In this document: piece after piece, positions 1 through 64,000 of the stretch | Position numbering within the stretch: position 1 is the first letter of the stretch | Layout: the number at the start of each line of letters is the position of its first letter | Assembly: GCA_963813125.1 (NCBI GenBank) | Contig: CAWEZA010000054.1 | Span: 1-64,000 of the forward strand | From: an uncultured delta proteobacterium | Lineage (GTDB): Bacteria; Desulfobacterota; Syntrophobacteria; Syntrophobacterales; Syntrophobacteraceae | DNA: 64,000 nt | Direction of reading: 5' to 3' | Notes under the pieces: generated by a model | The model's database searches: none | Told to the model about the DNA's origin: nothing | The model's input: the letters and a program-made list of their open reading frames with translations, nothing else | Made by a program: the position numbers and the translations under genes

Positions 1-301
1 CACTGCTCTCCTTCTTCGGACTGCGGAACTGGCATCGTGCTGCGGAGATTCCCTACGCGGCGTCGCTCATCGTAGCCTCGCGGCCCGGTCAGCCGCTCGA
101 CGGATTGAAGGCGGCGCTGCCCGAGGGCCTTACGCTTGAGCCTTTGCCGGCCGGCAATCGAATGGCGGCCAGCCGCGAGGTCCGCGCCTTCCATCTTGTG
201 AATCCCGCTGGAGCGCTCCAAAAACGGCCCGAGCATCAGCATCTTCTCCTGCTTTCGCTCGATGATTTCGGTTGCCGTTCGAACGGTGTCCAGTTGCGCG
301 A

Positions 302-1471
302 TCATGAGGAATAGATCGGCGAAAAACGCCTGTATTGATCCTCATCCTCGCATTTGGCTATCTTTTCCTCGGCCCCCTGGATATTCGGAGGCACTTGGTA
401 TGCGGGTTTAAAGCCGCTTTGGGCCATGTTGGCCACGTATGTCACGCCACCCGGCAGCAAAGACGCCGGCTCGTTTTTCATCGAAACGTCGGCGACCATC
501 GGAGGATTCAATACCTTGTCGATAGCCTGGGCAGTGCGCATTTCGAGCTGCTGGAGCATCTTGGAACTCGCCAGCGCGTCCATCCCCGGAGCTTCTGCCG
601 TAGGAGTCGTTCATGAGCACACGACCACCTGGGCGCGACAAAGGGCAGCTCGTAATATCCCCGAAGATCGAGCACAAGCCCTGGTTCTGCCCCCACTCCC
701 AAATGACCGATCGAAACTTCCGACCTTTAAGTCCCGGGACCTGCGGAGCGCGGTCGTCGTTTGGCTCTATCGCCTGCGCGACCCTCACCTCTTTATCGAG
801 CTGTCCTGAGCCTAAAGGGACTGGACCTGTGGACTGCAGTTCTCGAGTCCGAACCTCTCGCACGACCTGGCCGGTTGTCAGCACATATTCCCGTAAGAGT
901 ATCGATCTCGTTTCGCCCCGAACTGCTCAAATAGTATTCGCCGGCCGTAAGGTCTGGCACCGGATGACGTCCTCGAAATCGTCCTCGATCATCATCACCC
1001 CGTCCCGAAGCAGCCCAACTCCTCGTAGATGACGTGCAGGGAGTTATAGGCGTTGCTCTGCGAGAGCACGGCCAGGATGCGCTTTGTGACCTCATCGAGC
1101 CACAGTCTCACCGGGGTATTATCGTGACACGTCCATGTCCCGGACCGATAGCCGAAACCAGGGCCGCGCCGGGCTGGTAAGTCCCGCCATGAGCCCCGCG
1201 GAAAGCGTCCTGAAGCGCAAAAATCGGAGTCTCGTTGATGATCCGGCGACCCTACGGGATCTCCCCTTGTCGCCTGGTTCGGAGTCATGAGATATCGTCC
1301 GCGCCTTGGCAGGATGAAGTCGGACAATTGCCTCCAGTGCTGCCACCAGCTCCAGCGGTCAACCCTCATAGCAACAAGCCGTTGATCGACATATTGCCGA
1401 AGCTGCCTTACTTTGGGGCTCCCGCCCTGGGCAAATATCGTTGGAGTCTGCGAAGGTCGATTCTCGGCCAT
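302..1471 (-). pseudogene. Fragmented phage late-gene ORFs across at least three frames (995..1471, 408..884, 302..583); position downstream of terminase suggests a portal remnant
   Basis: Overlapping minus-strand ORFs in different frames sit directly downstream of the terminase genes in a prophage late operon. I recognise no specific motif; the call rests on position and fragmentation. Confidence 0.3.
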
Positions 1472-1608
1472 CTAGTTTCGATACTCCCTGTCGTTCAGCC
1501 AGAGGAGTATTTGGTCAAGGCAAATGCCGGCTTTACGAGACCGGGCGCAGTTTGGCGCTCACCGGGTAAGCAAAGCTGATGGCAAGGCAATCGGCCCGGT
1601 TTGGCGAT

Positions 1609-2947
1609 CTAAGCCCGCGCTTCTTCATCGCGTTTTTGGGCTCGATCTGAATCTTCCCGTCGACTTGGCACAGTCTCCGGCCCGATCAGATCGTTATAGA
1701 GAGCGGTATCCTTCGGGATCGCGCCGCCCGCTTTCAACCAGTCGCGCATGAGCTTCCACATCTCGGCCCGCTTGTTCGAGCATCCCAGATCCGCAGACGC
1801 CCCGGCAAACCATACAAGTTGCCAGTTCCTCCCAAAGGTCCGTCCGGCGGAAACGATTCCCGTCCCGTAGCCGGCATCGATAAATACGGCGTCTGCCTTT
1901 TCCTCGTCTTCCAGCCTGCCGATAATGTTGGCAATCTCTATGTCGTTGTCGTTTTTGGCAATCACCCTCAGGATGGAAAACGCCAGCCCCTGCCGCAGGC
2001 CTATCACCAGTTCATCGTCACCCTCCCACGCGGGGTCAACCGATAGTATCTTGGGCGCGAAATCATATTGATCGACCCTCAAATGCCGACCAAATGCCGC
2101 ATCGACATCCGCAACGGAAATAAACTGCTTGGCTGACATTGACGGAAATACCCCCCTCACCTGACCTTGAAAAAGTCGGAATCCTCGCCGTAATCGTCCA
2201 CCCACTGCTCGATTTGTTTTTTATTGGTCAGCGCGCATGTCCTCGAGTCGATCTGGCGCGAGTTCCACCTCGCCGAATGCTGCCCGTAAAACAATCCTTG
2301 AACCTGCCGCTGTTTCGCGTCGGGTTTCCAAAGACACACCACAGGATTTCAGTCCCCTCGTCGGTCAGCGCTCCTTCGCTCACCTCCCAGATCACGTCCG
2401 GAATGGCGCTGGCCTCATCGAAGACGAGCAATATGCGTCTTCCTTTGTTGTGAAGGCCGGCGAAGGCTTCGGTATTCCTTTCGTTCCAGGGCACCTGGTC
2501 GATTCGCCAGGTCGTCTTGTGCCCGGCCTCACGCGAAACGATGGCGTTGGTCCCGAGGTCGAAAAGGCGGGACATATACCAGCATCTCCGATACCAGGTC
2601 GAAACCTCGGGCCATGTTTTAGTTTTGAGCTGCTTTTCGGTGTTGGCGCTCACAACGCCCCGGGTGTCCGGAAACGTCGAGATGGCCCAAAGGATGAGCC
2701 ACGAGACAAGACATGATTTTCCGATTCCATGCCCGGACGCGATCGCTTCGCGAATGATCGCTCCCGCGTCTCCGCCGGCGCGAAGCTTTGCGCCAATATC
2801 CTTGAGGGTATCGCGCTGCCAGTCATCGGCTCCCTCGCACTCCTCAAGCTCCCCTTCGCCCCATTTGAACGAAAACCGCACCCACCCGAGCGGGTTTTTC
2901 GAATAGCGTCCAAGTTTGGCGATAAGAGTTTTCGACTCCTTATCCAT
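1609..2947 (-). pseudogene. Phage terminase large subunit with an apparent frameshift (ORFs 2228..2947 and 1609..2205)
   Basis: The upstream ORF carries Walker A-like ASGHGIGKS and Walker B-like ILLVFDEAS of a terminase ATPase domain. The downstream ORF (FIDAGYGTG..., Asp/Glu-rich) looks like the nuclease domain. The two are in different frames (742 nt offset) with a junction near 2205-2330. Confidence 0.75.
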
Positions 2948-3398
2948 CGCGCTTGATCGCCTCCATGAGTTCTTTTGCGAAATCCGTCAACCCCGGTGTC
3001 TCCACCTCGAGCCGGTCTCCGTATTTTTTAGGAAGTAGTTTTCCGAGTAACCACTTCCTTGCGTCGACTTGCAGCTTACTGCGCTCGACCATGTCGCCGG
3101 TCGTAACTTCTTTTTTCCCGTCGACATCCTTCGTCTTCTTCTCGATCCGGCTCTTGTCGGCGATCTCGATTATCTCGTCGGCATACCCTTCGGCCTGTAT
3201 CTCTCGCGCGGCCGCGTACTGAGTGCGGAACTTTTCGTCCTTACCAAGCGCTCTTAAAACCGCCGACTTGTCCGGCATATCCTTCGCCCGGCAAATCGAC
3301 CGCAGGCTTTCGCCTTCGGCGATCCGTCGACATATCTGTCCCTTCATCGCGGCCGTAAGTTTGGGAGGCCGCCCCCGCGGCGGCTTGGTCGCGCCCAT
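2940..3398 (-). CDS. Phage terminase small subunit (N-terminal HTH)
   Basis: A 152-aa protein with an N-terminal HTH-like region (PPKLTAAMKGQICRRIAEGESLRSICR). It lies immediately upstream of, and overlaps, the terminase large subunit in the same orientation. Confidence 0.65.
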   Translation of the reverse strand: MGATKPPRGRPPKLTAAMKGQICRRIAEGESLRSICRAKDMPDKSAVLRALGKDEKFRTQYAAAREIQAEGYADEIIEIADKSRIEKKTKDVDGKKEVTTGDMVERSKLQVDARKWLLGKLLPKKYGDRLEVETPGLTDFAKELMEAIKRDG

Positions 3399-3399
3399 A

Positions 3400-3726
3400 T
3401 CAGGAGCTCGTTAGCGGCGTCAGGATAAATCCCGGCTGCCTTATCCGGTCCCACACACGTTCGGGATCAAGTCCCAAAAGATCGCAGATCCAAAGATAGC
3501 TGCCGACCTCAACTATCTTCGATTTAAACCAGTCCTGCGCCTTACGCTTCTCGCGGCGTAGTTCCTGATTGAAGTACCACCCGCGAACCCTCACCCCGTT
3601 GACCGCGACCTCGTAGCCCGAGCCCTTGCGGCGCAAGTCCTCGATCGCCTGCAGTAAAACCGCGCCCCAAAGCTCCAACTCGCCCCGGATCGGGCTTGTC
3701 TCTCCCTCGGCTTTCATCGATTCCAT
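3400..3726 (-). CDS. Hypothetical phage protein
   Basis: An ORF with an internal Met start (MESMKAEG...). It is same-strand with, and tightly packed against, its neighbours. Confidence 0.35.
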   Translation of the reverse strand: MESMKAEGETSPIRGELELWGAVLLQAIEDLRRKGSGYEVAVNGVRVRGWYFNQELRREKRKAQDWFKSKIVEVGSYLWICDLLGLDPERVWDRIRQPGFILTPLTSS

Positions 3727-3736
3727 ATTTGCTCCC

Positions 3737-4162
3737 TCAGGCGCTCTTTGCCGCCTGCAGCACCAGGTCCTCTTTCGCCCCGCCAAAGGGCTTTATGACA
3801 AAATTTTCCCCGCGCTCGAACCGGGCGATATCACCAATTATTTCAGCGATCTTCTCGCGCTCGGCGAGGATCGCGCGCTTATCGATCTCCTTTTTTATCC
3901 GCACAAACCGCTTGAGCTTCCTCGCGAGCAGCATGTCGACGACCGCGCCCGCCTCCAGGTCGCCGAACGAAACGCTCCACGGACGCTGTCTCCAGCACAC
4001 TTCACCCGTGCCAAAAGATGTCGTCTTGCCACTTGCGGTAAGCTCTTCCTTGTGCACTTCGCAAAACCCCAGGACCGCGGCCGCAAGAACCTCTATGTGC
4101 TCGGTAATCTCGTTTACAACCGGGTCGTGAATAGCCCGAAGCGCCGCGATCTTGTCGGCCAC
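3737..4162 (-). CDS. gam: Mu Gam-like host-nuclease inhibitor / DNA-end binding protein
   Basis: A 141-aa protein. The segment GFCEVHKEELTASGKTTSFGTGEVCWRQRPWSVSF...RFVRIKKEIDKRAILAE aligns closely with Mu Gam (GWCEANRDELTNGGKVKTANLVTGDVSWRVRPPSVSI...RFIRTKQEINKEAILLE). Confidence 0.8.
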   Translation of the reverse strand: MADKIAALRAIHDPVVNEITEHIEVLAAAVLGFCEVHKEELTASGKTTSFGTGEVCWRQRPWSVSFGDLEAGAVVDMLLARKLKRFVRIKKEIDKRAILAEREKIAEIIGDIARFERGENFVIKPFGGAKEDLVLQAAKSA

Positions 4163-4287
4163 TAGCGCTTCGATCCCGCTTCTTTTCCCTGCAGAGCGGC
4201 AATATGTTCGATCACGGCCGAAACCTCATCTCGGGTCTTCGGCATTAAGCAGATCGGCATGGGTGCCTCCAAATATTGGGGTTTGTC

Positions 4288-4533
4288 TTAAAAAAGAGGA
4301 TTTGCGAGAAATGTTCGTTCTAAAACGGAGGGGGAGCTGGTGGCCGCTGCCGCGGTCGCCGAGCGCCTCACAAACGCACCGCAGCCGCCCCAGCGCGGGT
4401 CGTGAACCTGGTCGAGGCTCACAGCCGAATCGTCTATGACCTTGCCGCACCTCTCGCAATAGAAGAGCGCGGGCCGTCTCGTCCATCCGGCTAGCTCGCT
4501 TGGCAGTAACGTCGCTACGTGCGCTTCGGCCAT
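4288..4533 (-). CDS. Hypothetical small protein with a CxxC pair
   Basis: An 81-aa ORF containing CERCGK, in phage context. Confidence 0.3.
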   Translation of the reverse strand: MAEAHVATLLPSELAGWTRRPALFYCERCGKVIDDSAVSLDQVHDPRWGGCGAFVRRSATAAAATSSPSVLERTFLANPLF

Positions 4534-4696
4534 ATCTCACCCCAGCGCGTCAAAACATTGACAGATTCACCCGGATGGTGCGATACTCGAAGGATAAAGG
4601 ATATGTCCCACCGCGCGGCATGGCGCAAATGGCAATAAAAGCGGCAATAGATGTGGCATCTAGTAATGGCAATACAAGCGGAAAAAGGAGGGATCC

Positions 4697-4990
4697 GTGC
4701 AAAACCAAACATCTATGGAAGCTCCAAGCGAAAACCACTACGTAGGCCTTGAGGAAATCCTGCACCAGGCGCTCACCCACGCCAAAGCCCAAGGACAATC
4801 CGGCCTGGACTGGGAGGCGCAGCGCCCATGCGAAATAGGCCGCAACTTGTCGCCAGACTATGAGTTCGGAATGGCGATCGAGGCGATCTACCAGGCGGCC
4901 GAGGCCGTCCGCACAAATCGCTGTCCACGCGAGCACGTCTATATGGCGATTAATTTTGCGTGCGCAGCACTCATCGTCTCGCAAGGATAG
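4697..4990 (+). CDS. Hypothetical phage protein
   Basis: A strong RBS (AAAAGGAGGG) precedes a GTG start. The ORF is 97 aa. Confidence 0.4.
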   Translation: MQNQTSMEAPSENHYVGLEEILHQALTHAKAQGQSGLDWEAQRPCEIGRNLSPDYEFGMAIEAIYQAAEAVRTNRCPREHVYMAINFACAALIVSQG

Positions 4991-4999
4991 GGGTGCTCG

Positions 5000-5224
5000 A
5001 TGGATGATAAGAGTCTTTTAATCGGCTGGAATGAAATCGCAGGTTTTCTACGGTGTTCGGAAAGGACCATGCAAAATCGAAAGCACGAGCTCCTCTCCGC
5101 CTCTATTATTTTCTACCGCAGGACCCAAACGGGCAAACGTGCGGTGTGCGCATGGAAAACGGATCTTAGGAAATGGTCAAAAACCGGATCACCGGAGCCG
5201 CCGTCTTGCAATGAGAACGCCTGA
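5000..5224 (+). CDS. Excisionase/AlpA-like HTH DNA-binding protein
   Basis: LIGWNEIAGFLRCSERTMQNRKHELLSASIIFYRR resembles the excisionase-family/MerR-like HTH followed by basic residues. Confidence 0.5.
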   Translation: MDDKSLLIGWNEIAGFLRCSERTMQNRKHELLSASIIFYRRTQTGKRAVCAWKTDLRKWSKTGSPEPPSCNENA

Positions 5225-5467
5225 GGATCATCACCACTTACTCCAATGGTCGTGTTATGTGACATGCTCCGCGTGTTATGTGAGATCGCGTCCTCGCGCG
5301 CGCGTAATGGTCGACAAATTCCGGCGCCTCATGCCAATATTTGCCCCCCGATTGCGCCCGCGCTCCGAAGCCAAGCCCACGTGTTGTAGAGCGTCTGCCA
5401 ATCCCGGCAGTTTCCCGAGCAAAACGGGTAATCCTCCAGACTCTTCGCTTCCTGACACCAAGGGCAC

Positions 5468-6661
5468 TCACCCCTGACCGCCTTCCGTTTTTTCAATCCC
5501 ATCCCCCTCTTTGGAATTATTTTCAGGAATATTTCCAGCCCCGTTTTTTTGTTTTACCCCGCCGACAACACCAAACTTGACCAGAAATTTCGACAACTGG
5601 ACATCCACGTCCTCCAAATCCTCGCCGCTCGCGGGTTCCTCCACGGGCGCCTCGGCCTTTTTCCTTTTCTCCGCCGCCAGTCTTCCCGCCTCGGACGCGG
5701 CCCTTGCGGCAGCCCGCTCCTTCCTTGCATAATCTTTCAGGAGCGACCCCATGAGAAACTTCCAGAAAATGTCGTCGGGGTCCTGCCCGTGCCGCGCGGC
5801 GCTATTGACATGCTCGCGCACCGAATAAACGACATTTGAGCGCACAAACTCGTAATTTTTTATCATCTCGAACCGCCGCAGGAGCACGGCCAGGTCCCCC
5901 TCATTACGGTGTCTCTCGGGGATGAGTCCCACCAGGTCCACAAAATACCCCGTGACGCCGGCGGGATCACGCCGATCCCGCGCCGTGCCCGGCATACACA
6001 TCTGTCCCGATCGTTCGGCAATCCCGGGCATAAAGCTCACTTGCGAACCTCCCGTGACGCCTTTCTTCGCCGTGTCCTTAACGTTTACGTCGTTTTTATA
6101 TGCATTAGAAACGACGTAAACGTTAACGTGTTCCGGTGACGCTTCGGTGACGCTCGGCTGAGGCGTCACAAAAGCCTCCTCGCCCCCCCTTGACCTATCC
6201 CCAGAAACCCGCGCGGATAGCGCTTCCCGCCTCAAAGACAAAGCCGTGCCCGACCCGCATGTGACGCTCGGTGACGCCTCGGTGACGCTTGAAACCGGCG
6301 TCACATGAGCGTCACGCCCCGAGGCCGAGGCCTTTTCCATGCGCCTTCTTTCGCGCATTCGCCGCATGCGCTCAGTCGAGCCCCCGCGCGTGTAGCTCCG
6401 TTTCTTGAACTCACGCAGCGACCAGCACCCCTCGCGCTTTACCGCGACCTGGTGACGCTCCCATTTGCGCGTAACAGCGTCCCACCTCTCGGCCGGACAT
6501 CCCACGGCGACCCGAAGCACCTCCTCGGGCATCCCCGCGGCTTCTCCGTCCGCCTCGAGCATATGGAACCTGAGCAGCCAGTACGCCTCATCGGCCTCCA
6601 GGCTCGCGGCATACGGGCTCGAAAGCCAACCCCTGCAAAACGCGGCAGATAGTCCGGCCAC
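5468..6661 (-). CDS. Putative phage replication-associated protein with iteron-like repeats inside the coding sequence
   Basis: A 397-aa ORF with a low-complexity middle (HVTPVSSVTEASPSVT / FVTPQPSVTEASPEHVNV) encoded by repeated GTGACGC motifs. It sits in the early region between the recombination genes and the excisionase-like gene. No catalytic motif was recognised. Confidence 0.4.
   Translation of the reverse strand: MAGLSAAFCRGWLSSPYAASLEADEAYWLLRFHMLEADGEAAGMPEEVLRVAVGCPAERWDAVTRKWERHQVAVKREGCWSLREFKKRSYTRGGSTERMRRMRERRRMEKASASGRDAHVTPVSSVTEASPSVTCGSGTALSLRREALSARVSGDRSRGGEEAFVTPQPSVTEASPEHVNVYVVSNAYKNDVNVKDTAKKGVTGGSQVSFMPGIAERSGQMCMPGTARDRRDPAGVTGYFVDLVGLIPERHRNEGDLAVLLRRFEMIKNYEFVRSNVVYSVREHVNSAARHGQDPDDIFWKFLMGSLLKDYARKERAAARAASEAGRLAAEKRKKAEAPVEEPASGEDLEDVDVQLSKFLVKFGVVGGVKQKNGAGNIPENNSKEGDGIEKTEGGQG
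6054..6315. promoter_or_regulatory. Iteron array (6 direct and 3 inverted GTGACGC copies at ~10-12 bp spacing) plus a 15-bp perfect palindrome with an AT-rich spacer (6080..6124)
   Basis: Direct GGTGACGC copies lie at 6054, 6135, 6146, 6261, 6271 and 6283, and inverted GCGTCAC copies at 6163, 6298 and 6309. AACGTTTACGTCGTT-N15(TTTATATGCATTAGA)-AACGACGTAAACGTT is a perfect inverted repeat. Confidence 0.55.
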
Positions 6662-7620
6662 GCCTCCCCCCTTTCCATAAAAAAAGGTGACGCGGTTTCC
6701 CGCGCCACCTCCTCACCTACCAGTAAGCCCCGGACGCAATAGTCCCCGTTTCAGATGCGCACGAAAACCCCGCCGGGCAAAACCTCCTCGTCGGATAAAA
6801 GCCCGCGCCAAGGCACGCCTGCCCGCAATACAAAAAGGGCGCAAACCTTTCTTCGTTGTACGCCCTGGTCCATCCCCGCCGAAGCCTCTGAGACCGCAAT
6901 ACGTTTCTACCCACGATACGCATCGCCCGCTCCTCTCTGTTTCCTTGCCTCGGAAGTGTTTCTACAGTAAGATCCGCACTCAGAGCACCCAATCGATCCA
7001 GCCGGCGCCCCTGGCGCAATCAGCGCCGCCAGGGGACTGCCGGCCCCTTTCACCCGGCAGATATCCGGCACTCCCGACCGACCGCATCGCACGCAAACCA
7101 CGGCCCTCGATCCTCCCGGATCGGCCGTCCTCCATCGCGCCGCTCCACACAAGCAGCTCATCGCCATAAGTCCTCCTATCTCACAGGAATAACGGCGTTT
7201 CCCCCTACCTGCCCTTGCTTTTCGAACGGACGCCTCCCGGCCCCGCCGGCTGCGGCGTCGAGGCCGGAAAACGCCCCTAAAAGATGGGTGGCTCTATTTC
7301 CTCCACGTCCTTCTCCTTGCTCCTCCAGGTTTATGCCGGTCTCTCCCGGCCGTCACGGGGATCGCGGTGTGGGACATACCCCCGTTACTCCTTATGTGCC
7401 GCCGCGATCGGCCGAAGTGGCACAGAGCACACGGAGAGCAAAAAGCATGGGCAGGTTGGACCCTGGGTCTCAGTGCTGCGTGTTTCCATGTCTTTTCTCC
7501 CCCCGTGCCCCTGTGCCGCCGCGATCGGCTCCATCTTCGCCTGGGCGATGCTACGATGGATTCCTTCTCGATCGTCTTTCGACTAGACCGGCCCTGTAGG
7601 ATGCACCGCTAAAATCCGCC

Positions 7621-8091
7621 TTACCCTTCCCCACCATTCTCACGCGCAAACTTGAACCGAGGATCGGTCAGAAATTCGCGAAAAGACAACCCGCGAAAGA
7701 CGTCACGAACAAGAAGAAACCTCCTGTAGCGCAGCCTCGCGCGCGAGGGCCGCTTCCGTGCGACGAGAACGGCCCGGCATCGCCTACAGCTCGGAGTCCC
7801 GTTGTTAATAAGACTCATCTGCAATTGGACGGCGCGAGCGCCGCACAGACAACGCTTCCCGTCCTCATAAAGATGTGTCGTGTGATGATTCCAGAGCATT
7901 ATCAATGGAGTTCCTCCCGCGTCGCAGATCGCGGCCAGGCTGCTTTCCGGATCCGGAGCGAGAATGCGTTCGAGTTTGGGCGCGATCGCCATCGCGATCG
8001 GTGCGGACCGCCCGGGATTGCTCGGATGTCGCAGCGCGAGCTGCACGTTCGCGATCACGAAAAAAGTTCGAGCCGGCTCATGCCGAGGCAA
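7621..8091 (-). CDS. Hypothetical phage protein
   Basis: A 156-aa ORF in the phage early region. No motif was recognised. Confidence 0.3.
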   Translation of the reverse strand: MPRHEPARTFFVIANVQLALRHPSNPGRSAPIAMAIAPKLERILAPDPESSLAAICDAGGTPLIMLWNHHTTHLYEDGKRCLCGARAVQLQMSLINNGTPSCRRCRAVLVARKRPSRARLRYRRFLLVRDVFRGLSFREFLTDPRFKFARENGGEG

Positions 8092-8151
8092 ATAGTCCGC
8101 CCCTCCGCGTGATCAGCTATAAGTTCTTCGATGGTTGCGCTTATCTCTTCG

Positions 8152-8772
8152 CTACTTGGCATCGGAGACCTCCACGAGCGACAACTCATTTTTTAGGATC
8201 CGCCCAAGCTCGCAGGTGGGGATAAGAGCAAGAAGGCTATCGATCTGGCCCCGGGTCAGACACACGACCTCTCCGGGCGCAAGCTGCGGTGTATCCATGG
8301 AATCCGATTCGGGCGCCTGGGGGGTAAGAACTTGCGGCGCTGCTTCAGGCGGCGCGATCGCGGGGATCGCCGCCGGCGAGGAGGAAAGTAGCCTGGCCGG
8401 GGACACTTGAGGCAGTTCCTGTGCTTCCTGAAGGCAAGCGGCTTTTTTTGCCGCCCGTTGGCGCTTGACTCGCTCTTTTTGCTCGGGAAGTTTTCTGTAG
8501 CAGGTGGCGCAAAGGCCGTGTCCCATTATATTCATTTCCCTGCCGCAGCCGGGGTAGCCTTCCTTCCGGCCGCAGATTCCCATTCTTGCCATATCTTTCC
8601 TTTCCTGCCGCAACTCCGGAGTTTGAAAATTCGAGATTCCGATCAGCGCATGCCGGTACGGAAGCGGTGGGGCGGTCGCGCCGGTCACCGGCTCCCGGAT
8701 GTTTTGCGTCTCGGCCGTGCGGCGCATGCGTCTTATCCGCTCGGCCGCCTCGGATGGGGAGAGCGCTTTCAC
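8152..8772 (-). CDS. Hypothetical protein with a zinc-ribbon motif
   Basis: CGRKEGYPGCGRE...CATCYRK is a C4-type motif. The ORF overlaps the ERF gene's stop by 4 nt in operon-like fashion. Confidence 0.45.
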   Translation of the reverse strand: MKALSPSEAAERIRRMRRTAETQNIREPVTGATAPPLPYRHALIGISNFQTPELRQERKDMARMGICGRKEGYPGCGREMNIMGHGLCATCYRKLPEQKERVKRQRAAKKAACLQEAQELPQVSPARLLSSSPAAIPAIAPPEAAPQVLTPQAPESDSMDTPQLAPGEVVCLTRGQIDSLLALIPTCELGRILKNELSLVEVSDAK

Positions 8773-9416
8773 AGTGTCCCCTCCTTTTTCTTCAGCTCGT
8801 TTAAAACGCGCGTAAATTCCTCCTGGATTTTTTCGCGCTCGGCCGAAGCCTGGATTTCTCTCCGGAAGTTATTGCGCCAGTCAATGCACGCCTTGGCGGT
8901 CGTAAAACCCTTCAAACTCACCGCCGCGGCGGCAAGCGAGAGCGGCTCGCCCGTAGAAGTCCCGCTTGTCCTGAGCGCCCCGGGCGCCGGCTCATCCTCG
9001 GTCTCGGCCGCGATGCCGAGAATCGCCATGAGTGCGTGGCGCCTTCCGAAGGTAAAGGAGGCCGCTGCCTGCTGCGGGCCGGTCTTTCGCGGGTCCTTGA
9101 CGTCCAGGGGCATCAGCAGCTCCCCCCGGATCCATTCACCCGACGAATGGATAAGCGTCGTGATAACGACGACGCCTTCGAGCTGCGAGCGCCCCCCGCT
9201 CGTCTGGGTAAGCAGCTCGCAACGCGCCTCGCTCGTCTGCACCAGGGCGAGGGCATTATCTGCAAGCGGCTTTCGCACGGCCTCGAGGATAGCGGCAAGA
9301 TCGGCGTATTTGCTGCCCAGGTGCGAATTGTCGGAGTCCCGGCGTATGACCGGAAACGCGGCCTGCGCGGCGGCCAGGGCTGTGAAGATTTCCTTTACCG
9401 ACTCGGAGGTTTTCAT
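8769..9416 (-). CDS. ERF-family single-strand annealing (recombination) protein
   Basis: MKTSESVKEIFTALAAAQAAFPVIRRDSDNSHLGSKYADLAAILEAVRKPLADNALALVQ matches the conserved ERF N-terminal core (KYADLasvldavrp). The start was chosen at the internal Met with an ATGA overlap to the upstream gene. Confidence 0.8.
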   Translation of the reverse strand: MKTSESVKEIFTALAAAQAAFPVIRRDSDNSHLGSKYADLAAILEAVRKPLADNALALVQTSEARCELLTQTSGGRSQLEGVVVITTLIHSSGEWIRGELLMPLDVKDPRKTGPQQAAASFTFGRRHALMAILGIAAETEDEPAPGALRTSGTSTGEPLSLAAAAVSLKGFTTAKACIDWRNNFRREIQASAEREKIQEEFTRVLNELKKKEGTL

Positions 9417-9672
9417 CGCGCCCCCTTCGCTCCGGCCTGAAGATAGCGGTGCATGCGCCCCGATGACAGCGCCGCGCGCTCGGCCAGGGTGGGAAAGGAC
9501 TCCTTCTCGCGGCTCGCTATCAGCATCCCGCAGCGGCACATGACGTGGACGCGTTCACTGCCGAAAACGTCCCGAGTCACGCCAATGAGCGTCGCCGAGT
9601 GCGAGCAGTCCGCCGGCCGCCGGAAAACCTCCGTATTTTGTTGATTCTTTCGATCGCATGCTTTAATTTCCA
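9413..9672 (-). CDS. Hypothetical Cys-containing small protein
   Basis: An 86-aa ORF containing CDRK...CSHS...CRCG. Its stop overlaps the ERF start (ATGA). Confidence 0.4.
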
Positions 9673-9845
9673 TAGCGATGACACCTGCGACCCGATGGGG
9701 TCTCGCGTTGCGCACCGCGGAAATCATCCATTCGCGCAAAGGCGACGGCTGCCGGCAGATGAGCCTCCAAGCCAAGCACGGCAGCCTCGCCGGCCGCAAC
9801 CTCGAAACGCTTTTCAAACGATCCTCGATTTCCGTTCATACGGGC

Positions 9846-10079
9846 TTACTCCTCCTTCCAGACGATTATTCCGGGTGGCAAAGGGCTCATGTCCACCCTG
9901 GCCGTGGAAACCTCACTTAATTCTTCTTCGAATTGGCTACAGTCCGAGTCTTTGTTGGCAGCTATAAGCGCTATGAGAGCGATCATCGGGATACCGGTTT
10001 CGGTTTTGCCCTCCCATATCCTGACCGGAACGCCGTTGACCATGGTGATCCTATCCGTATTTTCGATCGTGGTCCTCAT
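9846..10079 (-). CDS. Hypothetical phage protein
   Basis: A 77-aa ORF tightly packed in the same-strand operon. Confidence 0.3.
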   Translation of the reverse strand: MRTTIENTDRITMVNGVPVRIWEGKTETGIPMIALIALIAANKDSDCSQFEEELSEVSTARVDMSPLPPGIIVWKEE

Positions 10080-10372
10080 GCCGCCGTCTCCTCGGGCGCC
10101 GCCTCGCTTGTGGTGACCGCCTCGCTTTTCGTCTCGATCGTTATCTTGATGGATTCCCCCGAATTAAGAATGGTCTTGTTTTCACTCACAGCCATCCCGC
10201 AGTAGCCGAAAGTCACCGTGAGCAGCTTCGCGAGAAGAGTCTCGATCTGCTTTTTGATAATCTTGTCGTTTGCCTCCAATGCTATCTCCTCTCTTTTCCG
10301 GAAAAGGCTTCGCTCATGTCGATCGCAGCGCCCGGCGGTGGCCATTTCCCCGATCCGTCGCACACCGTGCAC
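10076..10372 (-). CDS. Hypothetical phage protein
   Basis: A 98-aa ORF with a 4-nt overlap to its downstream neighbour. Confidence 0.3.
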   Translation of the reverse strand: MHGVRRIGEMATAGRCDRHERSLFRKREEIALEANDKIIKKQIETLLAKLLTVTFGYCGMAVSENKTILNSGESIKITIETKSEAVTTSEAAPEETAA

Positions 10373-10647
10373 GGTCCTTCGGCGCTGGTTCTGGATCGAT
10401 CTTTCCTCATCGCGCTCACCTGGCCGCGCTCATTTCATGCTCGACACAAAAACCGGCGTTCTCGTCTGTATAAAAAAGCCCGTTCACAATGTAGCCCCCT
10501 GAAACCGGATAACCGTCGCAAAGGGCGCAGGGCTCAAAGAGGGGACCGGCCGACGCCGGCGCGGCCGCGGCTTTCATCGAAACTGATTGACCGATTACCT
10601 GCATCGTACTTTTCCCTTCCTTGTTGGTCGTTTTGGGTGATCCGGTT

Positions 10648-10878
10648 TTAGCCGGGGGCCTTTTTGATTCTTGTCCAGACCTGGAATCCCGTGCAGGTCT
10701 TTCTCGCCTCGACCTCATAGTCCGGATCTCCGAGCTGGTTTTCTACTTCGACGATCGCTGGCGCTTCGTCCAGGACCAGTGATGCTTGATGCCAACCTCT
10801 TCGCCGCATTTGCTCGGTCGTGATGTCCGCCCTGGCCGAATAGATAATCGCCTTCGCCTGCTCTCTTCGGATTCCCAT
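10648..10878 (-). CDS. Hypothetical phage protein
   Basis: A 76-aa ORF. Confidence 0.3.
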   Translation of the reverse strand: MGIRREQAKAIIYSARADITTEQMRRRGWHQASLVLDEAPAIVEVENQLGDPDYEVEARKTCTGFQVWTRIKKAPG

Positions 10879-10892
10879 GGCCGGATTCCCCT

Positions 10893-11201
10893 TTACCCGT
10901 TCACCGTCTTCACTTCTCCCCGCCGAAACAAGGGCTTACGGCCGAGCTTGTGGCACCCGCAGTATTGTGCCGGTTCCTCGTGTATGATGCATCTCGCCTG
11001 GCCGTCCTCGTCATAGTAGACGGGATTTGTCAGCGGCAGGGATGCGACGATTTCGCGCACCCGGCAAAGGGCGCCTTCGATCCGGTCGTAATGTTTTGAA
11101 TAAAATCTGTCCGACATTAGTTTTCTGATGTCCATTAGCTGATCCTTCCCTGTAGGTTTGTTTACCCGTTCACCGTCTTCACTTCTCCCCGCCGGAACCA
11201 C
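10893..11201 (-). CDS. Hypothetical Cys-containing phage protein; its C-terminal 11 aa are identical to the neighbouring gene's
   Basis: A 102-aa ORF. Its last residues FRRGEVKTVNG are encoded by a 34-bp sequence repeated at 11161..11194. Confidence 0.4.
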   Translation of the reverse strand: MVPAGRSEDGERVNKPTGKDQLMDIRKLMSDRFYSKHYDRIEGALCRVREIVASLPLTNPVYYDEDGQARCIIHEEPAQYCGCHKLGRKPLFRRGEVKTVNG

Positions 11202-11365
11202 GCCTCCAGCTTGCTCGCCTCGTAGCGTATCAGCCGGCTGTGCGGGATCTTCACATACTCCGGGCCCACTCCCTGAGCCCGCCAGCAGGCAAGCGTCTGC
11301 GTCGCGACCCCGTACAGCTCCGATACCTCAACCGGCGTAAGCCACTTTTTCTGCAGCCCCATCAC
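11162..11365 (-). CDS. AlpA/excisionase-like HTH regulator
   Basis: WLTPVEVSELYGVATQTLACWRAQGVGPEYVKI resembles the prophage CP4-57 AlpA-type HTH. Confidence 0.55.
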   Translation of the reverse strand: MMGLQKKWLTPVEVSELYGVATQTLACWRAQGVGPEYVKIPHSRLIRYEASKLEAWFRRGEVKTVNG

Positions 11366-11510
11366 CCGCTCCTTTTACTGCCAGTGCCCGCAAAACCCGC
11401 CCGAATAAGGACGCCGCTACTCGCCATTTACAGCCACATCCGAATCGGATACCGAATAGCCCGCCTGATCCTCCTCGACGCGTATAATGCTGCGTTTCAC
11501 ACCGCGCCGC

Positions 11511-11756
11511 TCAGCCCCGATCCGGTCGAGCGCGGACCTGTCCGGTACGCTCAGGATCGCCGCGAGATCCTCCAGGATCTGGATCGTAATCTGGCCGCGA
11601 GGCTCGAAGATCCGTCCCGAGGTACCGGAGAGCCACCTGGATGAGCGTCCCGGGCTCGTAGCCGAGCTTTCTCGCCATCGTGGACATCTGCAGGTCGTTA
11701 TCCAGCAGCCATATCCGCAACGCTCGTTTTGATGTTGTGCTCAAGGGGTTGCTCAT
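11511..11756 (-). CDS. Small DNA-binding protein heading the leftward early operon (Cro-like position)
   Basis: An 81-aa ORF starting MSNPL with an AAGGAG RBS. It is divergent from the XRE repressor, and a degraded paralog exists at 17849..17944. Confidence 0.5.
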   Translation of the reverse strand: MSNPLSTTSKRALRIWLLDNDLQMSTMARKLGYEPGTLIQVALRYLGTDLRASRPDYDPDPGGSRGDPERTGQVRARPDRG

Positions 11757-11810
11757 ACTATAAACTCCTTTGTGTAGTGTTGAAGACATTATAAATCGGG
11801 ATTCCGAACA

Positions 11811-12146
11811 GTGTCAACAAGAAAAAGTCGTAATGTCGAACAAAAAATTGGGGCTCGCCTCCAGGCCTTCAGAAGGGAAAAAAGCTACTCGATAAGGCGA
11901 CTCAGCGAAATAACTGGGATAGCCGCTTCAACGCTTTCCGAAATCGAGACGGAAAAATATGAACCTGGAGCGCAAAAGCTTCAAGATCTCGTTCGTAAAA
12001 CCGATCTGAATGCACTCTGGCTGCTGACAGGCGAGGGGGAAATGCTCAGGTCGGCGATCCAGGCGCAGGCCGCCCCGGTGTCCGAGGAGGAAAGGGCGCT
12101 CGCCGATCTCCTCTCCGAGGGCCAAAGCTGTCCTGGTGTCCGATGA
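11811..12146 (+). CDS. XRE-family HTH transcriptional regulator (CI/Cro-type)
   Basis: IGARLQAFRREKSYSIRRLSEITGIAASTLSEIE is an XRE HTH. The gene is divergent from the 11511 gene across a 54-bp intergenic region. Confidence 0.7.
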   Translation: MSTRKSRNVEQKIGARLQAFRREKSYSIRRLSEITGIAASTLSEIETEKYEPGAQKLQDLVRKTDLNALWLLTGEGEMLRSAIQAQAAPVSEEERALADLLSEGQSCPGVR

Positions 12147-12321
12147 CGACGTCATCGCGACGGCCCTGCGCTCCAACATCATCGCCTTCCACAAGGCGAT
12201 CATGGACACGAAGCGCGCGCACCTCACCGCCGAGGCCCAAAACGCCCGCCTCGAAGCCCTGGAAAAAAAGATGGGGGACGCTCCAAAGAAGCAAAATACT
12301 GGTACAGAAGGGGAAATGTAG
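12136..12321 (+). CDS. Hypothetical small phage protein
   Basis: A 61-aa ORF overlapping the end of the regulator gene. Confidence 0.3.
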   Translation: MSDDDVIATALRSNIIAFHKAIMDTKRAHLTAEAQNARLEALEKKMGDAPKKQNTGTEGEM

Positions 12322-12385
12322 TCTATGCAACGTTCGGTAAATTCGGAAGCCAGGTGCGTGCGAATACTTTTAAAAACACAAACTC

Positions 12386-14030
12386 GTGAAACAGCGCCTC
12401 AATGAAACAAATGAAAGGAGGAGGGGGCAAATCCCCGCCGGCGACAAAATGATCCGTCTCATGAAAAATGCGTCATACGAGGTGCAAGCGCTTTTTGAGT
12501 GGATCGAATACATCCTGGAGGCGCGCAAAAACAAAAAGAGCGGAAAACCGCCGCCAATCCGGGCAGGCAGGGAGTATCGCGAGGCGCTCAAAGCCATCAA
12601 TGATGGCGAACCGATTATATTCGTATCGGGAAGGGCTGGAACGGGCAAGACGTGCTTGATCGAATTTCTTCAGAAAAAACTCTCCCAACGAAACATTGCG
12701 ATCGTTGCGCCAGCCGGAGTCGCCGCCCTTAACTTGCCGCGGGCGCACGATACACTCCTTCTTTCGATTCAGCCGCGATATCGACCTCAAAAGAATACAG
12801 ACGGTCAAGAACAAAAAACAAAGGCTACAATATGAAAAGCTCGATCTGCTCATCGTAGATGAAGTCTCCATGGTGCGAGCGGACTTTGATGGACGCTATG
12901 GTGAAATTCCTCGAACTCAATGGGAGGCAGCCCGGCGCTTCGTTCGGCGGCGTTCAGGTGGTCCTGATCGGCGATCTTTTACAGCTTCCACCCGTCGTAA
13001 AATGGAAGAATAAGCTTGACAAGGAAAAGTTTGATAAGAAAAACGGGGTGTACGCCAGCAGGTACTTTTTCGGCGCAAAATTTTTGGAGGGTTCAAAGGA
13101 GAGTCCAACACCCTACTTCATAGAGCTTAAGCAAAATCGACGACAGAAAGACCGTAAATTCCGAGAGTGCCTTGATAGCATACGGATCGCGGAAGGCCAC
13201 ACCGAGGCAGTCGAGACAATCAACGCGAGTTGCCACCGAAGGGACAACCCGGACGGAAGCACTCTCGTTCTGACATACACCAGGAAAGATGCCGCGAGAA
13301 TTAATAACGATAAAATCCATGAGTTGGCCAAGCCCCGACAACCGGCGCTATTTCAGGCACAAACAGGAGGCAAATCCCGCTGCAGGACGACAATGAGGGA
13401 GACGAAGAGAACAGACACCCATATTGTCCCGCACCGAGGGAGCTAAAGCTCGCAAAGGGGGCGCCGATCATGTTTATTCTAAACGATAAAGACGGAAAAT
13501 GGGTCAACGGCACCCTGGGAGTGGTCGAATCAGTCCCAAGCGACTTTGGCCCTCCGATCGTCGTAGTGCTAAAGGACCGCCCCACGGTGAAGATAGAGGT
13601 TGAACCTGAAACATGGTGGTTTGACAAAGAATACTCCCCCATTGAACCCGAAGACAGTGAAAAGTTTGATACCTATAAACAGTATCCAATCATGCTGGCA
13701 TGGGCCGTTACAATACATAAGGCCCAAGGCCTTACGCTAGACAGCGTCGGGATTGACCTGGGCAAGGTAAAGGATAAGGGCGACAAGGAGCAAGAAAGGG
13801 CAATCTCGGAGAAAGGTCTATTGTATGTGGCTCTCAGCCGCTGCAGGTCCCTCGCTGGCATAAAACTGGAGAACAAGATCAAGGACTCGGATATCAAGGC
13901 AAGCGAGGAGGCATGTGAGTATTACTGCAAGCTCAGGGCTTACCAATCACAGCGATCCGCCCGATTTAAGCCCTACTGTCCCCCCTCTGCCAAGGCTCAT
14001 CGCGTGAAGGACTCGCCGATAAATCTCAGG
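12386..14030 (+). pseudogene. PIF1/RecD-like helicase disrupted by three frameshifts (ORFs 12386.., 12696.., 12859.., 13470..)
   Basis: Walker A GRAGTGKT, Walker B LLIVDEVSMV, GGVQVVLIGDLLQLPPV and the C-terminal AVTIHKAQGLTLD...YVALSRCR motifs fall in four different frames (2, 0, 1, 0). Confidence 0.75.
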
Positions 14031-14037
14031 CGTTCGG

Positions 14038-14207
14038 TGAATGTACAAGCCGCGAAAGCAAGGAGGCGATTCTCTGAAATTATCGAGCGGGCGGGCTGCG
14101 GACGAGAGCGCATTGTCCTGACAAGGCGAGGCAAGCCGCGCGCAGTCCTCGTATCGATCGAGGATCTCAAGTTACTCGAAGATCGTGTTGACAGTGATAA
14201 TGAATGA
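14038..14207 (+). CDS. Phd/YefM-like antitoxin N-terminal domain (possibly truncated, orphan)
   Basis: RFSEIIERAGCGRERIVLTRRGKPRAVLVSIEDLKLLED matches the Phd/YefM core (ITRRGKPVAVLVS). It reads in frame with the helicase tail, and a GTG start at 14038 was assumed. Confidence 0.4.
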
Positions 14208-14351
14208 AATCCCCGAAAGGGAAGGGCGGCCGCAGGCGATCCGCACCCCGGCCCCGGCCCCCTTGACGCCGGCATCCGGAAAGTGTACCGTTGAATACAC
14301 ATTGCAGTGTGATCGGAACGCGCGGCGGACCATCAAAGGGAAGGATTGCCA

Positions 14352-14624
14352 ATGCTTAGTGTGCAACTCGATGAAGGCCTCGAAAAAAGATTCGAGCAAC
14401 TCTGCGCGGCGGTCAAAAGAGACCGGGAAGACTGCCTGCGCGAGGCGATCGAGCAGTATATGGAGGACCTGGAGGATATCATCGTCGCGACCAGGCGGCT
14501 AAATGACGATGATGCCGAAACCTCTGAAATTATGGCGGATGCCGGCCTGATGGAATCGATCCGAGAGGGCAGGGACCAGGCAAGACAAAGGATCGGCCGA
14601 CGCATTGAAGAAATCGACGTCTGA
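14352..14624 (+). CDS. Ribbon-helix-helix antitoxin (RelB/ParD/CopG-like)
   Basis: MLSVQLDEGLEKRFEQLCAAVKRDREDCLREAIEQYMEDLED is an RHH fold signature. The stop overlaps the toxin's start (ATGA). Confidence 0.7.
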   Translation: MLSVQLDEGLEKRFEQLCAAVKRDREDCLREAIEQYMEDLEDIIVATRRLNDDDAETSEIMADAGLMESIREGRDQARQRIGRRIEEIDV

Positions 14625-14923
14625 TGGATTGGGCGGTTTACTTCACGGAAGAAGCCCGCAAATTGCTCCTGCGCATTGAGGACAGACGCGTTCGGGCGCT
14701 CATCAAGTCGAGGGCCTTGCGTTTGAGCGCAAGTCCCCGCACGCAGGGTAAAGCGCTTGGCGGAGAACTTTCCGGCTTAAGAAGCGTGCGAGCCGCCGGG
14801 CAGCGTTACCGAATCATCTATGAAGTGTTTCCCGAAACAGGCGAAGTGTGGGTTGTGGCATTGGGCATACGCAAAGCGGGCAGCCGCGATGACGCGTATG
14901 AACTGGCGAAGCATTTGCGTTAA
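14624..14923 (+). CDS. RelE/ParE-family toxin
   Basis: A 99-aa protein. RYRIIYEVFPETGEVWVVALGIRKAGSRDDAY matches the RelE/ParE C-terminal pattern (riiYrv..e...v.vl.igh.rk..Y). Confidence 0.75.
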   Translation: MDWAVYFTEEARKLLLRIEDRRVRALIKSRALRLSASPRTQGKALGGELSGLRSVRAAGQRYRIIYEVFPETGEVWVVALGIRKAGSRDDAYELAKHLR

Positions 14924-14946
14924 ACCCTTTTAGATCGCCCGGCTCC

Positions 14947-16218
14947 TCAAACCGGCCCCTCCGCCTCCCCACGCTCCACAGTCTGCCCCGCGCCCTCCGC
15001 GATCTCTCCTATCGCCGTTCCCTCCGGAGTGGACAGCATGGCCTGCAGGGCCATGGCGGCGTTGCGCTTCTGGTCCGGGCAAAGATGCGCGTATCTCTCC
15101 GTCTGCTCGATCTTGCCGTGCCCCATCAGCTCCTTTATCGTCTGAAGGCTAGCTCCCGATATCGCAAGCCAGCTCCCGAAGGTGTGCCGCAGGGAATGGA
15201 AAACGAGCTTGTGCCGCCTGTCCCTGACTCCGGCGTTTAGCCCCAGGTCCTCGACGGCTTTGAAAAAACTCCCGGAAACGCTTTTTATCTTCTTTCCGCC
15301 GCGGTCGGTGAAGACGTGTTCGTCCGGGCGGCCGCCCTCGGCGAAGACAACGGCCAGCTCGTCGGTCATGTACGCCTTCCGCGCGAGATCCCCCTTCGGC
15401 CCCCGCGAGTAGTCCGGCCCGAGGATGTGGATCGTCCTGTCTTTGACATCGACGTCGGCCCACCGGAGGTTCCAGATTTCTCCGGCGCGCATGCCCGTGT
15501 GAAGCCCCACGAGGCAAATTTCGTAAAGTCTCTGGCTGTACATCTGGACGCGCTGCAGCAAAAGGTGCGCCTCGCTTCGGCTAAGATATCTCAGCCTGTT
15601 CGTGTGCCGGGTGCTGGGGAACTTAATCCCCCGGGTAGGGTTTTCCCCGTGAAAGTCACCCCACGCGATCGCCTTGTTGATCACTTCGCGGGCAAGTCCC
15701 AGGACGTGCTTTATCGTTTGCGGGGAAAGCTTCTGCTTTGTGAGACCGCTCTTTATCCGCTCGAAGTGAAACGGGCTTATCTCCGAGAGCGCGAGATGCC
15801 CCAGGGCGTCCTTGAGATGCTTCTCATATCTCACCTTATCATCCCCGAAGCTGCGCCGGTTCACCTGCGCCCACTCGTAAAACTTCTCCCACGCCTCGGA
15901 AAAGGGCAGCTCCTTTTTCTCCCCGGGCAGCTCCTCTCCGTGCCTCATGGCCCGGATTCTCTCCGCGCGGATGTGCCCGGCCATCTGCGGCGTATAGCCC
16001 TCGCTCTGCCACCCGATCTTTTCCCACTTGAGCTTTCCGGCCCGCGTCTTGTAGCAGATGTCGTAGCACTTGTCGGGCTTTCCCAAATGCCTCCTCACCG
16101 CCGACTCCCGGACAAACACCCCGGTCCTGTGAGTCTTTTGCCTCGTCCCCGCCGCCTTGACCTCTCCAGCCTCTTTCACCGGCGCTCCCTTCCTTCGAAA
16201 AAAAATCGCACCCGTCAC
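14947..16218 (-). CDS. int: Tyrosine-type site-specific integrase
   Basis: The C-terminal catalytic region HSLRHTFGSWLAISGASLQTIKELMGHGKIEQTERYAHL gives the R...H-x-x-R...Y signature. The gene is adjacent to a tRNA 3' fragment. Confidence 0.9.
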   Translation of the reverse strand: MTGAIFFRRKGAPVKEAGEVKAAGTRQKTHRTGVFVRESAVRRHLGKPDKCYDICYKTRAGKLKWEKIGWQSEGYTPQMAGHIRAERIRAMRHGEELPGEKKELPFSEAWEKFYEWAQVNRRSFGDDKVRYEKHLKDALGHLALSEISPFHFERIKSGLTKQKLSPQTIKHVLGLAREVINKAIAWGDFHGENPTRGIKFPSTRHTNRLRYLSRSEAHLLLQRVQMYSQRLYEICLVGLHTGMRAGEIWNLRWADVDVKDRTIHILGPDYSRGPKGDLARKAYMTDELAVVFAEGGRPDEHVFTDRGGKKIKSVSGSFFKAVEDLGLNAGVRDRRHKLVFHSLRHTFGSWLAISGASLQTIKELMGHGKIEQTERYAHLCPDQKRNAAMALQAMLSTPEGTAIGEIAEGAGQTVERGEAEGPV

Positions 16219-16306
16219 GACCTAAAAAAAACATCCCCCGAACCCCGAAAAAAACGCCCCCGCGGGGGCGGAAAATCCGTTTTTTACACCTCGATTTTTA
16301 TCCCAG

Positions 16307-16606
16307 TAGCTAACCCTTTGCTAACCTTTTCCCCCACGTTGCCATATCCCCCCATATCCCGAGCCCCCCGCGCCAAAAGGCACGACCCGCATGAAGCCTG
16401 CCTTTGCGCCCTCCCATGTCATCGGCCTGGTAAGCCGAAAGCAACGCCCCCCTCCGGAGCCCAAAAAAGCCTCCCCCCACCGGCCCGAACTTTTAAAAAA
16501 AATTCTCCAACGCCGGGACCTCGGATCCTGCCCCACCCGGCCTCCGAAATCAACTCTTTTTTGCTAACGCCTCGCTAACCTCCCGGCGATATCTCCCCAT
16601 ATCCCG
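16307..16606. repeat. Two ~50-bp imperfect direct-repeat modules (GCTAAC(C)x2 + ATATCCCC/CATATCCC) between int and the att core; candidate integrase arm-type sites
   Basis: GCTAACC lies at 16309, 16320 and 16574, and GCTAACG at 16563. (C)CATATCCC lies at 16343, 16353 and 16598. Confidence 0.45.
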
Positions 16607-16696
16607 CAATAACTCCCATCCCCCCGAACCACCCCCGAATCGGCCATCCACCCCCATTCCCCACCCCTCCCCGCATCCCGCCATACCCCCCGCACC

Positions 16697-16742
16697 ACGG
16701 CCTTTCACGCCGACGACACCGGTTCAAATCCGGTTGGGGACG
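16697..16742 (+). other. tRNA-Glu(UUC) 3' fragment (anticodon arm to acceptor 3' strand), probable att core/attR
   Basis: CGGC-CTTTCAC-GCCG forms an anticodon stem-loop with U33 and anticodon TTC. A T-arm ACCGG-TTCAAAT-CCGGT is followed by TGGGGACG, matching E. coli tRNA-Glu CUUUCAC...GGGGACGCCA. No D-arm or 5' acceptor strand is present upstream. Confidence 0.7.
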
Positions 16743-16753
16743 CTAGTAAGATC

Positions 16754-16791
16754 AAGGGGTTAAGCTGAGAAGCTTGACCCCTTTTTCTTTT
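16754..16791 (+). terminator. Rho-independent terminator (13-bp stem, GAGA loop, T-tract)
   Basis: AAGGGGTTAAGCT-GAGA-AGCTTGACCCCTT followed by TTTTTCTTTT. Confidence 0.7.
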
Positions 16792-17285
16792 GGGGGGGAC
16801 TTTTCAGGATAACCGGGACCGAGCGAAGCTCAATATGCCTTCCTGACGCGACTTGTGCCCTCTGGAGTAAAAGTTTCCATGGGCGAGTATCGGGGACGAT
16901 GATTTTGCCCGTCCTCTCCATTCATATTTTGAAATCAAAGATAAAACACTCCCTTTTCGCGTCAGGCTATGTATCTTTCGCCGACTGTAATCGCGCGGGC
17001 TAAAAAATAATGCCAAATATCCCCCCAAATGAGGCCATTACCCATATCAATCTACATGATCGGTCTTATATTACACTTGGTTTTATAAACCCTTCGTCTG
17101 GAGGAGCCGAAAGTCCTTATCCCTGAATCCTTATGCCGGAAAGGAGGGACCGATTGGAGTGAAGGCGTATGGGGTCTCGAACGCGGTCGGAGACCAAGCT
17201 TGAACCAATGAAGATGTTCAAGACGGAATCCGTCCGTATAGTCAGGTCCCTGGTTTACCGAATTGCCCGGAAAGGAGTGGATAAA

Positions 17286-17585
17286 ATGAGAAAAGCATTG
17301 GTTGTCGCGATCGCTGTTTCACTGCTCCTTATCGGCGGCGGCTTTGCGACCGCACAGGCGAATGGCTCCTGCAACATCAACTGGTCCGCCCTGTCTCCCT
17401 GCAACTGGCACGCGCCCAACCTGTGCGCGTTCCATTGTGACGCGGTGGCCGCGGAGCCCACGCCTCCTGCTGCGGAAGTAACTCCACCGACGCAGGAAAA
17501 ATGTTCACTTTGCAACATCAACTGGTCCGCCCTATCTCCCTGCAACTGGCACTGGCCGCATTTTTGCCCGGTCTGTGGCAGCTAA
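17286..17585 (+). CDS. Secreted Cys-rich small protein with two near-identical tandem repeats (CNINWSALSPCNWH)
   Basis: The RBS is GGAAAGGAG. The signal peptide is MRKALVVAIAVSLLLIGGGFATAQA. The mature ~75-aa region has 10 Cys, and the two ~43-nt DNA repeats differ at one position. Confidence 0.5.
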   Translation: MRKALVVAIAVSLLLIGGGFATAQANGSCNINWSALSPCNWHAPNLCAFHCDAVAAEPTPPAAEVTPPTQEKCSLCNINWSALSPCNWHWPHFCPVCGS

Positions 17586-17848
17586 GTCGGCGTGGGATGC
17601 TGAATTGAAGGGGGGTGACAATGCAGATTGAAACGTCGGACTTCCTTCCGATAAAACACCGGAAGGAAGTCCTGTTTTTGTGCCGTCCCGGCTTTATCGG
17701 GCCTGTAATAGAGAATGCTCCCCGCCCCGCCCATAACACACCCCGGCTATATCATTCGAGTACGGAGCTGTCCGGTACGCTCAGGATTGCCGCCAGGTCC
17801 TCGGCCGTCCCTATGTGTCGGCCCGGCATCCGGCAGCGGGTCCCCGGT

Positions 17849-17944
17849 TCACAGCCGAGCTTTTTCGCGATCGCAGATAGCTGCAGAGCGTTCCGGCAGC
17901 CACATCGGCAGCACTCGTTTTGATGTTGTGCGCAGATGGTTGCT
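17849..17944 (-). pseudogene. Degraded paralog of the 11511..11756 prophage gene (MSNHLRTTSKRVLPMW..., then out of frame)
   Basis: Nucleotide similarity to 11700-11760 extends through the RBS and start (aaactcctt...atgagcaac...caaaacgag). Indels break the frame after ~30 codons. Confidence 0.55.
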
Positions 17945-17974
17945 CATATATAAACTCCTTAGCGTCGAAGCGCC

Positions 17975-18607
17975 GTGATTATGTTTGGCGAAATTCCTCG
18001 AAATTCCGAACAGGGGAGGGTGGCCGTGAGCGATCCCGCAAAAAAGCCTGCAACCTATGAAGACCTTTACGACATCCCCGAAAACATGATCGGGGAGATC
18101 GTTGACGGGGAGTTGACCGTAACACACAGGCCCACGAGGGAACACGGTTATGCGGCAACGACATTGATTGAAGAGGTCGGACCGCCATATCATCGCGGGC
18201 GTGGCGGACCGGGGGGATGGATCTTTATCGTAGAACCCGAGATTATCTTCGGCGAGGACGTCCTGGTGCCCGATGTGGCGGGATGGAAGGCGCAAAGATT
18301 CATATGGGAAGAGGATCGAAATCCCATCTCGGTCGCACCCGATTGGGTGTGCGAGGTCCTCTCGCCAAAGACCATCCGCAATGACAAAGTAAGAAAAATG
18401 CCCGTTTATGCCCGCCATGGCGTTGGACATATCTGGCTTATCGATCCCGCCGCCATGACGATGGACGCCTTCCGGCTCGAATCGGGCGGATGGTTCTTGC
18501 TGGCGAGCTTTTCAGAAAACGACAAGGCGCGGGTAGAGCCGTTCCAGGAGATTGAAATAAATCTCGACTATTTGTGGGCCGAAAGCTCGAAGCCTCCAAT
18601 ACCATGA
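17975..18607 (+). CDS. Uma2-family (DUF820) putative endonuclease
   Basis: YEDLYDIPENMIGEIVDGEL...PDWVCEVLSPKT are Uma2 signatures. The true start may be an internal GTG near 18024. Confidence 0.75.
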   Translation: MIMFGEIPRNSEQGRVAVSDPAKKPATYEDLYDIPENMIGEIVDGELTVTHRPTREHGYAATTLIEEVGPPYHRGRGGPGGWIFIVEPEIIFGEDVLVPDVAGWKAQRFIWEEDRNPISVAPDWVCEVLSPKTIRNDKVRKMPVYARHGVGHIWLIDPAAMTMDAFRLESGGWFLLASFSENDKARVEPFQEIEINLDYLWAESSKPPIP

Positions 18608-18831
18608 CGGGCCGATCTTATACGGGCAGCAGATCCATGCCTCGGGTAAGGGTGCCCGCCCCCTTGACCCGCCTCGCCGCGAAGTGTATCGAGTGGAAAG
18701 TCGGCTGGGATGATGCAAGCGACGACAGGACTCCTCGATTGGTGATTGACTCCAAACAGGTTTCCAGGGAAGAGTTCGGGAGAATGCTGATGATATATGA
18801 GGGATGGAACTTCAAGATGGAGATACAGTAA
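18604..18831 (+). CDS. Hypothetical small protein translationally coupled to the Uma2 gene
   Basis: ATGA start/stop overlap with the Uma2 stop. The ORF is 75 aa. Confidence 0.4.
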   Translation: MTGRSYTGSRSMPRVRVPAPLTRLAAKCIEWKVGWDDASDDRTPRLVIDSKQVSREEFGRMLMIYEGWNFKMEIQ

Positions 18832-18862
18832 TCCCTATTGGCAACCCATTGGATCGATTGGA

Positions 18863-19249
18863 TTAAAACAACGGGTTATCGATACGCTTCAATTCCCGAA
18901 TATGGAGGCCGACGCTTTCATTGTTCAAAATGGCCACATTTTCAGCACGCCCCACAACGATAACTTTTGAGTTGGCGGATGGCGTCGTGCCACTGGTCAC
19001 TACCGCGATCTTACTGCCGTCATCACTTAAAAAGTAGAGCTTCAGGTTTACCAGAGGGATCTTGGTGATTCCCGAAACCGTTCCTCTTACCTTGACCTGC
19101 CTGCCGTCATACGCCGACGGGTTGTTCAAGATATCTTTTACGCTGGTGAACCCAAAAGGCAGGTACTGGCAGCCGGCGCTCACCAGCAGGAGTGAAAAGC
19201 TCAAGAACATGATGATTCCGCCTGTCCAGGCGAAAGCTTTCCGTTTCAT
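18863..19249 (-). CDS. Lipoprotein, possibly OB-fold (BOF/YgiW-like)
   Basis: The signal/lipobox is MKRKAFAWTGGIIMFLSFSLLLVSAGC, and GRQVKVRGTVS is an OB-fold-like segment. Confidence 0.45.
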   Translation of the reverse strand: MKRKAFAWTGGIIMFLSFSLLLVSAGCQYLPFGFTSVKDILNNPSAYDGRQVKVRGTVSGITKIPLVNLKLYFLSDDGSKIAVVTSGTTPSANSKVIVVGRAENVAILNNESVGLHIRELKRIDNPLF

Positions 19250-19472
19250 CCAACCCCCCATCCTGATCCGCCCCCGTGCGTTTCTACGTCTGGGGCTGAC
19301 CGTCCGTCCCGACCAGGCTACGACATTTATAATGATAGTAATCTAAATTTCCCCATTCACAAGTACCTGAAATTTCCAGGGGCGGCAATTCAAAATTGCC
19401 CGGGGAAAGCCACCCTGACCACTCGTAATAGGGGGCGTGGGGCAGAAAGATGGCGCTCAGGAACCTCGAAAA

Positions 19473-20027
19473 TCAGATCAGCATGATGATATCGACGATC
19501 ACCAAACCCGGAATGGCAACCAGAGCTAAATAATCTAGAAAAGCGCTCATCCAGCCTAAACGCTGAATCCAAAGCCCGCCGAGTATTCCGGCTCCATATC
19601 CGGGGAAAAGGCCTGCGAATCCGCAGAGCATCAGCTTCCACCCGGAGTGTGAAAAGCCGAGCCTGCCAAGCATCAAACCGGCGGTTACTCCCAGAAAAAC
19701 AAGAAATAGAAATATCTCTACCCTGAAGGATTCATACGTTGGAGGCGTGCCTGCCGACGATACGATGCTGTTGATAAGTAGGGCGACAAAAACGGCGCTC
19801 CCCAGGATGCCGAATATCCACCCGGAGATCGAGCCTTTCTCGCAGGCCGCCGTAAATCCCCACACGGCGGCGCCCACGGAAAGAAAGGTGACTATCGTGA
19901 ATTCCAAAGGGAGATGGCCGGCAAAAGGCGATCGGTATTTTTCCTCGCTCGGCCTTACGCGTCTCCACAGAAGGGAGGGGAAGAATTTAAGATGAAAATC
20001 AAAGGAGAGAAACTTCGGTGGGTTCAT
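19473..20027 (-). CDS. Hypothetical integral membrane protein
   Basis: A 184-aa ORF with ~5 hydrophobic helices. Confidence 0.45.
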   Translation of the reverse strand: MNPPKFLSFDFHLKFFPSLLWRRVRPSEEKYRSPFAGHLPLEFTIVTFLSVGAAVWGFTAACEKGSISGWIFGILGSAVFVALLINSIVSSAGTPPTYESFRVEIFLFLVFLGVTAGLMLGRLGFSHSGWKLMLCGFAGLFPGYGAGILGGLWIQRLGWMSAFLDYLALVAIPGLVIVDIIMLI

Positions 20028-20252
20028 ATGATCACGGATTCGATGGTATTTTGTTTATCGTCCATAAAGCCTCATTATATCGATACAAGTTTATTCCAAT
20101 TTGAAGTTCCGGGCAAATAGATTCCGGAGCAGGCCGGAGGGCGGATATCGCACCAACCGCGTTTGCGTGGTGCTCTTCGTTTTAGCGGGTACGGGGCGCC
20201 GTCGTATACCTGGACTGGGTACGCAGCCTGTGTTGCATCGTAAAACTTCATG

Positions 20253-20281
20253 TTGACTAATGCGCCTGCTTTCTTTAGTAT
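20253..20281 (+). promoter_or_regulatory. Sigma70-like promoter (TTGACT-N17-TAGTAT) upstream of the precursor peptide gene
   Basis: The -35 TTGACT is at 20253-20258, the spacer is 17 nt, and the -10 TAGTAT is at 20276-20281, ~65 nt upstream of the ATG. Confidence 0.55.
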
Positions 20282-20348
20282 TGTCAGGCGATTATGGTAT
20301 GGCGTGTGTGCTGTTATTTAAGGAAATTACAACAAAGAGGGAGACTTC

Positions 20349-20510
20349 ATGGAGATTAAAGAAAGAAGCGAAAGCGCGGGCGGGAACATGGTCCTCGAAA
20401 GCGAGTCTTACACTGTGATGTCTCTATGCGCCGGCTTGGCCGTTGCTGAGGTCGGCGACGGAAACTGTTTCTCCTGTGAAGGCTATATCACGGTTCCCTG
20501 CAGTTGCTGA
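20349..20510 (+). CDS. RiPP-like precursor peptide (53 aa, 5 Cys in the C-terminal half)
   Basis: The RBS is AAGAGGGAG, 5-8 nt before the ATG. The peptide is MEIKERSESAGGNMVLESESYTVMSLCAGLAVAEVGDGNCFSCEGYITVPCSC. It sits immediately upstream of two rSAM/SPASM genes. Confidence 0.6.
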   Translation: MEIKERSESAGGNMVLESESYTVMSLCAGLAVAEVGDGNCFSCEGYITVPCSC

Positions 20511-20632
20511 CGCCATGTAACGCAGTACCCGACCGATCTCCGGCAGGGCGGGATTGGGATGCCGTGCTGTTTGCTCTTCGAGCATGAGCAAGGCGCCATA
20601 TTTCATTACCAGAGCTGAGTAAGTGCACGGTC

Positions 20633-20676
20633 GGCGTGAGTCCTTCCAGTGTGGAGGACTCACGCCATCTCTTTTT
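20633..20676 (+). terminator. Intrinsic terminator/attenuator between the precursor and maturase genes
   Basis: GGCGTGAGTCCT-loop(TCCAGTGTGG)-AGGACTCACGCC followed by ATCTCTTTTT. Confidence 0.6.
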
Positions 20677-20785
20677 GCGTCTCCGATGGATTATCTCCAC
20701 GTATTCTCCGTCCGCTGCCTCAGGTAAATAAGAATAAAGGAAAGAAGAAACGGATTCTCACGGCCCCCTCGAGGTTACGAAGAAT

Positions 20786-22228
20786 TTGATAGAGTTGGAA
20801 CGCGGCGGCGATGAGTTGCTGCTTGTGAACTCTTTCCACATGCTTCCGCTATACGTGGCTCGCGGCAAAAAGGGTGTGAAGCGCGTACTCTCACAGGTCG
20901 GGGGCAAAACGTTTGAAGAGCTCCTGGCCTTATTCTCCGGGGACACGGACCTCATCCGAATGCTCAGGGACCATCGCATCCTTGTCGATTCCTCCCGCGA
21001 GAAGGAGCGGTGTGAGCGCACGGGCATCGACGCGGCTTTAGCCGCGCCACCTCTGCCCAAGAACAAGATGACCGTTTTCCTCCTGATTACTGAATCATGC
21101 AACCTTGGTTGTGTATATTGCCTTAACGGCTCGGGGACTTATCGCAAAAGCCCGGGCGCGCTCATGAGCCCCCAGGTCGCCATGCGCAGCATCACGGCGT
21201 GCCTGGATCAACTTGGCGCCGGCGGCACCCTTCAAGTGACCTTCTTTGGGGGCGAACCGCTCCTTAATTGGCCCCTTGTAAAAGAGGTGATAAAGCAATG
21301 CGAGCAATTACCCGGGCAGACGTATGGCGACAAGAAGATTGCATATCATATAACCAGCAATCTGACCACATGCCCTCCCGATCTGATCGAAACGCTAAAA
21401 AAGCATAAAATCACCGTCTTATCCGATATCGACGGGCCCCCGGAAATTCATAACCGTTGCCGTCCCTTTCTGCGCGGCGGAGCTTCTTATGCCCGGAGTG
21501 CGGAAACTATACGCAGGTTGGTAGACGCCGGAATACCGGTAGCTCTGCGCGCTACGCTTACTTCCGTCAATCAGGACTGCGTCGCTGATATTGCCGCCCA
21601 CCACAAGGCGCTCGGCGCCGGTAATTGCGGCCTTGTGCCGGTCTGCCAAATCAATTCCGATCGGCAATACCTGCCTGAGTGGCTTCTGCCCGATCCGGAC
21701 AGGATTATCGCCGGGGTGGTGAATGTATATCGCAGTGGATTATGGGAAAGGACGAAGCTCTTCCCGTTCAACCAATATGTTTTGAAATTGCGTCCCGGCT
21801 CGCGGCAGACTGTGGGCTGCGCGGCTCCCTCGGGCGCCGTTCCGGTCATCAACGCCAACGGAGACGTTTACCTGTGCGCCTATCTTGTCGGCCAGGAGAA
21901 GTTCCGCTATGGAACGTCGTCAAACGCATGGGACCGGCGGTTGCTCGAAGAAACGTCGGCCTCACTGCATGTCGATAATCTCCCGGGGTGTAGCGCATGT
22001 CCCTGGCGATACGCGTGCGGAGGTGGATGCCCGGTGATGAGACTGGGGTTTTACGAAGTGGAAAAAAACCCTGTGGCCGCGGAATATGGACGGAGAATCG
22101 TCTGCGATTTTAGCAGGGCAGTTTTGACCGAGTGTCTTTGGGACGTGGCGGACAATGTGTCGGCCTCCATTGCCGAGGGGCGGGGGCAACACCGTGGACC
22201 GGCGCTCGACCCAACGCTTTTTTGCTGA
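20786..22228 (+). CDS. Radical SAM/SPASM-domain peptide-modifying enzyme with an N-terminal RRE-like domain (paralog 1)
   Basis: The CX3CX2C motif is SCNLGCVYC. The C-terminal SPASM cysteines are CAAPSGAVPVINANGDVYLCAYL...GCSACPWRYACGGGCPVM. The N-terminal ~90 aa (LERGGDELLLVNSFHMLPLYV...TFEELLALF...ILVD) is PqqD/RRE-like. The only canonical start is a TTG with a GAGGT SD. Confidence 0.85.
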   Translation: MIELERGGDELLLVNSFHMLPLYVARGKKGVKRVLSQVGGKTFEELLALFSGDTDLIRMLRDHRILVDSSREKERCERTGIDAALAAPPLPKNKMTVFLLITESCNLGCVYCLNGSGTYRKSPGALMSPQVAMRSITACLDQLGAGGTLQVTFFGGEPLLNWPLVKEVIKQCEQLPGQTYGDKKIAYHITSNLTTCPPDLIETLKKHKITVLSDIDGPPEIHNRCRPFLRGGASYARSAETIRRLVDAGIPVALRATLTSVNQDCVADIAAHHKALGAGNCGLVPVCQINSDRQYLPEWLLPDPDRIIAGVVNVYRSGLWERTKLFPFNQYVLKLRPGSRQTVGCAAPSGAVPVINANGDVYLCAYLVGQEKFRYGTSSNAWDRRLLEETSASLHVDNLPGCSACPWRYACGGGCPVMRLGFYEVEKNPVAAEYGRRIVCDFSRAVLTECLWDVADNVSASIAEGRGQHRGPALDPTLFC

Positions 22229-22274
22229 AACAAAAGAGGAGTTCCCCTTCTCGGACTCTGCATCGGGGTACCCC

Positions 22275-23714
22275 ATGAGGGCTCAAGTGTTGCTCGAATT
22301 GACCAAAAACCTGATCTCCCTGGAAAGGGGCCGCGACGAGTTGCTCCTGGCAAACTCGTTCCACATGATGCCTCTATATGTTAAGCGGGGCAGGGAGCGT
22401 ATAAAGGGCGTGCTCGACCATGCATCCGGCGGACGCACGGCAGAAGAGTTGGAAGCGGCATTTCCGGGGGATGTCGGCCTCATCGAGCTCCTTCGCGATA
22501 ATCGCATTTTGGTCGACAAGTCATTTTACCCCGACGGGTTCGATCTCGCAGATATCGCGGCGGAAAAGATCCAGTCCGGCCCCCGGGAGAGGATCACGCT
22601 TTATCTGCTGCTTGGCGAATCCTGCAACCTGGACTGCATCTACTGCCTGAACGGACCCAAGACATACCGGAAAAATCACGCAGAGGGGATGGGCGCGCGG
22701 ACTGCCCTGAGAAGCATCGAGAAATGCCTGGAGGAACTCGTTCCCGGAGGCGTGGTGGAAGTCGGTTTTTTCGGGGGCGAGCCTTTACTTCACTGGCCGG
22801 TGGTCAAGCAGGTGATAAGCCGTTGCGAAAGTGAGATCGGGCCGGCAAACCCCGATAAAAAAATACGATATCACCTTACCAGCAATCTGACACTGTGTCC
22901 ACCAGACCTGGTCGAATGGGTGACACGCTACAAGATTACAATAGTCTGCGGGATCGACGGTCCACCGGAGATTCACGACCGATGCCGGGTCTACCGCGGA
23001 GGCGCCCCGTCTCATGCGCGCAGCGCGGACACTATACGCCGGCTTGTGCAGGCCGGAGTACACCCCACCTTGAGGGCAACGATCACTTCAGCCAACCATG
23101 ACCGGTTGCACGAAGTAGCTGCGCACCACACCCTGCTTGGAGCCGCCGCCTCGCTGTTTATCCCGGTACGCCCCATTAATTCGGACAGCGAGTTTTTCCC
23201 GGAACAGATCCTGCCCGACCCGGAAAAAATCATTTGCGCCGCAGTCGAACTCGGTCTCGGCGATTCTTCGGGCAAGGCAAACCTATTTCCCTTCAATGAT
23301 TTTTCAGCCGATTTACGCCCCGGCGCCCGATATGTAGTCGCCTGCGGCGCTCCCCGGGGGGCCACTTACGTGGTGCGGCCCAACGGCGACATTTATCCCT
23401 GCATCTATCTCGTCGGCCAGAAACAGTACAGGCTCGGAAATGTGACCGGCATGCTGGATCGTAGGCCCCTTGAAGAAATGTTTACCGCTTTACACGTGGA
23501 TAACCGCGAAGATTGCCGGACTTGCGCCTGGCGGTATGCTTGCGGCGGCGGCTGCCCGGTCATGAATCTTGCGCGCATAGGCGGCGCCGAGAAGAGCGCC
23601 CGTGTGGTGGAGTACAGCCGCAGGATCACCTGCGACCTGAGCCGGGCGATCCTTTCCGACGCCCTCTGGCGTCTCGCCGACCGGGGCTTAAGCGGAGTTG
23701 CCGGACAAGTTTGA
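22275..23714 (+). CDS. Radical SAM/SPASM-domain peptide-modifying enzyme with an N-terminal RRE-like domain (paralog 2)
   Basis: GESCNLDCIYCLNG, CGAPRGATYVVRPNGDIYPCIYL, and CRTCAWRYACGGGCPVM. It is ~45% identical to paralog 1 over its full length. Confidence 0.85.
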   Translation: MRAQVLLELTKNLISLERGRDELLLANSFHMMPLYVKRGRERIKGVLDHASGGRTAEELEAAFPGDVGLIELLRDNRILVDKSFYPDGFDLADIAAEKIQSGPRERITLYLLLGESCNLDCIYCLNGPKTYRKNHAEGMGARTALRSIEKCLEELVPGGVVEVGFFGGEPLLHWPVVKQVISRCESEIGPANPDKKIRYHLTSNLTLCPPDLVEWVTRYKITIVCGIDGPPEIHDRCRVYRGGAPSHARSADTIRRLVQAGVHPTLRATITSANHDRLHEVAAHHTLLGAAASLFIPVRPINSDSEFFPEQILPDPEKIICAAVELGLGDSSGKANLFPFNDFSADLRPGARYVVACGAPRGATYVVRPNGDIYPCIYLVGQKQYRLGNVTGMLDRRPLEEMFTALHVDNREDCRTCAWRYACGGGCPVMNLARIGGAEKSARVVEYSRRITCDLSRAILSDALWRLADRGLSGVAGQV

Positions 23715-23847
23715 CATCGGCCGCAGCATAAACCTCTAACCTGGAACGGAAGGAGGAATTATGGGGAGCGCTTGGTAATACGAGCCCCGTCACATCATGG
23801 AAGGACGGGGCCTTTGTTCCCGCGGGACTTTTGCGGGCAGTTGAGAG

Positions 23848-25122
23848 TTACTTTCGTTTTACAGGGGCCCCTGATGCCGGCGAAGAACCTTTTAGCCATT
23901 CGCTGACGAAATCATTCAAACTTGAGGGGAGCCACCACAGCGATAAGGTGCTTGGCAGCTTGCCGTCAGTCTTTTGTCCGAAATTTCTCAGGGCATCGGC
24001 TGCGGCCAGCGCCTGAATGGTTCCCGTATAAGGGCTGAGACTCTGAGCAATGGCCTGGTCCTGGGAAGCGATGTAGCGCCGATTTATGGCGCTCTGTACT
24101 TCGGGGTCGAATTGAAAGGTATCGGCCCAACCTATGTAATCGAGGGTAACGCCGACCGAATCTAGATAAGCGGTCAGTTTTTTCTGGACATCCGCCATAA
24201 TCTGCCCCGCGGCACCATTGTCCTGGTCAAAGGTGCGGCTGGTAAACTCTTCACCGAGCAGGGCCTGCACCTTGTCCCTCACCACCCCGTCCATCACCTC
24301 CGTGAGACTGTGGCCGTAATAGACAGAGGTAAAGATTACTTCCGGTCTGGTACGGTTGCCGACTGGAGGCTTTATGCCGAAGCGATACAGAAATTTGGGG
24401 GCGTTATCTTCCGATACGGATGCAGCGATGGAAACGCCGACTGTGATGTTTAGCCCCTCTTTGCTCTGCACGGGAAAACCTTCGTTTCTGCTGGAAGTCC
24501 CACGGTTTGATTCGGTAACCCACTCACGGTTATACGGTGTGCGGTCGACAATAATCAGACGTCCACCCGGAACATAGTAGTCCTTCCAAAAAGCTGAGTT
24601 TTCCAGTTTGACGTGAGGAATGACGAATCGCTTGGCCGCGATTTTATGTTCCCGCAGATATTCCTCCGATTGGAACGAGGCCTGGCCGTTTTTGTTGTTC
24701 CCCACATCGGGAATAAAGAAGGCCGACTCATTCGGAAGAATAAAGAACGGCTCGGCGTAATCGGACTGGTTGTAGTAGGCATAGCAGGAGGTGCTCGCCG
24801 TGAGTACGGTCAGCAGCACCAGCGGGACCAGACCCGACTTGATGAAAGACCGCAGCGGTTTCCACCAGATCAGAGCAATGATGGCCAAAAGAACAAGAGC
24901 CGGGACACCGAGGTGTTTGAAGAAATCCATTCCAAACTGCGACGTGACATAGGCCATGTCGCTGTTCTCGAACTGTTTGGCGGCCATCTTACCCGCACCC
25001 AGAAGGGCCATAGAGTTGAGAAGGTAGTTGATCCAACCGTAAATCATAATGGATGCCACGGTAAGAACCCCGCGTATGATATAACCGCGGCCTCCATTGT
25101 TCTCCAAATCATCAAAACCCAT
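23848..25122 (-). CDS. SPFH/band-7-like membrane protein
   Basis: The RBS is AAAAGGAGAAAA. There are ~3 N-terminal TM helices. The C-terminal region VRDKVQALLGEEFTSRT...VTLDYIGWADTFQFDPEVQSAINRRYIASQDQ fits an SPFH domain pattern. Confidence 0.55.
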   Translation of the reverse strand: MGFDDLENNGGRGYIIRGVLTVASIMIYGWINYLLNSMALLGAGKMAAKQFENSDMAYVTSQFGMDFFKHLGVPALVLLAIIALIWWKPLRSFIKSGLVPLVLLTVLTASTSCYAYYNQSDYAEPFFILPNESAFFIPDVGNNKNGQASFQSEEYLREHKIAAKRFVIPHVKLENSAFWKDYYVPGGRLIIVDRTPYNREWVTESNRGTSSRNEGFPVQSKEGLNITVGVSIAASVSEDNAPKFLYRFGIKPPVGNRTRPEVIFTSVYYGHSLTEVMDGVVRDKVQALLGEEFTSRTFDQDNGAAGQIMADVQKKLTAYLDSVGVTLDYIGWADTFQFDPEVQSAINRRYIASQDQAIAQSLSPYTGTIQALAAADALRNFGQKTDGKLPSTLSLWWLPSSLNDFVSEWLKGSSPASGAPVKRK

Positions 25123-25382
25123 GCTTTTTTCTCCTTTTATTGAGCAGTCCAATCTAATTGGCTCGAAAATAAACAAATCGCTACTCCTTATAAATTCGGA
25201 TGGTACTCGCCATCATATCAATAAAATAAATGGATCCGCTCTTCCTTCTTCATGCCAATCCCTAATCCGTGAGTAAAATCCACGAGGGTCACTGAAAATC
25301 CCCAGGTGAGAGCAGGGGAGTAGCCTGCCAAGGGTTTAGGCATAGTGATCCAGTGGTTCACCGAGGGGGGAAGGCCCCGAAG

Positions 25383-25418
25383 CCCCTGAGGCCGCATGCT
25401 CAGGGGCCTTTTTCTTTC
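25383..25418 (+). terminator. Terminator-like hairpin (GCCCCTGAG-N8-CTCAGGGGC + TTTTTCTTT)
   Basis: A GC-rich 9-bp stem with a T-run on the + strand. It lies between two minus-strand genes, so the orientation or function is uncertain. Confidence 0.25.
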
Positions 25419-25667
25419 ACTATTAAAAAGGATTCAATTTCCGGGCGTAGATTCTCGAAAGCCTGTACGGCGCCTTTGAGCTTATTCGGGTCCAACCCCG
25501 GCCGCCTGATATGCGAATTGCTTGAATGTTCAGGGCTTCATGAGGGTTTTGGCTGCTTCATAAAGCATCCTGGCCGACAAATGAGCTTATGGAATGAAAT
25601 CCGGAGCGTCTGTCTGCAGCCTTTTCACAGAGTCTTTGCACGTATTGAGTTCGGAATACCTTGTAAC

Positions 25668-26891
25668 TTAAGTGACGCCACCCTTGGCCGGCCCTGCCTC
25701 ACTCGGCCCCTTGTCTTCAGGTTCGCAGCTAAAGGCGCTCATGCCGGTTATGTGGCGGCCCAGGGACAAAATGTGGATGTCCCTGGTGCCTTCGTAGGTG
25801 TTCAGGGTTTCGAGATTGAGCATGTGGCGGATGGGTGGATATCCGAGGGTGATTCCGTTTGCTCCCAGAATCTCTCTGGCGCTCCGGGCGATCTTCAGGG
25901 CTTCGAAGGCGTTGTTCATTTTGGCCATCGAGATGTGTGCGGGGTTCGCACGGCCTTCGTCCTTGAGCCTTCCCAGCCGAATGCACATGAGTTGCGCCTT
26001 GGTGATCTCGGTGAGCATCAGGGCAAGCTTTTGCTGCACAAGTTGGAAGGACGCAATCGGTGCATGAAACTGGATTCTGGATTTTGCGTAGTTAAGGGCG
26101 GCTTCATAGCAGGCAATGGCCGCGCCTATGCTGCCCCAGGCTATGCCAAAGCGGCCTTCGTTAAGGCAGGTCAGGGCGGATTTGAGGCCCGCTGTACCCG
26201 GCAGGAGATTTTCCTCGGGAACGGACACATTGTCGAAATTAAGAACGGAGGTAACCGATGCGCGCATCGAAAACTTGCGCTCGACAGGGCGGGCGGTAAA
26301 TCCAGGCATTCCCTTTTCGAGCAGGAAACCGCGGATTTGTCCGGTCTCGGTCTTTGCCCACACCACGGCCACGTCGGCGATTGATCCGTTTGTAATCCAC
26401 ATCTTGCGGCCATTTAGAACATAGCTGCCTTGGTTCTTTACCGCCATCGAGCGCATGCCGCGGGGGTCTGAGCCGGCTTCGGGTTCGCTCAGGCCGAAGC
26501 AGCCGATTTTTCTGCCGCTTACAAGCTCCGGCAGCCACCGTTCCTTCTGTTCCCTGCTCCCAAAGGAATAGATGGGGTGGATTACCAGGGAGTTCATGAC
26601 CGAGACAAAAGAGCGAAGGGCTGAATCCCCACGTTCCAACTCCTGGCAAACCAAGCCGAATGAGAGGTTGTTCTTTCCCCGCCCGCCGTATTCGTTTAGC
26701 TTGATCCCCAATAATCCCATGGCCGCAATCTCGGGAATCAGTTCGAGCGGAAAAGAGCCCTCCTCGAAATAATCGGCCGCCCGGGGAAGGTATCGCCTGT
26801 CGACCCAGTTTCGCACTTCGTCCCGGATTTGCTTTTCATCCTCAGAAAGAAGGTCTTCGCATAAATAGAAGTCTGTGTGTCCTGAACTCAT
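25668..26891 (-). CDS. Acyl-CoA dehydrogenase, glutaryl-CoA dehydrogenase family
   Basis: The 407-aa protein has ACAD family architecture: GLSEPEAGSDPRGMRSMAV, YEGTRDIHILSLGRHITG and a catalytic Glu region. Confidence 0.8.
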   Translation of the reverse strand: MSSGHTDFYLCEDLLSEDEKQIRDEVRNWVDRRYLPRAADYFEEGSFPLELIPEIAAMGLLGIKLNEYGGRGKNNLSFGLVCQELERGDSALRSFVSVMNSLVIHPIYSFGSREQKERWLPELVSGRKIGCFGLSEPEAGSDPRGMRSMAVKNQGSYVLNGRKMWITNGSIADVAVVWAKTETGQIRGFLLEKGMPGFTARPVERKFSMRASVTSVLNFDNVSVPEENLLPGTAGLKSALTCLNEGRFGIAWGSIGAAIACYEAALNYAKSRIQFHAPIASFQLVQQKLALMLTEITKAQLMCIRLGRLKDEGRANPAHISMAKMNNAFEALKIARSAREILGANGITLGYPPIRHMLNLETLNTYEGTRDIHILSLGRHITGMSAFSCEPEDKGPSEAGPAKGGVT

Positions 26892-26975
26892 AGCGTCCCC
26901 CGGTGTCTAAATGCCGACAATGGACTAAAATCATGAAATCGACCTGCTCTTGATCCATCCGGCTTGTCGCCGGCG

Positions 26976-27356
26976 CTACAGGCGCCCCACGGAAAAATCG
27001 GGTGAGCAGCTGTAAATGGATTCAATCTCGGGCATGGATAACGGGGTCAAAAACTCTATTCCGCAGCGCAAGGCCGGCACCATAAAGGATGTGGTGGCGG
27101 GAGTGACGCTTCCGTATACGATCCGTGATGGAATCGATTTGCTAAAGGCCCTGAAGCCATACTTTATCACCACCTCGCAGGGACCCTCCATGCTAATGTC
27201 GATGTCGGACTGCAGAGGCAAAAATGTAAAGCACAGCCCCGACTTGCTAATATCCACCAGGGGCCCTATCAACGGGTAAATACCGCCGGCGGGCAAGGTG
27301 AGAATGACCATAAGCGGCGCGTGCGGAGTGTAACGGGTATGTTCTCGGGTCTCCAT
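26976..27356 (-). CDS. PilZ-domain (c-di-GMP binding) protein
   Basis: REHTRY...DISKSGLCF fits the PilZ RxxxR / DxSxxG motifs. The gene is downstream of ftsK on the same strand. Confidence 0.55.
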   Translation of the reverse strand: METREHTRYTPHAPLMVILTLPAGGIYPLIGPLVDISKSGLCFTFLPLQSDIDISMEGPCEVVIKYGFRAFSKSIPSRIVYGSVTPATTSFMVPALRCGIEFLTPLSMPEIESIYSCSPDFSVGRL

Positions 27357-27362
27357 CGCGTA

Positions 27363-29837
27363 TCACTCTTGCCGTGTCGATGCCAGAATCGTCCGGTTGC
27401 CGTTGTTTTCCATCGGGCTGACCAGGCCGGAGGCTTCCATCTGTTCAATGATCCTGGCCGCCCGGTTATAGCCGATCCTCAGGTGGCGTTGAACGGCCGA
27501 TATCGAGGCGCGCTGAGAGCTTATGACGAAGGCGACCGCATCCTCGTAGAGCGGGTCGGAGTCGCAGGCAAAACGATCCGCATCGGAGGAAGCATCATCG
27601 CCTGCTTCCGCCGGTCCCCCGAGCACTTCTTCCAGATAGCGGGGTTCTCCGAACTGCTTGAGATGTTCGGCCACCGCCTGGACTTCCTCGTCTGCTACAA
27701 AGGCGCCGTGCACCCGTTGCGGATAGCCCGATCCGGGCGGCAGATAGAGCATGTCGCCTTGCCCCAACAAACATTCAGCGCCCATCTGGTCTAAAATCGT
27801 GCGGCTGTCGACCCTGGAGGAAACCTGAAAGGCGATCCGGGTGGGGATATTGGCCTTGATAAGCCCGGTAATGACATCGACCGAAGGGCGCTGAGTGGCC
27901 ACGATGAGGTGAATGCCGGCGGCCCGCGCTTTTTGCGCAAGCCTGGCGATCAGTTCTTCGATTTTTTTTCCGGCCGTCATCATCAAATCGGCGAGTTCAT
28001 CGACCACAACCACTATGTATGGGAGCGGAGAAAGCACCGCCCGGTTTTCCCGGCCCGAAGGGTCGGCCAGTGGTTTCCCGGCTGCCGCGGCATCCTGAAC
28101 TTTTTGATTGTAGCCTGCAAGATTTCGGACGTGAAGAGAGTTCAGCAGCCTGTATCGTTTATCCATTTCCCACACGCACCAGTTGAGCGCATTGGCGGCA
28201 AGCTTCATATCCGTTACAACCGGGGCGAGCAAATGGGGAATGCCGTCGTAGATGGACAACTCCAGCATCTTTGGGTCGATCATCACGAACCGGACTTCCG
28301 CGGGCGTCGCCCTGTAGAGCAGCGACAGGATCATGGCGTTTAAGCCCACCGATTTACCCGAACCCGTCGTCCCGGCCACCAGCATGTGGGGCGCTCTGGC
28401 CAGATCGGCCACCACCGGCTCACCCGTGATGTCTTTTCCGAGCGCCATGGCGAGCTTCGATTTATGCGACCGGAAAACCTCCGACGAGAGCACCTCCGAA
28501 AGTCGGATCATCTGGCGGCGCTCATTGGGAAGCTCCAAGCCCATGCACGTTTTGCCGGGGATAGTTTCCACCATGCGGATGGACGCAACCCCCAAGGCGC
28601 GGGCGAGATCCTTCATAAGACTCACCACCTGTCCGCCGCGCACCCCCACGGCAGGCTGCACTTCATAGCGCGTGATGACAGGGCCTGCGTATGCGTCTTG
28701 TACGTTCACCTTCACACGAAACTCGGCGAGCTTTTCCTCGATAAGGATGCCTCCGTTTATCAAATCGTCCTGGCTCACCGGGGCAATTGCCGAATCGGCG
28801 GGGTGAAGAAGCGAAGGGGGCGGAAGTGACAAATCATAACCGAATTCAAAGCTGAAAGGGTTGCTCGCGCCACCCGCATCGCAGAGTCCGTTCGTTTTGA
28901 CCTCCGGCTCACAAAAGATCACTCCGGCGGCAGGGGTTTGGCTGGAAGCCGGCACTTCTGCCGACTGCTCACCATCGAGATGACAGGCGGGTTCTATCTC
29001 CCGGGGACTTTCTTTCTCCCCAACCGTTGACCAGGCGGGTATGAGGAGTCCTTCGGGGAACCCGCGGGAGTCAGCGCCGCAAGTTTGCCGGGGCACCGTT
29101 CTCTCGGTCTCCCCACTCTGAATGGCGGATGGTTTGGCGGTGGAGCCCGACAGCCGTTCTTCACCGGTTTTTGCAAGACGCCTGCGGACTTCCTCCATAT
29201 CCTTCGTGAGACCGAAGCGGGACGTTTGCCGGGCGGCTTGCGCCGCTGGACCGAGTTTTCCGGTTCGAGGCCTGTTTTCAACCTTTTCCGGTGCGATCGT
29301 CTCTTTAGAGACAATCCCCCGGGCAGGCTTCTTGAAGCCCGACCATGCCGTTTCGCTGTCAGCGGCAAACCTTATGGAATTTTGAGGAATCAACACGGGT
29401 GCCGCGGAAACCGCGGGATGGGCCCGGAATGTCCATGAATCGAAAAGATATTCCGGATTCGATTTAGCTTTCGGCAGAGTCTCCCGCGTGCGCGGAAGGG
29501 GAGCGCGAGCCCGCGTGGGCACAACCGCCCGTTCGCGCAGCCTCGGGTTTTCCCTGCCGGTTTCCTTCTCCGGGGAACAGTGCTGATCGGTTGAGCGGCG
29601 CGACGGCGAAGTCGTCATGCCGATTGCATCCAGCAACTCCCCCCAGGAGAGTTTAAACCAGTGCGGAACGCCGATCGCAATCCCGAATCCTGCGAGCGAG
29701 AGCGCAATCCAGTGTGACCACGGACTAATCGCCGCCCCACCGATCACGCATGAGGTGGCCAATCTTCGCCACAGTTTGCCAGAATTTCTGTCCGGACCCA
29801 TTCCCGCACTTATCCATTCGGCCGAAAAGCGCATCAA
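27363..29837 (-). CDS. ftsK: DNA translocase FtsK/SpoIIIE
   Basis: N-terminal TM segments, a Pro/Ser-rich linker, a motor domain ([10 protein letters not shown] Walker A; [24 protein letters not shown]) and a C-terminal gamma winged-helix ([30 protein letters not shown]). Confidence 0.9.
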
Positions 29838-30809
29838 ATCCCTACGCTACGGCATCGGATCGAAACGTACCCTCTGCGATATTCGCCATTTGTTTCGGAA
29901 TTGCACTGCCATTAAACCTCTTGGAAGGGGCTTAGTCAACCCTGTTGCCGGTGCCAACCGCTCGAACCAGAAAATTGAGCAATATCGTACTATATTCTAT
30001 TTTTATCATGAAAACCAAGGGTTTCAGTAAAAAGAGATCACTTCGGTGGGGCGTCTGGCCGATATTTAGCGCCGGTCTTTTCCACATGATGATGCATACA
30101 GTCGTGCGGGGTTGGCTTAAAAAGTGGTTTGCCGCTGAAGAGTGGAAATTGGCCGGGTCAGGGGATTCCATTTTACATCATTTCACGCGTCAGGAAAAAT
30201 GTGTCGGTAAAATTGTTTCTTAGCAGTTTTTATATTGATTCGCATATTATTTATGATACTATCGCCACAATTATAACAAAGCGGCAACTTCAGCCGCATC
30301 AGTTTTACAGATAGATACTATTCAGCCTCAGGTTCCCGGTTAATGTCCCGTTGAAAGGAAACGCGCGATTTTCATCGCGGCGTTTCATGCAGTGCATAAT
30401 CGGTGTCACGAGTTTCTTTTTGCATTACCTGATAGCAGCCCCAAATTAGGTCACGGATGAAAACCAGAGCCGAATTTCAATTTGGTTTGGTCATGACTTA
30501 TATGCCGGGGGCGGATAGAGGGTGAGCAGCCGTCGTTTGGCGGTCCATTCCATGACTTCCTGATTCATTTGAGCGTTTTCCTGTGGGCAGAGGTATGGAC
30601 CGAGCTTAGCCGCTTGTATTGCCTAAAATTACTGCTCAGAGCTTTTCCCGCGCCGGTAGTCCATGTTGCGGGGCTTGCCTGAGGTTTGTCGGATGGCGGT
30701 AAAACCCGGTTTGCGTGCGGGGGAGTGTTTCCCCACCCGGGATTTGGCCACAAGGGCTTTTCGAGTGTGGCCGAGCGTCGGGTCTTAGTGTAATCGAGTT
30801 GGCGGAGCT

Positions 30810-32865
30810 ATGGTGGCGTTTCATCTGAAGCAGAGTCAAGGAAAAGCTCGACTCCATTTCCCGTGCCTCAGCCGGACAGGGCGGGGCGCGAGGGTTGCTC
30901 ATGAGTCTTTCGTTCTAACTTTTGGTCTGCTCATAGTCATTTGTATCCTGGTCTTTCCGGCTTATGGCGTCAAAGCCATCGATAGACCCGGAATCGATCC
31001 GGGTTCCATCCGGAATCGGCGGCCGCGGCTGTATCTCACCAGCCAAAAGATCCGGAGCATCAAATCAAACCTTTCCAGGTATCCTTTTTCCAAGTTCTGG
31101 GCCTACACGAAGGCAATGGCTGACCGGTGGGCAACTGTTACCCCTCCCGCCCGGCCTTCCGGGGATATCCGCTGGATCGGCAATACGTTGCCTTATATTT
31201 CCATGGCCTATCTATTGACGGGTGATAAGAAATACCTCGACGCGGCGATCGGGTGGATGAATGCGATCTGTTCGTATACAAGTTGGGATGGGGATAAGGA
31301 TCTTGGAGCGGCCCATCTTCTCTTCGGGATGTCGATAGCCTACGATTGGCTCCATGACAGGTTCACCCCCCGGCAACTCCGGACTTACCGCGAAACGATC
31401 GAGCGCCATGCCGGGATTTTATATCGCTGTTTGTACAACAGGGGAGCCTGGTGGGCCACCGAATACCTGCAGAACCACAACTACGTAAATTCGGCGTCTA
31501 TTGGAGTGGCGGGGTTGGCCCTCTATGGAGAAAGCGCTTCTGCCCGATCATACATCGCCGCGGCAAGAGAGGACTTCCAAAAGGTGCTCCCGCTGCTCTC
31601 ACCCGAGGGTGCGACCCACGAAGGCGTAGGCTACTGGGGATACGGAACCCAGGGCATTCTCGAATATTATGAGGCGATGCGGCCGATATTTGGAATGGAC
31701 GATATCGTAAACAGCGGTTTCTTTCGGAACACCGCCAGGTTTCGGCTCTATTGCTCGCTCCCCGGTTATGTGGACAATGTGGACTTTGCCGATTCGCCAC
31801 GATTCGATTGGTATGGGGCCCGGATACATTCTCCGGGAGTTGGCCGGGCTTTTTGGCGACGGAACGGCCCAATGGCTGGCCGAGCGCATAGAGGGCGCGC
31901 GGGGATCGGGCGCGCTCATGTCCTGGCTGGATTTGATCTGGTATGACCCTTCCGTTAAGTCCGTACCCCCGGATAAAATGCCAACGAGCGCATATTTTAA
32001 AAACCTCGGGATTCTGATCGTAAGATCCAGCTGGGCGGACGATGCGTGCTGGGTTTTTTTCAAGGCCGCGCCCCCCCAGGGCTACTGGGCGTTGAGTAAA
32101 CACCGGTTCACCGGTTCTCACATCCACCCGGACGAAGGCCAGTTTCTGATATGGAACGACGGCAAATGGCTCGTGATAGATGACGGCTATGTCTTCCTCA
32201 AAAGAACCTCAAATCACAACGTCTGTACATTCAACGGGACCGGGCAGCTTGGGGAAGGGCGGATGTGGTTCGATGAGGCGCCCCTGCGAGTGCTCGGAAA
32301 AACTCCCGTAACCGTTTACGGCGCAAAAAGTCATTCGGGCTGCCGCTACATCGACGCGGATTTAACCGACATCTACGGCCCGGGCGCAAGCCTTCGGAGC
32401 TACAGGAGAACCTTCGTAGCGTTTCCTTCGGGTTACGTCGTGGTAAGAGACAGGGTCCGCTTTAAAAAACCCTCCGATCTTGTGGATTTGGTCCACCTTG
32501 GAACGGGGGCCGTCAAGAAAACCGGAAGTGAAAGCTTTACCTTTTCAGGCGGTGGGGTGGGCCTGGGTATAGACGTATATTCCATAAATAATCTGCAAAC
32601 ACATACCTCCACTTTCAGCATCCCCCCGGGCGAGCAGGGCGGCAGCGGCAGCGGAAATTTCACCGGCAGCCTGCTGCGGGTCGAACACGCGCGCTCCGGT
32701 GGCGATACGCTCGTTTGGGTCTTAAGGCCTTTTAAGGCTGGGGCAACGCTGTCTTCGCCAAAGGCCGCGTTGCTATCGGGCGGAGACAAGTTCTCCTTTG
32801 CCGACTCCAGGATGCGTTTTAGTATCGATTTTGCCGACCGGTCGGTTTCTATCGGCCCGCAATGA
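30810..32865 (+). pseudogene. Heparinase II/III-like protein with an apparent single-base frameshift in a G4C3 run (~31815-31821)
   Basis: ORF 30810..31946 holds the N-terminal alpha/alpha-toroid region and ORF 31768..32865 the C-terminal Hepar_II_III domain. Reading ...FADSPRFDWYG|PGYILRELAG across frames restores continuity. Confidence 0.7.
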
Positions 32866-32927
32866 CTTGCCCACGGGGAGTCTTTGCGCGTTGATTTCGC
32901 CGCACACCCGAAAGGAACCATAGGTCC

Positions 32928-34499
32928 ATGCCGTCAAAAGAACCGGAAAGCGGGTCTGGACGGTCCACTGCGGGCTTTATCGCCGTTTCCGGCGCGCAGG
33001 TCATGGGTGCCCGCCTGGCGCTTACCGCCATGTCGGTCGCCTTTACGATGTACCTTGCGAGAGTCCTTTCCACGACCGTTTTCGCATTGTTTGTCGTCTA
33101 CGGGATAGTTTGCAACCTGGTCAGGGTCTTTTCCGACCCGGGAATTGCCGCGACGGGCCATCAGAAGATCCCGGGGCTGCTGGCCGCGGGCGACGTTGAA
33201 GGCGTGCGCGGCCTCATAAAGCTTGGTCTCATCAGCAGGCTGGTTTCCGCCTTGATTTGCGTGGCGGTTGCCGCAATTTGCGCTTCCTGGATTTCCCGGG
33301 TGTTTCTAAAGACCGATCAGTATACCGCGGCAGTTCTTTTTATGTTGCCCGGGGCATTTTTTGTGGCCGTTTCCGACCCGCTTCGCCTTATCGCGCAATC
33401 CGTTGGGCGCTTTGGGCTCATTGGCATTTCCGACCTTGTAAGCGGCATGGTAATGCCGTTTGCGTCGATAGGACTATATCTCGTCCTGGGTGTAAACTGG
33501 TATTTCATCGGAATGGCTTTTGGGCCATTTTTAAGATTTTGCATGATCCTCCACGGGGTAAGAAACTGGGTGTTCGGGCAGGGGCGCATCCCTGGTATTG
33601 CCGGGGTTTTCAAGTACTCGCTTCCTTTTTGTCTTCGCGGGTATTTGAGGTTTGCCCAGGCGGAAGGCGACAAGATCATTACGGGTATCCTCATGCCTCC
33701 CGCCATGCTCGCCGGCTACGGTATCGCGCGCAATTTCATCGACCTGTTGGACATGCTGGGAGAATCCGTCTCCGGGCCCAGCGTGGTGAAGCTCGCTCAG
33801 ACACGATTTGAGCCTCCCACGGTGCAATCGGAAGCATTCACCGGTGTGGCACGTTTTGGAGTAATGACTCTCGTGCCGCCCTGCCTTGCCGTCGCCTGTG
33901 CCGGCCCTTTCCTGATGAGTCTTTACGGCGGCCATAAATACTATGGGTTCTGGCCGATCCTTGCTACACTTGCCGTCGCCCACGCCATTTCTTTTATGGC
34001 GAAATTTTACGGCAACAATATGCTCTTTGCTGTGGGGGAGCCTCAAATGACCTTGGCTGCGGATGGAATACCTGGGGCTTTCAACGTCTTTTTAAGCGCT
34101 CTTCTTATCCGGACCCTCGGCCGATGGGGCATTGCGTGGTCGCAGCTTCTAACCTACGTTCTGGCATTCCTGGTCTCAAGGCATCTTTTAAACAAGTTGA
34201 TTCGGACAAAAATTGTCCTTAAGGACTGGCTCGTCTTGATGAAGGCGTTCCTTCCGGCGGCAGTCGTCGTCGTTTTAGCGCAAATCCTTACCGCCAGGAT
34301 TCCGATACTCGCCGCGTGCATGCTTGCCGGCGCGGTTTTGTTCGCGGTTTTGCTGACGCTTTCGATCAGCGACAGCGACCGGGCTGTACTGGAATCTTTC
34401 CTGCCGGGGTCGATACGGTTTGGCGTAAACCGGATTCGCGAGCTGTTGTCCACGATAGGAAGCAAGGCCATTGCCGCAAAGGCGAAAGATGCTCGATGA
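32928..34499 (+). CDS. wzx: Polysaccharide biosynthesis protein / Wzx-type flippase (MOP superfamily)
   Basis: The 523-aa protein has ~12-14 predicted TM helices and sits in a glycosyltransferase-rich locus. Confidence 0.7.
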   Translation: MPSKEPESGSGRSTAGFIAVSGAQVMGARLALTAMSVAFTMYLARVLSTTVFALFVVYGIVCNLVRVFSDPGIAATGHQKIPGLLAAGDVEGVRGLIKLGLISRLVSALICVAVAAICASWISRVFLKTDQYTAAVLFMLPGAFFVAVSDPLRLIAQSVGRFGLIGISDLVSGMVMPFASIGLYLVLGVNWYFIGMAFGPFLRFCMILHGVRNWVFGQGRIPGIAGVFKYSLPFCLRGYLRFAQAEGDKIITGILMPPAMLAGYGIARNFIDLLDMLGESVSGPSVVKLAQTRFEPPTVQSEAFTGVARFGVMTLVPPCLAVACAGPFLMSLYGGHKYYGFWPILATLAVAHAISFMAKFYGNNMLFAVGEPQMTLAADGIPGAFNVFLSALLIRTLGRWGIAWSQLLTYVLAFLVSRHLLNKLIRTKIVLKDWLVLMKAFLPAAVVVVLAQILTARIPILAACMLAGAVLFAVLLTLSISDSDRAVLESFLPGSIRFGVNRIRELLSTIGSKAIAAKAKDAR

Positions 34500-35710
34500 A
34501 CCATAAGAGCCGCCCAATCCGTGTTCTGTCTACCATTGACCAGTACTGGCCGTTTGTCGGAGGTGCGGAGAATATCGCATTAAGAGTTGTCCGGCTGACC
34601 AATGGCCCTCAAGTCGTGAACAACGTGCTTACAGTCGCCTCGGATAGAATTGTGGAGCTTTCGGGGGGCAGGTTTATCCGATATGAAAAAACCGATGACA
34701 ATTACAAGATATACCGCTTCAGGCCGGTATCAATTTACGGAAAGCGAAGGAACGGTCCATACACCAGATATATAAATTTATTAAGGTACATAGTTAATTT
34801 GGTGACGCTGCGCCGCGAGTATGACATAATACATGCGCACACCTATTACTGGCCTGCCATAGCCGGGGTTATAGCAGGTAAACTGTTGCGCAAAAAGGTC
34901 ATAGTAACCGGTCACAATACATTGGTAAGACTTGAAAATGAGGTTTCCAATGGCGTATATCCATGTTTTATGGTGCCTCTTTTACGGTCATGCGACATTT
35001 ATGTCGCAATCAGTAATGGTATATTCAATGAGTGCCGTGGAATTCTAGGTATATATCCAAAAAAAATAAGACTTATACCCAATGACATAGACGATGGACA
35101 GTTCAGTCCGATCGACGAGGCGGGCAAAAAGGATCTGTGCGAAAAGTTGGGTCTACCCTTTTCGGGTCCAATCATCATCTGCCATGGCAGACTGGAAAAA
35201 CATAAGAATGTTCAGTTGCTGATCAGGGCGATCGCAAAAGTAAAAGAGTGTGGAATTAAACTTAAATGCATCGTGGCAGGCAATGGTTCATACAAAAGGG
35301 AGCTTCTGGAACTCTCGTCTTCTCTGGACTTGGGAGATTTTGTACAGTTTATCCCTTTTAGCGTCAACGTGGAAGAATACGTTAAATGCAGTGATATTTT
35401 TTGCATTCCGTCCCGGTATGAAGGGCATCCTCTGGCCTTGCTGGAGGGTATGGCCTGCGGCCTCGTGTGTCTTGCATCAAATATTGACGGAAATATCGAT
35501 ATAGTTGAAGATGGCTCCAACGGGTATTTATTCGAGCCCGATTCGGTTGAGGGGCTCTCGGAACTGATCGTGCGTGTTCTGAATCTCGAATCTGATACGA
35601 TAATCAGGAAGGCTGCAAGAAGGACAATCGAAAGTCGCTTCAGTGCGGGCGCCATGGCTGACTCTTACAGGAAACTGTATGTGGAACTTATGAACGGAGG
35701 CGGCAGGTGA
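34496..35710 (+). CDS. Glycosyltransferase family 4
   Basis: EGHPLALLEGMACGLVCLASNIDGNIDIVEDGSNGYLFEP is the GT4 C-terminal EX7E motif. The ATGA start overlaps the flippase stop. Confidence 0.85.
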   Translation: MNHKSRPIRVLSTIDQYWPFVGGAENIALRVVRLTNGPQVVNNVLTVASDRIVELSGGRFIRYEKTDDNYKIYRFRPVSIYGKRRNGPYTRYINLLRYIVNLVTLRREYDIIHAHTYYWPAIAGVIAGKLLRKKVIVTGHNTLVRLENEVSNGVYPCFMVPLLRSCDIYVAISNGIFNECRGILGIYPKKIRLIPNDIDDGQFSPIDEAGKKDLCEKLGLPFSGPIIICHGRLEKHKNVQLLIRAIAKVKECGIKLKCIVAGNGSYKRELLELSSSLDLGDFVQFIPFSVNVEEYVKCSDIFCIPSRYEGHPLALLEGMACGLVCLASNIDGNIDIVEDGSNGYLFEPDSVEGLSELIVRVLNLESDTIIRKAARRTIESRFSAGAMADSYRKLYVELMNGGGR

Positions 35711-36357
35711 TGGCGGAAAACCTGGAGATCGGCTATCACCTTAAAGAGCTCGCTATAGCGCTTAACCCGGCCGATCCCCGGCATCATCTCCCAACGATTT
35801 TTTCAGCCGATAAAACGGTCCTCGATATCGGCTGTGGAATCGGCCAGACACTCGTTGCGTGTAACCATGGCGCGGGTGGGCTTTTTGTGGGCATGGATAT
35901 TGATTTTGAAAGCCTGTCGTTTGGCCGCGGGCAATTCGGGTCGATAACATATATAAACGGAAGCGCCGATGCATTGCCGTTTGCAGGTGATGCCTTCGAC
36001 GTCATAATTTCGCGAGTGTCTCTTCATCACACCAATATTCCGGTCACTATAAAGGAAATGTATAGAGTTGCCAGGGCTGGAGGGAGAATCTGGTTAAGCC
36101 TGCAATCTATCCGGTTTCCGGTTCGCTACCTTATAAATGGGATTGGAAACAGGAAGCCTGGTGCGACTCTTTACTATTTATACGTCATATTTAACGGTAT
36201 CTGTTTTAATCAGTTTCGAAAGGTATACCGTCACCCAACCCGCCATACATATGAATCTTTCCAAAGTGGTGGCGGCATGAAGCGCATGCTGGAGCACGCG
36301 GGGTTTCGTGGGGTTTCGGTAGATCTTCCTACATTTATAGTGACCGCGCACAAATGA
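35707..36357 (+). CDS. Class I SAM-dependent methyltransferase
   Basis: VLDIGCGIGQTL (motif I) and DVIISRVSLHH. Confidence 0.75.
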   Translation: MMAENLEIGYHLKELAIALNPADPRHHLPTIFSADKTVLDIGCGIGQTLVACNHGAGGLFVGMDIDFESLSFGRGQFGSITYINGSADALPFAGDAFDVIISRVSLHHTNIPVTIKEMYRVARAGGRIWLSLQSIRFPVRYLINGIGNRKPGATLYYLYVIFNGICFNQFRKVYRHPTRHTYESFQSGGGMKRMLEHAGFRGVSVDLPTFIVTAHK

Positions 36358-36428
36358 AAAATGGATTTTGACGCCGATTAAATCCGCGGCGAAAACCATC
36401 ATGGTAACCGGAACGCAACAGATACTCT

Positions 36429-37439
36429 ATGGAACTAATAGTTACCGTAGACACCGAGGCCGACTACCAGTGGCGTAGAGCAAAGGATGTAACCACGGAG
36501 AACATCCTGTACTTGCGCCCTTTTCAGGAACTTTGCGCTCGGTTCGGAGTCCGTCCGACCTACCTCGTTACTTCGGAGATCGCGCTCGATCCCAGGGGGG
36601 GGCGATTTTTGAAGCCTCTAGTTGAAGAAGACCTTGCCGAAGTCGGGGCTCACCTGCATCCGTGGACAACGCCCCCATTTTTCGACACTACGGGTCTTCG
36701 CTACAACGATCCTGTGCATCTTTTCCCGTCCGAACTGGGAAGCGAGCTTTTTCGGATGAAGATGGAGAATTTAACCGGGCAGATTTTCAGTGCGCTCGGA
36801 AGAATGCCCCGGTCTTATCGTGCCGGCAGGTTTGGCTACGACGACACCTGCGCGGCAACGCTCAGTCGGTTGGGGTATCTCGTTGACTCATCGGTCACCC
36901 CTCTAGTGTCCTGGCGGGAGGTAAGGGATGTTGGAACAGGTGGATGGCCAGACTTTTCAAAAAAGTCCATCTTTCCATACCGGACTTTGACGGACGGTTT
37001 TCCCTTCCTCGAGATCCCGGTTACGATCGCTTACACATCAGGACTATTGCAAAAACACCCGAGGTTTTTAAATCTTCACAACCTGTGCGTTCGCATCGCG
37101 GGCAGGGTAGACCGATTTTCTTTTCGTCCTCTACAACCTTTGTGGTTAAGGCCCCTTCCAGGGATGGAGTTAAAGGACCTTGTCGGGGTTTGGAGAGCGG
37201 CTGAGCGGTTGGGAGCCCCCTTTGGCGTCATGATGTTCCATTCGAGTGAGTTGATGCCTGCGGGCAGCCCCTACAGACCGAGCGCTGTATCCGTCAATGC
37301 GCTGCTTGAGCTTTTGGAAGGTTTTTTTAAGTTCGTTCGCAATACCGGTGGTTGCTCTGTCACTCTTTCCGAGGCCGGCGAAAGCTTGACGGCCGGTTTG
37401 CACGTATCCGTGCCGGCAGAGAGCGCTTGGCATAGATGA
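36429..37439 (+). CDS. Polysaccharide deacetylase-like protein (WalW-type)
   Basis: ELIVTVDTEADYQW...GAHLHPWTTPPF resembles the WalW/CE4-like pattern. Confidence 0.45.
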   Translation: MELIVTVDTEADYQWRRAKDVTTENILYLRPFQELCARFGVRPTYLVTSEIALDPRGGRFLKPLVEEDLAEVGAHLHPWTTPPFFDTTGLRYNDPVHLFPSELGSELFRMKMENLTGQIFSALGRMPRSYRAGRFGYDDTCAATLSRLGYLVDSSVTPLVSWREVRDVGTGGWPDFSKKSIFPYRTLTDGFPFLEIPVTIAYTSGLLQKHPRFLNLHNLCVRIAGRVDRFSFRPLQPLWLRPLPGMELKDLVGVWRAAERLGAPFGVMMFHSSELMPAGSPYRPSAVSVNALLELLEGFFKFVRNTGGCSVTLSEAGESLTAGLHVSVPAESAWHR

Positions 37440-38758
37440 TCAAAAAGCTCGTTGAAGTCCTGGTGATGATATTTTTTCTGGGCCTGGCGTGCACAGTATC
37501 CAGAAAAAAGTTTATCCACAGTCTTCTGTTTCTTTTGCCGTTTAGTTTCAATGGAACATTCAACGCGGTCAATCCATACGTCATTTTGGCATCGGGCTCA
37601 TTATTCGCGCTGCGTTTCTGGGGCGACATCAAAACAACCTTGCCGGACAAGCGCGTTCTCACCCTGATGATGATGATATTTGTTTCCCATGTTATGGCTT
37701 TATTGCTTAATATCGATGATATAAAGTATGATGGCGACTATATCCAATACTACAATTTTTTATGGCTGGCGTCTGATTTCGCACTTTTCATAATAATCGT
37801 GAGCGGGCTAAAGTCCGCCGATGACGCGCGAAATGCGGTGAATATAATTATTATTGCATACCTTATATCATCAGTTGCCTCTATCGTTGAACTGGTAGAT
37901 CCCGGCAATCTGTACATTGTGAAGTATTTCAGCCACATGAGTAAAGAATCGTTTGAAAATAGGGGGATGCGCGTATCGGGCACCTTTAGTGGCGAATATG
38001 AGTTATATTCTGAATACTCTGCGATTATGGTAATATTTCTGATCTATCTCACCATGTCGTCGCGTCATTTGATCGACAAGGCATTTTATTCATTGTGCTG
38101 CGCCTATAGCTTTTTTATGGTCATTATGACCAAGACCAGAGGTGGGCTGATAGCACTTGGCGCTGCTGTAATGTATTTAATAACCATACATCTCAGCCGA
38201 AGGCTTAAGACTATTCCAATCGGTTTCATGTGTGTTCTTGCCGGACTAATCGGAATGAGTTATATCGTATCGACCAAATTTACAAACTATGATCTGTTTT
38301 CGCAGTCGATAAAGGTTACATCAAATATAAGAAATGGTAAACTCGATACTCGTGCCGAGCTATGGGGCCTGTCTGGTACAATAGCCAGCAATTACCCTTA
38401 TGTTTTCTTCGGGACCGGGAGTCCACACTTATCTAGTATCAGCAAACGTTATCATACGTTTCCTCATAATCTCATTTTAGCGTTGCTGCTTTGGGTAGGC
38501 TATTTCGGATTGTTCTGGTACCTTGTATTCATTGTGTATGTATACAGGTCTCCACGCCATGTCGTCATGAATGATGTTGGGCTTTTAAGAATTTTTGCCA
38601 AAACCTTCATCGTGCTGTTCATGGTGGACGAGCTCGTGATCGAGTTTATAAGACAGGCCTCCAATCAAAACGTGATCTGGAGTCTTTTCGGTCTTGCATA
38701 CCTGGTGAACCGCCATCTTTTAACCGTGCCGTGTCAACCCGGCGCCGCAGTGGAATGA
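37436..38758 (+). CDS. O-antigen ligase/polymerase (Wzy)-like membrane protein
   Basis: A 440-aa polytopic membrane protein in a polysaccharide locus. The ATGA start overlaps the upstream stop. Confidence 0.55.
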   Translation: MIKKLVEVLVMIFFLGLACTVSRKKFIHSLLFLLPFSFNGTFNAVNPYVILASGSLFALRFWGDIKTTLPDKRVLTLMMMIFVSHVMALLLNIDDIKYDGDYIQYYNFLWLASDFALFIIIVSGLKSADDARNAVNIIIIAYLISSVASIVELVDPGNLYIVKYFSHMSKESFENRGMRVSGTFSGEYELYSEYSAIMVIFLIYLTMSSRHLIDKAFYSLCCAYSFFMVIMTKTRGGLIALGAAVMYLITIHLSRRLKTIPIGFMCVLAGLIGMSYIVSTKFTNYDLFSQSIKVTSNIRNGKLDTRAELWGLSGTIASNYPYVFFGTGSPHLSSISKRYHTFPHNLILALLLWVGYFGLFWYLVFIVYVYRSPRHVVMNDVGLLRIFAKTFIVLFMVDELVIEFIRQASNQNVIWSLFGLAYLVNRHLLTVPCQPGAAVE

Positions 38759-39897
38759 TTGTGGTCTTCGAGAAGAGCATTTGCTTTGTAGCGCCCACGG
38801 TCGTAAACATTTTTCATGACGGTAGCCGGCTGGCCATGGGAGGGGCGGACGTGCAGCAGTTTCATATCGCCAACTTTCTTAAAACGAAAGGATGGCGCGT
38901 GTCTTTCGTTGCCCATGATGCAGGGCTTAAAGGCGGCGGACCGGAAACGATCGACGGCATCAAATATTTCGGGTTTCACCCTCGGGGTGAGGGAATACGG
39001 GTGATCGGTTTTTTGCACCCGTATCTCACGGGTATGTGGCGGGCGATGCGCGATGCGAATGCGAGTATCTATTATCAGCGCAGCGCCGGACTGGGAACGG
39101 GGATTGTGGCAACCTTCCGTGACATTTTCAATCGTATTTTCATATATGCGGGCGCCAGCGACACCGACTTCATGCCGAAAAACCTCAGGGTTTCAACGAT
39201 TCAGGACAAGATCGGTTACAAGTACGGGATAAGGCGCGCCGACCTTGTAACCGTACAAAACAGGACTCAACGATCCCTTTTGAAAAAGCACTGGGGGATC
39301 GAGGGCCTGCTCATGCCCAACGCGCTTCCTGCTGGAGCGTTCTGCCCGGGTAGGGCAATCGGCAAATATTTTTTGTGGGTAGGGGGGGTAAGAAGCGTCA
39401 AGAGGCCGGAGATATTCGCAAATCTTGCACTCGCGTGTCCGAGCCTCAAATTCGTTATGATCTGCGGCGGTGCAAACGACCGTACCGAAGAGGCCGACCG
39501 GCTTCGGGAGCTTTTGAGAAAAATTCCAAATCTCGATTACCTGGATTACGTAGCTTATAGGCATATCGACGGTTACCTTCGCAGGGCGGTAGCCCTGGTG
39601 AATACTTCGGCCTTCGAAGGCTTCCCCAATACCTTCCTTGAGGCCTTGCGGCTGGGAGTGCCGATTATTTCCTACGTCGACCCGGACGGTATCATCGAGG
39701 GCAACTCGCTTGGGGCTATCGTCAGATCGGAAAAGGAGCTGATCGAAAGGGTACTGCAATTTGGAGCAATGGACCTTTCATCCATGTCATCCGCGTGCCG
39801 GGCCTTTTTTTGCGAAAATTACTCCTTCGAAGTTCTAGGAGCTAAAATCGACTCTGCTTTCTCCCGTTTGATTTCACCAGGACGAAAGTGCCGTTAA
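38755..39897 (+). CDS. Glycosyltransferase family 4
   Basis: NTSAFEGFPNTFLEALRLGVPIISYVDPDG. Confidence 0.8.
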   Translation: MIVVFEKSICFVAPTVVNIFHDGSRLAMGGADVQQFHIANFLKTKGWRVSFVAHDAGLKGGGPETIDGIKYFGFHPRGEGIRVIGFLHPYLTGMWRAMRDANASIYYQRSAGLGTGIVATFRDIFNRIFIYAGASDTDFMPKNLRVSTIQDKIGYKYGIRRADLVTVQNRTQRSLLKKHWGIEGLLMPNALPAGAFCPGRAIGKYFLWVGGVRSVKRPEIFANLALACPSLKFVMICGGANDRTEEADRLRELLRKIPNLDYLDYVAYRHIDGYLRRAVALVNTSAFEGFPNTFLEALRLGVPIISYVDPDGIIEGNSLGAIVRSEKELIERVLQFGAMDLSSMSSACRAFFCENYSFEVLGAKIDSAFSRLISPGRKCR

Positions 39898-40988
39898 TCA
39901 AGGTCCTGCATATCACCTGCAGTCTTGGGTGCGGGGGCAGGGAGCGGCAGCTTGCCGAACTGCTCCGGCGCGGTCGATCCAATTCCATTTCGAGTCATCT
40001 TGTCGTCATGTCTTCTGAGATCCACTATGACCATGTGTATCAGGCGGGTATACCAGTCTCGATAATTTCTCGAAAATTCAGAAGAGATCCCGGTCCGCTG
40101 CTCGATATCCACAGATTGTGCCTGACATTCAAGCCCCACGTCATTCATGCCTGGGATTCAATGGCCGCGGTTTATTCCGGGATAATCGCCAAGACGCACG
40201 GGGTGGAATTCATAAACGGGATGATCCGGGATGCCGCGCCGCCTTCCGTTTTCGGCAAACAATCCGTTAGAGCCAAAATCACCTTCCCGCTCTCGGACGT
40301 GATAGTTGGAAACTCCAGGGCTGGTTTGGCCGCCTACCGGGCCCCCCGCGATAAATCCATCTGCATCCATAACGGGTTCGACATGAAACGGGTAGGCCGG
40401 CTCAAGGACCCTTCAGAGGTTAAAAGGAAGCTGGGCATAAAGACCGGAATAGCAATCGGGATGGTCGCGGATTTTTCCCCCTACAAGGATTACCAAAGTT
40501 TTTTAAGCGCGGCCGACCGAATACTTCCCGCTCGCGGGGACGTGAGCTTTTTGGCGGTTGGTCCCAAAACAGACTCGGTCGAGTGCATCTCGCTTACCCG
40601 GCCTGAATATAGGGACAGGGTCGTAAATGTCGGCGGTGTAAAAGACGTTGAATCGATCATCAATGCCATGGACATCGGGGTTCTCGCCACAAACGTAATA
40701 AATCACGGGGAGGGGATTTCCAATTCGATAATGGAATACATGGCGCTGGGAAAGCCGGTTTTGGCAACGGACCACGGCGGGAATAGAGAAATAGTCCTGC
40801 ACGGCAGGACCGGGTTTCTCGTCGAGCCTTTGAGCGCGGAAGCGATCGCCAGCGCTCTGGGGTTCCTGTTGGATAACCCCGATAAGGCCAGAGAGTGGGG
40901 GAGGGAAGGCCGCGGGAGAATTATATCGGACTTCAGCATGCAAAAAATGCTCGATAAATACGGCGCCCTGTATGAAAGCATCGCCTGA
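39888..40988 (+). CDS. Glycosyltransferase family 4
   Basis: GEGISNSIMEYMALGKPVLATDHGGNREIV. Confidence 0.8.
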   Translation: MPLIKVLHITCSLGCGGRERQLAELLRRGRSNSISSHLVVMSSEIHYDHVYQAGIPVSIISRKFRRDPGPLLDIHRLCLTFKPHVIHAWDSMAAVYSGIIAKTHGVEFINGMIRDAAPPSVFGKQSVRAKITFPLSDVIVGNSRAGLAAYRAPRDKSICIHNGFDMKRVGRLKDPSEVKRKLGIKTGIAIGMVADFSPYKDYQSFLSAADRILPARGDVSFLAVGPKTDSVECISLTRPEYRDRVVNVGGVKDVESIINAMDIGVLATNVINHGEGISNSIMEYMALGKPVLATDHGGNREIVLHGRTGFLVEPLSAEAIASALGFLLDNPDKAREWGREGRGRIISDFSMQKMLDKYGALYESIA

Positions 40989-41036
40989 TGTCGTTTTCTT
41001 TTGATTTTTTATCCTTGAAATGAGTTTCAAGCCGCA

Positions 41037-41918
41037 ATGTTTCCTAAATACCCGCTTTGTGATCTGCCATTCAGTTTAGCAACGATGGTGTTGCGTAGTA
41101 TCAAACGGGACCATGCTCCCCTGGTGCTCATGTATCATTCGGTAAGCGATACTTTCATGAGAGGGATGCCGACAGGCTATTTTAAGAGCCAAATGGCGAT
41201 CATCAGGAAAGAATTCAGCCCGGTAAGTCTCGATCGGATAATTGACTACGTCAAAACCGGGGTGCATTTGCCAGGGAAGGCCGTAGCGATTACCTTCGAT
41301 GATGGATTTAGAGACAATTACTTGAATGCCTATCCGATTCTTGCCGAATATGGTATTCCTTTCACTGTTTTTGTTACCACCTCATTTATCGACGGCAAAG
41401 TCAAATCGTATCCCGAGCGGTTTGGGTCCCCCGCCGGACTCCTTGTTCGCGATATTTCCCGGATTGCTCAATCCCACCTGGCGACTATCGGTTCTCACGC
41501 AGTCACTCACCGGCTTGTGCCTTCTCTTGAGGAAAAAGAACTGCGGCTGGAGATCGCCGCTTCCAAGCGGCGGCTGGAGGACATAACAGACCGCCCGGTC
41601 AAATATTTTGCTTTTCCAGGGAGTTCATGCAGCCTCGAGGCGCGAAAAATCGTCGAGGATTGCGGCTACCTCGGCGGACTGTGCGGCGAAGCCCGGTTTG
41701 TTTCGAGTTCGGACGACGTTTACCACATTCCGCGTGTCGGGGTCAGTCGGTACCTCGACGACAGTTCCACCTTTTTTCGCGCAAGACTTCAAGGCGGTTT
41801 TCACCTCCTGAAGTTGATAAAGAGGATTTCGTCGGGCCTGAAAAGCAGGGCGGTGCGCTCCGGGGTTGGAACTTTAAACGACAAGAATTTAAAAAAATGC
41901 CAAACCAAAGTGAGATAG
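41037..41918 (+). CDS. Polysaccharide deacetylase (CE4/NodB homology)
   Basis: AITFDDGFRDNYLNAYPILAEYGIPFTVFV. Confidence 0.85.
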   Translation: MFPKYPLCDLPFSLATMVLRSIKRDHAPLVLMYHSVSDTFMRGMPTGYFKSQMAIIRKEFSPVSLDRIIDYVKTGVHLPGKAVAITFDDGFRDNYLNAYPILAEYGIPFTVFVTTSFIDGKVKSYPERFGSPAGLLVRDISRIAQSHLATIGSHAVTHRLVPSLEEKELRLEIAASKRRLEDITDRPVKYFAFPGSSCSLEARKIVEDCGYLGGLCGEARFVSSSDDVYHIPRVGVSRYLDDSSTFFRARLQGGFHLLKLIKRISSGLKSRAVRSGVGTLNDKNLKKCQTKVR

Positions 41919-43084
41919 GCATTCTCATCCCCGTGGACATGGTCGCGCGGAAACCCTTTGGCGGGACCAGCGGGTTTATTGAAAGCATTCTGCCCTATTT
42001 CAGAATGAAGGTTACCGTCTTTGGTATTGGACTGGGAGCCAAGCCATTGGGGGAAGGTCAAAATCTTGCGTCCGGCGCGAGGTTCATCCCGATAGCCCCG
42101 CTGCGCCATCCCACTTCGATCCCTTTACGGTTAAAGTCGCTGATCCATTTTGCGCGTCTTCGAAACCGTATTTTGCACTCGGGAGTCAGCCTTCTGTATG
42201 CTCAATCGCACGAGGTGGCTTTACCGTTTCTTTATGGGAAAGACTCGCTCCCCCTTGTATTTCACCATCACGGATCCATCAATCCCGTAGAAAAATCCAA
42301 ATACAAATGGGCAAGGAATCCGCTTCTTATGGCTATTTTAGACCTGTTGCTGGCCGGGATCCACAAAAGAGCCGATTGGATTATAGCCATAGACGCCCCC
42401 TGCCTCTTGCAGGCGAAGGAAAACGGAGCCGGGGACAAAGTAACGCTTCTGATGAACGGGGTTGACACTTCGCTTTTTAGAACAGATGAGGTTTTGAGAA
42501 AAGACTCAAGAGCTCGGCTGGGCCTTGGAAGTGATGAGAAAGCCATACTGTTCGTCGGGCGTTTGGAGGATTTAAAAAGAGTTGATCGTGCGATTGGAGC
42601 CATGGAGCTTCTGAGAAGGGAAAAGGAGAGTGGATATCGCCTGATCGTGGCGGGTGATGGGACCTTGAGGAGGCGGCTGGAAAGGGCCACGCTTCAAAAA
42701 GGCTTGGAGAAGTGCGTGATGTTTCTGGGCTATGTGGATCGCTCCCGGCTGCCTGGGCTCTACAACGCAGCCGATGCGTTGATCCTTCCCTCGGAAATCG
42801 AAGGAACCCCCATGGTTGTGCTGGAATCTCTAGCCTGCGGTACGCCCGTCGTAGCTTCGAATGCGGGGGGAATTCCAAGCCTGGTTTTCGATGGGGTTAA
42901 CGGCATGCTCCTTGGCGAAGCCTCGCCTGAAAACATATCCAGTGGGCTCGAAAATATATTGGGAAAAGGGCTGAGCCGGCAGGCGGTCTCAAAGACCGTG
43001 CAGGAACATAGTGCCAAGAAAGCGGTGGAGCGACTCGAGGCAATCTTTATGAATCTCATCGAGTCAGGGAGGCACGGGTTGTAG
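41897..43084 (+). CDS. Glycosyltransferase family 4
   Basis: EGTPMVVLESLACGTPVVASNAGGIPSLVFDGVNGML. The start was chosen at the internal Met (MPNQSEIG). Confidence 0.8.
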   Translation: MPNQSEIGILIPVDMVARKPFGGTSGFIESILPYFRMKVTVFGIGLGAKPLGEGQNLASGARFIPIAPLRHPTSIPLRLKSLIHFARLRNRILHSGVSLLYAQSHEVALPFLYGKDSLPLVFHHHGSINPVEKSKYKWARNPLLMAILDLLLAGIHKRADWIIAIDAPCLLQAKENGAGDKVTLLMNGVDTSLFRTDEVLRKDSRARLGLGSDEKAILFVGRLEDLKRVDRAIGAMELLRREKESGYRLIVAGDGTLRRRLERATLQKGLEKCVMFLGYVDRSRLPGLYNAADALILPSEIEGTPMVVLESLACGTPVVASNAGGIPSLVFDGVNGMLLGEASPENISSGLENILGKGLSRQAVSKTVQEHSAKKAVERLEAIFMNLIESGRHGL

Positions 43085-43157
43085 CTGACGTATGGGACCC
43101 AACATTCTAATGTTAACTGCTTGCGGCTTGATTTACCGGCCCGGGAAGACGTGAAAA

Positions 43158-45296
43158 ATGCAACAGTTGACCCAAAAACTTGGAACCGGAGAGATGCGGA
43201 TCGTCGAGACGCCTTTTCCTGCCCTGGCAAAAGGTTGCGTATTGATACGCAACCACTATTCTCTCATCTCCCCGGGAACGGAGAGCGGCACGGTCGGCGC
43301 CGCGCGCAAGGGCTATATCGGAAAGGCAAAGGATAGGCCTGAGCAGGTCAAACAGGTCATCCGGAGCTTTAAGGAAAAGGGCCCTTTGCAAACCTACCGG
43401 GCCGTCATGAAAAAATTGGATGCCCATTCGCCTCTTGGGTATTCATGTGTCGGCGAGGTCATAGGGGTTGGCGAAACCGTTAGCGAGTTCAAGGTCGGAG
43501 ACCTTGTCGCCGGGGGCGGCAGGGCGGCCTCGCACTCCGAGGTCGTTTGCATACCCACCAACCTTTGCGTCAAGATACGCCGCGATGCCGATCTCAAACA
43601 GTGCGCCTACAACACGCTGGGGGCCATAGCCATGCAGGGGTTGAGGCAGGCCGACCTGCGGCTGGGCGAGACGTGCGCGGTGATAGGGCTGGGACTTATC
43701 GGGCAGTTGAGCTGCCTTCTGCTTCGAGCCGCGGGCGTGCGTGTGGTTGGGGTGGATATAGACGATTTTGCCGTAAAGCTCGCAGCAGATCGGTCGGCCG
43801 ACCTGGCCCTTAACCGGTTCTGCGCAGGTATCGAGCAGCAGATAGCCGCCTTTTCCGGCGGGGTTGGCTGCGATTCCGTGATTATTGCCGCTTCATCGAC
43901 CTCTGTTGACCCGATCAACTTCGCCGGTGCGATTTTGCGAAAACGCGGAACCGTTGTCGTTGTCGGCGCTGTGCCAACGGGGTTTTCGCGGGAGCCCGAT
44001 TTCTACAATAAGGAGCTTACGCTCAAGATGTCATGTTCCTACGGACCGGGGAGGTACGATCCGCTCTACGAAGAAAAGGGGTTGGATTACCCGCCGGCCT
44101 ACGTGCGGTGGACAGAAAAGCGCAACATGGAGGCTTTCCAGGACCTCATCGCCCGCCGGATAATCGACGCGGGATGTCTTACGACTCATACCTTCAAGCT
44201 GGATGAGGCTCCCTCGGCCTACGACATGATCCTGGAGCGCTCGGAGCCCTGTGTGGGGTTGTTGATCGAATATGACGTGTCGAAAGACTTGAAGCAGGAG
44301 CCGGTCGTTTTGCCGGTTAAAAGGCCGTGTGGAGGCCGGGTGGGCATCGGGTTCATAGGCGCCGGCTCGTATGCGCAGGGTTTCCTGCTTCCAAATATTC
44401 CTCGGGCCCCCGATGTTTGCCTCCATGGAGTTATGACAAATTCATCGACTGGAAGCCGAAGTGCTGCCGATCGTTTCGGTTTTCAGTTTTGTACGGGAAA
44501 TGAGAGCGATATCCTCGATAATCCCGACATCAACACCGTCTTTATAACAACCCGCCACGACTCTCACGGAAGCTACGTCGTAAAAGCGCTCGAGTCGGGC
44601 CGGAATGTATTCGTTGAAAAGCCCCTGTGCCTCGTTAAAGAGGAACTGGGTGAGATAAGGGAAATCTGTGCCAGGCCCGGGAGCCCGCTACTGCTGGTGG
44701 GATTTAACAGGCGCTTTTCGCCGCTAAGCCTCGAGATGAAGCGACTATTTGGGGCGGGCGCGGCTTCGGTATCCTACCGCATCAACGCCGGCGCCATCCC
44801 CCCCGATTCCTGGATCCAGGATAAGGACGTTGGCGGCGGTAGAATCCTGGGGGAAGTCTGTCATTTTATAGATTATCTAAACTTTGTAACCGGCTCCCGC
44901 CCCAGGCGAATATATGCCGAAGCCATGGATGACCCGCACAATCACGATGACACTGTCGCTGTTTGCCTGAAATACGTCAACGGGTCGGTGGGAAGCATCC
45001 AATATTTTGCCAACGGTTCAAAGGAGTTGCCGAAAGAAAGAGTCGAAATCCATTCAAACGGGCTGACCGCGGTAATCGACGATTTTCGCGACTTGCAAGT
45101 CTACGGGACAGGCAAAACGTCCAGGAAGCGTCTGCTTAGCCAGGATAAAGGCCAGAAGGGGCTGGTTTGCTCCTTTATCGAGGCTGTCAGAAACGGTTCT
45201 CCGGCGCCAATTGCTCTGGAAGATATTTTCACTGCCACCGATTGCGCGTTCAAGGTCCTGGAATCACTCAAGACCGGCAAGGCGATCGAAGTATGA
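43158..45296 (+). CDS. Bi-domain oxidoreductase (N-terminal MDR/zinc-ADH-like + C-terminal Gfo/Idh/MocA)
   Basis: The N-terminus has GroES-like and Rossmann GLGLIGQ features. The C-terminus has IGFIGAGSYAQG and a Gfo/Idh/MocA-like fold. This fusion is common in capsule/EPS loci. Confidence 0.7.
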   Translation: MQQLTQKLGTGEMRIVETPFPALAKGCVLIRNHYSLISPGTESGTVGAARKGYIGKAKDRPEQVKQVIRSFKEKGPLQTYRAVMKKLDAHSPLGYSCVGEVIGVGETVSEFKVGDLVAGGGRAASHSEVVCIPTNLCVKIRRDADLKQCAYNTLGAIAMQGLRQADLRLGETCAVIGLGLIGQLSCLLLRAAGVRVVGVDIDDFAVKLAADRSADLALNRFCAGIEQQIAAFSGGVGCDSVIIAASSTSVDPINFAGAILRKRGTVVVVGAVPTGFSREPDFYNKELTLKMSCSYGPGRYDPLYEEKGLDYPPAYVRWTEKRNMEAFQDLIARRIIDAGCLTTHTFKLDEAPSAYDMILERSEPCVGLLIEYDVSKDLKQEPVVLPVKRPCGGRVGIGFIGAGSYAQGFLLPNIPRAPDVCLHGVMTNSSTGSRSAADRFGFQFCTGNESDILDNPDINTVFITTRHDSHGSYVVKALESGRNVFVEKPLCLVKEELGEIREICARPGSPLLLVGFNRRFSPLSLEMKRLFGAGAASVSYRINAGAIPPDSWIQDKDVGGGRILGEVCHFIDYLNFVTGSRPRRIYAEAMDDPHNHDDTVAVCLKYVNGSVGSIQYFANGSKELPKERVEIHSNGLTAVIDDFRDLQVYGTGKTSRKRLLSQDKGQKGLVCSFIEAVRNGSPAPIALEDIFTATDCAFKVLESLKTGKAIEV

Positions 45297-46432
45297 CACG
45301 CGATCCCGCCGATGCCTTCCTCCGCCTCGATGCTTACTGCAGACGCGCCGATTATAGCGGATGGGATCTTTTCGACGGATTGAACTCGAAGTTTTTTATA
45401 AACACCCCGGCTTTTAGATCAGGTTTTCTCAGGCTGGCCTGGATCCAGCTCTTTAAACGCTCGCCAATAAATCTCAGGCGCATTGCAAAAGTCCCGAGGG
45501 GGCTAAATCCTAAAGGGTTGGCTCTTTTTGCTTCAGGCCTCATCGAGCTGGGTAGAGTCAATGAAGCCGAGAGTCTTCTCGAACGGATCAACGCAGCGCG
45601 CTGTTCCGGCTATGAAGGGGCGTGCTGGGGGTATAATTTCCCCTGGGAGTCGCGTGCCTACTACGTGCCTTTGGGCGTACCCAACATGGTTGCCACCGTA
45701 TTTGCCGCCAATGCGTTTATCGATCATTTTAAGGCCACGGGGGATTGCGAGTCGCTAAGGACAGGCGAGGAGGCCTGCCGGTTTATTCTTCGTCACCTGG
45801 TCTTGTTCGAGCGGAAGAGCACTCTTGGTTTTGGCTACATACCAGGCGAAAACGTGGTCGTTCATAATGCGGGCATGCTCGGAGCGGCGCTTCTTGGAAG
45901 AGTTTTCAGCATCGTCGGTAGTGAGTCGTACTATGAAAAATCGAAGAAAGCGATTGTCTATGGCGTTAGCGCTTTAAATAAAGACTATCTCTGGCCATAT
46001 GGGGAACGCGGCCATCATGGTTTTATCGATAATTTCCATACCGGTTTTAACCTTGTCTCCCTTGCAAGGTGGTCCAGGTATACTGACGATCACCAGTTCG
46101 AGCCCGAATTGCAAAGAGCTTATCGGGCTTACCTGGATAACTTCTGGCTGGATAACGGTTGTCCTAAGTACTATCACGATTCACTCTACCCGGTTGACAT
46201 CCACTGCTGCGCCCAGGGAATAGTAACCCTTCGATTGCTGTCCGGCTACGATTTACAAAGCGAAGTTCTTTTAAAGAAGGTAGTGGATTGGGTTCTAGCG
46301 AATATGCAGGATAAGAGCGGATATTTTTGTTATCAAAAGACCAGATACTGTACGAACAAAATATCCTATATAAGATGGTCCCAGGCCTGGATGTTCTACG
46401 CTCTGTCAATTTACCTGTCAGGTTTAAAGTGA
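45293..46432 (+). CDS. Hypothetical protein (alpha-helical) in polysaccharide locus
   Basis: A 379-aa ORF with ATGA coupling to the upstream gene. No family was recognised. Confidence 0.45.
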   Translation: MTRDPADAFLRLDAYCRRADYSGWDLFDGLNSKFFINTPAFRSGFLRLAWIQLFKRSPINLRRIAKVPRGLNPKGLALFASGLIELGRVNEAESLLERINAARCSGYEGACWGYNFPWESRAYYVPLGVPNMVATVFAANAFIDHFKATGDCESLRTGEEACRFILRHLVLFERKSTLGFGYIPGENVVVHNAGMLGAALLGRVFSIVGSESYYEKSKKAIVYGVSALNKDYLWPYGERGHHGFIDNFHTGFNLVSLARWSRYTDDHQFEPELQRAYRAYLDNFWLDNGCPKYYHDSLYPVDIHCCAQGIVTLRLLSGYDLQSEVLLKKVVDWVLANMQDKSGYFCYQKTRYCTNKISYIRWSQAWMFYALSIYLSGLK

Positions 46433-47499
46433 AAATCTGGATCGACATTTCAAATTCGCCTCATGTCAATTTTTTCTCGGGGATGATAAGAGAACTGCAA
46501 AAAGAGCACTCGGTTCTCATTACCTGCCGTCCCCTTGCAAATACCTTGGGGCTGCTCGAGCAGACCGGCTTCACCTATCATGTCGTAGGCAGGCACTATG
46601 GGCGGAAAGCGGCGGTCAAAATCCCGGGGTTCCTGATCCAGACAGCCGAGCTGTGCCATTTTTTAAAAGGCCGCCAGGTGGATGTGGGTATTTCACACAG
46701 CTCGTTCTATGCCCCGCTGGTTGCACGCCTTCTTGGAGTCCCGAGCATATACATGAATGATAACGAGCATGCCGAGGGTAACCGTCCGGCATTCCTTTTC
46801 GCCGGCAAGATACTTGTCCCGGAATTTCTTGACCCGGGCAAGGTGTCAAGGCATTGGGCAAGGCCCGAAAAGGTATCCTGCTACCCCGGAATCAAGGAAG
46901 GCATCTATCTATGGTACTACAGGCCTCCGACCGCAACGAGCGGTACCTTTTCAAGGCGAAACGGCCCGCGAACCATCTTTGTCCGCCCAGAGCCTCTTAC
47001 GGCCCAATACTACAAGGCGGGCCTGAATTTCATGGACGATATGCTGATCGAACTCGCGGAGGGATTTAACGTGGTGGTCCTGCCGCGAAGCGGGGTCCAG
47101 GAGTCTTACTATCGTCAGCCCAAATTTGCCGGGATAAACGTCCTGGAAAGACCCATGGGTTTACCGGAGATAATGGAGACTTGCGACCTCTTCATGGGGG
47201 CGGGCGGCACGATGACCCGCGAAGCCGCCGTGCTGGGGGTTCCAACGGTTTCCATCTACCAGGATGAACTGTTGGACGTTGACAGGTACCTCATTGCCAG
47301 GGGCGCAATGATCCATGTAAGGCGCCCTGACGCCGGGGCGCTTACCCGGTTTCTTGCCGAAAGGGGAAGGAGGAACCCGGACCCGGAGCTTTTGGCGAAG
47401 GGGAAAAAGGCCTTCGATCTCGTCATGGACACGATCTTATCCCATGCTCGAAATGGAGAGAGGCAAAAAAACCGCCGCTCGAACGGAGGCTCCCCGTGA
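46429..47499 (+). CDS. DUF354 family protein (UDP-GlcNAc 2-epimerase-like fold)
   Basis: The N-terminus KIWIDISNSPHVNFF is characteristic of DUF354. The GTGA start overlaps the upstream stop. Confidence 0.65.
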   Translation: MKIWIDISNSPHVNFFSGMIRELQKEHSVLITCRPLANTLGLLEQTGFTYHVVGRHYGRKAAVKIPGFLIQTAELCHFLKGRQVDVGISHSSFYAPLVARLLGVPSIYMNDNEHAEGNRPAFLFAGKILVPEFLDPGKVSRHWARPEKVSCYPGIKEGIYLWYYRPPTATSGTFSRRNGPRTIFVRPEPLTAQYYKAGLNFMDDMLIELAEGFNVVVLPRSGVQESYYRQPKFAGINVLERPMGLPEIMETCDLFMGAGGTMTREAAVLGVPTVSIYQDELLDVDRYLIARGAMIHVRRPDAGALTRFLAERGRRNPDPELLAKGKKAFDLVMDTILSHARNGERQKNRRSNGGSP

Positions 47500-48602
47500 T
47501 GAAGGTGCTTCTCATTGCCGGGGCCCGGCCCAATTTCATGAAGATCGCGCCAATTTACCGCGAGGCCATGAAACACTCCTCCTTCGATTGCAGGCTTGTC
47601 CACACTGGACAACATTACGACTACGAAATGTCTCAGGCTTTTTTTGAAGATCTCGAAATTCCGAGGCCGCATTTTTTTCTCGATGCCGGTTCCGGATCGC
47701 ACGCGGTGCAGACAGCGAAGATAATGATATCATTCGAAAAGGTCTGCGAAGAAGAAAAGCCTGGCCTGGTCTTGGTCGTAGGCGATGTCAATTCCACCCT
47801 GGCGTGCAGCATTGTCGCAAAAAAAATGGGCATCGAGGTCGCTCACGTCGAGGCTGGTCTTCGAAGCTTCGATTTAACCATGCCCGAAGAGATCAACCGC
47901 ATGGTGACAGACTCTATTTCCGACCACTTTTTTGTTACAGAAAAAAGCGGGGTCGAAAATCTGTTGCGGGAGGGAAAGCCCAAAGAGCGGGTTCATTTGG
48001 TCGGCCACGTGATGATCGATAACCTCTTTTATCAGTTAAAGCGGTTGGAAAACGGCTACAGCCCCGGCGTCGCCTTATCCGGTCTAAAGGTCCGAAGCGG
48101 TCGATACGTTTTCTTAACTTTGCACCGGCCGTCCAATGTGGACCAAAAAGAGAAGCTGCTCGATATTGTCGATGCGCTCAACATGATTTCCAAAGAGCGA
48201 TGCATAATCTTTCCTGTTCACCCCAGGACGCGGCAGCGACTCGATAAGTTCCGGATATCTTTATCCTCAAATATATTTCAACTCCCTCCGTTGAGTTTTA
48301 AAGATGCGCTTTTCCTGTGGAAGGACGCGTCTGTGGTTATGACGGACAGCGGCGGCCTCCAGGAGGAAACCACCGCCCTTGGCATCCCCTGCGTAACGCT
48401 GCGGGAAAACACCGAGCGCCCGATCACTGTCGAAATGGGTACGAACATGCTTGGCGGGACCACCAAAACCACGATCTTGGAAGCATATAAACGATCGATT
48501 TCGAGGCCCGGGACCGGATCGATCCCCCCAAAATGGGATGGCAGGGCCTCTCAAAGGATCTGGAAAATTCTTCTTGGACTGCACGGGGAGCTCAGAAAAT
48601 GA
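47496..48602 (+). CDS. wecB: UDP-N-acetylglucosamine 2-epimerase (non-hydrolysing)
   Basis: MKVLLIAGARPNFMKIAPI...HVEAGLRSFD...DSGGLQEE. Confidence 0.9.
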   Translation: MMKVLLIAGARPNFMKIAPIYREAMKHSSFDCRLVHTGQHYDYEMSQAFFEDLEIPRPHFFLDAGSGSHAVQTAKIMISFEKVCEEEKPGLVLVVGDVNSTLACSIVAKKMGIEVAHVEAGLRSFDLTMPEEINRMVTDSISDHFFVTEKSGVENLLREGKPKERVHLVGHVMIDNLFYQLKRLENGYSPGVALSGLKVRSGRYVFLTLHRPSNVDQKEKLLDIVDALNMISKERCIIFPVHPRTRQRLDKFRISLSSNIFQLPPLSFKDALFLWKDASVVMTDSGGLQEETTALGIPCVTLRENTERPITVEMGTNMLGGTTKTTILEAYKRSISRPGTGSIPPKWDGRASQRIWKILLGLHGELRK

Positions 48603-49699
48603 TCAAAGCCGGGCTGATAGGACTTGGGAAAATGGGCATCTCGCATTGTTCGATCCTTGGGGCGCACCCGGATGTGGATTTGTGCGGGGTGTGCGACACC
48701 TCCAGGCTCAATTTGATCCCGCTAGAAAAGCATTCCCCTTTCAGATGCTTTAGCGACTACAGGGAAATGATCGAGGCTTGCAGGCCGGATTGTGTCTTTA
48801 TCGCCACCCCGACCAGGTTTCACGGGGAGGCGGCGCTCTATGCGTTGGAGCGTGGGGTCCACCTGTTTGTCGAAAAGCCTCTTTGCGTCGACTTGCGGGA
48901 AGCGGAAGGATTGACGTCTAGAGCCGAAGCAAGGGGAGTCGTAAACCAGGTCGGGTTCCACAACCGGTTCATTGGTACTTTTCGCGAGGCAAAGCGTCTT
49001 CTTTCGCAAGGGGTGCTGGGGGAGGTCTATCATTTTCTCGGTGAGGCTTACGGTCCGGTCGTTGTGAGAGCGAAGGGGCAAACCTGGCGCGCTAAGAAGA
49101 CCGAAGGGGGTGGGTGCCTCTATGATTATGCGTCACACGTCATCGATTTGATCAGCTTCTACTTCGGCGAACCGGCAAGGGTGACCGGCACGACGATCAA
49201 AAAGATTTTCTCGGCCGGTGTCGACGATGCGGTCTATTCCACGATCATCTATGATAACGGGCCCAGTGGCCAGCTGTGCGTGAACTGGAGTGAAGAGACC
49301 TACCGGAAAATGTCGACCCGGGTAACGGTCTGGGGCAGGGAGGGTAAACTCATCGTCGACGCCCAGGAGCTAAGGATTTACCTGAAAAGGGAGATCCCCG
49401 GTGAAAACCTCCAAAAAGGCTGGAACGTCAGGTACATAACCGAGCTGACAGAACCGGTCCAATTCTACTTGAGGGGCGAGGAATACTCGGCGCAGGTCGA
49501 CTATTTTGTAAAGCGGGTAAAAGAATTCCAGCCGGCCGGAAATGTAAACTCGTTTTCGAGCGCGGTTGTTACAAACAAGGTCATCGATCTTCTGCTTGGC
49601 GACCGCTCGGCGGTGGGCGCCGGAAAAGAAGATACACGCTGTACAAACGCTGAAAAGGTTCGCTCAAAATCCTGGCTAAAGAGATTATGGCCCTTTTAG
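48599..49699 (+). CDS. Gfo/Idh/MocA-family NAD-dependent oxidoreductase (UDP-sugar dehydrogenase-like, WbpB-type)
   Basis: IKAGLIGLGKMGISH is a Rossmann N-terminus, followed by the EKPLC motif. Confidence 0.8.
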   Translation: MIKAGLIGLGKMGISHCSILGAHPDVDLCGVCDTSRLNLIPLEKHSPFRCFSDYREMIEACRPDCVFIATPTRFHGEAALYALERGVHLFVEKPLCVDLREAEGLTSRAEARGVVNQVGFHNRFIGTFREAKRLLSQGVLGEVYHFLGEAYGPVVVRAKGQTWRAKKTEGGGCLYDYASHVIDLISFYFGEPARVTGTTIKKIFSAGVDDAVYSTIIYDNGPSGQLCVNWSEETYRKMSTRVTVWGREGKLIVDAQELRIYLKREIPGENLQKGWNVRYITELTEPVQFYLRGEEYSAQVDYFVKRVKEFQPAGNVNSFSSAVVTNKVIDLLLGDRSAVGAGKEDTRCTNAEKVRSKSWLKRLWPF

Positions 49700-49762
49700 A
49701 CGGGAATGCAATCAGTACGGCTTCCTATCTTCTGCCGTAAGGATACTGTGAGGTCAAAAGCC

Positions 49763-50641
49763 ATGGATCGCATCTTATTTGGCGACAATCAGTTTTTCGG
49801 CATCAGTCATCTTTCGGAAGAAAAAGCCGGTTCCCAGTCCATTCGTTTCAAAAATTGCGAGTCCATAATCAAGGTTCTTGACTGGGCATATGAGTTGGAT
49901 ATCAAGACCTTCATGTGCACGACACATGACAGGATCGTTGAAGTTTGCGCTCATCTTAAGTCCAACCGGGGCAGATATTCAGATTTCAAGATCTACCCGT
50001 GCATGCCCTATGCGCATAAGTATGCGAATATGTATACCGAACTGGGCGCAATCGAGACTATAAAACGTTTTATGCCGGCAAGCCTGATCGGGGCGGTCGT
50101 TAAAGGCGGCGCGGCGCTGGCGAAATCGGATTTTATCACTTTGATGGAATTTATTGTCGATGCGGAAATGTCGATGTTTGAAGGGATTAAAACCCCGGTG
50201 GTGTTCCTGCAAAACATTGTCACCGACCTGCTGCTCGGGATGAAAATGAAGGACTTTTTCGTGGCTTTTTTCGAGTACATCCGGGAAAAATATTGCGCGG
50301 AAGCAGGGTTTATCACCATGAACATGCCTCTGCTTCTGGATACCCTGGAAGAGTCCGGCATCCGAAACCCGATAATATGTTCCTCCATAAACAAAATAGG
50401 TTTTCGCATGCCCGATGTGGCGGCGTATGAAAGAGCCTTGAGTGAGAGGGAATTCAGGCCAATCGCAATGCAGGTCCTTGCCGCGGGTGCACTGAAGCCC
50501 GACGAGGCGATAGAGTACGTCTGCCGATTTCCCAAAGTCGAGTCGATATTGTTCGGAGCATCGAGCTACGAGCACATAAGGGAAACAAAAGAGCTCATCT
50601 TGGCGCGCACCGCCCGGGCGCATGGTTCTCTTATGAAATGA
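49763..50641 (+). CDS. Hypothetical protein in polysaccharide locus
   Basis: A 292-aa ORF. No family was recognised. Confidence 0.4.
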   Translation: MDRILFGDNQFFGISHLSEEKAGSQSIRFKNCESIIKVLDWAYELDIKTFMCTTHDRIVEVCAHLKSNRGRYSDFKIYPCMPYAHKYANMYTELGAIETIKRFMPASLIGAVVKGGAALAKSDFITLMEFIVDAEMSMFEGIKTPVVFLQNIVTDLLLGMKMKDFFVAFFEYIREKYCAEAGFITMNMPLLLDTLEESGIRNPIICSSINKIGFRMPDVAAYERALSEREFRPIAMQVLAAGALKPDEAIEYVCRFPKVESILFGASSYEHIRETKELILARTARAHGSLMK

Positions 50642-52089
50642 ACCGAGCCGGCTTCCCGGTTACTCACAACGTGAGTTATTCGCCGGAAAAAATCATGTTC
50701 CAGCAGCAGGTGTTCATCCTAAATATTGTATTGATGGTCGTGGACGCGGTGTGTGTCATATGCGCGGGCTATTGCGCGCATTTTATAAGGGCCTACCAGT
50801 CCTACTGGCTGTGGTCCATGAGCGATTATCACCTTTCGATGTCCATCCTGTATGTCATGTTCGTAAACAACATGCTGATGGCAAGGGCGGGGCTCTATTC
50901 AGATAAAAGGACAGTCTTTTACCGCAAGCTCTGCATCTCGCTTTTTGCCACGGTTGCAATGGATTTTGCCGCCCTGGCCGCGGCTCTTTTTCTTTTCCAT
51001 CAGCGCTTTTATTCGAGGGCGTTCCTGGTCTATTTTGCCTTCTTTACCTTCCTTTTTCTCCTGATAGACAGGATTCTGGCGGACCTCTACGTCAATCATG
51101 CCTCAAGGCAAGCGTTCAATGCTTTAAGAATCCTTATCGTTGGTGATGAATCGCGCGGTAAGTGCGTCATCGATGCGCTCAACCGGCAGATTAGCCTGGG
51201 GCATAAGGTTGTTGGGCATCTTGCCGTCGAGGGAAATGGCAGGGAGTGCTCCCGTAGACTTTCGGAACTGCCTCGGCTTCTAAAGGAGGAGCAGATTGAT
51301 GAGGTCATATTCGCTGTTCCCAAAGACAAGGAAATAGACCTTAAGGCATGCATCGACCTCTGCTCCCGGATGGGTATTACGGCGCGTGTGCTGCCTGCGC
51401 TTTGGGGCGACGGGAGATCGGAAATGAGAGTCGAGCAGTGCCAGGGGTTGCCGTTTTTGACGATCAACTCGGGCAGTTTCAGCGCCGGCGGGTTGGTGTA
51501 CAAGCGGTTGCTCGATCTTATCGGCAGTTCTTTCGGCCTTTTGGTCCTGGCCGTTGTCTATCCCTTCATTGCCGTTGCCATAAGGCTCGACTCGCCTGGT
51601 CCCGTGCTGTTCACGCAAGACCGGGTGGGCAAGAACGGAAGAGTATTCAAGCTCTACAAGTTCCGGTCCATGTATACCGATGCCGAGGAGCGCAAGCGGG
51701 AACTGCTGGTCAAAAACGAGATGACCGGTCCTATATTCAAGCTCCTCGATGATCCACGAATGACCCGGGTCGGTAGATTTCTCCGCAAAACTTCTCTTGA
51801 TGAACTGCCCCAGTTCTTTAACGTGTTTACCGGGAAAATGAGCCTTGTCGGGACAAGGCCCCCTACTCCAAACGAGGTGAAGCGATATGACCTTACCCAC
51901 TATAAGCGGATTTCCGCCAAACCCGGACTCACCGGCATGTGGCAGGTCTCTGGCCGCAACAAGATCAGCGACTTTGACGAAGTGGTCAGGTTGGACTGTC
52001 AGTACATCGAGAATTGGAGATTTATGACCGACCTTAAAATTCTTGTTAAAACCTGCTGGGTGGTTTTATGCAGAAAAGGTGCTTTTTGA
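50638..52089 (+). CDS. Undecaprenyl-phosphate sugar phosphotransferase (WbaP/polyprenyl glycosylphosphotransferase family, initiating enzyme)
   Basis: N-terminal TM helices. The C-terminal 'bacterial sugar transferase' domain has FKLYKFRSM...PGLTGMWQVSGRN. Confidence 0.9.
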   Translation: MNRAGFPVTHNVSYSPEKIMFQQQVFILNIVLMVVDAVCVICAGYCAHFIRAYQSYWLWSMSDYHLSMSILYVMFVNNMLMARAGLYSDKRTVFYRKLCISLFATVAMDFAALAAALFLFHQRFYSRAFLVYFAFFTFLFLLIDRILADLYVNHASRQAFNALRILIVGDESRGKCVIDALNRQISLGHKVVGHLAVEGNGRECSRRLSELPRLLKEEQIDEVIFAVPKDKEIDLKACIDLCSRMGITARVLPALWGDGRSEMRVEQCQGLPFLTINSGSFSAGGLVYKRLLDLIGSSFGLLVLAVVYPFIAVAIRLDSPGPVLFTQDRVGKNGRVFKLYKFRSMYTDAEERKRELLVKNEMTGPIFKLLDDPRMTRVGRFLRKTSLDELPQFFNVFTGKMSLVGTRPPTPNEVKRYDLTHYKRISAKPGLTGMWQVSGRNKISDFDEVVRLDCQYIENWRFMTDLKILVKTCWVVLCRKGAF

Positions 52090-52096
52090 TAGACAT

Positions 52097-52645
52097 TTAG
52101 CCTCCCCTACCGCCAACGGCAAAAGTTATCCTTATACGCCTGTTGGCTTTCCTGCCCTCCCTGGTCGCATTGGAAGCGACCGGCTTTGACTCCCCCCATC
52201 CCTCGGCCCTTATCTTGCGGGCAGCTATGCCCTTATCCACCAGGGCCTTCTTGACCATCCAGGCCTGTAATTCCGATAACACCAGGTTTTGTTCCTCCGC
52301 GTGCCGGCAGTCCGTGTACGCCGATACGATGACGCTCGTCTTGGGGTATCTGCTGCATATGGCAGCCACCGTGTCGATCGATACCGCCCAGTTGGCTTGT
52401 TTAACCCTGGCCGAATCAGGCTGGAAAAGAGCATCCGCCGGCACAGATATGCTGGCGCAGCCCTTTTCAATATTGAGCTTTTTCCCGAACAGGCAAGACA
52501 GGTAAGACTTGAGATCGCCCTTTTTGCTGTGCTTGCTTTGAGTGGCGGGAACCCTTCGGTCGCATTTTGGACTTGTAATCTGACAGCTATTTGCGCCCAG
52601 GGAAAGGAGGAAAAGAAGCGTCAAATAAGACCATCCGTGTCTCAT
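52097..52645 (-). CDS. OmpA-like peptidoglycan-binding lipoprotein
   Basis: The signal and lipobox are LSLGANSC. The C-terminal OmpA_C-like region is VIVSAYTDCRHAEEQNLVLSELQAWMVKKALVDKGI...RRIRI. Confidence 0.75.
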   Translation of the reverse strand: MRHGWSYLTLLFLLSLGANSCQITSPKCDRRVPATQSKHSKKGDLKSYLSCLFGKKLNIEKGCASISVPADALFQPDSARVKQANWAVSIDTVAAICSRYPKTSVIVSAYTDCRHAEEQNLVLSELQAWMVKKALVDKGIAARKIRAEGWGESKPVASNATREGRKANRRIRITFAVGGRGG

Positions 52646-53282
52646 GACTGTCTCACCTTCAATTATCTTTCGGGCGCAAGGCTGAATGGAACTCTCCGGA
52701 GGATCTCCGGTTTTGGGTCGGGTGAAACTCTTTCTTCGACTGCCGATCTGGAAACGCTAAGAGCGTTTGAACCACTTCGGGTAGCTGACCGGAACAAGTT
52801 TAATTGTGAAGCAACCTGAAATTCCGATAACCACCTCAAAAGAGATTGTCAATAGATGCGGTGGGCAAGAGGACTGAGGTCGAAAACTTCAGCCGAAGGA
52901 ACTCCTGGAGTCCGGGGCCTCTCAGATGGGCGTGGGAGCCTTTTCGGTTTTGGAAAGGGCAGAGGCGAAATTTTTCCGGCAGTGGAAAAAATAGGTTGTC
53001 ATATCCGGGCTTATGGAATATTAATCCGGGTGTCCTGGGTGATCGATTTGCCCTGCCAGACCTTTTTAAATGTAAAAACAAGAGGTTGCGTACTGGAGCC
53101 GGGTTTTGAGGTCAAGTGAGTCCGGTGCGCTGGCTGGCGCCCGTTCCAGGGAGTAAATCGCCATAATTCACCCTGGTGAAGGTAGCTGCCCCCTGGTTCG
53201 AGGGAAACACTATTGCCGGACCGACAAAGCCAAAGCAGCGTCCGCTGCCGGCATCAACAGCTGATAATCGTGGAGGCCCTCT

Positions 53283-53639
53283 ATGCTGGCTGAGTATTTA
53301 CCCATTCTCTATATGATCATCCTGGCCGTGCTTTTTGGCGCGGGGACCGTTTTCCTGTCGCATGTGCTTGGGCCCGCGCGGCCGTTCAAGGTCAAGCTGG
53401 AAACCTATGAATGCGGCCTGCCCAGCGAAGGTGCCGAATATGGACAGACGCCCGTCAAGTTCTACGTTATTGCCCTTCTTTTTCTCGTCTTCGATCTCGA
53501 GTGCGTTTTCCTATACCCCTGGGCGGTTTACTACCGCAAACTGGGCGTTTTCGGGCTTATCGAAATGCTGGTTTTTCTGCTGATCCTTGTGGTCAGTTAC
53601 GTGTATGTCTGGAAAAAGGGAGCTCTGGAATGGGATTAG
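53283..53639 (+). CDS. nuoA: NADH-quinone oxidoreductase subunit A
   Basis: A 118-aa protein with three TM helices and a YECG motif. Confidence 0.95.
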
Positions 53640-54151
53640 AAAATCAACTCGTTGGCGAAAATGTGATTGTCACCAGCATGACAAAGCTGGTGAACTGGGG
53701 CAGGAGCAATTCAGTGTGGCCGTGTACGTTCGGCCTTGCCTGTTGCGCCCTTGAAATGATCGCCAGCACTCTGGCCGATTTCGACATCTCGCGCTTTGGT
53801 TCCGAGGTTTTCCGACCCTCTCCGCGGCAATCCGACCTGATAATCATCGCCGGGACTCTTACCAAGAAGATGTCGGTGATGGTCAGGCGCATATATGATC
53901 AGATGGCCGACCCCAAATGGGTTATCGCCATGGGGGCGTGCGCCTCGTGCGGCGGGATTTTTCAGAGCTATTCGGTGGTGCAGGGGGCCGACCAGATTAT
54001 TCCGGTCGATGTCTACATTCCCGGATGCCCGCCCCGTCCGGAAGCAGTGCTCGCCGGCCTGATGAAGATCCAGGAGAAGATCAGGACCGAAAAGTTGGAT
54101 CAGCGCACCGATTTCAAACCCGGTATGCTGGAACTGTCGACAGGAAAATAA
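53630..54151 (+). CDS. nuoB: NADH-quinone oxidoreductase subunit B
   Basis: CCALEM...GACASCGG...IPGCPPRP are the N2 cluster ligands. Confidence 0.95.
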
Positions 54152-54154
54152 GAA

Positions 54155-54646
54155 ATGGAAATAGGCAAAACAGTCAGCGCGCTCTCCGAAAAATGTCCGG
54201 ATTCGATCCTGAAGCGGGCCGAGCATCATGGGATGGCCGAAATAACCGTGTCCGCGGAGTCTTTCCACAAAGTGATGGAAACCCTCCACGATCTTGGCTT
54301 CGACATGCTGACCGATGTCGTGGGCATCGATCGCATGCCGAGAACGGTGCGTTTCGATATGGTCTACCTTCTGTTGTCCACGGGGGATTTCTCCCGGTTG
54401 GCAGTCAGGTTGGAGGCCGCTGAGGGGCAGGATGTTCCGAGTGTTAGCGATATCTGGCATTCGGCCGATTGGGGTGAGAGGGAAGTGTTCGATCTTTTGG
54501 GGATAGGTTTTTCCGGTCACCCCGATCTACGGCGAATTCTTACGTGGGAAAATTTTGAGGGGCACCCCCTCAGAAAGGACTTCCCGCTCGAGGGCAAAGA
54601 CTTCGACAAGCCTTTCGATCCGGACACGGTAAAGGATTACTTCTAA
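54155..54646 (+). CDS. nuoC: NADH-quinone oxidoreductase subunit C (30 kDa)
   Basis: NuoC family sequence; position in the operon. Confidence 0.9.
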   Translation: MEIGKTVSALSEKCPDSILKRAEHHGMAEITVSAESFHKVMETLHDLGFDMLTDVVGIDRMPRTVRFDMVYLLLSTGDFSRLAVRLEAAEGQDVPSVSDIWHSADWGEREVFDLLGIGFSGHPDLRRILTWENFEGHPLRKDFPLEGKDFDKPFDPDTVKDYF

Positions 54647-54684
54647 CTGGGACCACGCAGGCAAATAGTCAGGCATAGAAAATC

Positions 54685-55858
54685 ATGACCGAGCGTAAAA
54701 CCGTATCCCTGAATATGGGGCCCCATCATCCGGCTACCCACGGCGTTCTGCGGGTAGTCCTGGAGCTTGACGGGGAAACTATCGTAAATGCCACTCCAGT
54801 TATCGGATATCTTCACAGAGGGATCGAAAAAATCTGCGAGAGCAAAAGCTACCAGCAGATACTTCCCCTTACCGACCGGCTGGACTATTCCGCCGCATCG
54901 GCGAACAACCTGGGATATTGCCTTGCCGTCGAAAAGCTGATGGGCATCGAGGTGCCGAAAAGAGCGCAATATTTGCGGGTGATAATGGCCGAGCTTGCCC
55001 GGATTATGGGCCACCACCTCTGGCTTGGCACCCATGCCCTCGATATCGGCGCCATGACGGTCATCTTCTACGCGTTTCGTGATAGAGAAATGATCATGGC
55101 CATGAACGAAGAGATCTCCGGATACCGGCTGACCCCTTCTTTCATCCGCATAGGCGGCGTGGCTTACGACGCTACCGAGGATTTCGTCCAGAAGGTGCGA
55201 AAGTTCGTTGCAGTGGTTCCCCAAGTCGCTCGAAGGCTACCATCAGCTTCTGACCGAAAACAAGATATGGACCACACGGACCATGAATATCGGGGTGATC
55301 CCGGCGGGCGAAGCGGTAAACTACGGGTTTACCGGGCCAAGCTTAAGAGGTTCGGGCGTTGCCTACGACGTGCGCAAGGCCTTCCCTTATTCCAGCTATG
55401 AGGACTTCGATTTCAAGGTCCCGATCGGTGAAAACGGCGACGTTTATGACCGTTACCTGGTGAGGATGGAAGAGTTCAAGCAGTCGATCGACATTATCGG
55501 CCAGGCCATTGAAAATCTTCCCTCCGGGCCGGTCCAGACGGATAACCCCTGGGTTGCCAACCCCAGCCAGGCCGAAGTGCAAAACGACATCAGCGCGCTT
55601 ATTCGCAGGTTCATGATCAATTCGAAAGGCTCACCGGGCCCCAAAGGGGAACTCTATTCGGCGGTCGAAGGGGCAAAAGGCGAACTTGGGTTCTACCTGG
55701 TCGGAGATGGGAACGAGCATCCGTACAGGCTTAAAATTCGCTCGTCGTGTTTCTACCTTGCAAGCGCGCTTGCGCGGTTGCTGGTGGGGCACATGGTAGC
55801 CGACGCCATTGCCATAATCGGAAGCCTCGATGTGGTGCTTGGCGAAATCGACAGGTAA
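54685..55858 (+). pseudogene. nuoD: NADH-quinone oxidoreductase subunit D (49 kDa) with an apparent 1-nt frameshift near 55213-55218
   Basis: The N-terminal 2/3 is ORF 54685..55401 and the C-terminal part is ORF 55208..55858 in the +1 frame. Removing one G from GTGG at 55213-55216 gives KFVAVFPKSLEGYHQLLTENKIW, which is continuous. Confidence 0.85.
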
Positions 55859-55951
55859 AGACCAGCTTACCAACGGAGCAAAAGGTGCCGGTGTGCGGGA
55901 TTCCAGAGTACGAGGCAAGTGCTGTAAGCATCGAGAAAGCAGCAGAACGGA

Positions 55952-56944
55952 GTGCAACCGATGAATGATCTGCTCGTCATTCCCATTATCAAACTGCTTG
56001 TTATTTTTGGGGTATGCATGTTTTTCGTCACCTATACGACCTGGCTCGAAAGGAAGGCCCTCGGGCACTTTCAGCTCCGGTACGGACCCATGAGGGTAGG
56101 CTATCACGGCCTTCTCCAGCCCATTGCCGACGGTATCAAGAACTTCTTCAAAGAAGAAGTGGTCCCGGAAAACGCCGACAGAGCGGTGTTTCTTTTGGCG
56201 CCGATCATCAGCATTTCCCTGGCGGTCCTGCTGCTCGCCGTAATACCTTTCGGCGGCCCTGTCATGATTTTTGGCAAGAAGATCGATCTATACCTTGCAA
56301 ACCCGTCCATCGGAATCCTCTTCATCCTGGGGTTTGCAACCATCGGTTCCTACGGGACGATTCTTGGCGGATGGTCTTCGGGAAACAAGTACGGTTTCAT
56401 GGGGGGCCTGAGGGCCTCGGCAATGATTATCAGCTACGAACTCTCGATGGCTTTTGCGGTCTTGAGCATAATAATGGTGACCGGCTCCTTCAGCCTCGTC
56501 GATATGGTTGGCGCTCAGCACAGCGTCTGGAATATCCTGCGGGAGCCCATAGCTTTCCTCGTGTTCTTTATCAGCGGAATCGCCGAACTAAACCGCATTC
56601 CCTTCGATATGCCCGAGGCCGAATCCGAGCTTTGCTGCGGTTACAACATCGAATACAGCAGCATGAAGTTCTCCCTTTTCTTCCTCGCCGAATACACCCA
56701 CATGTTCGTGTTTGCATCGCTTGTCACGACCCTTTTTCTGGGTGGTTGGCACGGTCCCTTTCTGCCGGGGGTCGTTTGGTTTTTTATGAAGACCTTCCTG
56801 GTCATTTTCGTGTGTATATGGATCAGGGCTACTATTCCCCGCCTGCGCTACGACAAGGTTATGAAGCTCGAGTGGAAATTCCTGCTGCCGGTAGCCTTGG
56901 CCAATGTTATCGCAACGGGCGTGGTGATGGCCCTGTTTGGTTGA
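55952..56944 (+). CDS. nuoH: NADH-quinone oxidoreductase subunit H
   Basis: NuoH/ND1 family (ERKALGHFQLRYGP..., multi-TM). Confidence 0.95.
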   Translation: MQPMNDLLVIPIIKLLVIFGVCMFFVTYTTWLERKALGHFQLRYGPMRVGYHGLLQPIADGIKNFFKEEVVPENADRAVFLLAPIISISLAVLLLAVIPFGGPVMIFGKKIDLYLANPSIGILFILGFATIGSYGTILGGWSSGNKYGFMGGLRASAMIISYELSMAFAVLSIIMVTGSFSLVDMVGAQHSVWNILREPIAFLVFFISGIAELNRIPFDMPEAESELCCGYNIEYSSMKFSLFFLAEYTHMFVFASLVTTLFLGGWHGPFLPGVVWFFMKTFLVIFVCIWIRATIPRLRYDKVMKLEWKFLLPVALANVIATGVVMALFG

Positions 56945-56959
56945 TATTTAGGAGCGGCA

Positions 56960-57430
56960 ATGGAAAAGTCCGAAATTATCGTCGTAAGCAAAAACAGGGG
57001 TGAAAAGGGTAACTACGTTAAGCCCTTTCTGAAAGGTCTGGGATTTACGCTCGGCAATTTTTTTAAAAAGCCGATCACCATCCAGTACCCCGAGGAGAAA
57101 ACCGCTAGAAGCGCCAGGTGGCGCGGGCTCCACAAGCTCAACGTCGACGAAAAGGGCGAGTTGAAATGCGTTGCGTGCGGCCTTTGCGCAGTCGTGTGTC
57201 CCTCACAGGCCATCACCCTCGTCGCCTTCGAAGGGGAGGGGGAAACCCGGCGCCCGGAAAAATTCGTCGTAAACGAGCTTCGGTGCGTGTTCTGCGGCTT
57301 CTGCCAGGAAGCCTGCCCGAAGGGCGCCATCAGCCTGACCTGTGTATATGAGTACGTGGATTACAGCCGTGAGGATTTTCTGTTCGATATCTCGAGATTG
57401 AAGACGACTGGAGAGAAATGGAGCTGCTAG
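56960..57430 (+). CDS. nuoI: NADH-quinone oxidoreductase subunit I (2x[4Fe-4S])
   Basis: CVACGLCAVVCP and CVFCGFCQEACP. Confidence 0.9.
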   Translation: MEKSEIIVVSKNRGEKGNYVKPFLKGLGFTLGNFFKKPITIQYPEEKTARSARWRGLHKLNVDEKGELKCVACGLCAVVCPSQAITLVAFEGEGETRRPEKFVVNELRCVFCGFCQEACPKGAISLTCVYEYVDYSREDFLFDISRLKTTGEKWSC

Positions 57431-57921
57431 CGATAATCATCTGCGGCGGCGCGGCGATTGCCTGCGCGCTTTTTGTGATTCTATCGAAAAATACCGTTCA
57501 CAGCGCGCTTTGGATGGTGGCCAACTGCCTCGTGCTGGCGGTTCTTTTTTTGCTGCTGAACAGCCAGTTTATCGCCATCCTCCAGGTGATCGTCTACGCC
57601 GGTGCGATCATGATGTTCATTATTTACGCCATCATGATGCTAAATGTCAGGGCGGGTGGGGAAGATGATTTGCGCAAGAACCCTCCCCTGGGCCGCGTGC
57701 TCGTTATGCTGCTTATTGCGGGCGGCCTCATTACCTTTTGCGCCGGGTTTAGCCCCGACGCTCTTAAGGGACTCATGGGGTCTCAGGCCATGGCTAAATT
57801 CGGCGAGGTAAATCTCATCGCAAATTACATTTTCGTACAAGGCATCGCCGCCTTCGAGCTGGTGAGCGTTCTTTTGACCGCGGCCGTTATTGGGGCCGTC
57901 TTTTTGGCGCGAAAAGACTGA
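57418..57921 (+). CDS. nuoJ: NADH-quinone oxidoreductase subunit J
   Basis: A 167-aa membrane protein in the nuo operon position. Confidence 0.85.
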   Translation: MELLAIIICGGAAIACALFVILSKNTVHSALWMVANCLVLAVLFLLLNSQFIAILQVIVYAGAIMMFIIYAIMMLNVRAGGEDDLRKNPPLGRVLVMLLIAGGLITFCAGFSPDALKGLMGSQAMAKFGEVNLIANYIFVQGIAAFELVSVLLTAAVIGAVFLARKD

Positions 57922-58030
57922 TGTGACCGCTCTGCGGTAAAACTTGGGGGAACTGTCTGCCGGGTGGCGGCGGGGCTGCGGTTGATTACTTATGCCTTGT
58001 ATAAATCAAAGTCTATAAGGGAATGGTTCG

Positions 58031-58336
58031 ATGAACGATTACCAAAGCGTCTATCTTGCACTGTCGGTTATTCTCTTTGCCATCGGCGCGCTGGGAGTGA
58101 TCCTGCGAAAGGACGCCATCGTTGTCTTCCTGTGCATTGAGATCATGCTTGGCGCCGTAAATCTTGCCTTTGTTGCCTTTTCGCGCGCCAATCAATCGGC
58201 GGAAGGGTTATTCATGGTCATGTGCGTCATGGCCGTGGCGGGGGCTGAGGCGGCAATCGGGCTTGCGATTTTTGTCCTTTTGTACAGGAAGACCGGCACG
58301 ATCAATATTGACAAATTCAACCTGTTGAGATGGTAG
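58031..58336 (+). CDS. nuoK: NADH-quinone oxidoreductase subunit K
   Basis: A 101-aa protein with three TM helices, ND4L-like. Confidence 0.9.
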   Translation: MNDYQSVYLALSVILFAIGALGVILRKDAIVVFLCIEIMLGAVNLAFVAFSRANQSAEGLFMVMCVMAVAGAEAAIGLAIFVLLYRKTGTINIDKFNLLRW

Positions 58337-58349
58337 ATCGAGGCTTGCG

Positions 58350-60341
58350 ATGAAGTTTGATCTGGTATGGCTTATCCCGATATTCCCCCTGGTGGGCGTA
58401 TTCATTAACGGCCTGCTGGGCCCAAAGATCGTGAAAAACAACAAGAGCCTGGTGCACTGGATCGCCTGCGGCGCGGTGGGCCTGTCTTTTTTGGTCACGC
58501 TGAGCTTGTTTGTCAAGTTGCTGGGGCTGCCCGCGGATAAGCGTTTATACGATTTCACGTGGTTTTCCTGGATTTCCTCGGGGGTTTTTCACGTGAGCGT
58601 GGGGTACCTGATCGATCCGCTGTCCATGTTCATGTGCATGTTCGTGACCGGGGTGGGGTTTCTCATCCATGTCTATTCGATCGGGTACATGTGGCATGAC
58701 GAGAGCTATTCGCGCTTTTTTACCTATCTTAACCTCTTTATGTTTTCGATGATCACGCTGGTGCTGGCCGACAACTTCCTGTTGATGTTTCTCGGGTGGG
58801 AAGGCGTGGGGCTTTGTTCATACCTGCTGATTTCATTCTGGTTTACCGATCTTGCCAATGCTGTGGCCGGCAAGAAGGCGTTTGTCACAAACAGGGTGGG
58901 AGATTTCTTTTTTGCGGTCGGGTTCCTGCTGCTTCTGACCCACCTTGGAGCGCACGGGATATGGTCGCTTAAATTTACCGATGTGTTCTCGCATGCGTTC
59001 CTGCTTTCCCCCCACATGGTGACCATTATCTGCCTGTTGTTTTTTCTCGGGTGCACCGCCAAATCAGCCCAGATACCTCTCTATATCTGGCTGCCTGACG
59101 CGATGGCCGGCCCGACTCCTGTCAGCGCCCTTATCCATGCCGCCACGATGGTGACCGCGGGTGTCTATTTTGTTTCGCGCTGCAATGTGCTCTATTCAAT
59201 GTCGCCTTTCGCCATGGAGGTTGTCGCCACGGTAGGCGCACTTACCGCACTTCTTGCGGCATCGATTGCCATAACCCAGAACGACATCAAGAAGGTGCTT
59301 GCCTACTCGACTGTAAGCCAGTTGGGCTACATGTTTTTGGGGCTTGGGGTGGGGGCGTTTACCGCGGGTCTTTTCCACGTGTTGACGCATTCCTTTTTCA
59401 AGGCTCTGCTCTTTCTGTGTTCCGGTTGCGTGATCCACGCCATGGGCGGCGAACAGGACATGAGGAACATGGGTGGGCTGCGCAAAAAAATGCCGATCAC
59501 TTTTGCGACCATGCTGATAGGCACCCTTGCCATCGCCGGTATTCCAGGGTTTTCCGGGTTTTTCAGCAAGGACGAAATTTTGTGGAAGACTTACAGCAGT
59601 CCGCAGGGGAGCCACTTTTTATGGTTTATCGGCGTGCTCGCCGCGGCCATGACCGCCTTCTACATGTTCCGGTTGATCTTCATGACGTTTTTCAATGAGT
59701 GCAGGGCCTCCGAGGAGGTGCAGCACCATATACACGAAGCGCCCAAATCGATGACCGTCCCACTGATGGTCCTTTCGGTCCTGTCGATTTTCGGAGGTCT
59801 TCTGGGCGTGCCCGCTTCCCTTGGCGGAAGCAATCTTGTCGAGCGTTTCCTCGAACCTGTCCTGGGACTTGGGAAGGAGAAGCTTCTTCAGTCCGCCGGA
59901 GGGCCCGGGTCGATACACCAGGTGGTAGCCGAAACCGCGGTTCATCAGTCGTTTGCCCCGGAATACCGCCTCATGCTCGTTACCACGACTATCGTTTTCA
60001 TCGGTATTCTGGCCTCCTACATCCTGTACATGAAAAAAAGGTCCGTGCCCGGGGTCGTCGCCGAAAAGAACCCTTCCTTCTATCGTTTGCTTCTCAATAA
60101 GTGGTATGTGGATGAGCTCTACGAGAAGGTCTTTTTAAACCCTCTGCACGTGGCAAGCCTTTTTCTGTGGAGGGGAATTGACGTTGTGGTAATCGACGGC
60201 CTTGTCAATTCGACCGGAGCGTTTTTTATGAATTGTGGAACCACGTGGAAAGCTTCTCAGAGCGGTTATGTGCAGCGCTACGCGGTGACTTTCCTGGTTG
60301 GGGTGTTCGTCCTGATAGCATATTACATGTACGTGGGTTGA
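58350..60341 (+). CDS. nuoL: NADH-quinone oxidoreductase subunit L
   Basis: A 663-aa Mrp antiporter-like subunit. Confidence 0.9.
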   Translation: MKFDLVWLIPIFPLVGVFINGLLGPKIVKNNKSLVHWIACGAVGLSFLVTLSLFVKLLGLPADKRLYDFTWFSWISSGVFHVSVGYLIDPLSMFMCMFVTGVGFLIHVYSIGYMWHDESYSRFFTYLNLFMFSMITLVLADNFLLMFLGWEGVGLCSYLLISFWFTDLANAVAGKKAFVTNRVGDFFFAVGFLLLLTHLGAHGIWSLKFTDVFSHAFLLSPHMVTIICLLFFLGCTAKSAQIPLYIWLPDAMAGPTPVSALIHAATMVTAGVYFVSRCNVLYSMSPFAMEVVATVGALTALLAASIAITQNDIKKVLAYSTVSQLGYMFLGLGVGAFTAGLFHVLTHSFFKALLFLCSGCVIHAMGGEQDMRNMGGLRKKMPITFATMLIGTLAIAGIPGFSGFFSKDEILWKTYSSPQGSHFLWFIGVLAAAMTAFYMFRLIFMTFFNECRASEEVQHHIHEAPKSMTVPLMVLSVLSIFGGLLGVPASLGGSNLVERFLEPVLGLGKEKLLQSAGGPGSIHQVVAETAVHQSFAPEYRLMLVTTTIVFIGILASYILYMKKRSVPGVVAEKNPSFYRLLLNKWYVDELYEKVFLNPLHVASLFLWRGIDVVVIDGLVNSTGAFFMNCGTTWKASQSGYVQRYAVTFLVGVFVLIAYYMYVG

Positions 60342-60370
60342 GACTCTTGATGTATCGCGGGAGCAAATAG

Positions 60371-61990
<1,620 letters not shown>

Positions 61991-62048
61991 TCTAGATATC
62001 GGATGTGACAAACCGCGCCGACGGTTGTTTTAATCCTGGAGGAACCGA

Positions 62049-63530
62049 ATGGAGACGTTTAAAGTTATTCTGCCGGCGACCGATTACGTGGCTGTCCTGC
62101 CGCAGATAGTTCTCATTGCGACCGCATTGATCATCCTTATGCTGGGTGTTGTAAAAAAGCTTGCCAATGGTTCGGTGATTGGAAATACGGCCCTTGCGGG
62201 GTCGGCGCTCTCACTTGCCTGCGTTCTGCTCTTCGGTCGCCACGTGGCCCCGTCCTCATCTTTTGCCGGGATGGTTCTTGACGACGGCTTTTCGTTCTTC
62301 CTCAGCCTGGTCATCTGCATCATCATTTTTTTGACCGTCCTGGTGTCGATTAATTACGGAAAGTTTTTCGAAAGCATAAGGTCGGCCGAATATTACGCGC
62401 TGGTTCTTTTTGCCGGTGTTGGCATGATATTTATGGCTACGGCCGGAAACCTTATCCTTCTGTTCGTTGCGCTGGAAACCATGTCGATTTCCATCTACGC
62501 CCTTACCGGATTTCATAAGGACCAGTTGAAGTCGGGGGAGGCCGCGCTTAAATATTTTCTGCTCGGGGCCTTCGGTTCGGCTTTCCTTCTTTATGGGTTT
62601 GCTTTCGTCTACGGGGCTACCGGGAGCCTGGACATCATCAAAATTGCCGATTTTATAAAAGCCCACCCGCAGATTTTGCATTTCAAATTCCTTGTGGCCG
62701 GCTTGGTGTTGATGCTTGCCGGAATCGGCTTCAAGGTATCTATGGTTCCTTTCCACATGTGGACGCCCGATACCTATGAGGGGGCGCCAACCTCCATTAC
62801 CGGGTTCATGGCGACCGGAGTCAAGGCCGCGGCTTTTGCCGCCCTTATCCGGGTGGTGCTCGTCCCGCTCGCGCCTATGCAGCATAGCTGGGCCGGGATC
62901 ATGTGGGTTGCGGTGTTTCTCACCATGACGATTGGAAACATCATTGCCCTCTCCCAGGACAACATCAAGAGGATGCTCGCCTATTCCAGCATAGCCCACG
63001 CCGGCTATATCCTGCTCGGGTTCGTGGCGGGGACCGGCATAGCTCAGGCCGGAATGCTCTATTACCTGATGGTGTACGCCTTCATGAACATAGGGGCCTT
63101 TGCGGTCGTAACACTCCTTTGCAAAAAGGGAGAAGAGTTCAACAGTATCTCGGATTTCGCCGGCCTTGGCTTCAAGTACCCCATCCTTGGGCTTGTCATG
63201 ACCATATTACTTTTCTCGCTTGCCGGCCTTCCGCCTACCGGCGGATTTATGGGAAAATTCTACCTGTTTACCGAAACACTTCGCTCCGGCTACGTCTGGC
63301 TGGTAATTGCGGCGGGCGTAAACAGCGTGATCTCTATTTATTATTACCTGCGCGTTGTGGTGTTAATGTATTTCAACCCCCAGCCTGCTGAAAATGCCAT
63401 TGTGCTTTCCGCGGTCTCACCCGGGATCGTATTTGCGCTGGCGGTGGCGACCACGGCTGTTCTCGTTATGGGTGTATTTCCGTCATTTTTCCTCAAGCTT
63501 GCCGGCAATTCGATCTTTAGCCTTATGTAA
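62049..63530 (+). CDS. nuoN: NADH-quinone oxidoreductase subunit N
   Basis: A 493-aa protein, ND2-like. Confidence 0.9.
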   Translation: METFKVILPATDYVAVLPQIVLIATALIILMLGVVKKLANGSVIGNTALAGSALSLACVLLFGRHVAPSSSFAGMVLDDGFSFFLSLVICIIIFLTVLVSINYGKFFESIRSAEYYALVLFAGVGMIFMATAGNLILLFVALETMSISIYALTGFHKDQLKSGEAALKYFLLGAFGSAFLLYGFAFVYGATGSLDIIKIADFIKAHPQILHFKFLVAGLVLMLAGIGFKVSMVPFHMWTPDTYEGAPTSITGFMATGVKAAAFAALIRVVLVPLAPMQHSWAGIMWVAVFLTMTIGNIIALSQDNIKRMLAYSSIAHAGYILLGFVAGTGIAQAGMLYYLMVYAFMNIGAFAVVTLLCKKGEEFNSISDFAGLGFKYPILGLVMTILLFSLAGLPPTGGFMGKFYLFTETLRSGYVWLVIAAGVNSVISIYYYLRVVVLMYFNPQPAENAIVLSAVSPGIVFALAVATTAVLVMGVFPSFFLKLAGNSIFSLM

Positions 63531-63587
63531 TCGCACGGTTGTTGGTTTTCCCGCATTATTGAGAAAATATCCGGTTCGGCTGTGTCT

Positions 63588-63623
63588 TAGCCGCCCCGCC
63601 CCCCCAAGGGGCGGGGCGGGATT
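63588..63623 (+). terminator. GC-rich palindromic hairpin downstream of nuoN (terminator-like, no U-tract)
   Basis: CCGCCCCGCCCC-CCCAAG-GGGCGGGGCGG. Confidence 0.3.
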
Positions 63624-63775
63624 GTCACAGCCGCATCTGTCTTGATCCAGCCATCGCACAAAACACTTCTCAAGACTGGACATCCTTTCCCGATCCCCGT
63701 ATTATTCGTTAAACCCTGTAGACGGCGCTCATTCGGAGACTTACATCCAGTGGTTGAATAAAAGGAGAAAATGCG

Positions 63776-64000
63776 ATGGCGATCATTACTATTTCCAGGG
63801 GGTCATACAGCCGGGGCAAAGAAGTGGCGGAGAAGGTGGCTGAAAAGCTTGGTTACCAGTGCATAGCCCGCGAGGTGATTCTCGAAGCTTCAAAAGAGTT
63901 CAATATTCCAGAAATCAGGCTTGTCAAAGCCGTTCATGACGCCCCTTCCATTCTCGAAAGATTTTCCTACGGCAAGGAGAAATTCATCGCATACTTCCAA
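63776..64000 (+). CDS. Cytidylate kinase-like family protein (5' partial at window end)
   Basis: The RBS is AAAAGGAGAAAA. MAIITISRGSYSRGKEVAEKVAEKLGY...IPEIRLVKAVHDAPS is typical of the cytidylate-kinase-like (AAA_18-like) family. Confidence 0.6.
   Translation, partial: MAIITISRGSYSRGKEVAEKVAEKLGYQCIAREVILEASKEFNIPEIRLVKAVHDAPSILERFSYGKEKFIAYFQ

Follow-up and report, generated by a model that had tools for sequence, protein, structure and literature searches.

In lambdoid phages the replication origin lies in the middle of gene O, where iterons bound by the O protein are found together with an AT-rich tract, and in the O gene of Stx phages two extra iterons come with 13 extra residues (PMC7466680). 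A central origin is also known from the RepA_N plasmid pSK41: the N-terminal domain of its Rep protein binds Rep boxes located centrally within rep, the central segment encoded by ori is a dispensable linker, and the C-terminal domain is indispensable and host-specific (PMC5703833; see also PMC7145576). In the Bacillus phage SPP1 theta replication starts at oriL (PMC5737612).

Here we describe a locus of similar layout found in a 64-kb window (the whole stretch of DNA that was analyzed, 64 000 nt). Our data indicate that the region 6054-6315, more fully 5952-6315, is probably the replication origin of a lambdoid-style prophage and that it lies inside the linker-coding middle of the prophage's own initiator gene. 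The original prediction of a candidate phage origin with a lambda O-like arrangement is supported by the prophage context, by the conserved array and palindrome, by the three-part build of the protein and by a position within the gene as in lambda. This support is computational. The likeness to lambda consists of an array of dyad-symmetric, putative initiator sites that is followed by an AT-rich stretch in the middle of the candidate initiator gene. SPP1, in which oriL is located inside gene 38 (encoding the initiator G38P), is similar in that a phage origin is associated with its initiator. With pSK41 the locus shares the central position of the putative origin in a rep-like gene, the repeats being located here in the part that encodes a linker of aa 115-234 (PMC5703833). 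The layout of an origin within an initiator gene is therefore known from lambda and from RepA_N plasmids, and the protein family encountered here is, as judged by its sequence, a new one outside both.

The candidate initiator gene (5468-6661) belongs to the early/replication part of a prophage, where it is flanked by an ERF recombinase on one side and by Gam and the small terminase on the other. The following prophage elements were recognized:

2940-3398, minus strand: Sf6-type small terminase, ~2.7 kb downstream of the candidate initiator gene
~3740-4186, minus strand: Gam homologue
8769-9539, minus strand: ERF recombinase
11817-11788, minus strand: perfect TTGACA-18-TATAAT promoter-like (sigma-70-like) site
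12386-14207, plus strand: PIF1/UvrD-like helicase, fragmented
14947-16218: tyrosine integrase
Further prophage genes: large terminase and P22/T7-type portal

The remainder of the window is bacterial chromosome (FtsK, NuoLMN and others), for which NCBIfam returned ordinary chromosomal genes only. The downstream ORFs 5238-5471, 4550-4984 and 4226-4540 gave no match in Pfam or PHROGs, and neither a P-like helicase-loader gene nor a helicase gene adjoins the gene 5468-6661, the next recognizable genes being those for Gam and the small terminase. We observed that the large terminase, the portal and the PIF1-like helicase are each broken over several frames in the window; the prophage may be decaying, or the assembly may contain indel errors, and the origin is possibly out of use here. 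The inflection of the GC skew that had been suggested as a check is not present at 6 kb, where the skew is monotonically negative (over 1-12 kb) and follows the coding strand; for an integrated prophage it is uninformative. DnaA boxes (TTATCCACA, up to 1 mismatch) had no match between 3904 and 8216, and searches for Rfam families and tRNAs returned none.

The product of the gene belongs to a new and, as far as sequence databases can tell, very rare protein family. A word-indexed search of 5.8 billion proteins returned only the protein itself and P0002 (52% identity), and an exhaustive HMMER profile search, run on 1.84 billion representatives, brought in P0003 (31% identity) and P0004 (24%) and nothing else, so that the family amounts to four protein clusters in 1.84 billion representatives. 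The three relatives are encoded at the following loci:

L001 (P0002): syntenic prophage or phage contig
L009 (P0003): 17.5-kb IMG/VR viral contig
L011 (P0004): 1.6-kb contig holding only this gene

The initiator candidate is the only gene known to be common to all four loci. Among the INPHARED phages there was no protein or DNA match, protein-pattern scans of genome contigs and viral contigs gave no relatives, and a metagenome scan together with a search of viral contigs for the DNA pattern of triad plus palindrome (described below) re-found only the L009 contig. A literature search on the heptamer with 'iteron' returned irrelevant papers only.

The repeats of the locus are copies of the heptamer GTGACGC. 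We counted 17 copies in the window, compared to 7.15 expected from dinucleotide shuffles (none of 100 shuffles reached 17), and 12 of the 17 fall in 5952-6693. The original prediction of nine copies in 6054-6315, six direct and three inverted, proved exact in both count and coordinates: six copies are on the plus strand (6054, 6136, 6147, 6261, 6271 and 6282) and three on the minus strand (6163, 6298 and 6309). At the background rate of the window, at least nine copies in 262 bp have a Poisson P of 4e-20. Neighbouring copies of the same orientation are 10-11 bp apart, in agreement with the helical-turn spacing claimed for the direct copies; three extra copies flanking the region (5952, 6452 and 6687) had been missed. 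The gene and its elements are as follows:

5468-6661, minus strand: putative replication initiator gene, 397 aa with GTG start, intact and full-length; its N-terminus VAGLSAAFCR is kept in relatives
5651-5959, minus strand: part coding for the helical C-terminal domain (aa 235-337; pLDDT 72-85), conserved in all four family proteins
5952-5958, minus strand: lone half-site at the boundary between linker and C-terminal domain, with an L001 counterpart at a similar place (gene position 722)
5960-6319, minus strand: part coding for the disordered linker (aa 115-234; pLDDT ~30); it holds both arrays, the palindrome and the half-site 6054-6060
6054-6060, minus strand: lone half-site (sense strand GCGTCAC) that follows closely downstream of the palindrome, within the linker-coding part
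6078-6126, no strand assigned: AT-rich palindrome with ACGT-containing hexamers, perfect 18-nt arms (6078-6095 and 6109-6126) and a 13-nt spacer
6136-6169, minus strand: proximal triad of putative iterons, GTGACGC-N9-GCGTCAC-N4-GCGTCAC, 9 nt upstream of the palindrome
6261-6315, minus strand: distal array of putative iterons, on the sense strand GTGACGC-N4-GTGACGC-N9-GCGTCAC-N4-GCGTCAC-N3-GCGTCAC, in the same order and spacing in L001 at 10377-10431
6323-6661, minus strand: part coding for the N-terminal domain (aa 1-113), which contains a basic helix besides the helices and the beta-hairpin of a winged helix
6452-6458, minus strand: half-site in the part coding for the N-terminal domain (peptide WERHQ), kept in L001
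6680-6709, minus strand: terminator-like hairpin with GC-rich stem, GAAA loop and U7 tail; it ends ~18 nt before the start codon and contains GTGACGC at 6687-6693

The proximal triad and the distal array are in register at a spacing of 135 bp (~13 helical turns), and the triad is kept in L001 and L009 and in part in L011. The centres of the inverted half-sites are 16 bp apart; this differs from the one-turn spacing that is usual with a simple dimer and counts against the reading as an origin. Conservation of the half-site 6452-6458 in L001 is possibly due only to the conserved peptide WERHQ. For the terminator-like hairpin upstream of the gene we calculated an RNA fold of -25.8 kcal/mol (z = -5.6), and a comparable GC hairpin with a U5 tail is present upstream of the L001 gene at the same place.

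Next to the nine copies, a perfect 15-bp inverted repeat with a 15-nt AT-rich spacer had been proposed. The palindrome itself is real and its size needs correction, as the perfect arms comprise 18 nt and the spacer 13 nt; an alternative scoring gives 21-nt arms with one mismatch (95%) and a 7-nt loop. It is the stretch of lowest GC content in the gene (32% for a 50-mer compared to 60% for the gene), and only 0.17% of the 50-mers in the prophage part are as low in GC. For the palindrome as single-stranded DNA we calculated a fold of -19.2 kcal/mol (z = -7.0). Nucleotide conservation within the gene is highest (82% identity) in the block that extends from the triad across the palindrome, and an equivalent low-GC palindrome was found in L001, L009 and L011. 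The palindrome would be a DNA-unwinding or cruciform element. As a point against this, it would form a hairpin in the mRNA as well, for which a translational role could exist.

The search of relatives for the same repeats showed that array and palindrome are present in the syntenic relatives, and in all four genes the same segment in the middle of the gene carries half-site arrays and, behind them, a palindrome that is low in GC and rich in ACGT. The window and L001 share the identical order of distal array, 91-nt spacer, proximal triad and palindrome as well as identical spacings within the arrays; the spacer between the arrays is exactly 91 nt long in both and 48% identical. Comparing the two loci, we observed that 56 of 56 heptamer positions are identical, as against 12 of 33 spacer positions within the arrays (Fisher p = 2.7e-12), and that the amino acid identity of the linker to P0002 drops down to 20-40% with the heptamers remaining invariant. 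One extra triad in L001 corresponds to 10 additional residues in its protein. The heptamer is translated as VTP, SVTE, ASP, RDAH, CDAP, CNAS, ALH and TLP, in both orientations and in two or three frames. Because it is read in different frames and orientations, selection acts on the DNA site and not on the peptide. In L009 and L011, GTAACGC/GCGTTAC is found in place of GTGACGC, a one-base change that tracks the divergence of the proteins; the motif therefore co-varies with the protein. Since the arrays and the palindrome are kept while the spacers and the encoded peptide diverge, we favour the reading as an origin.

To characterize the protein we used an AlphaFold model built on a 4-sequence alignment. 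In the N-terminal domain, aa 1-85 form helices and a beta-hairpin (pLDDT 72-87), and a basic helix follows at aa 97-113. The predicted ORF 5468-6661 does exist and its middle (aa 115-234) is derived from the repeats and predicted to be disordered; this disordered segment coincides exactly with what the repeats and the palindrome encode. According to the model the N-terminal domain is a winged helix, which fits an initiator but is no proof of one. It would represent the iteron-binding domain, and the helical C-terminal domain would recruit parts of the host replisome. The best Foldseek match in the PDB was 4pt7_B of the staphylococcal RepA_N initiator family (E = 0.12), and no PDB match fell below E = 0.1. 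Winged helices of replication initiators, including staphylococcal RepA_N N-terminal domains, rank high among the structural matches; the likeness is to the generic winged helix, and scores almost as high were obtained for MarR regulators and for methyltransferase dimerisation domains. A structure search of BFVD returned uncharacterised phage proteins at E = 2e-4, followed by several DUF1376 and 'replication initiator' entries, and for the C-terminal domain no fold or family match was obtained. Profile searches of Pfam, PHROGs and PDB assigned none of the four proteins to a family (Pfam E <= 1-5; PDB E <= 10). An initiator family, as expected from the original prediction, was consequently not found at the profile level (Pfam, PHROGs, PDB, hhalign), and an assignment to a non-replicative family, which would speak against an origin, was not obtained either. 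There is no sequence-level link between the family and any characterised initiator.

The original prediction had also considered an operator for a GTGACGC-binding regulator. In this alternative the array would be an operator or roadblock set for a regulator (the gene's own product acting only as autorepressor, or another phage DNA-binding protein) that controls transcription through the gene. In its favour, MarR-type repressors share the winged-helix fold and reach nearly the same scores, one motif copy forms part of the terminator-like hairpin that precedes the start codon, and L009 has a copy ~40 nt upstream of its start. Nevertheless, we consider an operator unlikely. The sites are located mid-gene, and the motif is absent from the promoter-like site 11817-11788 of the window and from the immunity region of L001, which weakens this explanation. 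Furthermore, a conserved AT-rich palindrome and an extra C-terminal domain would be superfluous for a repressor, and the same triad accompanies the replication genes of elements that are unrelated. Autoregulation would not preclude an origin function, and both could coexist at the same locus.

These unrelated elements came from an exact search for GTGACGC-N9-GCGTCAC-N4-GCGTCAC, which revealed clustered arrays in three unrelated MAG loci:

L005 (Verrucomicrobiaceae): ORF with a match to phrog_2509 'replication initiation protein' (2e-12), with arrays inside and ahead of it and a DnaC/IstB-like ATPase behind it
L003 (Planctomycetaceae): array with mirror symmetry about an AT-rich centre, located ~480 bp upstream of a D5_N/DUF5906 (D5-like) primase-helicase
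L004 (Terriglobales): 648-aa ORF with a Walker-A-like GSTQSGKSS (by eye) and no Pfam family, closely followed by an array that flanks an AT-rich stretch

The ORFs of these three loci gave no match to the family profile (hmmsearch), and hhalign detected no similarity between the family profile and the L005 initiator. That the triad recurs beside replication genes supports a role as origin, and a shared reader module or a host factor also becomes conceivable. One could speculate, although we regard it as rather unlikely, that the triad is a shared origin 'address' across unrelated mobile elements of Planctomycetota, Verrucomicrobiota and Acidobacteriota. If this were true, the address would pair with at least three types of replication proteins (the new family; the phrog_2509 initiator with its DnaC-like loader; the D5-like primase-helicase), and there would be a widely exchanged, sequence-divergent winged-helix reader or a host factor recognising the site. 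The element in the window would then be one case of a cross-phylum origin code and not a private pair of iterons and initiator.

The same loci bear on the explanation that the heptamers are not iterons for the encoded protein and are instead bound by a host factor or form a partition, pac or recombination site. An identical triad in elements with replication proteins that show no detectable relationship to the present one might indicate one common binder, and the small terminase lies ~2.7 kb downstream. We judge this explanation to be very unlikely, however, as the shift of the motif to GTAACGC in the two divergent members tracks the protein, the location speaks against it as well, and the only gene known to be common to the four loci is the candidate initiator gene itself. 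The pac sites of Sf6/P22-type phages are located within the small terminase gene, which argues against pac, and in the prophage gene annotation we saw no ParA/ParB genes, which argues against partition.

That the repeats are a by-product of a VT-rich low-complexity linker, generated by chance or slippage and without any function at the DNA level, is extremely improbable: the region does translate to VT-containing short repeats that are predicted to be disordered, but the heptamer yields unrelated peptides in both orientations and in two or three frames, it is kept to 100% while the flanking codons diverge, and palindrome and spacing are kept across proteins that are only 24-53% identical. Pure peptide repeats or chance as such are ruled out by the frame and orientation data.

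For the favoured reading, an origin inside an initiator gene, a closer comparison with the described systems is of interest. Using the same script for both genes, we located the lambda iterons at 0.39-0.48 of O with the AT-rich minimum at 0.48, compared to 0.29-0.44 for the arrays and 0.44-0.49 for the palindrome here. Extra iterons in lambda relatives mean extra linker residues, which is paralleled by the extra triad and the 10 residues in L001. In lambda the terminator tR1 precedes the replication genes, and here, too, a terminator-like hairpin is placed before the gene. Like lambda O and pSK41 Rep, the predicted protein is built of three parts: a winged helix in the N-terminal domain, a disordered linker for which the repeats code, and a C-terminal domain made of helices. 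On the other hand, lambda has four iterons of 18-19 bp, each a complete dyad, at intervals of ~20-24 bp, whereas we find half-sites of 7 bp, which form convergent direct arrays with 10-11 bp spacing in two clusters 135 bp apart. The AT-rich element differs from that of lambda in being a long perfect palindrome of ACGT hexamers, and a P-like loader gene is absent downstream. Regarding the lambda O family (Phage_rep_O, PF04492), there was no Pfam match in any of the four members and the hhalign probability was 0.3%.

The differences from RepA_N proteins (pSK41 / pTZ2162 Rep, PF06970) are of a similar kind, with no Pfam match and no sequence match to a PDB RepA (profile, E <= 10), and the likeness in fold is at the level of a generic winged helix only. 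RepA_N is found on Firmicute plasmids, whereas the present gene is carried by a prophage whose host is of the Gram-negative type (FtsK and NuoLMN in the nearby chromosome), and the iterons differ in sequence and layout. For DUF1376 (YdaU-like, PF07120) there was no Pfam match; in BFVD, Foldseek matched several DUF1376 phage proteins and 'replication initiator' entries at E = 2e-4 to 3e-2, and E = 3e-3 to 9e-2 was noted for the DUF1376 proteins. These E-values are marginal, and the alignments span disordered regions with very high rmsd. No PHROG replisome-organiser family matches the proteins.

Two features generally expected of an iteron-type theta origin were observed at the locus, namely phased short sites that are kept in sequence and spacing and an adjacent AT-rich element. 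We propose that the N-terminal winged-helix domain of the 397-aa protein would bind the GTGACGC half-sites, which are arranged as convergent arrays with the orientation flipping across a 9-bp gap. That the array is bound by the gene's own product is suggested indirectly by the co-variation of motif and protein. Because the direct copies are 10-11 bp apart they would be on one face of the helix, and as the two arrays keep their register over a distance of 135 bp the bound protein could bridge or wrap the DNA, as in the O-some. The resulting strain would then lead to opening or cruciform extrusion of the adjacent 49-bp AT-rich palindrome of ACGT hexamers. After this unwinding the helical C-terminal domain may bring in the host helicase, loader or primase; recruitment of host factors is proposed for this domain because no loader is encoded next to the gene.

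Taken together, our findings provide a testable candidate for an origin and its initiator in prophages of poorly studied, mostly uncultured bacteria. The replication genes of such prophages are otherwise without annotation, as there is no Pfam/PHROG family and only four clusters are found per 1.84 billion representatives. The general understanding of replication initiation is unchanged by this finding. The design with an origin inside the linker-coding part of the initiator gene, as in lambda and RepA_N plasmids, would recur here in an unrelated protein family, and the constraint at the DNA level is directly visible because one heptamer is read in several frames. With a length of ~1.2 kb, the gene is a possible minimal replicon candidate for genetic tools in such hosts.

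The arms of the palindrome beside the half-site array were found to be made up of three ACGT-containing hexamers (ACGTWW) in every member of the initiator family, including the window and the loci L009 and L011:

Window 6078-6126: palindrome with ACGTWW hexamer arms
L009:4247-4297: palindrome with ACGTWW hexamer arms
L011:735-782: palindrome with ACGTWW hexamer arms

This sub-repeat may represent a second protein-binding or unwinding motif, beyond mere AT-richness. Clustered arrays of the exact triad (GTGACGC-N9-GCGTCAC-N4-GCGTCAC) around AT-rich DNA were also observed in metagenome-assembled genomes (MAGs) of other lineages:

L003:892-1192: arrays in a Planctomycetaceae MAG
L004:5479-5760: arrays in a Terriglobales MAG
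L005:83-496: arrays in a Verrucomicrobiaceae MAG

The arrays of L005 adjoin a phrog_2509 initiator and a DnaC-like ATPase and those of L003 a D5-like primase-helicase, while the 648-aa ORF beside the L004 arrays was assigned to no family in a Pfam search and has a Walker-A-like motif as its sole feature. Similarity between the proteins of these three loci and the window's initiator family was undetectable.

Within the window, we observed the following further features:

6680-6709 (-): strong hairpin resembling a terminator (U7 tail; RNA fold -25.8 kcal/mol)
11788-11817 (-): perfect sigma-70 consensus (TTGACA, 18 nt, TATAAT)
210-1471 (-): portal, broken across reading frames
1507-2962 (-): large terminase, broken across reading frames
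12386-14207 (+): PIF1/UvrD-like (SF1B-type) helicase, broken across reading frames
22155-23714 (+): radical SAM/SPASM peptide maturase, host part

The hairpin ends about 18 nt 5' of the initiator start codon, and a comparable one likewise precedes the homologue in L001. By analogy with lambda tR1, expression of the replication gene may need read-through or antitermination. The sigma-70 consensus is directed into the minus-strand early genes and is likely an early promoter of this prophage. Portal, large terminase and helicase each occupy 2-4 reading frames and are intact in relatives, which reflects either prophage decay or assembly indel errors. In ORF 13470-14207 (+) a UvrD_C-like helicase remnant is followed by about 50 C-terminal residues matching the Phd/YefM antitoxin family (1.4e-12); this part is probably a separate antitoxin gene joined through ORF calling, with a toxin candidate within 14185-14502. 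The best NCBIfam matches of the maturase are PapB- and SCIFF-type, all under cut-offs, and the gene is possibly a component of a RiPP gene cluster.

Directly 3' of the initiator, one distant relative carries an additional gene:

L009:5111-6274 (+): 387-aa gene, weak 'D5-like' PHROG match (2.4e-6)

Because neither the window nor L001 has an equivalent, helicase recruitment may vary within the initiator family.

What the first reader, a model, noticed from the sequence alone, without database searches (positions are those of the whole stretch)
17286..17585. Secreted Cys-rich peptide with a nearly identical internal tandem repeat (recent duplication)
After a Sec signal peptide, the mature region holds two repeat units (CNINWSALSPCNWH...C..C) whose ~43-nt DNA differs at one position. 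This indicates a recent intragenic duplication. It has 10 Cys in ~75 aa and resembles a disulfide-rich secreted peptide, possibly bacteriocin-, lectin- or metal-binding-like. I recognise no family. It lies 3 kb from the rSAM cluster within the same island.
Basis: seen in the sequence. Interest (0 to 1): 0.6.

Follow-up and report, generated by a model that had tools for sequence, protein, structure and literature searches.

The report
Secreted SPCNWH-repeat peptide, new family
This is a real gene for a small exported cysteine/tryptophan/histidine-rich peptide from an undescribed family found only in uncultured Syntrophobacteraceae; it is not tied to the nearby radical-SAM enzymes, and its function is unknown (my best guess is metal binding in the cell envelope).

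Summary
The ORF 17286-17585 (+) is real. It has an RBS, a conserved hairpin terminator, dN/dS 0.26 against a close relative, and a textbook Sec signal peptide (MRK, 19 uncharged residues, AQA|NG).

The 74-aa mature peptide has 9 Cys, not 10. It holds two C..LSPCNWH..C..C modules joined by a Pro/Ala linker. The 42-nt DNA cores of the modules differ at one base, as reported.

It belongs to an unannotated family of about 100 clusters at 50% identity. All members come from Syntrophobacteraceae or 'delta proteobacterium' MAGs, with several paralogs per genome. Members share a very conserved signal peptide and 1-4 copies of L-[SN]-P-C-N-W-H-[FLW]-P-S-x-C. There is no Pfam, NCBIfam or PDB match, and AlphaFold gives no confident fold.

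None of 51 other family loci (~166 kb of which are metagenome DNA) has a radical-SAM gene. No maturase recurs near the gene. The window's rSAM genes have their own 53-aa Cys-rich precursor. The RiPP link is therefore unsupported.

The two-module layout is shared by orthologs at 59-91% identity. The near-identity therefore reflects selection plus gene conversion, not a recent duplication.

The most likely role is a stand-alone envelope peptide that uses Cys/His ligands. This is inferred, at about 0.35. Interest is moderate.

The parts
17286..17585 (+). Coding sequence of the 99-aa precursor (stop codon included)
   Evidence: ORF and translation. Conserved in L026, L001 and L004. dN/dS 0.26 against L026.
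17271..17277 (+). Ribosome-binding site AAAGGAG, 8 nt before the ATG
   Evidence: Read from the sequence. The element CCGGAAAGGAG is invariant in six aligned relatives.
17286..17360 (+). Sec-type signal peptide, aa 1-25 (MRKALVVAIAVSLLLIGGGFATAQA), predicted SPase I cut after AQA
   Evidence: Feature count. The AQA site is present in 90 of 123 family members. Only 1 of 75 nt differs from L026. AlphaFold predicts a helix at residues 3-19, the only confident segment. No SignalP run was possible.
17370..17438 (+). Module 1, aa 29-51: C-NINWSALSP-C-NW-H-APNL-C-AFH-C (4 Cys, 2 His, 2 Trp)
   Evidence: Translation. Motif logo built from 136 copies.
17439..17501 (+). Pro/Ala/Glu/Thr-rich linker, aa 52-72 (DAVAAEPTPPAAEVTPPTQEK)
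   Evidence: Translation. It is the fastest-evolving part, with 10 of 63 nt differing from L026. Similar linkers occur in L011, L015, L017 and P0034.
17502..17582 (+). Module 2, aa 73-99: C-SL-C-NINWSALSP-C-NW-H-WPHF-C-PV-C-GS (5 Cys, 2 His, 3 Trp)
   Evidence: Translation. Unit alignment.
17370..17432 (+). DNA repeat, copy 1 (63 nt)
   Evidence: the repeat finder family D1.
17511..17573 (+). DNA repeat, copy 2 (84% identical over 63 nt; 41 of 42 identical over the first 42 nt)
   Evidence: the repeat finder family D1. Unit distance matrix.
17129..17172 (+). Conserved hairpin in the 5' leader: stem CCTTATGCC / GGCGTATGG enclosing a loop that holds a second GGAAAGGAGG (SD-like) element
   Evidence: RNAalifold on six sequences from three lineages. 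Six of the 9 stem pairs keep pairing through changes on both sides. The upstream DNA is conserved but has indels, so it is non-coding.
17638..17680 (+). Terminator-like hairpin (13-bp perfect stem, 9-nt loop) followed by TGTTTTTG
   Evidence: Inverted repeat I1. In L026 the outermost pair changes from G-C to A-T on both sides. The region 17605-17681 is also conserved in L001 and L004.

Best explanation
The gene is a self-contained unit: a conserved leader, the CDS and a hairpin terminator. It encodes a Sec-exported peptide.

After signal peptidase I cuts at AQA|NG, a 74-aa acidic peptide should reach the periplasm or envelope. It consists of two ~23-27-aa modules on a flexible Pro/Ala linker. 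Each module carries 4-5 Cys, 2 His and 2-3 Trp, arranged as (C-x2-)C-x9-C-N-W-H-x4-C-x2-3-C.

It is one member of an undescribed multigene family confined to uncultured Syntrophobacteraceae. The family is defined by an unusually conserved signal peptide and 1-4 copies of the motif L-[SN]-P-C-N-W-H-[FLW]-P-S-x-C. Family members are stand-alone genes and are not substrates of a neighbouring maturase.

My preferred mechanism is that the unmodified peptide uses its reduced Cys thiolates and His imidazoles as multivalent ligands. Candidates are soft metal ions (Zn, Cu(I), Ni, Co, Cd) or metal-sulfide species in the anoxic envelope, a 'beads-on-a-string' periplasmic chelator or buffer.

The two modules are kept nearly identical by purifying selection and intragenic gene conversion.

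Shown: gene reality, family membership, motif architecture, lack of linkage to rSAM, and the age of the two-module layout. Inferred: export, the cleavage site, the reduced-thiol state, and metal binding.
For: Gene reality:
- RBS, conserved terminator and dN/dS 0.26.

Export:
- Canonical n/h/c regions, with the AQA site in 90 of 123 relatives.

Family:
- 66 hits with the word-index profile search.
- 100 representatives among 1.84 billion clusters at 50% identity.
- 22 genome loci, all Syntrophobacteraceae or 'delta proteobacterium' MAGs, with up to three loci in one MAG (MAG_BA69 and MFD02138.bin.2.17), and three genes in tandem within locus L014.
- 29 further metagenome loci.
- Motif logo from 136 copies.

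Stand-alone status:
- A census of 125 + 50 neighbouring ORFs shows no recurrent rSAM, MNIO, or peptidase/ABC exporter.
- tblastn with both window rSAMs finds nothing in any family locus.

Free-ligand idea:
- The Cys count is odd in 58 members and even in 66, so there is no bias toward fully paired disulfides.
- His follows C-N-W in 86 of 136 motifs.
- Flanking CxC/CC pairs recur in the linker subfamily.
- No stable fold is predicted without ligands: pLDDT 49 for the whole peptide and 53 for a single module.

Homogenisation:
- Unit distances.
Against: - No metal-related gene (transporter, sensor, chaperone) recurs next to family members.
- Cys is about 9% of mature residues. From general knowledge that is far below metallothioneins.
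- The invariant Asn and Trp next to the Cys, and the extreme conservation of the signal peptide, are not explained by simple chelation. They look more like a recognition motif for an enzyme or partner.
- His is replaced by S, N or R in 38 of 136 motif copies.
- There are no experimental or expression data. All carriers are uncultured.
Confidence: 0.38

Rival explanations
1. RiPP precursor. The repeated SPCNW(H) motif is the recognition and modification site of a maturase, for example a radical-SAM/SPASM enzyme making Cys thioether or Trp crosslinks. The maturase would be either the pair 3.2 kb downstream or one encoded elsewhere in the genome. The peptide is then exported by Sec, as bufferins and HxsA are.
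For: - A short invariant motif in variable copy number, a periodic Cys, and an over-conserved N-terminal region.
- Two rSAM/SPASM peptide-maturase-like genes at 20786-23714.
- Published precedents for signal-peptide-bearing substrates of cytoplasmic maturases: bufferins (PMC11626156) and HxsA (PMC13128918).
- Several paralogs per genome could share one distant maturase, as in prochlorosins (my own knowledge, not checked here).
Against: - None of 51 other family loci carries an rSAM homolog, and no other maturase class recurs.
- In the window, three genes separate the peptide from the rSAMs, two of them on the opposite strand.
- The rSAMs have their own RBS-preceded 53-aa Cys-rich ORF (20349-20510). 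Its 85%-identical homolog sits 36 nt upstream of the rSAM in L027, and no SPCNW gene lies within 10 kb upstream or about 8.6 kb downstream.
- There are no NCBIfam RiPP-precursor hits.
Confidence: 0.12
2. Disulfide-stabilised secreted effector (bacteriocin-like, toxin-like or signalling peptide) from a rapidly diversifying gene family. The conserved secretion cassette would be paired with a hypervariable Cys-framework mature region, as in conotoxins or plant NCR peptides.
For: - The signal peptide is far more conserved than the mature part: 1 of 75 nt against 10 of 63 nt in the linker.
- Motif number and spacing change between close relatives.
- There are tandem paralogs (L014, L029) and fresh internal duplications, such as L017 with a 129-nt period at 96% identity.
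- In L026, unit 2 accumulated 3 amino-acid changes while unit 1 stayed identical.
Against: - There is no preference for an even Cys count.
- No immunity, export or receptor gene recurs nearby.
- Sec export in a diderm reaches only the periplasm.
- Overall dN/dS is 0.26, not above 1.
- AlphaFold gives no compact fold.
Confidence: 0.2
3. Envelope or membrane-interface peptide. The Trp/Pro-rich modules bind the membrane interface, or an envelope partner involved in lipid homeostasis or envelope-stress sensing.
For: - In other subfamilies the gene is followed directly by an MlaC-like gene (L013, L028, L029, L038, L046) or by Ysc84/SYLF plus a PLD-type synthase (L005, L006, L007, L009, L010).
- 49 of 124 members end in Y, F or W.
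- One subfamily has sigma-54 promoters and adjacent enhancer-binding response regulators.
Against: - None of these neighbours, tails or promoters is present at the window gene or its closest relatives (L001/L004, L011/L015/L017).
- The window peptide ends in CGS.
- The association is by position only.
Confidence: 0.13
4. Spurious or decaying ORF beside an integrated element, with no function.
For: It lies next to an integrase, a broken PIF1-like helicase and a tRNA remnant. The public annotation gives no name.
Against: Conserved CDS with dN/dS 0.26, an intact RBS and terminator with a compensatory change, and more than 100 homologous clusters with the same architecture.
Confidence: 0.02

Closest known systems
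Bufferins (BufA1/DUF2282 and BufA2/BUF_6/12Cys), Sec-exported periplasmic RiPP metallophores (PMC11626156)
   Same: Small precursors with a genuine Sec signal peptide. Conserved Cys in the exported part, sometimes as a duplicated 6/12-Cys layout. A periplasmic destination. A proposed role in binding soft metals.
   Different: Bufferins are always encoded with an MNIO (DUF692) enzyme and a DUF2063 partner, which turn Cys into thiooxazoles, and they have a predicted fold. Here no such genes recur, there is no DUF2282 or NCBIfam hit, and no confident fold. The SPCNWH motif is unrelated.
HxsA of the HXS antiphage system (signal peptide, five His-Xaa-Ser repeats, matured by the paired rSAM enzymes HxsB/HxsC; PMC13128918)
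   Same: A signal-peptide-bearing protein with a short repeated motif. The window happens to carry two adjacent rSAM/SPASM genes.
   Different: There are no HxS repeats and no peptidoglycan-binding domain. The gene is not adjacent to the rSAMs. The window rSAMs score 97 bits against the HxsB model, whose cut-off is 370. The family never co-occurs with rSAMs.
Ranthipeptide / SCIFF / Cys-repeat precursors of rSAM-SPASM maturases
   Same: Cys-rich short peptides with periodic Cys motifs.
   Different: Those precursors have cytoplasmic leader peptides and sit next to their maturase. In this window that description fits the 53-aa ORF at 20349-20510, not the SPCNWH peptide.
Bacterial metallothioneins (SmtA/BmtA type) and CCHC zinc-knuckle-like mini-domains (comparison from my own knowledge)
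   Same: A small size, a Cys plus His ligand set, CxC/CC pairs, and a C...C-x2-H-x4-C spacing that recalls CCHC knuckles.
   Different: Those proteins are cytoplasmic, richer in Cys and poor in Trp. There is no sequence or profile similarity. Metal binding here is untested.
Conotoxin / NCR-type gene families (evolutionary pattern only; my own knowledge)
   Same: A highly conserved signal peptide with a hypervariable Cys-framework mature region, many paralogs, and frequent duplication or conversion.
   Different: Those are eukaryotic. There is no homology, and no evidence of positive selection or toxicity here.

Membership tests
Sec/SPase I-exported protein | Positively charged n-region, an uncharged hydrophobic h-region, and small residues at -3/-1 | tested here: met
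   MRK (+2). 19-residue h-region, mean KD 2.32, no charges. AQA|NG. No twin-arginine motif and no lipobox. The site is conserved in 90 of 123 relatives as AQA.
Sec/SPase I-exported protein | Prediction by a trained classifier (SignalP) or experimental export | not testable with these tools
   No SignalP tool and no experiment. AlphaFold models residues 3-19 as the only confident helix.
SPCNWH-repeat peptide family (defined here) | Conserved signal peptide M-[RSK]-K-x-L-I...SGG-x-F-S-A-Q-A plus at least one L-[SN]-P-C-N-W-H-[FLW]-P motif | tested here: met
   The window peptide is the query of the family. Profile hits reach E 1e-38 to 1e-8. It holds two motif copies.
rSAM/SPASM-modified RiPP precursor | Precursor gene adjacent to, and co-oriented with, its maturase | tested here: not met
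   There is a 3.2-kb gap holding Uma2 (+), a lipoprotein gene (-) and a membrane-protein gene (-).
rSAM/SPASM-modified RiPP precursor | Co-occurrence of the precursor family with the maturase family across genomes | tested here: not met
   0 of 51 other loci have an rSAM homolog. The rSAM1 homolog in L027 has no SPCNW gene within 10 kb upstream or about 8.6 kb downstream.
rSAM/SPASM-modified RiPP precursor | The maturase lacks another, better-placed substrate | tested here: not met
   The 53-aa Cys-rich ORF 20349-20510 has an RBS. It is conserved at 85% identity and lies 36 nt upstream of the rSAM in L027.
rSAM/SPASM-modified RiPP precursor | Post-translational mass shift on the native peptide | not testable with these tools
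   This needs mass spectrometry.
Bufferin (MNIO-dependent) | Encoded with MNIO (DUF692) and DUF2063 genes | tested here: not met
   Neither family appears among the 25 most frequent Pfam families listed for each set of neighbouring ORFs (125 and 50 ORFs). Neither is present among the window neighbours that were scanned.
Bufferin (MNIO-dependent) | Sequence membership in DUF2282 or BUF_6/12Cys | tested here: not met
   No Pfam hit for 54 members at E<=1. No NCBIfam hit for 5 members.
HXS system effector HxsA | His-Xaa-Ser repeats, a peptidoglycan-binding domain, and adjacent hxsBCD | tested here: not met
   The sequence has no HxS repeats or PG-binding domain. The rSAMs are below the HxsB cut-off.
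Metallothionein-like metal binder | Stoichiometric thiolate metal binding | not testable with these tools
   Only the ligand pattern and the Cys-parity statistics are available.
Integron gene cassette | An IntI-type integrase and attC sites flanking the ORF | tested here: not met
   The integrase scores 39 bits against the integron-integrase model, whose cut-off is 265. No attC-like element was seen. The downstream hairpin is a plain terminator.
Tandem (head-to-tail) repeat | Adjacent copies detectable by TRF | tested here: not met
   TRF finds nothing at 17200-17700. The copies start 141 nt apart with a unique linker.

The most novel reading that the evidence does not exclude
The SPCNWH-repeat peptides are substrates of an unlinked, so far unidentified maturase that recognises the over-conserved N-terminal region and the invariant P-C-N-W core. 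It would install a new crosslink, for example a Cys-Trp (tryptathionine-like) or Cys-Asn bond, before Sec export. That would make them a new class of Sec-exported, multi-core RiPPs with precursors scattered around Syntrophobacteraceae genomes.
Probability: 0.1. Interest if true: 0.8.

Novelty: new variant of a known kind. Interest (0 to 1): 0.4.

Why it matters
If the family does bind metals or metal sulfides in the envelope of strictly anaerobic, sulfidogenic syntrophs, it would be a Cys-based, unmodified counterpart of periplasmic metallophores such as bufferins. The habitat is peat and anoxic soil, where trace metals are locked up by sulfide.

Independently of function, the family is a clean bacterial example of three things together. 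It has a conserved secretion cassette with a hypervariable Cys-motif payload. Motif copy number changes often. Modules evolve in concert within a gene.

The practical result for the scan is negative but useful. The peptide should not be counted as part of the neighbouring radical-SAM RiPP cluster, which has its own precursor.

Tried and rejected
1. Link to the rSAM cluster: rejected.
2. Recent duplication: rejected in favour of an old two-unit layout plus gene conversion.
3. The longer 138-aa ORF from ATG 17169: rejected, because the upstream region has frame-breaking indels and the ATG is lost in L026.
4. Known families: no hit in Pfam (E<=1 over 54 members), NCBIfam or PDB sequence profiles.
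5. Structure route:
   - AlphaFold with a 54-row family alignment gave pLDDT 49.
   - A 25-row single-module alignment gave pLDDT 53.
   - Both are too poor for a meaningful fold search, so none was run.
6. N-glycosylation sequons (the N-W-S / N-L-S runs look suggestive): not enriched, 68 observed against 57 +/- 6.6 in shuffles.
7. Sigma-54 promoter in the window: CTGGTTTACCGAATTGCC has GG and GC 11 nt apart instead of 10, in the window and its relatives, so it was not accepted. Genuine -24/-12 elements exist only in another subfamily.
8. Integron cassette idea: the integrase is not IntI-like.
9. Riboswitch or known RNA in the leader: no Rfam hit even at E<=10.
10. Other copies in the window: none.
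11. The first attempt at search for related loci, with the full family alignment, failed because it lacked a conserved stretch. A motif-centred alignment worked.
12. A literature search found nothing on this family.

Full report
**Observation.** The ORF 17286-17585 (+) encodes MRKALVVAIAVSLLLIGGGFATAQA|NGSCNINWSALSPCNWHAPNLCAFHCDAVAAEPTPPAAEVTPPTQEKCSLCNINWSALSPCNWHWPHFCPVCGS. AGGAG lies 8 nt upstream of the ATG. A perfect 13-bp hairpin followed by a T-run lies 52 nt downstream of the stop.

The two CNINWSALSPCNWH units are encoded by 42-nt stretches that differ at one synonymous base. Similarity continues to 63 nt at 84%. The copies are not head-to-tail. They start 141 nt apart around a unique linker, and TRF finds nothing.

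**The gene is real.**
- A metagenome relative (L026) is 88.6% identical in DNA across 16928-17726. It encodes a 91%-identical protein.
- More distant orthologs (L001, L004) are 59-61% identical.
- dN/dS against L026 is 0.26. The signal-peptide codons show 1 difference in 75 nt, against 10 in 63 nt for the linker.
- The terminator stem carries a two-sided G-C to A-T change in L026.
- The upstream ~160 nt is conserved but has 1-nt and 3-nt indels. It is therefore non-coding, and the 138-aa ORF on record (P0001) is an over-extension.
- The N-terminus meets every classical Sec/SPase I criterion. I could not run SignalP.

**Family.** A single-sequence search found only 6 relatives. A profile search found 66. 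An exhaustive HMM search of 1.84 billion cluster representatives found 100 at E<=1e-3. All but two spurious repeat proteins are 43-201 aa long.

All members share a strikingly conserved signal peptide, M-[RSK]-K-x-L-I-x-x-I-A-L-S-L-V-L-V-S-G-G-x-F-S-A-Q-A. This is followed by 1-4 copies of a short motif whose logo, from 136 copies, is C-L-S-x-L-[SN]-P-C-N-W-H-[FLW]-P-S-[LCF]-C.

The window peptide belongs to a subgroup in which complete modules, (CxC)-x7-9-C-N-W-H-x3-4-C-x0-2-C, are strung on Pro/Ala-rich linkers. Other examples are L011, L015, L017, P0034, P0045 and P0051.

A back-translated motif scan of one genome per species (185,579 species) returned 22 loci. All are from Syntrophobacteraceae or 'uncultured delta proteobacterium' MAGs, and up to three loci come from one MAG. 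One locus, L014, carries three genes in tandem. A scan of JGI metagenomes returned 29 more loci. No member has a Pfam, NCBIfam or PDB-sequence match, and the only names on record are 'hypothetical protein'.

**Context and the rSAM question.** I clustered ORFs across the loci. I also ran a Pfam census of 125 neighbouring ORFs (within 4.5 kb, 23 loci) and of 50 more ORFs, 45 of them from the metagenome loci and 5 from the window itself.

Neighbourhoods are subfamily-specific and mostly housekeeping:
- SecA-ArgJ upstream and AsrABC downstream (L011, L015, L017).
- PepN and DinB (L016, L019, L021, L022, L024, L025).
- Acyl-CoA dehydrogenases (L001, L004).
- Sigma-54 enhancer-binding response regulators and PAS kinases upstream, with Ysc84 and a PLD-type synthase downstream (L005, L006, L007, L009, L010).
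- An MlaC-like gene downstream (L013, L028, L029, L038, L046).

No radical-SAM, MNIO, peptidase/ABC-exporter or other maturase family recurs. tblastn with both window rSAM proteins hits none of the 51 other loci.

Conversely, the window's two rSAM/SPASM genes (20786-22228 and 22155-23714; best NCBIfam similarities are to PapB, SCIFF and QhpD-type maturases, all below cut-off) are preceded by an RBS-bearing 53-aa ORF. It spans 20349-20510 and ends in ...GDGNCFSCEGYITVPCSC. Its only homolog (85% identity) lies 36 nt upstream of the rSAM1 ortholog in contig L027. That contig has no SPCNW-type gene within 10 kb upstream or about 8.6 kb downstream. The rSAM cluster therefore has its own substrate, and its proximity to the peptide is coincidental.

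**Island.** Left of the gene lie a tyrosine recombinase (14947-16218, -; not integron-type), fragments of a PIF1-like helicase fused to a Phd antitoxin domain, and a tRNA 3'-half remnant. The remnant is at 16700-16742 and scores 28.8 bits as a truncated hit against a gathering score of 29. ARAGORN finds no intact tRNA.

This looks like the right-hand att end of an integrated element, so the peptide gene is probably just outside it. The conserved 'module' shared with orthologs is 17126-17681, that is leader, CDS and terminator, set in quite different surroundings.

**Repeat history.** All four orthologs have both units. Between the window and L001/L004, unit 1 differs at 5 of 39 nt (all synonymous) and unit 2 at 5-6. 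Within L001 the two units differ at 5, but within the window at only 1.

L026 shares the window's unit-specific CTA codon in unit 2. Its unit 2 then diverged by 5 more changes, while its unit 1 stayed identical to the window's.

The simplest history is an old two-module gene whose modules were homogenised by gene conversion in the common ancestor of the window and L026. Strong constraint on the motif followed. It is not a recent duplication.

Real recent duplications do occur elsewhere in the family:
- L017: 129-nt period, 1.9 copies, 96% identity.
- L007: 30-nt period, 3 copies.
- L029: three modules.

**Structure.** AlphaFold with the family alignment is confident only for the signal-peptide helix (mean pLDDT 49). 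A module-only alignment gives pLDDT 53. The peptide is either disordered on its own or needs ligands, crosslinks or partners. I did not run fold searches on these models.

**Mechanism.** The following is shown:
- The gene is a stand-alone, conserved unit.
- The product has the features of a Sec substrate.
- The mature part consists of two Cys4-5/His2/Trp2-3 modules on a flexible linker.
- Family members carry odd and even Cys numbers about equally (58 against 66).

Exported proteins that rely on disulfides tend to have even Cys counts (my own knowledge of Dutton et al. 2008, not checked here). The absence of that bias, the strictly anaerobic hosts, the C...C-x2-H-x4-C ligand spacing and the flanking CxC/CC pairs make reduced-thiolate/imidazole coordination of soft metals the most economical reading. 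I give this mechanism about 0.35.

It leaves unexplained why Asn and Trp next to the Cys are near-invariant, and why the signal peptide is the most conserved part of the protein. Those two facts keep alive three rivals:
- A trans-encoded maturase (RiPP), about 0.12.
- A diversifying disulfide-knotted effector, about 0.2.
- An envelope or lipid-associated role, suggested by the MlaC/Ysc84/PLD neighbours and aromatic C-termini of other subfamilies, about 0.13.

N-glycosylation sequons are not enriched.

**Comparison with known systems.** It works most like a bufferin-type periplasmic Cys peptide (PMC11626156). However, it fails both defining tests for membership, namely MNIO/DUF2063 linkage and DUF2282/BUF homology. 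It also fails every defining feature of HxsA (PMC13128918) and of adjacent rSAM precursors.

It is best filed as the founding description of a lineage-restricted 'SPCNWH-repeat' secreted peptide family. That makes it a new variant within the broad kind 'small Sec-exported Cys-rich repeat peptides'.

**Verdict.** The two most exciting inferences, a fresh duplication and a link to the rSAM cluster, do not hold. Interest is moderate (0.4). The family is undescribed and has curious evolutionary behaviour, but there is no experimental handle and no genomic clue that pins down the function.

Noticed in passing
window 17129-17172 and 17266-17279: The conserved 5' leader contains a 9-bp hairpin with covarying pairs. 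Its loop displays GGAAAGGAGG, a second copy of the element that forms the RBS (CCGGAAAGGAG). The same double arrangement occurs in L026, L001/L004 and L011/L015/L017. It resembles two-site CsrA-type translational control (my own idea). There is no Rfam match.
   Followed up: partly
window 16700-16742 (remnant), 16754-16783 (hairpin) and 14947-16218 (integrase): There is a tRNA 3'-half remnant with a UUC (Glu-like) anticodon loop. It scores 28.8 bits as a truncated hit, and ARAGORN reports no tRNA. It lies between a tyrosine recombinase gene and a strong terminator-like hairpin. This is probably the att end of an integrated element whose body lies to the left.
   Followed up: partly
window 20349-20510 (+), with 20594-20736: A 53-aa ORF with an RBS and a Cys-rich C-terminus (GDGNCFSCEGYITVPCSC) lies upstream of the rSAM/SPASM pair and is the likely cognate precursor. 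In L027 it sits 36 nt before the rSAM1 ortholog. Relative to L027, the window has an extra 143 nt (20594-20736) between precursor and rSAM1, and it has a second rSAM gene (22155-23714) that L027 lacks.
   Followed up: partly
L026 1-159 versus window 19177-19337; L026 166-964 versus window 16928-17726: In the closest relative, the start of the lipoprotein gene (window 18863-19261, -) is joined directly to the peptide's upstream region. The order there is X | peptide. In the window it is peptide - Uma2 - X. This could be a rearrangement, a tandem duplication or a circular junction. A 988-nt contig cannot resolve it.
   Followed up: no
window 12386-14207 (+): A PIF1/UvrD-like helicase is split into three consecutive ORFs (12386-12835, 12859-13446, 13470-14207). 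The last carries a Phd/YefM antitoxin domain at its C-terminus. This looks like a decayed mobile-element gene.
   Followed up: no
L005, L006, L007, L009: about 190 nt upstream of the peptide ATG: Canonical sigma-54 -24/-12 elements (GGCACAGAACTTGC and GGCATAAAACTTGC) precede the peptide genes of one subfamily. Sigma-54 enhancer-binding response regulators with PAS domains are encoded just upstream. Another subfamily (L016, L019, L024 and others) has TTGACA-N17-TACGTT sigma-70-like promoters.
   Followed up: partly
L013, L028, L029, L038, L046 (MlaC-like); L005, L006, L007, L009, L010 (Ysc84 + PLD): In two subfamilies, envelope-lipid genes lie immediately downstream of the peptide gene on the same strand. 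This hints at an envelope role that is not visible at the window locus.
   Followed up: partly
L016, L019, L022, L024, L051, L054; L049: In one subfamily a tRNA-Leu(taa) gene lies 300-600 nt upstream, transcribed divergently. In L049 a homolog of the window's integrase (32% identity) sits 1 kb upstream instead, which mirrors the arrangement in the window.
   Followed up: no
Family-wide (P0007-P0147), not the window peptide: Many members carry a low-complexity tail with [KR]-D-x-D-[KR] motifs. 49 of 124 end in Tyr, Phe or Trp, although Tyr is only 2% of the composition. The window peptide lacks this tail.
   Followed up: no
L017 10133-10383; L014 9146-11592; L029 1826 and 4350: There is a fresh 129-nt tandem duplication of module plus linker (96% identity) in L017. 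L014 has three paralogs in tandem, and L029 has two paralogs 2.5 kb apart. Copy number of both modules and genes is clearly dynamic.
   Followed up: partly

Follow-up and report, generated by a model that had tools for sequence, protein, structure and literature searches.

Paired radical SAM/SPASM maturases beside a cysteine-rich precursor: a conserved RiPP cluster, partly eroded in an uncultured delta proteobacterium

Described systems closest to the locus

The window, the 64,000-nucleotide (64-kb) stretch of DNA analysed here, encodes a small Cys-rich peptide followed by two radical SAM (rSAM) enzymes, rSAM1 of clade A and rSAM2 of clade B. Among described systems, CteB/SCIFF (TIGR03974, 5WGG), thioether-forming and of the ranthipeptide type, resembles these enzymes in having a radical SAM core preceded by an RRE at the N-terminus, a seven-Cys SPASM domain with two auxiliary clusters, and a Cys-rich precursor encoded beside the enzyme. 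However, CteB is just ~18-19% identical to them, the SCIFF precursor is dissimilar, a single maturase serves SCIFF where two conserved paralogues are found here, and SCIFF hosts are Clostridia, as opposed to Desulfobacterota and Planctomycetota-type MAGs. The PapB family (NF047865), ranthipeptide maturases of freyrasin-type Cys-to-Asp β-thioethers, is the top curated family for the window enzymes, the closest clade B orthologue and an outgroup (155-182 bits). Both systems combine rSAM/SPASM enzymes with Cys-containing cores, but the PapB model spans only the catalytic part of the enzymes and PapB-type C-x3-D repeats are missing from the window core. QhpD, the maturase that forms thioethers in the gamma subunit of quinohemoprotein amine dehydrogenase, places multiple Cys-to-Asp/Glu thioethers on a small Cys-containing polypeptide. 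Near the window cluster there are no amine dehydrogenase genes.

A further link leads to the CXXX-repeat system, in which TIGR04117 and TIGR04115 represent targets and maturase, respectively, of Haft's in-silico families. The single gene that is the outgroup to both clades, at 43-47% identity, adjoins Cys-repeat ORFs, which match TIGR04117 weakly (31 and 22 bits) and share an 'SY.V.S' leader-like motif with precursors of the window family. Unlike the CXXX-repeat targets, the window precursor has neither CXXX repeats nor a twin-arginine signal, and the TIGR04115 model reaches ~58-60 bits on the enzymes against a cutoff of 350. The anaerobic sulfatase maturases (anSME; TIGR03942, 4K36-4K39) share the rSAM core and SPASM fold, but carry no RRE, and the C/SxPxR motif is absent from the window peptide.

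Paralogous rSAM/SPASM pairs encoded side by side, as here, are known from the sactipeptide clusters of thuricin CD (TrnC/TrnD), whose two maturases act synergistically (PMC12093266, PMC8188230), and from ruminococcin C (RumMC1/MC2). These clusters, however, contain at least two precursors, compared to one for both enzymes in the window, and the RumMC model gives 73-81 bits on the window enzymes against a cutoff of 720. They belong to Firmicutes and their S-to-Cα bonds were demonstrated experimentally. In mature sactipeptides the acceptor residue is linked to the Cys sulfur through its alpha carbon, and in ranthipeptides through a non-alpha carbon (Cβ/Cγ) (PMC10288494).

Precursor, maturases and their relatives

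The features of the locus are as follows.
20253..20281, + strand: candidate promoter, TTGACT-17 nt-TAGTAT, 9 of 12 consensus matches
20337..20343, + strand: Shine-Dalgarno GAGGGAG, the ATG of the precursor 5 nt downstream
20349..20510, + strand: precursor peptide, 53 aa, MEIKERSESAGGNMVLESESYTVMSLCAGLAVAEVGDGNCFSCEGYITVPCSC (ORF list and family comparison)
20584..20622, + strand: uORF of 12 codons, MSKAPYFITRAE then stop (comparison with L001 and L111)
20633..20676, + strand: terminator-like stem-loop in the precursor/rSAM1 spacer, arms GGCGTGAGTCCTTC and GGAGGACTCACGCC, then ATCTCTTTTT
20735..20785, + strand: former 5' end of rSAM1, TAA stop at 20735-37, then in frame RKEETDSHGPLEVTKN
20786..22228, + strand: rSAM1, radical SAM/SPASM maturase, clade A, 480 aa from TTG 20786
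22275..23714, + strand: rSAM2, radical SAM/SPASM maturase, clade B, 479 aa from ATG 22275
23784..23817, + strand: terminator-like hairpin GCCCCGTC...GACGGGGC, followed by TTTGTT (sequence and fold)
14947-16218, - strand: integrase, upstream of the cluster

The strong ribosome-binding site proposed in the preliminary description for the 53-aa ORF is evident in the GAGGGAG motif and its 5-nt gap to the ATG, and is kept as AAGGGAG in L001, the nearest relative (L numbers denote homologous loci). The leader bears LE.E(S/A)YTV.SL, the motif of the precursor family, and the core at the C-terminus carries C40, C43, C51 and C53, which are invariant across the family, as are Y46 and P50, with T48 nearly so. 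All family members but one stop right after ...PC.C. The window precursor represents a divergent subtype in which CF replaces CC, E replaces P, I replaces T and four residues are deleted; relative to the family, its core is without one Cys and the conserved Pro. Searches of Pfam and NCBIfam with the window precursor returned zero matches, and 23 family precursors gave no match in NCBIfam and had no Pfam domain, which, together with the absence of SCIFF similarity, agrees with the earlier view of a non-SCIFF precursor.

rSAM1 and rSAM2 share 52% identity over their full length, and both possess Radical_SAM and Fer4_12 domains, with PF04055 scores of 67.3 and 55.4 bits, respectively (cutoff 29.5). 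The CX3CX2C motif, which ligates the [4Fe-4S] cluster that cleaves SAM, corresponds to C105/C109/C112 in rSAM1, and the SPASM cysteines to residues 345/364/402/405/411/415/440. All ten ligands are invariant in an alignment of 21 sequences including rSAM1 and rSAM2, as expected from the earlier description of two tandem paralogous rSAMs with CX3CX2C and a seven-Cys SPASM domain. SPASM was defined as C-x9-15-G-x4-C ... C-x2-C-x5-C-x3-C ... C, binding two auxiliary 4Fe-4S clusters; the SPASM model TIGR04085 scored 44.5 (rSAM1) and 62.5 bits (rSAM2) over a cutoff of 27, and Pfam PF13186 was marginal (rSAM2 20.6 against 21.5; rSAM1 none). The C-terminal tail of rSAM1 ends in Cys, a trait invariant in clade A and missing in clade B, including rSAM2. 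A start of rSAM2 at 22155, where the ORF opens mechanically, was rejected since the N-termini of homologues point to ATG 22275 as the most likely start.

An RRE was defined structurally as a winged helix of three β-strands and three helices, superposable on known RREs. Both N-terminal domains (residues ~1-65 in rSAM1; 1-83, complete, in rSAM2) are predicted to adopt this fold. The PqqD model (PF05402) found nothing at E <= 0.1 in full-length rSAM1 and rSAM2 and nothing at E <= 10 in 15 isolated N-terminal domains, and a profile search for solved RRE structures matching these domains found none. Thus, of the PqqD/RRE-like N-terminus claimed earlier, the RRE fold holds by structure prediction, but PqqD-type sequence models miss it.

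The best NCBIfam families for both enzymes are PapB (155.2 and 161.7 bits, equivalog cutoff 340), nif11-like rSAM TIGR04064 (148.6 and 157.3 bits, cutoff 518.7; a Nif11-type leader also belongs to that definition), SCIFF maturase (130.5 and 144.5 bits, cutoff 425) and QhpD TIGR03906 (130-138 bits, cutoff 453), with anSME far lower (81.3 and 91 bits, cutoff 349). For SynChlorMet (cutoff 400), ScmF TIGR04251 gave 61 bits on rSAM2 and ScmE TIGR04250 gave 18 bits on its SPASM part; neither enzyme therefore reached the cutoffs of TIGR03974 and TIGR04250/04251, the models suggested previously. Among solved structures, CteB comes nearest both in sequence profile (E = 3.9e-44) and in fold (TM 0.68/0.74 over 462 columns; AF2 model pLDDT 84.9), and structural neighbours with other chemistries include TigE, anSME, ChlB and SuiB. 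Because no curated family cutoff was reached, the chemistry was assigned via nearest neighbours alone (18-30% identity).

In more than 20 loci the precursor, with identity down to ~35-40%, is conserved beside rSAM genes homologous to those of the window, which mostly form A+B pairs, so that the small ORF passes the test of conservation in relatives. It lies beside A or A+B in L001, L002, L005, L006, L087-L102, L105, L108 and L111, adjoining clade A wherever the locus sequence suffices (in divergent orientation in L108), and the order precursor-A-B occurs in at least 13 loci. Clades A and B are separate and anciently split, with 34 and 29 members, respectively, among the best 120 matches. The small ORF is the sole partner of the enzymes conserved across phyla. 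A short precursor with conserved leader and core is thus kept beside a modifying enzyme across lineages, the generic hallmark of a RiPP cluster. We conclude that the RiPP cluster is real, evolutionarily conserved and so far undescribed, while familiar in its general type.

Expression signals and state of the window copy

The promoter-like site at 20253 is the sole one in 19900-24000 (4.1 kb). Shuffled sequence averages 2.1 such sites, so the match alone is not above chance, and L001, whose homology with the window begins at 20237, keeps the -35 (TTGATT) and not the -10; the promoter ascribed to the precursor earlier is hence present as a lone candidate that does no better than chance. The spacer stem-loop at 20633-20676 comprises 14 pairs including one G-U, 12 of them perfectly complementary, and is GC-rich with a T-run after it (-29.6 kcal/mol, z = -5.27; equally good folds in 0 of 200 shuffles). 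Most relatives have strong stem-loops in the equivalent spacer. The attenuator first proposed is borne out as a strong terminator-like hairpin, but neither a conserved alternative structure nor a leader ORF was found, and the hairpin is probably a partial terminator or a stabiliser of the mRNA 3' end. The spacer itself is ancestral: L002 and L111 share it with the window, and it is deleted in L001, which after its 148-bp deletion recruited the uORF ATG as the new start of rSAM_A. This ATG reads ATA in L111, and the uORF is probably non-functional in the window.

The window copy is partly eroded. RKEETDSHGPLEVTKN upstream of rSAM1 shows homology with N-terminal sequences of relatives, and the ancestral GTG lost its T between G20739 and G20740 (L111 AATAAAGTGAAAGAAG, window AATAAAGGAAAGAAG). 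Because this family GTG is lost, there is no canonical rSAM1 start upstream of TTG 20786, which is preceded by GAGG at 11 nt, and rSAM1 is short by ~16 N-terminal residues, including a conserved RRE β-strand. An ABC exporter, a leader peptidase and rSAM_C were sought in the 64-kb window and none was found; an ABC exporter lies 3' of B in L006, L091, L093, L096, L099 and L104. In view of the lost A start, the lacking exporter and the divergent core, output of the window copy may be reduced or absent.

Going further, the family could be real and the window copy a decaying, largely non-functional remnant and not an active producer, which we consider possible but on balance unlikely. Beyond the rSAM1 start, the missing exporter, peptidase and rSAM_C and the Cys and Pro gone from the core, this is favoured by a 1-nt deletion at window position 22784 that frameshifts and splits rSAM2 in the sister assembly L103 (99.8% identical), and by the loss of B from the sister lineages L001 and L111. 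However, neither rSAM ORF (480 and 479 codons) is interrupted, all catalytic Cys are kept, and dN/dS against L001 is 0.21 for rSAM1 and 0.38 for the precursor, indicating purifying selection over the combined lineages. L001 and P0145/L111 carry the divergent core subtype as well, so that it is a maintained variant instead of random decay; TTG starts are common in bacteria, and an exporter could lie elsewhere in the genome.

Proposed mechanism and competing readings

We consider it probable that the window cluster is a radical SAM/SPASM-type operon for a ribosomally synthesised and post-translationally modified peptide (RiPP), in a partly eroded copy, operating by the following mechanism. With a strong ribosome-binding site of its own, the 53-aa precursor would be translated efficiently, and its leader motif may be bound by the N-terminal RRE of each maturase. 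In each enzyme the CX3CX2C [4Fe-4S] cluster would cleave SAM, and the two SPASM auxiliary clusters would hold and oxidise the substrate during cross-linking of the C-terminal core, C-x2-C-x2-Y-x-T-V-P-C-x-C-stop. Judging from PapB, CteB/SCIFF and QhpD, the products are most likely intramolecular Cys-S-to-carbon thioether bridges. Clade A is always present and co-varies with the precursor subtype, which suggests the role of primary maturase; its anciently duplicated partner, clade B, may perform a second step or help A. Enzyme B is missing in L001, L005 and L111, and since these three relatives keep an unchanged core type, two necessary steps are doubtful. The two distinct crosslinking steps suggested at first are weakened by these B-less loci and also by the frameshifted B of the sister assembly. 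The hairpin behind the precursor gene would probably hold precursor mRNA above enzyme mRNA, and in most relatives the product may then be secreted by an MsbA/HlyB-type ABC exporter.

It is rather doubtful that the same RiPP operon carries out chemistry other than thioether formation. Such chemistry could comprise C-C/C-O cross-linking that involves the invariant Tyr or Thr, epimerisation or processing of the strictly C-terminal ...PC.C-COOH. The four invariant Cys would then be metal or redox ligands in the mature product, itself a cofactor-like molecule or the founder of a new RiPP class. The conservation of Y46, P50 and T48 besides Cys and the peptide end exactly at ...PC.C are in line with this, as is the C-x2-C...C-x-C of the core, which looks like a metal-binding knuckle. 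Furthermore, the rSAM/SPASM structural neighbours TigE, SuiB and ChlB make no thioethers, the equivalog cutoffs of thioether families are all missed, and the conserved C-terminal Cys of clade A is left without explanation. On the other hand, three of the four best-scoring curated families (PapB, SCIFF and QhpD) are characterised thioether formers, the best solved match is CteB, and the extra genes of cofactor pathways (PQQ, mycofactocin) are not conserved nearby. The core is also Cys-rich, a hallmark of sacti- and ranthisynthase substrates (PMC10288494).

More speculative, and in our view unlikely, is that the A/B pair installs an undescribed modification pattern on a strictly C-terminal four-Cys knot, C-x2-C-P-x-Y-T-T-V-P-C-x-C-COOH; mixed thioether and Tyr/Thr cross-links, terminal-Cys chemistry or export of a peptide that is metal- or redox-active would be possible forms of it. 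If true, this would constitute a new RiPP class, with hosts among anaerobic Desulfobacterota, Planctomycetota and related bacteria, and A-only versus A+B loci would offer a natural system for the division of labour between tandem rSAMs.

Very improbable is that the enzymes are protein maturases, anSME-like for sulfatases or QhpD-like for an enzyme subunit, with the small ORF incidental. In its favour, anSME is a clear relative in structure and sequence, QhpD ranks with the best four NCBIfam families, and L002 and L003 have a sulfatase gene at ~5 kb from the cluster. Against it, scores stay far below cutoff (anSME 81-91 against 349 bits, QhpD 130-138 against 453), both window enzymes have the RRE that anSME lacks, and tblastn found no sulfatase in the 64-kb window. 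The sulfatase of L002 is encoded on the other strand, with an ABC transporter in between, and is unseen in other loci, and the sole cross-phylum partner, the small ORF, has no C/S-x-P-x-R sulfatase motif. The anSME alternative raised at the outset thus gives way to PapB, nif11, SCIFF and QhpD, to which the enzymes score far nearer. Three findings had been named as fatal to the RiPP-type reading of a novel Cys-rich precursor with two RRE-bearing rSAM/SPASM maturases, namely a small ORF not conserved in relatives, N-terminal domains failing RRE or structure prediction, and anSME-type enzymes near a sulfatase; all three were tested for, and none refuted this reading.

The cluster had also been placed next to a tRNA integration hotspot, a claim we do not uphold, as ARAGORN detected 0 tRNA/tmRNA genes over the 64-kb window and Rfam gave nothing at gathering thresholds. 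The integrase, a Uma2 gene and an antitoxin fragment are situated 2-6 kb upstream of the cluster. GC content is not deviant. At the other end, the hairpin at 23784..23817 separates rSAM2 from the SPFH gene, which is convergent with it, and likely marks the end of the operon.

The precursor family and the cluster that carries it

The region 20253-23714 holds what the preliminary description had read from it, a small ORF with a strong Shine-Dalgarno (SD) sequence followed by two radical SAM (rSAM)/SPASM enzymes, rSAM1 and rSAM2. The elements of the cluster, with candidate regulatory sites, are as follows.

20253-20281, plus strand: sigma-70-like site (TTGACT, 17 nt, TAGTAT), 68 nt upstream of the precursor gene
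20349-20510, plus strand: precursor ORF, 53 aa, MEIKERSESAGGNMVLESESYTVMSLCAGLAVAEVGDGNCFSCEGYITVPCSC, with a strong SD (GAGGGAG) 5 nt upstream
20584-20622, plus strand: 12-codon uORF, MSKAPYFITRAE and stop, ending 11 nt 5' of the terminator-like hairpin
20633-20666, plus strand: stem-loop followed by ATCTCTTTTT, recognised by fold energy
20786-22228, plus strand: rSAM1, Pfam Radical_SAM and Fer4_12
22155-23714, plus strand: rSAM2 ORF, likely start ATG 22275 (479 aa), Pfam Radical_SAM and Fer4_12
23784-23817, plus strand: second terminator-like hairpin, closing the operon toward a convergent SPFH gene

A spacer of 275 nt separates the precursor gene from the two long same-strand ORFs, and comparison with homologue N-termini placed the true start of rSAM2 at ATG 22275, not at 22155. 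The two enzymes share 52% identity over their full length. In a family alignment of 21 sequences, both window enzymes included, the CX3CX2C cysteines (C105, C109 and C112, rSAM1 numbering) are invariant, as are seven more in SPASM spacing (C345, C364, C402, C405, C411, C415 and C440), and both C-terminal regions passed the TIGR04085 SPASM model (44.5 and 62.5 bits; cutoff 27). No second precursor-like ORF was found in the window.

Judged from comparative sequence analysis, the 53-aa ORF is a real, conserved precursor. The concern that it might not recur beside homologous rSAM genes was not borne out, as an ORF of the same family lies directly upstream of them in relatives. A word-indexed search returned one non-self precursor homologue (85% identity), while rSAM homologues number >1,100 and their loci carry a 52-83 aa ORF of the precursor family directly upstream. 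With the precursor alignment as query, 17 loci came from a metagenome scan and 23 proteins from a profile search; against 1.84 billion representative proteins, exhaustive HMM searching gave 13 short representatives (50% clustering), and the family totals ~35 distinct peptides. Short search patterns meant that a contig scan with the alignment of the enzymes yielded mainly generic SCIFF-type SPASM proteins, the relevant loci being L006-L014 and L025 only.

Members share a leader block, (V/L)(L/V)E.(E/D)(S/A/G)YT(V/I).SL, and a C-terminal core, ...C(C)xxCPxYTTVPCxC-stop (family consensus form ...SDGSCCACPSYTTVPCSC). Y21, L26, L30, C40, C43, Y46, P50, C51 and C53 are invariant in the 23-member alignment; in the wider set the cysteine of 'SLC' is replaceable (SLS, SLG, SMW) and the core keeps its four Cys along with Tyr and Pro. 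The window peptide belongs to a divergent subtype that has CF in place of CC, E in place of P and I in place of T and is shorter by a 4-residue deletion. This subtype also occurs in L001, the closest relative among the homologous loci of other assemblies (numbered L001 onwards), and in the precursor homologue P0145 of L111, and is therefore maintained as a variant. Neither Pfam nor NCBIfam has a model that matches a member of the family, the core motif appeared in no paper in a literature search, and nothing was found in the literature on rSAM/SPASM RiPPs in Syntrophobacter. The text of a compendium of 15,000 rSAM-RiPP enzymes does not mention these taxa (PMC10288494), and a plasmid collection yielded no match above ~30% identity and no precursor.

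Two maturase clades and their nearest known enzymes

The best 120 enzyme matches include 34 of clade A (that of rSAM1), 29 of clade B (that of rSAM2) and 54 of an outgroup of single-gene enzymes related to both and about equidistant from them (43-47% identity). The last residue of full-length clade A enzymes is a Cys ('...DRxxFC'), which one shorter sequence lacks; the tail has been lost from clade B, and most outgroup members keep the terminal Cys ('...DNTINC'). From the clades and this tail pattern, B is an old duplicate of an A-like gene. The C-terminus of rSAM1 corresponds to window 22214-22228, and the AF2 model shows this tail as disordered. The outgroup genes lie directly 5' of ORFs of 93-125 aa with a twin-arginine signal and CxxxC-type repeats (L107 1561-1938; L008 8469-8750), which match TIGR04117, 'CXXX-repeat radical SAM target', weakly and share 'SY.V.S' with the precursor leaders; together they look like a related but distinct system.

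Among curated families, A, B and the outgroup score best with the PapB ranthipeptide maturase, nif11-peptide rSAM, SCIFF thioether maturase and QhpD, at 130-182 bits, far below the equivalog cutoffs of these families (340-519 bits). The closest solved structure is the SCIFF thioether synthase CteB (5WGG), both by sequence profile (E = 3.9e-44) and by fold, where Foldseek gave TM 0.68/0.74 over 462 columns, N-terminal domain included (AF2 model, pLDDT 84.9, pTM 0.86); anSME, TigE, ChlB, SkfB and SuiB rank after it. The N-terminal RiPP recognition element (RRE) proposed for both enzymes was recovered only by fold comparison; neither Pfam PqqD nor a PDB profile search with the N-terminal domain gave a match.

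Anaerobic sulfatase maturation, named beforehand as the alternative, is not supported, because tblastn found no sulfatase in the window, and it was rejected; anSME models also reach just 81-106 bits with A, B and the outgroup. The same search detected no homologue of an ABC exporter, a U32 peptidase or the third rSAM enzyme of some relatives (rSAM_C) in the window. In a Syntrophobacteraceae MAG, a sulfatase (L002/L003 1-1040, minus strand) lies ~5 kb from the cluster, behind an ABC transporter and on the opposite strand; it is probably coincidental, since none was seen in other loci or in the window.

In kind the cluster is unsurprising, since there are thousands of uncharacterised rSAM-RiPP clusters. 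Pairing a Cys-rich precursor with an RRE-bearing rSAM/SPASM maturase is a well-known arrangement, and so are two maturases per cluster, as in thuricin CD and ruminococcin C. The precursor family and its two dedicated enzyme clades are new, the libraries and papers searched having given no match for them; so are the terminal Cys conserved in clade A and the strictly C-terminal four-Cys core. Chemistry other than sacti- or ranthi-type thioethers seems rather unlikely.

Variation among loci and the putative roles of A and B

The order precursor, rSAM_A, rSAM_B is found in L002, L006, L087-L089, L091, L093, L095-L101 and L105. In L108 and L110 the precursor adjoins rSAM_A and is transcribed divergently, so that adjacency is kept but operon structure is not. 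A fused ABC exporter (ABC_membrane and ABC_tran, MsbA/HlyB-like) follows B in L006, L091, L093, L096, L099 and L104, and rSAM_C, shorter and without an RRE, lies 5' of the precursor in L002, L005 and L086-L089, its best matches being anSME, DynA and DarE; the window lacks it. Features of these loci are:

L108 216-392, minus strand: precursor MAEIEK...SECCAPCPSYTTVPCSC, divergent from rSAM_A
L002 4592-5617, L005 3590-4702, L089 4646-5881: third rSAM/SPASM enzyme, just upstream of the precursor in one sub-clade

A occurs without B in L001, L005 and L111, and there have been at least three losses of B. In L001 its first ~17 codons remain as a deletion scar (7734-7830); A is followed by a polysaccharide deacetylase in L005 and by a response regulator in L111. 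These A-only loci keep the precursor core motif unchanged, which argues that B is not indispensable.

A is present in every locus and co-varies with the precursor subtype. Window A shares 91% identity with that of L001, 79% with L111, 76% with L002 and 65% with L108, a pattern that B does not follow (85% with L108 B, 65% with L002 B). We therefore regard A as the putative main maturase, specific to the substrate, and B as its partner, exchangeable in part. By these identities the A/B module is a mosaic, suggesting recombination or B-gene exchange between clusters. B may either add a distinct cross-link, in line with the two crosslinking steps first proposed, or assist A, much as the thuricin CD enzymes TrnC and TrnD help one another (PMC12093266).

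In the proposed pathway, the precursor would be made in excess, aided by the strong SD and the hairpin 3' of its gene, and its leader motif would dock on the RREs of both A and B. At its CX3CX2C cluster each enzyme would cleave SAM; an acceptor carbon of the core would then lose a hydrogen and be coupled to a Cys sulfur positioned at an auxiliary cluster. The result would be thioether bridges like those of CteB, PapB and QhpD. In loci that encode the ABC transporter, the latter may then export the product.

The family, which comes from poorly cultured anaerobes, adds a precursor type and two enzyme clades to the radical-SAM RiPP catalogue. It offers testable features, namely the invariant 4-Cys/Tyr/Thr/Pro C-terminal core, the sharp leader motif, the ancient A/B pair and the natural A-only variants, and suits study of how two RRE-bearing maturases share one substrate.

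Condition, regulation and genomic setting of the window copy

The rSAM_A gene starts at a conserved GTG in L002, L005, L089 and L111 (GTG AAA GA(A/G) ...; in L002, for example, MKETDSHGPL...), and the T of this codon is deleted in the window and in L001 (L111 AATAAAGTGAAAGAAG, window AATAAAGGAAAGAAG). Alignment thus indicates that the ancestral rSAM1 start was destroyed by a 1-nt deletion, of the T between G20739 and G20740. An in-frame TAA at 20735 is followed by 16 codons still coding the homologous N-terminus, RKEETDSHGPLEVTKN; no ATG, GTG or TTG precedes TTG 20786 in this former 5' end (window 20735-20788), and TTG 20786, with GAGG 11 nt upstream, is the first usable start. Read from there, rSAM1 would be without the conserved 'L.VTKNL' segment, an extra beta-strand in the domain model.

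A 148-bp deletion in L001 (6157-6290, against window 20505-20800) removed the hairpin and joined an upstream ATG in frame (MRRKEETDSHGPLEITKNLIELERG), and looks like compensatory repair of the same lost start codon. The opposite polarity, an insertion in the window that disrupted the rSAM1 5' end, possibly a MITE with the hairpin inside it, was rejected, as the segment occurs in one copy and lacks terminal inverted repeats. L002 and L111 share its right part as well as the hairpin region; L001 therefore carries a deletion and the long spacer is ancestral.

Further signs of relaxation are the missing exporter, the loss of one Cys and of the Pro from the core, and a frameshift in a second assembly. 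This independent assembly, Logan ERR11563597 (L103), is 99.84% identical to window 19088-25229 (6.1 kb) and lacks one T at its position 3696 (window 22784), which splits rSAM2 into ORFs of 206 and 300 aa; this frameshift reflects either genuine variation in the population or a fault of assembly. Against outright decay, both window ORFs are intact with all ligand cysteines kept, and relative to L001, A has a dN/dS of 0.21 and the precursor one of 0.38.

As for the promoter assigned to the precursor, a single sigma-70-like site occurs in 4.1 kb, not above shuffled sequence (mean 2.1), and in L001 the -35 is conserved but the -10 is not; its position is nevertheless suggestive of a precursor promoter, because the homology between window and L001 begins at 20237. 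The stem-loop at 20633-20666 folds at -29.6 kcal/mol (z = -5.27), a value reached by 0 of 200 shuffles, and a strong GC-rich stem-loop of differing sequence lies in the same spacer of most relatives. No conserved leader ORF or alternative pairing was found at this hairpin, so 'terminator-like hairpin' is justified but the earlier term 'attenuator' is not. The 12-codon uORF was rejected as a classical attenuation leader despite its similar arrangement; it is probably not a conserved feature, since its ATG is ATA in L111.

The reading of the locus as an accessory island is upheld, but not its placement near a tRNA integration hotspot, as ARAGORN found 0 tRNA or tmRNA genes in the whole 64-kb window and an Rfam scan of it gave 0 matches at gathering thresholds. 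Comparison among loci shows accessory-module behaviour: window and L001 are homologous only over 20237-22325, and flanking genes differ in L001, L002, L005, L006, L108 and L111. Its GC content is unremarkable. The stretch 5' of it (13470-18607) looks mobile and contains:

14947-16218, minus strand: tyrosine integrase
17975-18607: Uma2-family nuclease-like gene
within 13470-18607: helicase-fragment/Phd-YefM antitoxin fusion ORF

Downstream lie SPFH, acyl-CoA dehydrogenase, PilZ and FtsK genes, and 3' of FtsK the window continues with ~20 kb of co-directional plus-strand ORFs (30810-52089).

Follow-up and report, generated by a model that had tools for sequence, protein, structure and literature searches.

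A conserved cysteine-rich peptide gene beside paired radical-SAM/SPASM enzymes as the probable precursor of an undescribed RiPP family

A short, cysteine-rich open reading frame (ORF) from an uncultured Syntrophobacteraceae bacterium is quite probably the precursor gene for a family of radical-SAM (rSAM)-modified RiPPs not described before. The ORF lies in a 64,000-nucleotide stretch of contig CAWEZA010000054.1 (hereafter the window), beside two rSAM/SPASM enzyme genes, and it is very likely that one or both of these adjacent enzymes modify the peptide. By analogy with characterized systems, Cys-thioether cross-linking of the ranthipeptide or sactipeptide kind is a somewhat favored form of that modification. 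Sequence comparisons indicate a discrete, rare precursor family with clear invariant positions and a conserved maturase pair, which we regard as a putative new precursor-plus-maturase family among the rSAM/SPASM-modified Cys-rich RiPPs, apparently SCIFF/ranthipeptide-like in its working.

Results

The peptide ORF is supported as a translated gene

The putative peptide gene, its expression signals, and its two conserved blocks are as follows.

20253..20281, + strand: candidate sigma-70-like promoter (TTGACT-17 nt-TAGTAT); the peptide ATG follows ~68 nt downstream
20337..20343, + strand: Shine-Dalgarno sequence GAGGGAG, 5 nt before the peptide ATG
20349..20510, + strand: putative precursor peptide gene, 53 aa plus stop, of a conserved family under purifying selection, adjoining orthologous rSAM/SPASM genes
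20388..20438, + strand: conserved N-terminal block, residues 14-30 (MVLESESYTVMSLCAGL), including Cys27 (alignments A3 and A4)
20457..20507, + strand: conserved Cys-rich C-terminal core, residues 37-53 (DGNCFSCEGYITVPCSC), with invariant C40, C43, P50, C51, and C53

The ORF translates as MEIKERSESAGGNMVLESESYTVMSLCAGLAVAEVGDGNCFSCEGYITVPCSC followed by a stop, identical to the product in the original prediction. Its five Cys (residues 27, 40, 43, 51, and 53), the CxxC at 40-43, the CxC at 51-53, and the GDGN at residues 36-39 are all present as described there, and the AGGGAG-type ribosome-binding site proposed for it corresponds to the GAGGGAG listed above. The promoter candidate, which may drive the peptide gene, was the sole promoter-like match in the 4.1 kb scanned (19900-24000), and its -35 element is partially conserved at the orthologous locus L001. 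In a census of all ATG-started ORFs of 40-80 aa in the six frames of the window (n = 196), this ORF alone had at least five Cys within its last 27 residues, and it was among just 20 with a Shine-Dalgarno-like motif. As the sole Cys-rich outlier among 196, it does not look like a chance product of base composition. Public collections (NCBI, ENA, Logan) already list the peptide (P0001) among their called proteins.

Comparative data agree with the earlier claim that the ORF is a translated precursor for the adjacent rSAM enzymes: about 55 homologues exist, and in every locus that could be read the peptide lies beside orthologues of the same rSAM genes. Both checks proposed with that claim, conservation of the reading frame at related loci and codon-level selection, came out in its favor. 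In the DNA alignment of the window with L001 (A1), the ORF is free of indels and both flanks contain them, and the frame is kept at related loci generally. Of 11 pairwise comparisons, 10 gave a dN/dS of 0.12-0.44; dS reached ~2, and the amino-acid pattern is kept down to 32-38% identity despite saturated synonymous change. Each of the 11 family loci examined has an ATG with GGAG or GGAGG 5-9 nt ahead of it.

The original prediction had itself raised the possibility that the region is an untranslated leader of the rSAM operon. A fortuitous, untranslated ORF within leader or attenuator RNA could account for the strong hairpin and the 275-nt gap that separate the ORF from rSAM1, and for the 5' UTR in L001, the sole close relative, being no less conserved than the ORF itself. 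Such an RNA would not be expected to preserve an amino-acid pattern under purifying selection at the divergence given above, nor the positions of the Shine-Dalgarno sequence, ATG, and stop. Furthermore, the peptide gene is divergent from the rSAM genes in L092 (3555-3731, - strand), L093 (429-605, - strand), and L097 (7001-7177), and a gene on the opposite strand cannot be the operon's 5' leader. A search of 19900-21000 against Rfam (E <= 1) returned no family besides one spurious lncRNA match, and a riboswitch or untranslated leader was rejected on this result together with the comparative data. We therefore consider the untranslated reading effectively refuted at the level of sequence comparison, with a negligible chance of being correct, and we treat 20349-20510 as a genuine, conserved, and apparently translated gene. 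The divergent transcription in L092, L093, and L097 also means that peptide and enzymes need not form one operon.

A rare peptide family with two conserved blocks

Clustered at 50% identity, the related peptides make up just 13 groups, and an exhaustive HMMER scan of 1.84 billion representative proteins revealed no distant relatives in any known family. A profile of 11 peptides recovered 47 clusters at 90% identity, all 52-73 aa in length except for a 34-aa fragment (P0167); every cluster is unnamed or annotated as 'hypothetical', and none contains a Pfam domain. The window peptide and 10 relatives had no match in Pfam or NCBIfam, two spurious ones aside in the NCBIfam search of the 11 family peptides at E <= 10. 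Motif strings of the peptide (e.g., YTTVPC, TVPCSC) occurred in none of 8 million full texts. Literature searches on ranthipeptides, SPASM, and Syntrophobacter likewise gave no description of the family, although an unnamed listing in the supplements of large surveys (e.g., PMC10288494) could still exist. Contig scans returned mostly SCIFF maturases and about nine family loci from genome contigs, and five loci from metagenomes. By MAG labels, the family occurs in Syntrophobacteraceae, Deltaproteobacteria, Planctomycetes, Alphaproteobacteria, and Methylocystis. The nearest homologues that indicated the host taxon came from a Syntrophobacteraceae MAG (76% identity).

The family consensus is ..VLExExYTVxSLCxxL.., followed by an acidic linker that usually holds an aromatic residue and by CCxCPxYTTVPCSC-stop, or more broadly C(C)xxCPxYTTVPCxC-stop. 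In window numbering, L26, C40, C43, P50, C51, and C53 are invariant, while E17, S25, L30, Y46, and T48 are at least 90% conserved. CxC-stop is the exact end of every member but one (P0172), which runs beyond the usual terminus as ..PCSCCCSPVS. Residues 14-30 presumably act as the RRE recognition (leader) motif and residues 37-53 as the modification site. Two details of the original prediction do not fit this pattern. Its proposed cut between leader and core (..YTVM-SLC..) falls inside the most conserved block, and the Asp of GDGN, offered as a thioether acceptor, is not a conserved column in the family alignment; under the PapB/QhpD rule (PMC12373016), the only possible donor for this Asp37 would be Cys27.

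The window peptide is a member of a small divergent branch (P0001, P0002, and P0170) with five Cys, a shorter linker, and the common core NCFxCEGYITVPCxC. This branch departs from the consensus in having Asn for one Cys of the CC pair, Glu for Pro44, and Ile for Thr47. P0001 and P0002 are also missing a linker segment of four residues, the one in which the aromatic residue lies. P0002, which is 85% identical to the window peptide, comes from an unrelated contig (L001). In the closest six-Cys relatives (L088-L091), the linker reads (M/L)W(S/T)DGSCC.

Other members vary in different ways. In the subfamily ..E(T/D)C(T/I/M)V(I/L)SLS.. (L084, L085, and L095), the leader-block Cys sits at the Tyr21 position instead of in SLC, the Y to C and C to S changes occurring together, and the linker has an extra Cys. 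Two further profile matches, P0175 and P0176, are repeat proteins of 1,200-1,300 aa that we rejected as relatives, judging their similarity to the leader block to be due to chance. P0175, the one of the two that was inspected, has a repeated strand motif, VLEGDETFAVSLS, and its repeats presumably resemble the Calx-beta type, as judged by eye. These weak matches agree with the leader block being strand-forming.

Two complete-looking enzymes with predicted RRE-like domains

20786..22228, + strand: rSAM1 (maturase 1), 480 aa, TTG start, with a predicted RRE-like N-domain, CxxxCxxC, and seven SPASM Cys
22275..23714, + strand: rSAM2 (maturase 2), 479 aa from the ATG at 22275, which homology supports; the ORF is open from 22155

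Along their full length the two enzymes share 52% identity, with all cluster-binding Cys conserved between them. Pfam Radical_SAM matches both, SPASM/TIGR04085 matches rSAM2, and the CxxxCxxC motif with a seven-Cys SPASM extension places them in the rSAM/SPASM superfamily. C105/C109/C112 together with C345, C364, C402, C405, C411, C415, and C440 do not vary among the 17 aligned homologues, which include both paralogue types. These residues in rSAM1 match, almost number for number, the ligands of the radical-SAM cluster (104/108/111), AC1 (344/362/413), and AC2 (400/403/409/432) of CteB (PMC10177961). CteB is also the closest solved structure by sequence (5WGG, E = 1e-23) and the best fold match of an AF2 model of rSAM1 (pLDDT 83, pTM 0.86), a full-length match with 473 aligned columns including the N-domain (TM 0.69/0.74). 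With their cluster Cys invariant and aligned with the CteB ligands, both paralogues look catalytically complete. In the modeled N-domain of rSAM1 (pLDDT ~86), strands span residues 2-6, 10-14, and 22-24, and helices span 28-36, 43-49, and 51-62; this PqqD-like topology of three strands and three helices suggests that the rSAM1 N-terminus is an RRE-like domain, and the model and fold match point to such a domain in both maturases.

Neither enzyme resembles a curated maturase family closely. For rSAM1/rSAM2, the NCBIfam models scored 155.2/161.7 bits for PapB (NF047865; cut-off 340), 149/157 bits for the nif11-type maturase (cut-off 519), 130.5/144.5 bits for the SCIFF maturase (cut-off 425), and 129.9/137.7 bits for QhpD (TIGR03906; cut-off 453), with the sactisynthase models lower still (RumMC 73-81 bits, StsB 51-56 bits), although scores of this kind do not decide chemistry. 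No known maturase family could be assigned: its cut-off was reached neither by the window enzymes nor by seven homologues across the wider clade, and family homologues scored 148-182 bits against the PapB model, under the cut-off of 340. Since the enzymes fall far below every curated cut-off, different chemistry is possible.

This distance bears on whether the peptide, as a true rSAM substrate, might be modified by something other than thioether formation, for example MftC-like C-terminal oxidative decarboxylation or cross-linking, a C-C or C-O cross-link at Tyr46, epimerization, or anSME-like Cys oxidation. The curated thioether families (PapB, SCIFF, and QhpD) all have cut-offs that the enzymes miss, SPASM enzymes perform many reaction types (PMC10114670), and the near-universal CxC-stop end with conserved Y46, T48, and P50 would suit chemistry directed at the C-terminus or at Tyr. 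Nevertheless, the best neighbors by sequence and fold are all Cys-thioether synthases, and four to seven Cys are the dominant conserved feature of the peptide. Moreover, the three-Cys AC1, which touches a substrate Cys in CteB (PMC10177961), is conserved here. We consequently regard non-thioether chemistry as unlikely and thioether cross-linking as the better candidate, while any assignment to the ranthipeptide or sactipeptide class would rest on the enzymes' nearest relatives.

Peptide and enzymes form a minimal cassette at unrelated loci

19473-20027, strand opposite to the cassette: 184-aa membrane protein, the upstream-side neighbor
23848-25176, strand opposite to the cassette: SPFH/Band-7 protein, the downstream-side neighbor

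Between these two neighbors lie three co-directional genes: the peptide, rSAM1, and rSAM2. L001 has entirely different flanking genes, but there too an rSAM1 orthologue (91% identity) comes after the peptide. When loci were gathered around rSAM1 homologues of 53-79% identity, a homologous peptide was found at every locus with readable upstream DNA (L003, L084, L085, and L088-L095, and later L096 and L097). The peptide thus accompanies rSAM1 orthologues in L001, L003, L084, L085, and L088-L097, among unrelated flanks and in several phyla. In L096 the same three genes, the peptide and the two enzymes, stand between cysS and DUF502, and these three make up the minimal conserved cassette. A short maturase-adjacent gene, a conserved recognition region and core, and co-inheritance with the enzymes are the general marks of a RiPP precursor, and all are found here.

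By tblastn, orthologous rSAM1 and rSAM2 pairs are present in the window, L003, L083, L085, L088, L092, L094, and L095, and gene calls add the pair in L096. The rSAM2 orthologues are 61-85% identical, so that the duplication must be older than the family's spread. rSAM1 is retained in every locus, while rSAM2 is lost or broken in three of about 12 (L001, L090, and L091) and so is not always needed. L001 keeps a remnant at 11660-11908, where the first ~56 codons (to ..TKNQISLE) persist in an 82-aa ORF; in L091, rSAM2 is split into frameshifted pieces (5487-6858); and in L090, where rSAM2 is absent, a polysaccharide deacetylase gene (5487-6266) directly follows rSAM1. These losses were independent events.

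Outgroup single rSAMs, 39-46% identical to both paralogues, are without the peptide, and no convincing precursor was found beside them, with one exception, a Cys-rich ORF with a Tat signal in L005. This 93-aa ORF (7469-7750, + strand) directly follows an outgroup rSAM that is 43% identical to rSAM1. It carries a twin-arginine signal (SRRRFLKG), and its C-terminal part is rich in Cys and Thr (CDAGCISTCVTSCTSCTTVNC). The ORF may be an example of another type of substrate, used by the sister clade.

Some loci encode a third rSAM/SPASM enzyme directly upstream of the peptide.

L088, 2592-3617: third rSAM/SPASM gene
L089, 2499-3617: third rSAM/SPASM gene
L090, 2559-3671: third rSAM/SPASM gene
L091, 2409-3521: third rSAM/SPASM gene

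As called, these proteins are 341-372 aa long and RRE-less, and their best matches are anSME, DynA, and DarE. The gene is restricted to the subfamily with the linker (M/L)W(S/T)DGSCC, and the window has neither the gene nor the aromatic segment. This co-occurrence suggests that the third enzyme may act on the aromatic residue.

ABC exporters occur in some loci only (L088, L094, and L095), and there is no conserved protease. A conserved cassette without protease or exporter leaves leader removal and export without explanation, which counts against the RiPP model. It would be more in keeping with a small, unmodified metal-binding or redox partner of the rSAM enzymes, in which CxxC...CxC knuckles hold Zn, Fe, or Cu, and the four invariant Cys in a CxxC-7-CxC arrangement would suit such a role. 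A partner of this kind is harder to reconcile with an RRE-like peptide-recognition domain in both enzymes, with two-block leader/core conservation typical of RiPP precursors (the N-terminus and linker being variable), with additional Cys that differ in number and position between subfamilies, and with the lack of matches to any metal-binding family. We consider a metal-binding partner highly improbable and retain the modified precursor as the preferred reading.

A lineage-specific insertion separates the peptide gene from rSAM1

20590..20745, + strand: lineage-specific insertion of ~155 nt between the peptide gene and rSAM1, not in L001 (alignment A1)
20633..20676, + strand: intrinsic-terminator-like hairpin inside the insertion, with a 14-bp stem including 9 G-C pairs, then ATCTCTTTTT

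Comparison of open frames shows that the insertion parts the ancestral rSAM1 ATG (~20583) from the rSAM1 body. In L001, rSAM1 is able to start at ATG (ATGAGAAGGAAAGAAGAAACGGAT), whereas the first usable start in the window is the TTG at 20786, 11 nt after GAGG. Because the insertion removed the ancestral ATG and left a TTG, expression of rSAM1 is less certain here. The insertion was also considered as a mobile repeat, and this was rejected: it recurs neither elsewhere in the window nor in any locus fetched.

The hairpin has a minimum free energy of -28.7 kcal/mol (z = -6.0), and none of 200 shuffles folded as well. Comparable hairpins with T-runs lie 3' of the peptide gene in L003/L094 and in L085, such that an attenuator between precursor and enzymes seems recurrent. 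The hairpin is a candidate attenuator that may favor peptide mRNA over enzyme mRNA.

Mobile-looking surroundings

Just upstream of the cassette, 11811-18607 is an accessory- or mobile-looking stretch that includes the following genes; no tRNA genes were found in the window.

11811-12146: HTH regulator
13470-14207: protein with a Phd/YefM antitoxin domain
14947-16218, - strand: tyrosine integrase
17975-18607: Uma2-family endonuclease

Integrase or transposase genes are found near several cassettes, including those in the window, L092, and L094. Together with the scattered MAG taxa, these nearby mobile genes fit a possible horizontal spread of the family.

The same stretch holds a 138-aa ORF (17169-17585, + strand), 2.8 kb upstream of the cassette, with a signal- or TM-like N-terminus (..VAIAVSLLLIGGGFATAQA) and two Cys/Trp-rich units, CNINWSALSPCNWH(A/W)P..C. 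At the DNA level, the units correspond to a 63-nt direct repeat (17370-17432 and 17511-17573, 84% identical). The ORF has no Pfam or NCBIfam match and could encode a small secreted Cys-rich repeat protein.

Discussion

The cassette most resembles SCIFF/thermocellin systems (CteA-CteB, Tte1186a-Tte1186), in which a short Cys-rich precursor likewise adjoins an RRE-rSAM-SPASM enzyme; CteB is the nearest structure by both sequence and fold, and its RS, AC1, and AC2 Cys ligands are equal to those here. CteB and Tte1186 form a Cys-Thr bridge, reported in vitro between Cys32 and Thr37 (PMC8172795), to the gamma carbon according to later work (PMC8172795, PMC10114670). The invariant Cys43 and near-invariant Thr48 of the family have the same i/i+5 spacing as Cys32-Thr37 in CteA/Tte1186a, a likeness that offers a lead and not a test. 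Nonetheless, the family differs from SCIFF in several respects: the precursor does not resemble the SCIFF model, the enzymes at 130-144 bits fall well short of the 425-bit maturase cut-off, two paralogous maturases replace the single SCIFF enzyme, and the hosts are Gram-negative anaerobes (MAGs of Syntrophobacteraceae, Planctomycetota, and Alphaproteobacteria) as opposed to Clostridia. By the SCIFF precursor and maturase models (TIGR03973/TIGR03974), neither the peptide nor the enzymes belong to that family. The original prediction had noted that the Cys spacing is not that of SCIFF, a view upheld by the fact that no NCBIfam or Pfam precursor model matches the peptide.

Freyrasin (PapA-PapB) is a second point of reference, in that PapB, whose model scores best among those of NCBIfam for both enzymes, makes Cys-thioether bridges: six Cys-Asp beta bridges (PMC8172795, PMC10114670). 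The single CX3E of the window peptide (Cys40-Glu44) resembles the CX3D units of PapA. However, PapA has six CX3D repeats, while in this family an acid after the Cys is not conserved and most members have Pro at this position. PapB requires an acid C-terminal to the Cys, although a C-terminal carboxylate is also usable (PMC12373016); it joins Cys to Asp or Glu on the C-terminal side, and the conserved core here has no such acid. With no repeated CX3D in the peptide and enzyme scores well short of 340 bits, the cassette lies outside the PapB family (NF047865).

QhpD, a homologous rSAM/SPASM enzyme, forms Cys-Glu/Asp bridges (PMC8172795, PMC10114670) at spacings of 5-8 residues (PMC8172795), which resemble the spacing of Cys27 to Glu34 or Asp37 in the window peptide. 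Yet no qhp genes lie nearby, and the substrate here is a free peptide of 53 aa, whereas QhpC is an enzyme subunit. Membership of the QhpD family (TIGR03906) calls for 453 bits or more and for a qhp operon context; the window enzymes score far less, and their neighbors are the membrane protein and the SPFH protein.

Two rSAM/SPASM enzymes encoded beside their peptide are also known from thuricin CD (TrnC/TrnD) and from HxsB/HxsC. TrnC and TrnD are active only as a complex (PMC12093266), which provides a model for the paired paralogues here. Thuricin CD, in contrast, has two precursors and sactionine (C-alpha) bridges, and the present cassette has one precursor, maturases that are 52% identical and both apparently RRE-like, and an rSAM2 that is dispensable in some lineages. 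The resemblance to HxsB is also limited, the window enzymes scoring only 97 bits against a cut-off of 370.

In the model that we favor, in which we infer the chemistry, cleavage site, and function of the peptide product, the peptide gene would be transcribed and translated from its own promoter and Shine-Dalgarno sequence, with the hairpin and T-run probably letting just a fraction of transcripts extend into the pair of enzyme genes. The VLExExYTVxSLCxxL block would then serve as a leader bound by the RRE-like N-domain of both maturases. By alignment and fold, each maturase carries a radical-SAM cluster and two SPASM auxiliary clusters in a CteB-like Cys arrangement. On the pattern of CteB/Tte1186, PapB, and QhpD, the two maturases may abstract a hydrogen atom from an acceptor residue, which would be joined to the sulfur of C40, C43, C51, and C53, plus C27, to give a compact thioether-bridged peptide. 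The two paralogues might install different bridges or act as a TrnC/TrnD-like complex. The acceptor is difficult to guess from the alignment: the PapB/QhpD rule of a Cys donor followed by an Asp or Glu acceptor is not conserved in the family core, and Glu44 is Pro in most members. The Cys40-X3-Glu44 unit, the Cys43/Thr48 spacing, and the CxC-COOH end are potential leads for acceptor choice and not results.

A bolder possibility, which we hold to be improbable but worth stating, is that the family represents a new RiPP class, with a new cross-link topology on the C(C)xxCPxYTTVPCxC-COOH end, an obligate paralogue pair, and a product that stays intracellular. Bridges to Tyr46, Thr48, or the C-terminal residue, of neither the PapB nor the CteB type, would be examples. 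The intracellular product follows from the absence of a protease or exporter in the conserved cassette.

Much new cross-linking chemistry and many stable macrocyclic peptide scaffolds come from peptide-acting radical-SAM/SPASM enzymes, a main source of both. Neither the peptide nor its enzymes are named by any model in Pfam or in NCBIfam release 20. This is one more rSAM RiPP candidate among many that have been genome-mined, and its value will depend on the chemistry found. The family nevertheless contains natural experiments that make the roles of single enzymes testable: lineages without rSAM2, the Trp/Tyr subfamily with a third rSAM, and the five-Cys, short-linker branch to which the window peptide belongs.
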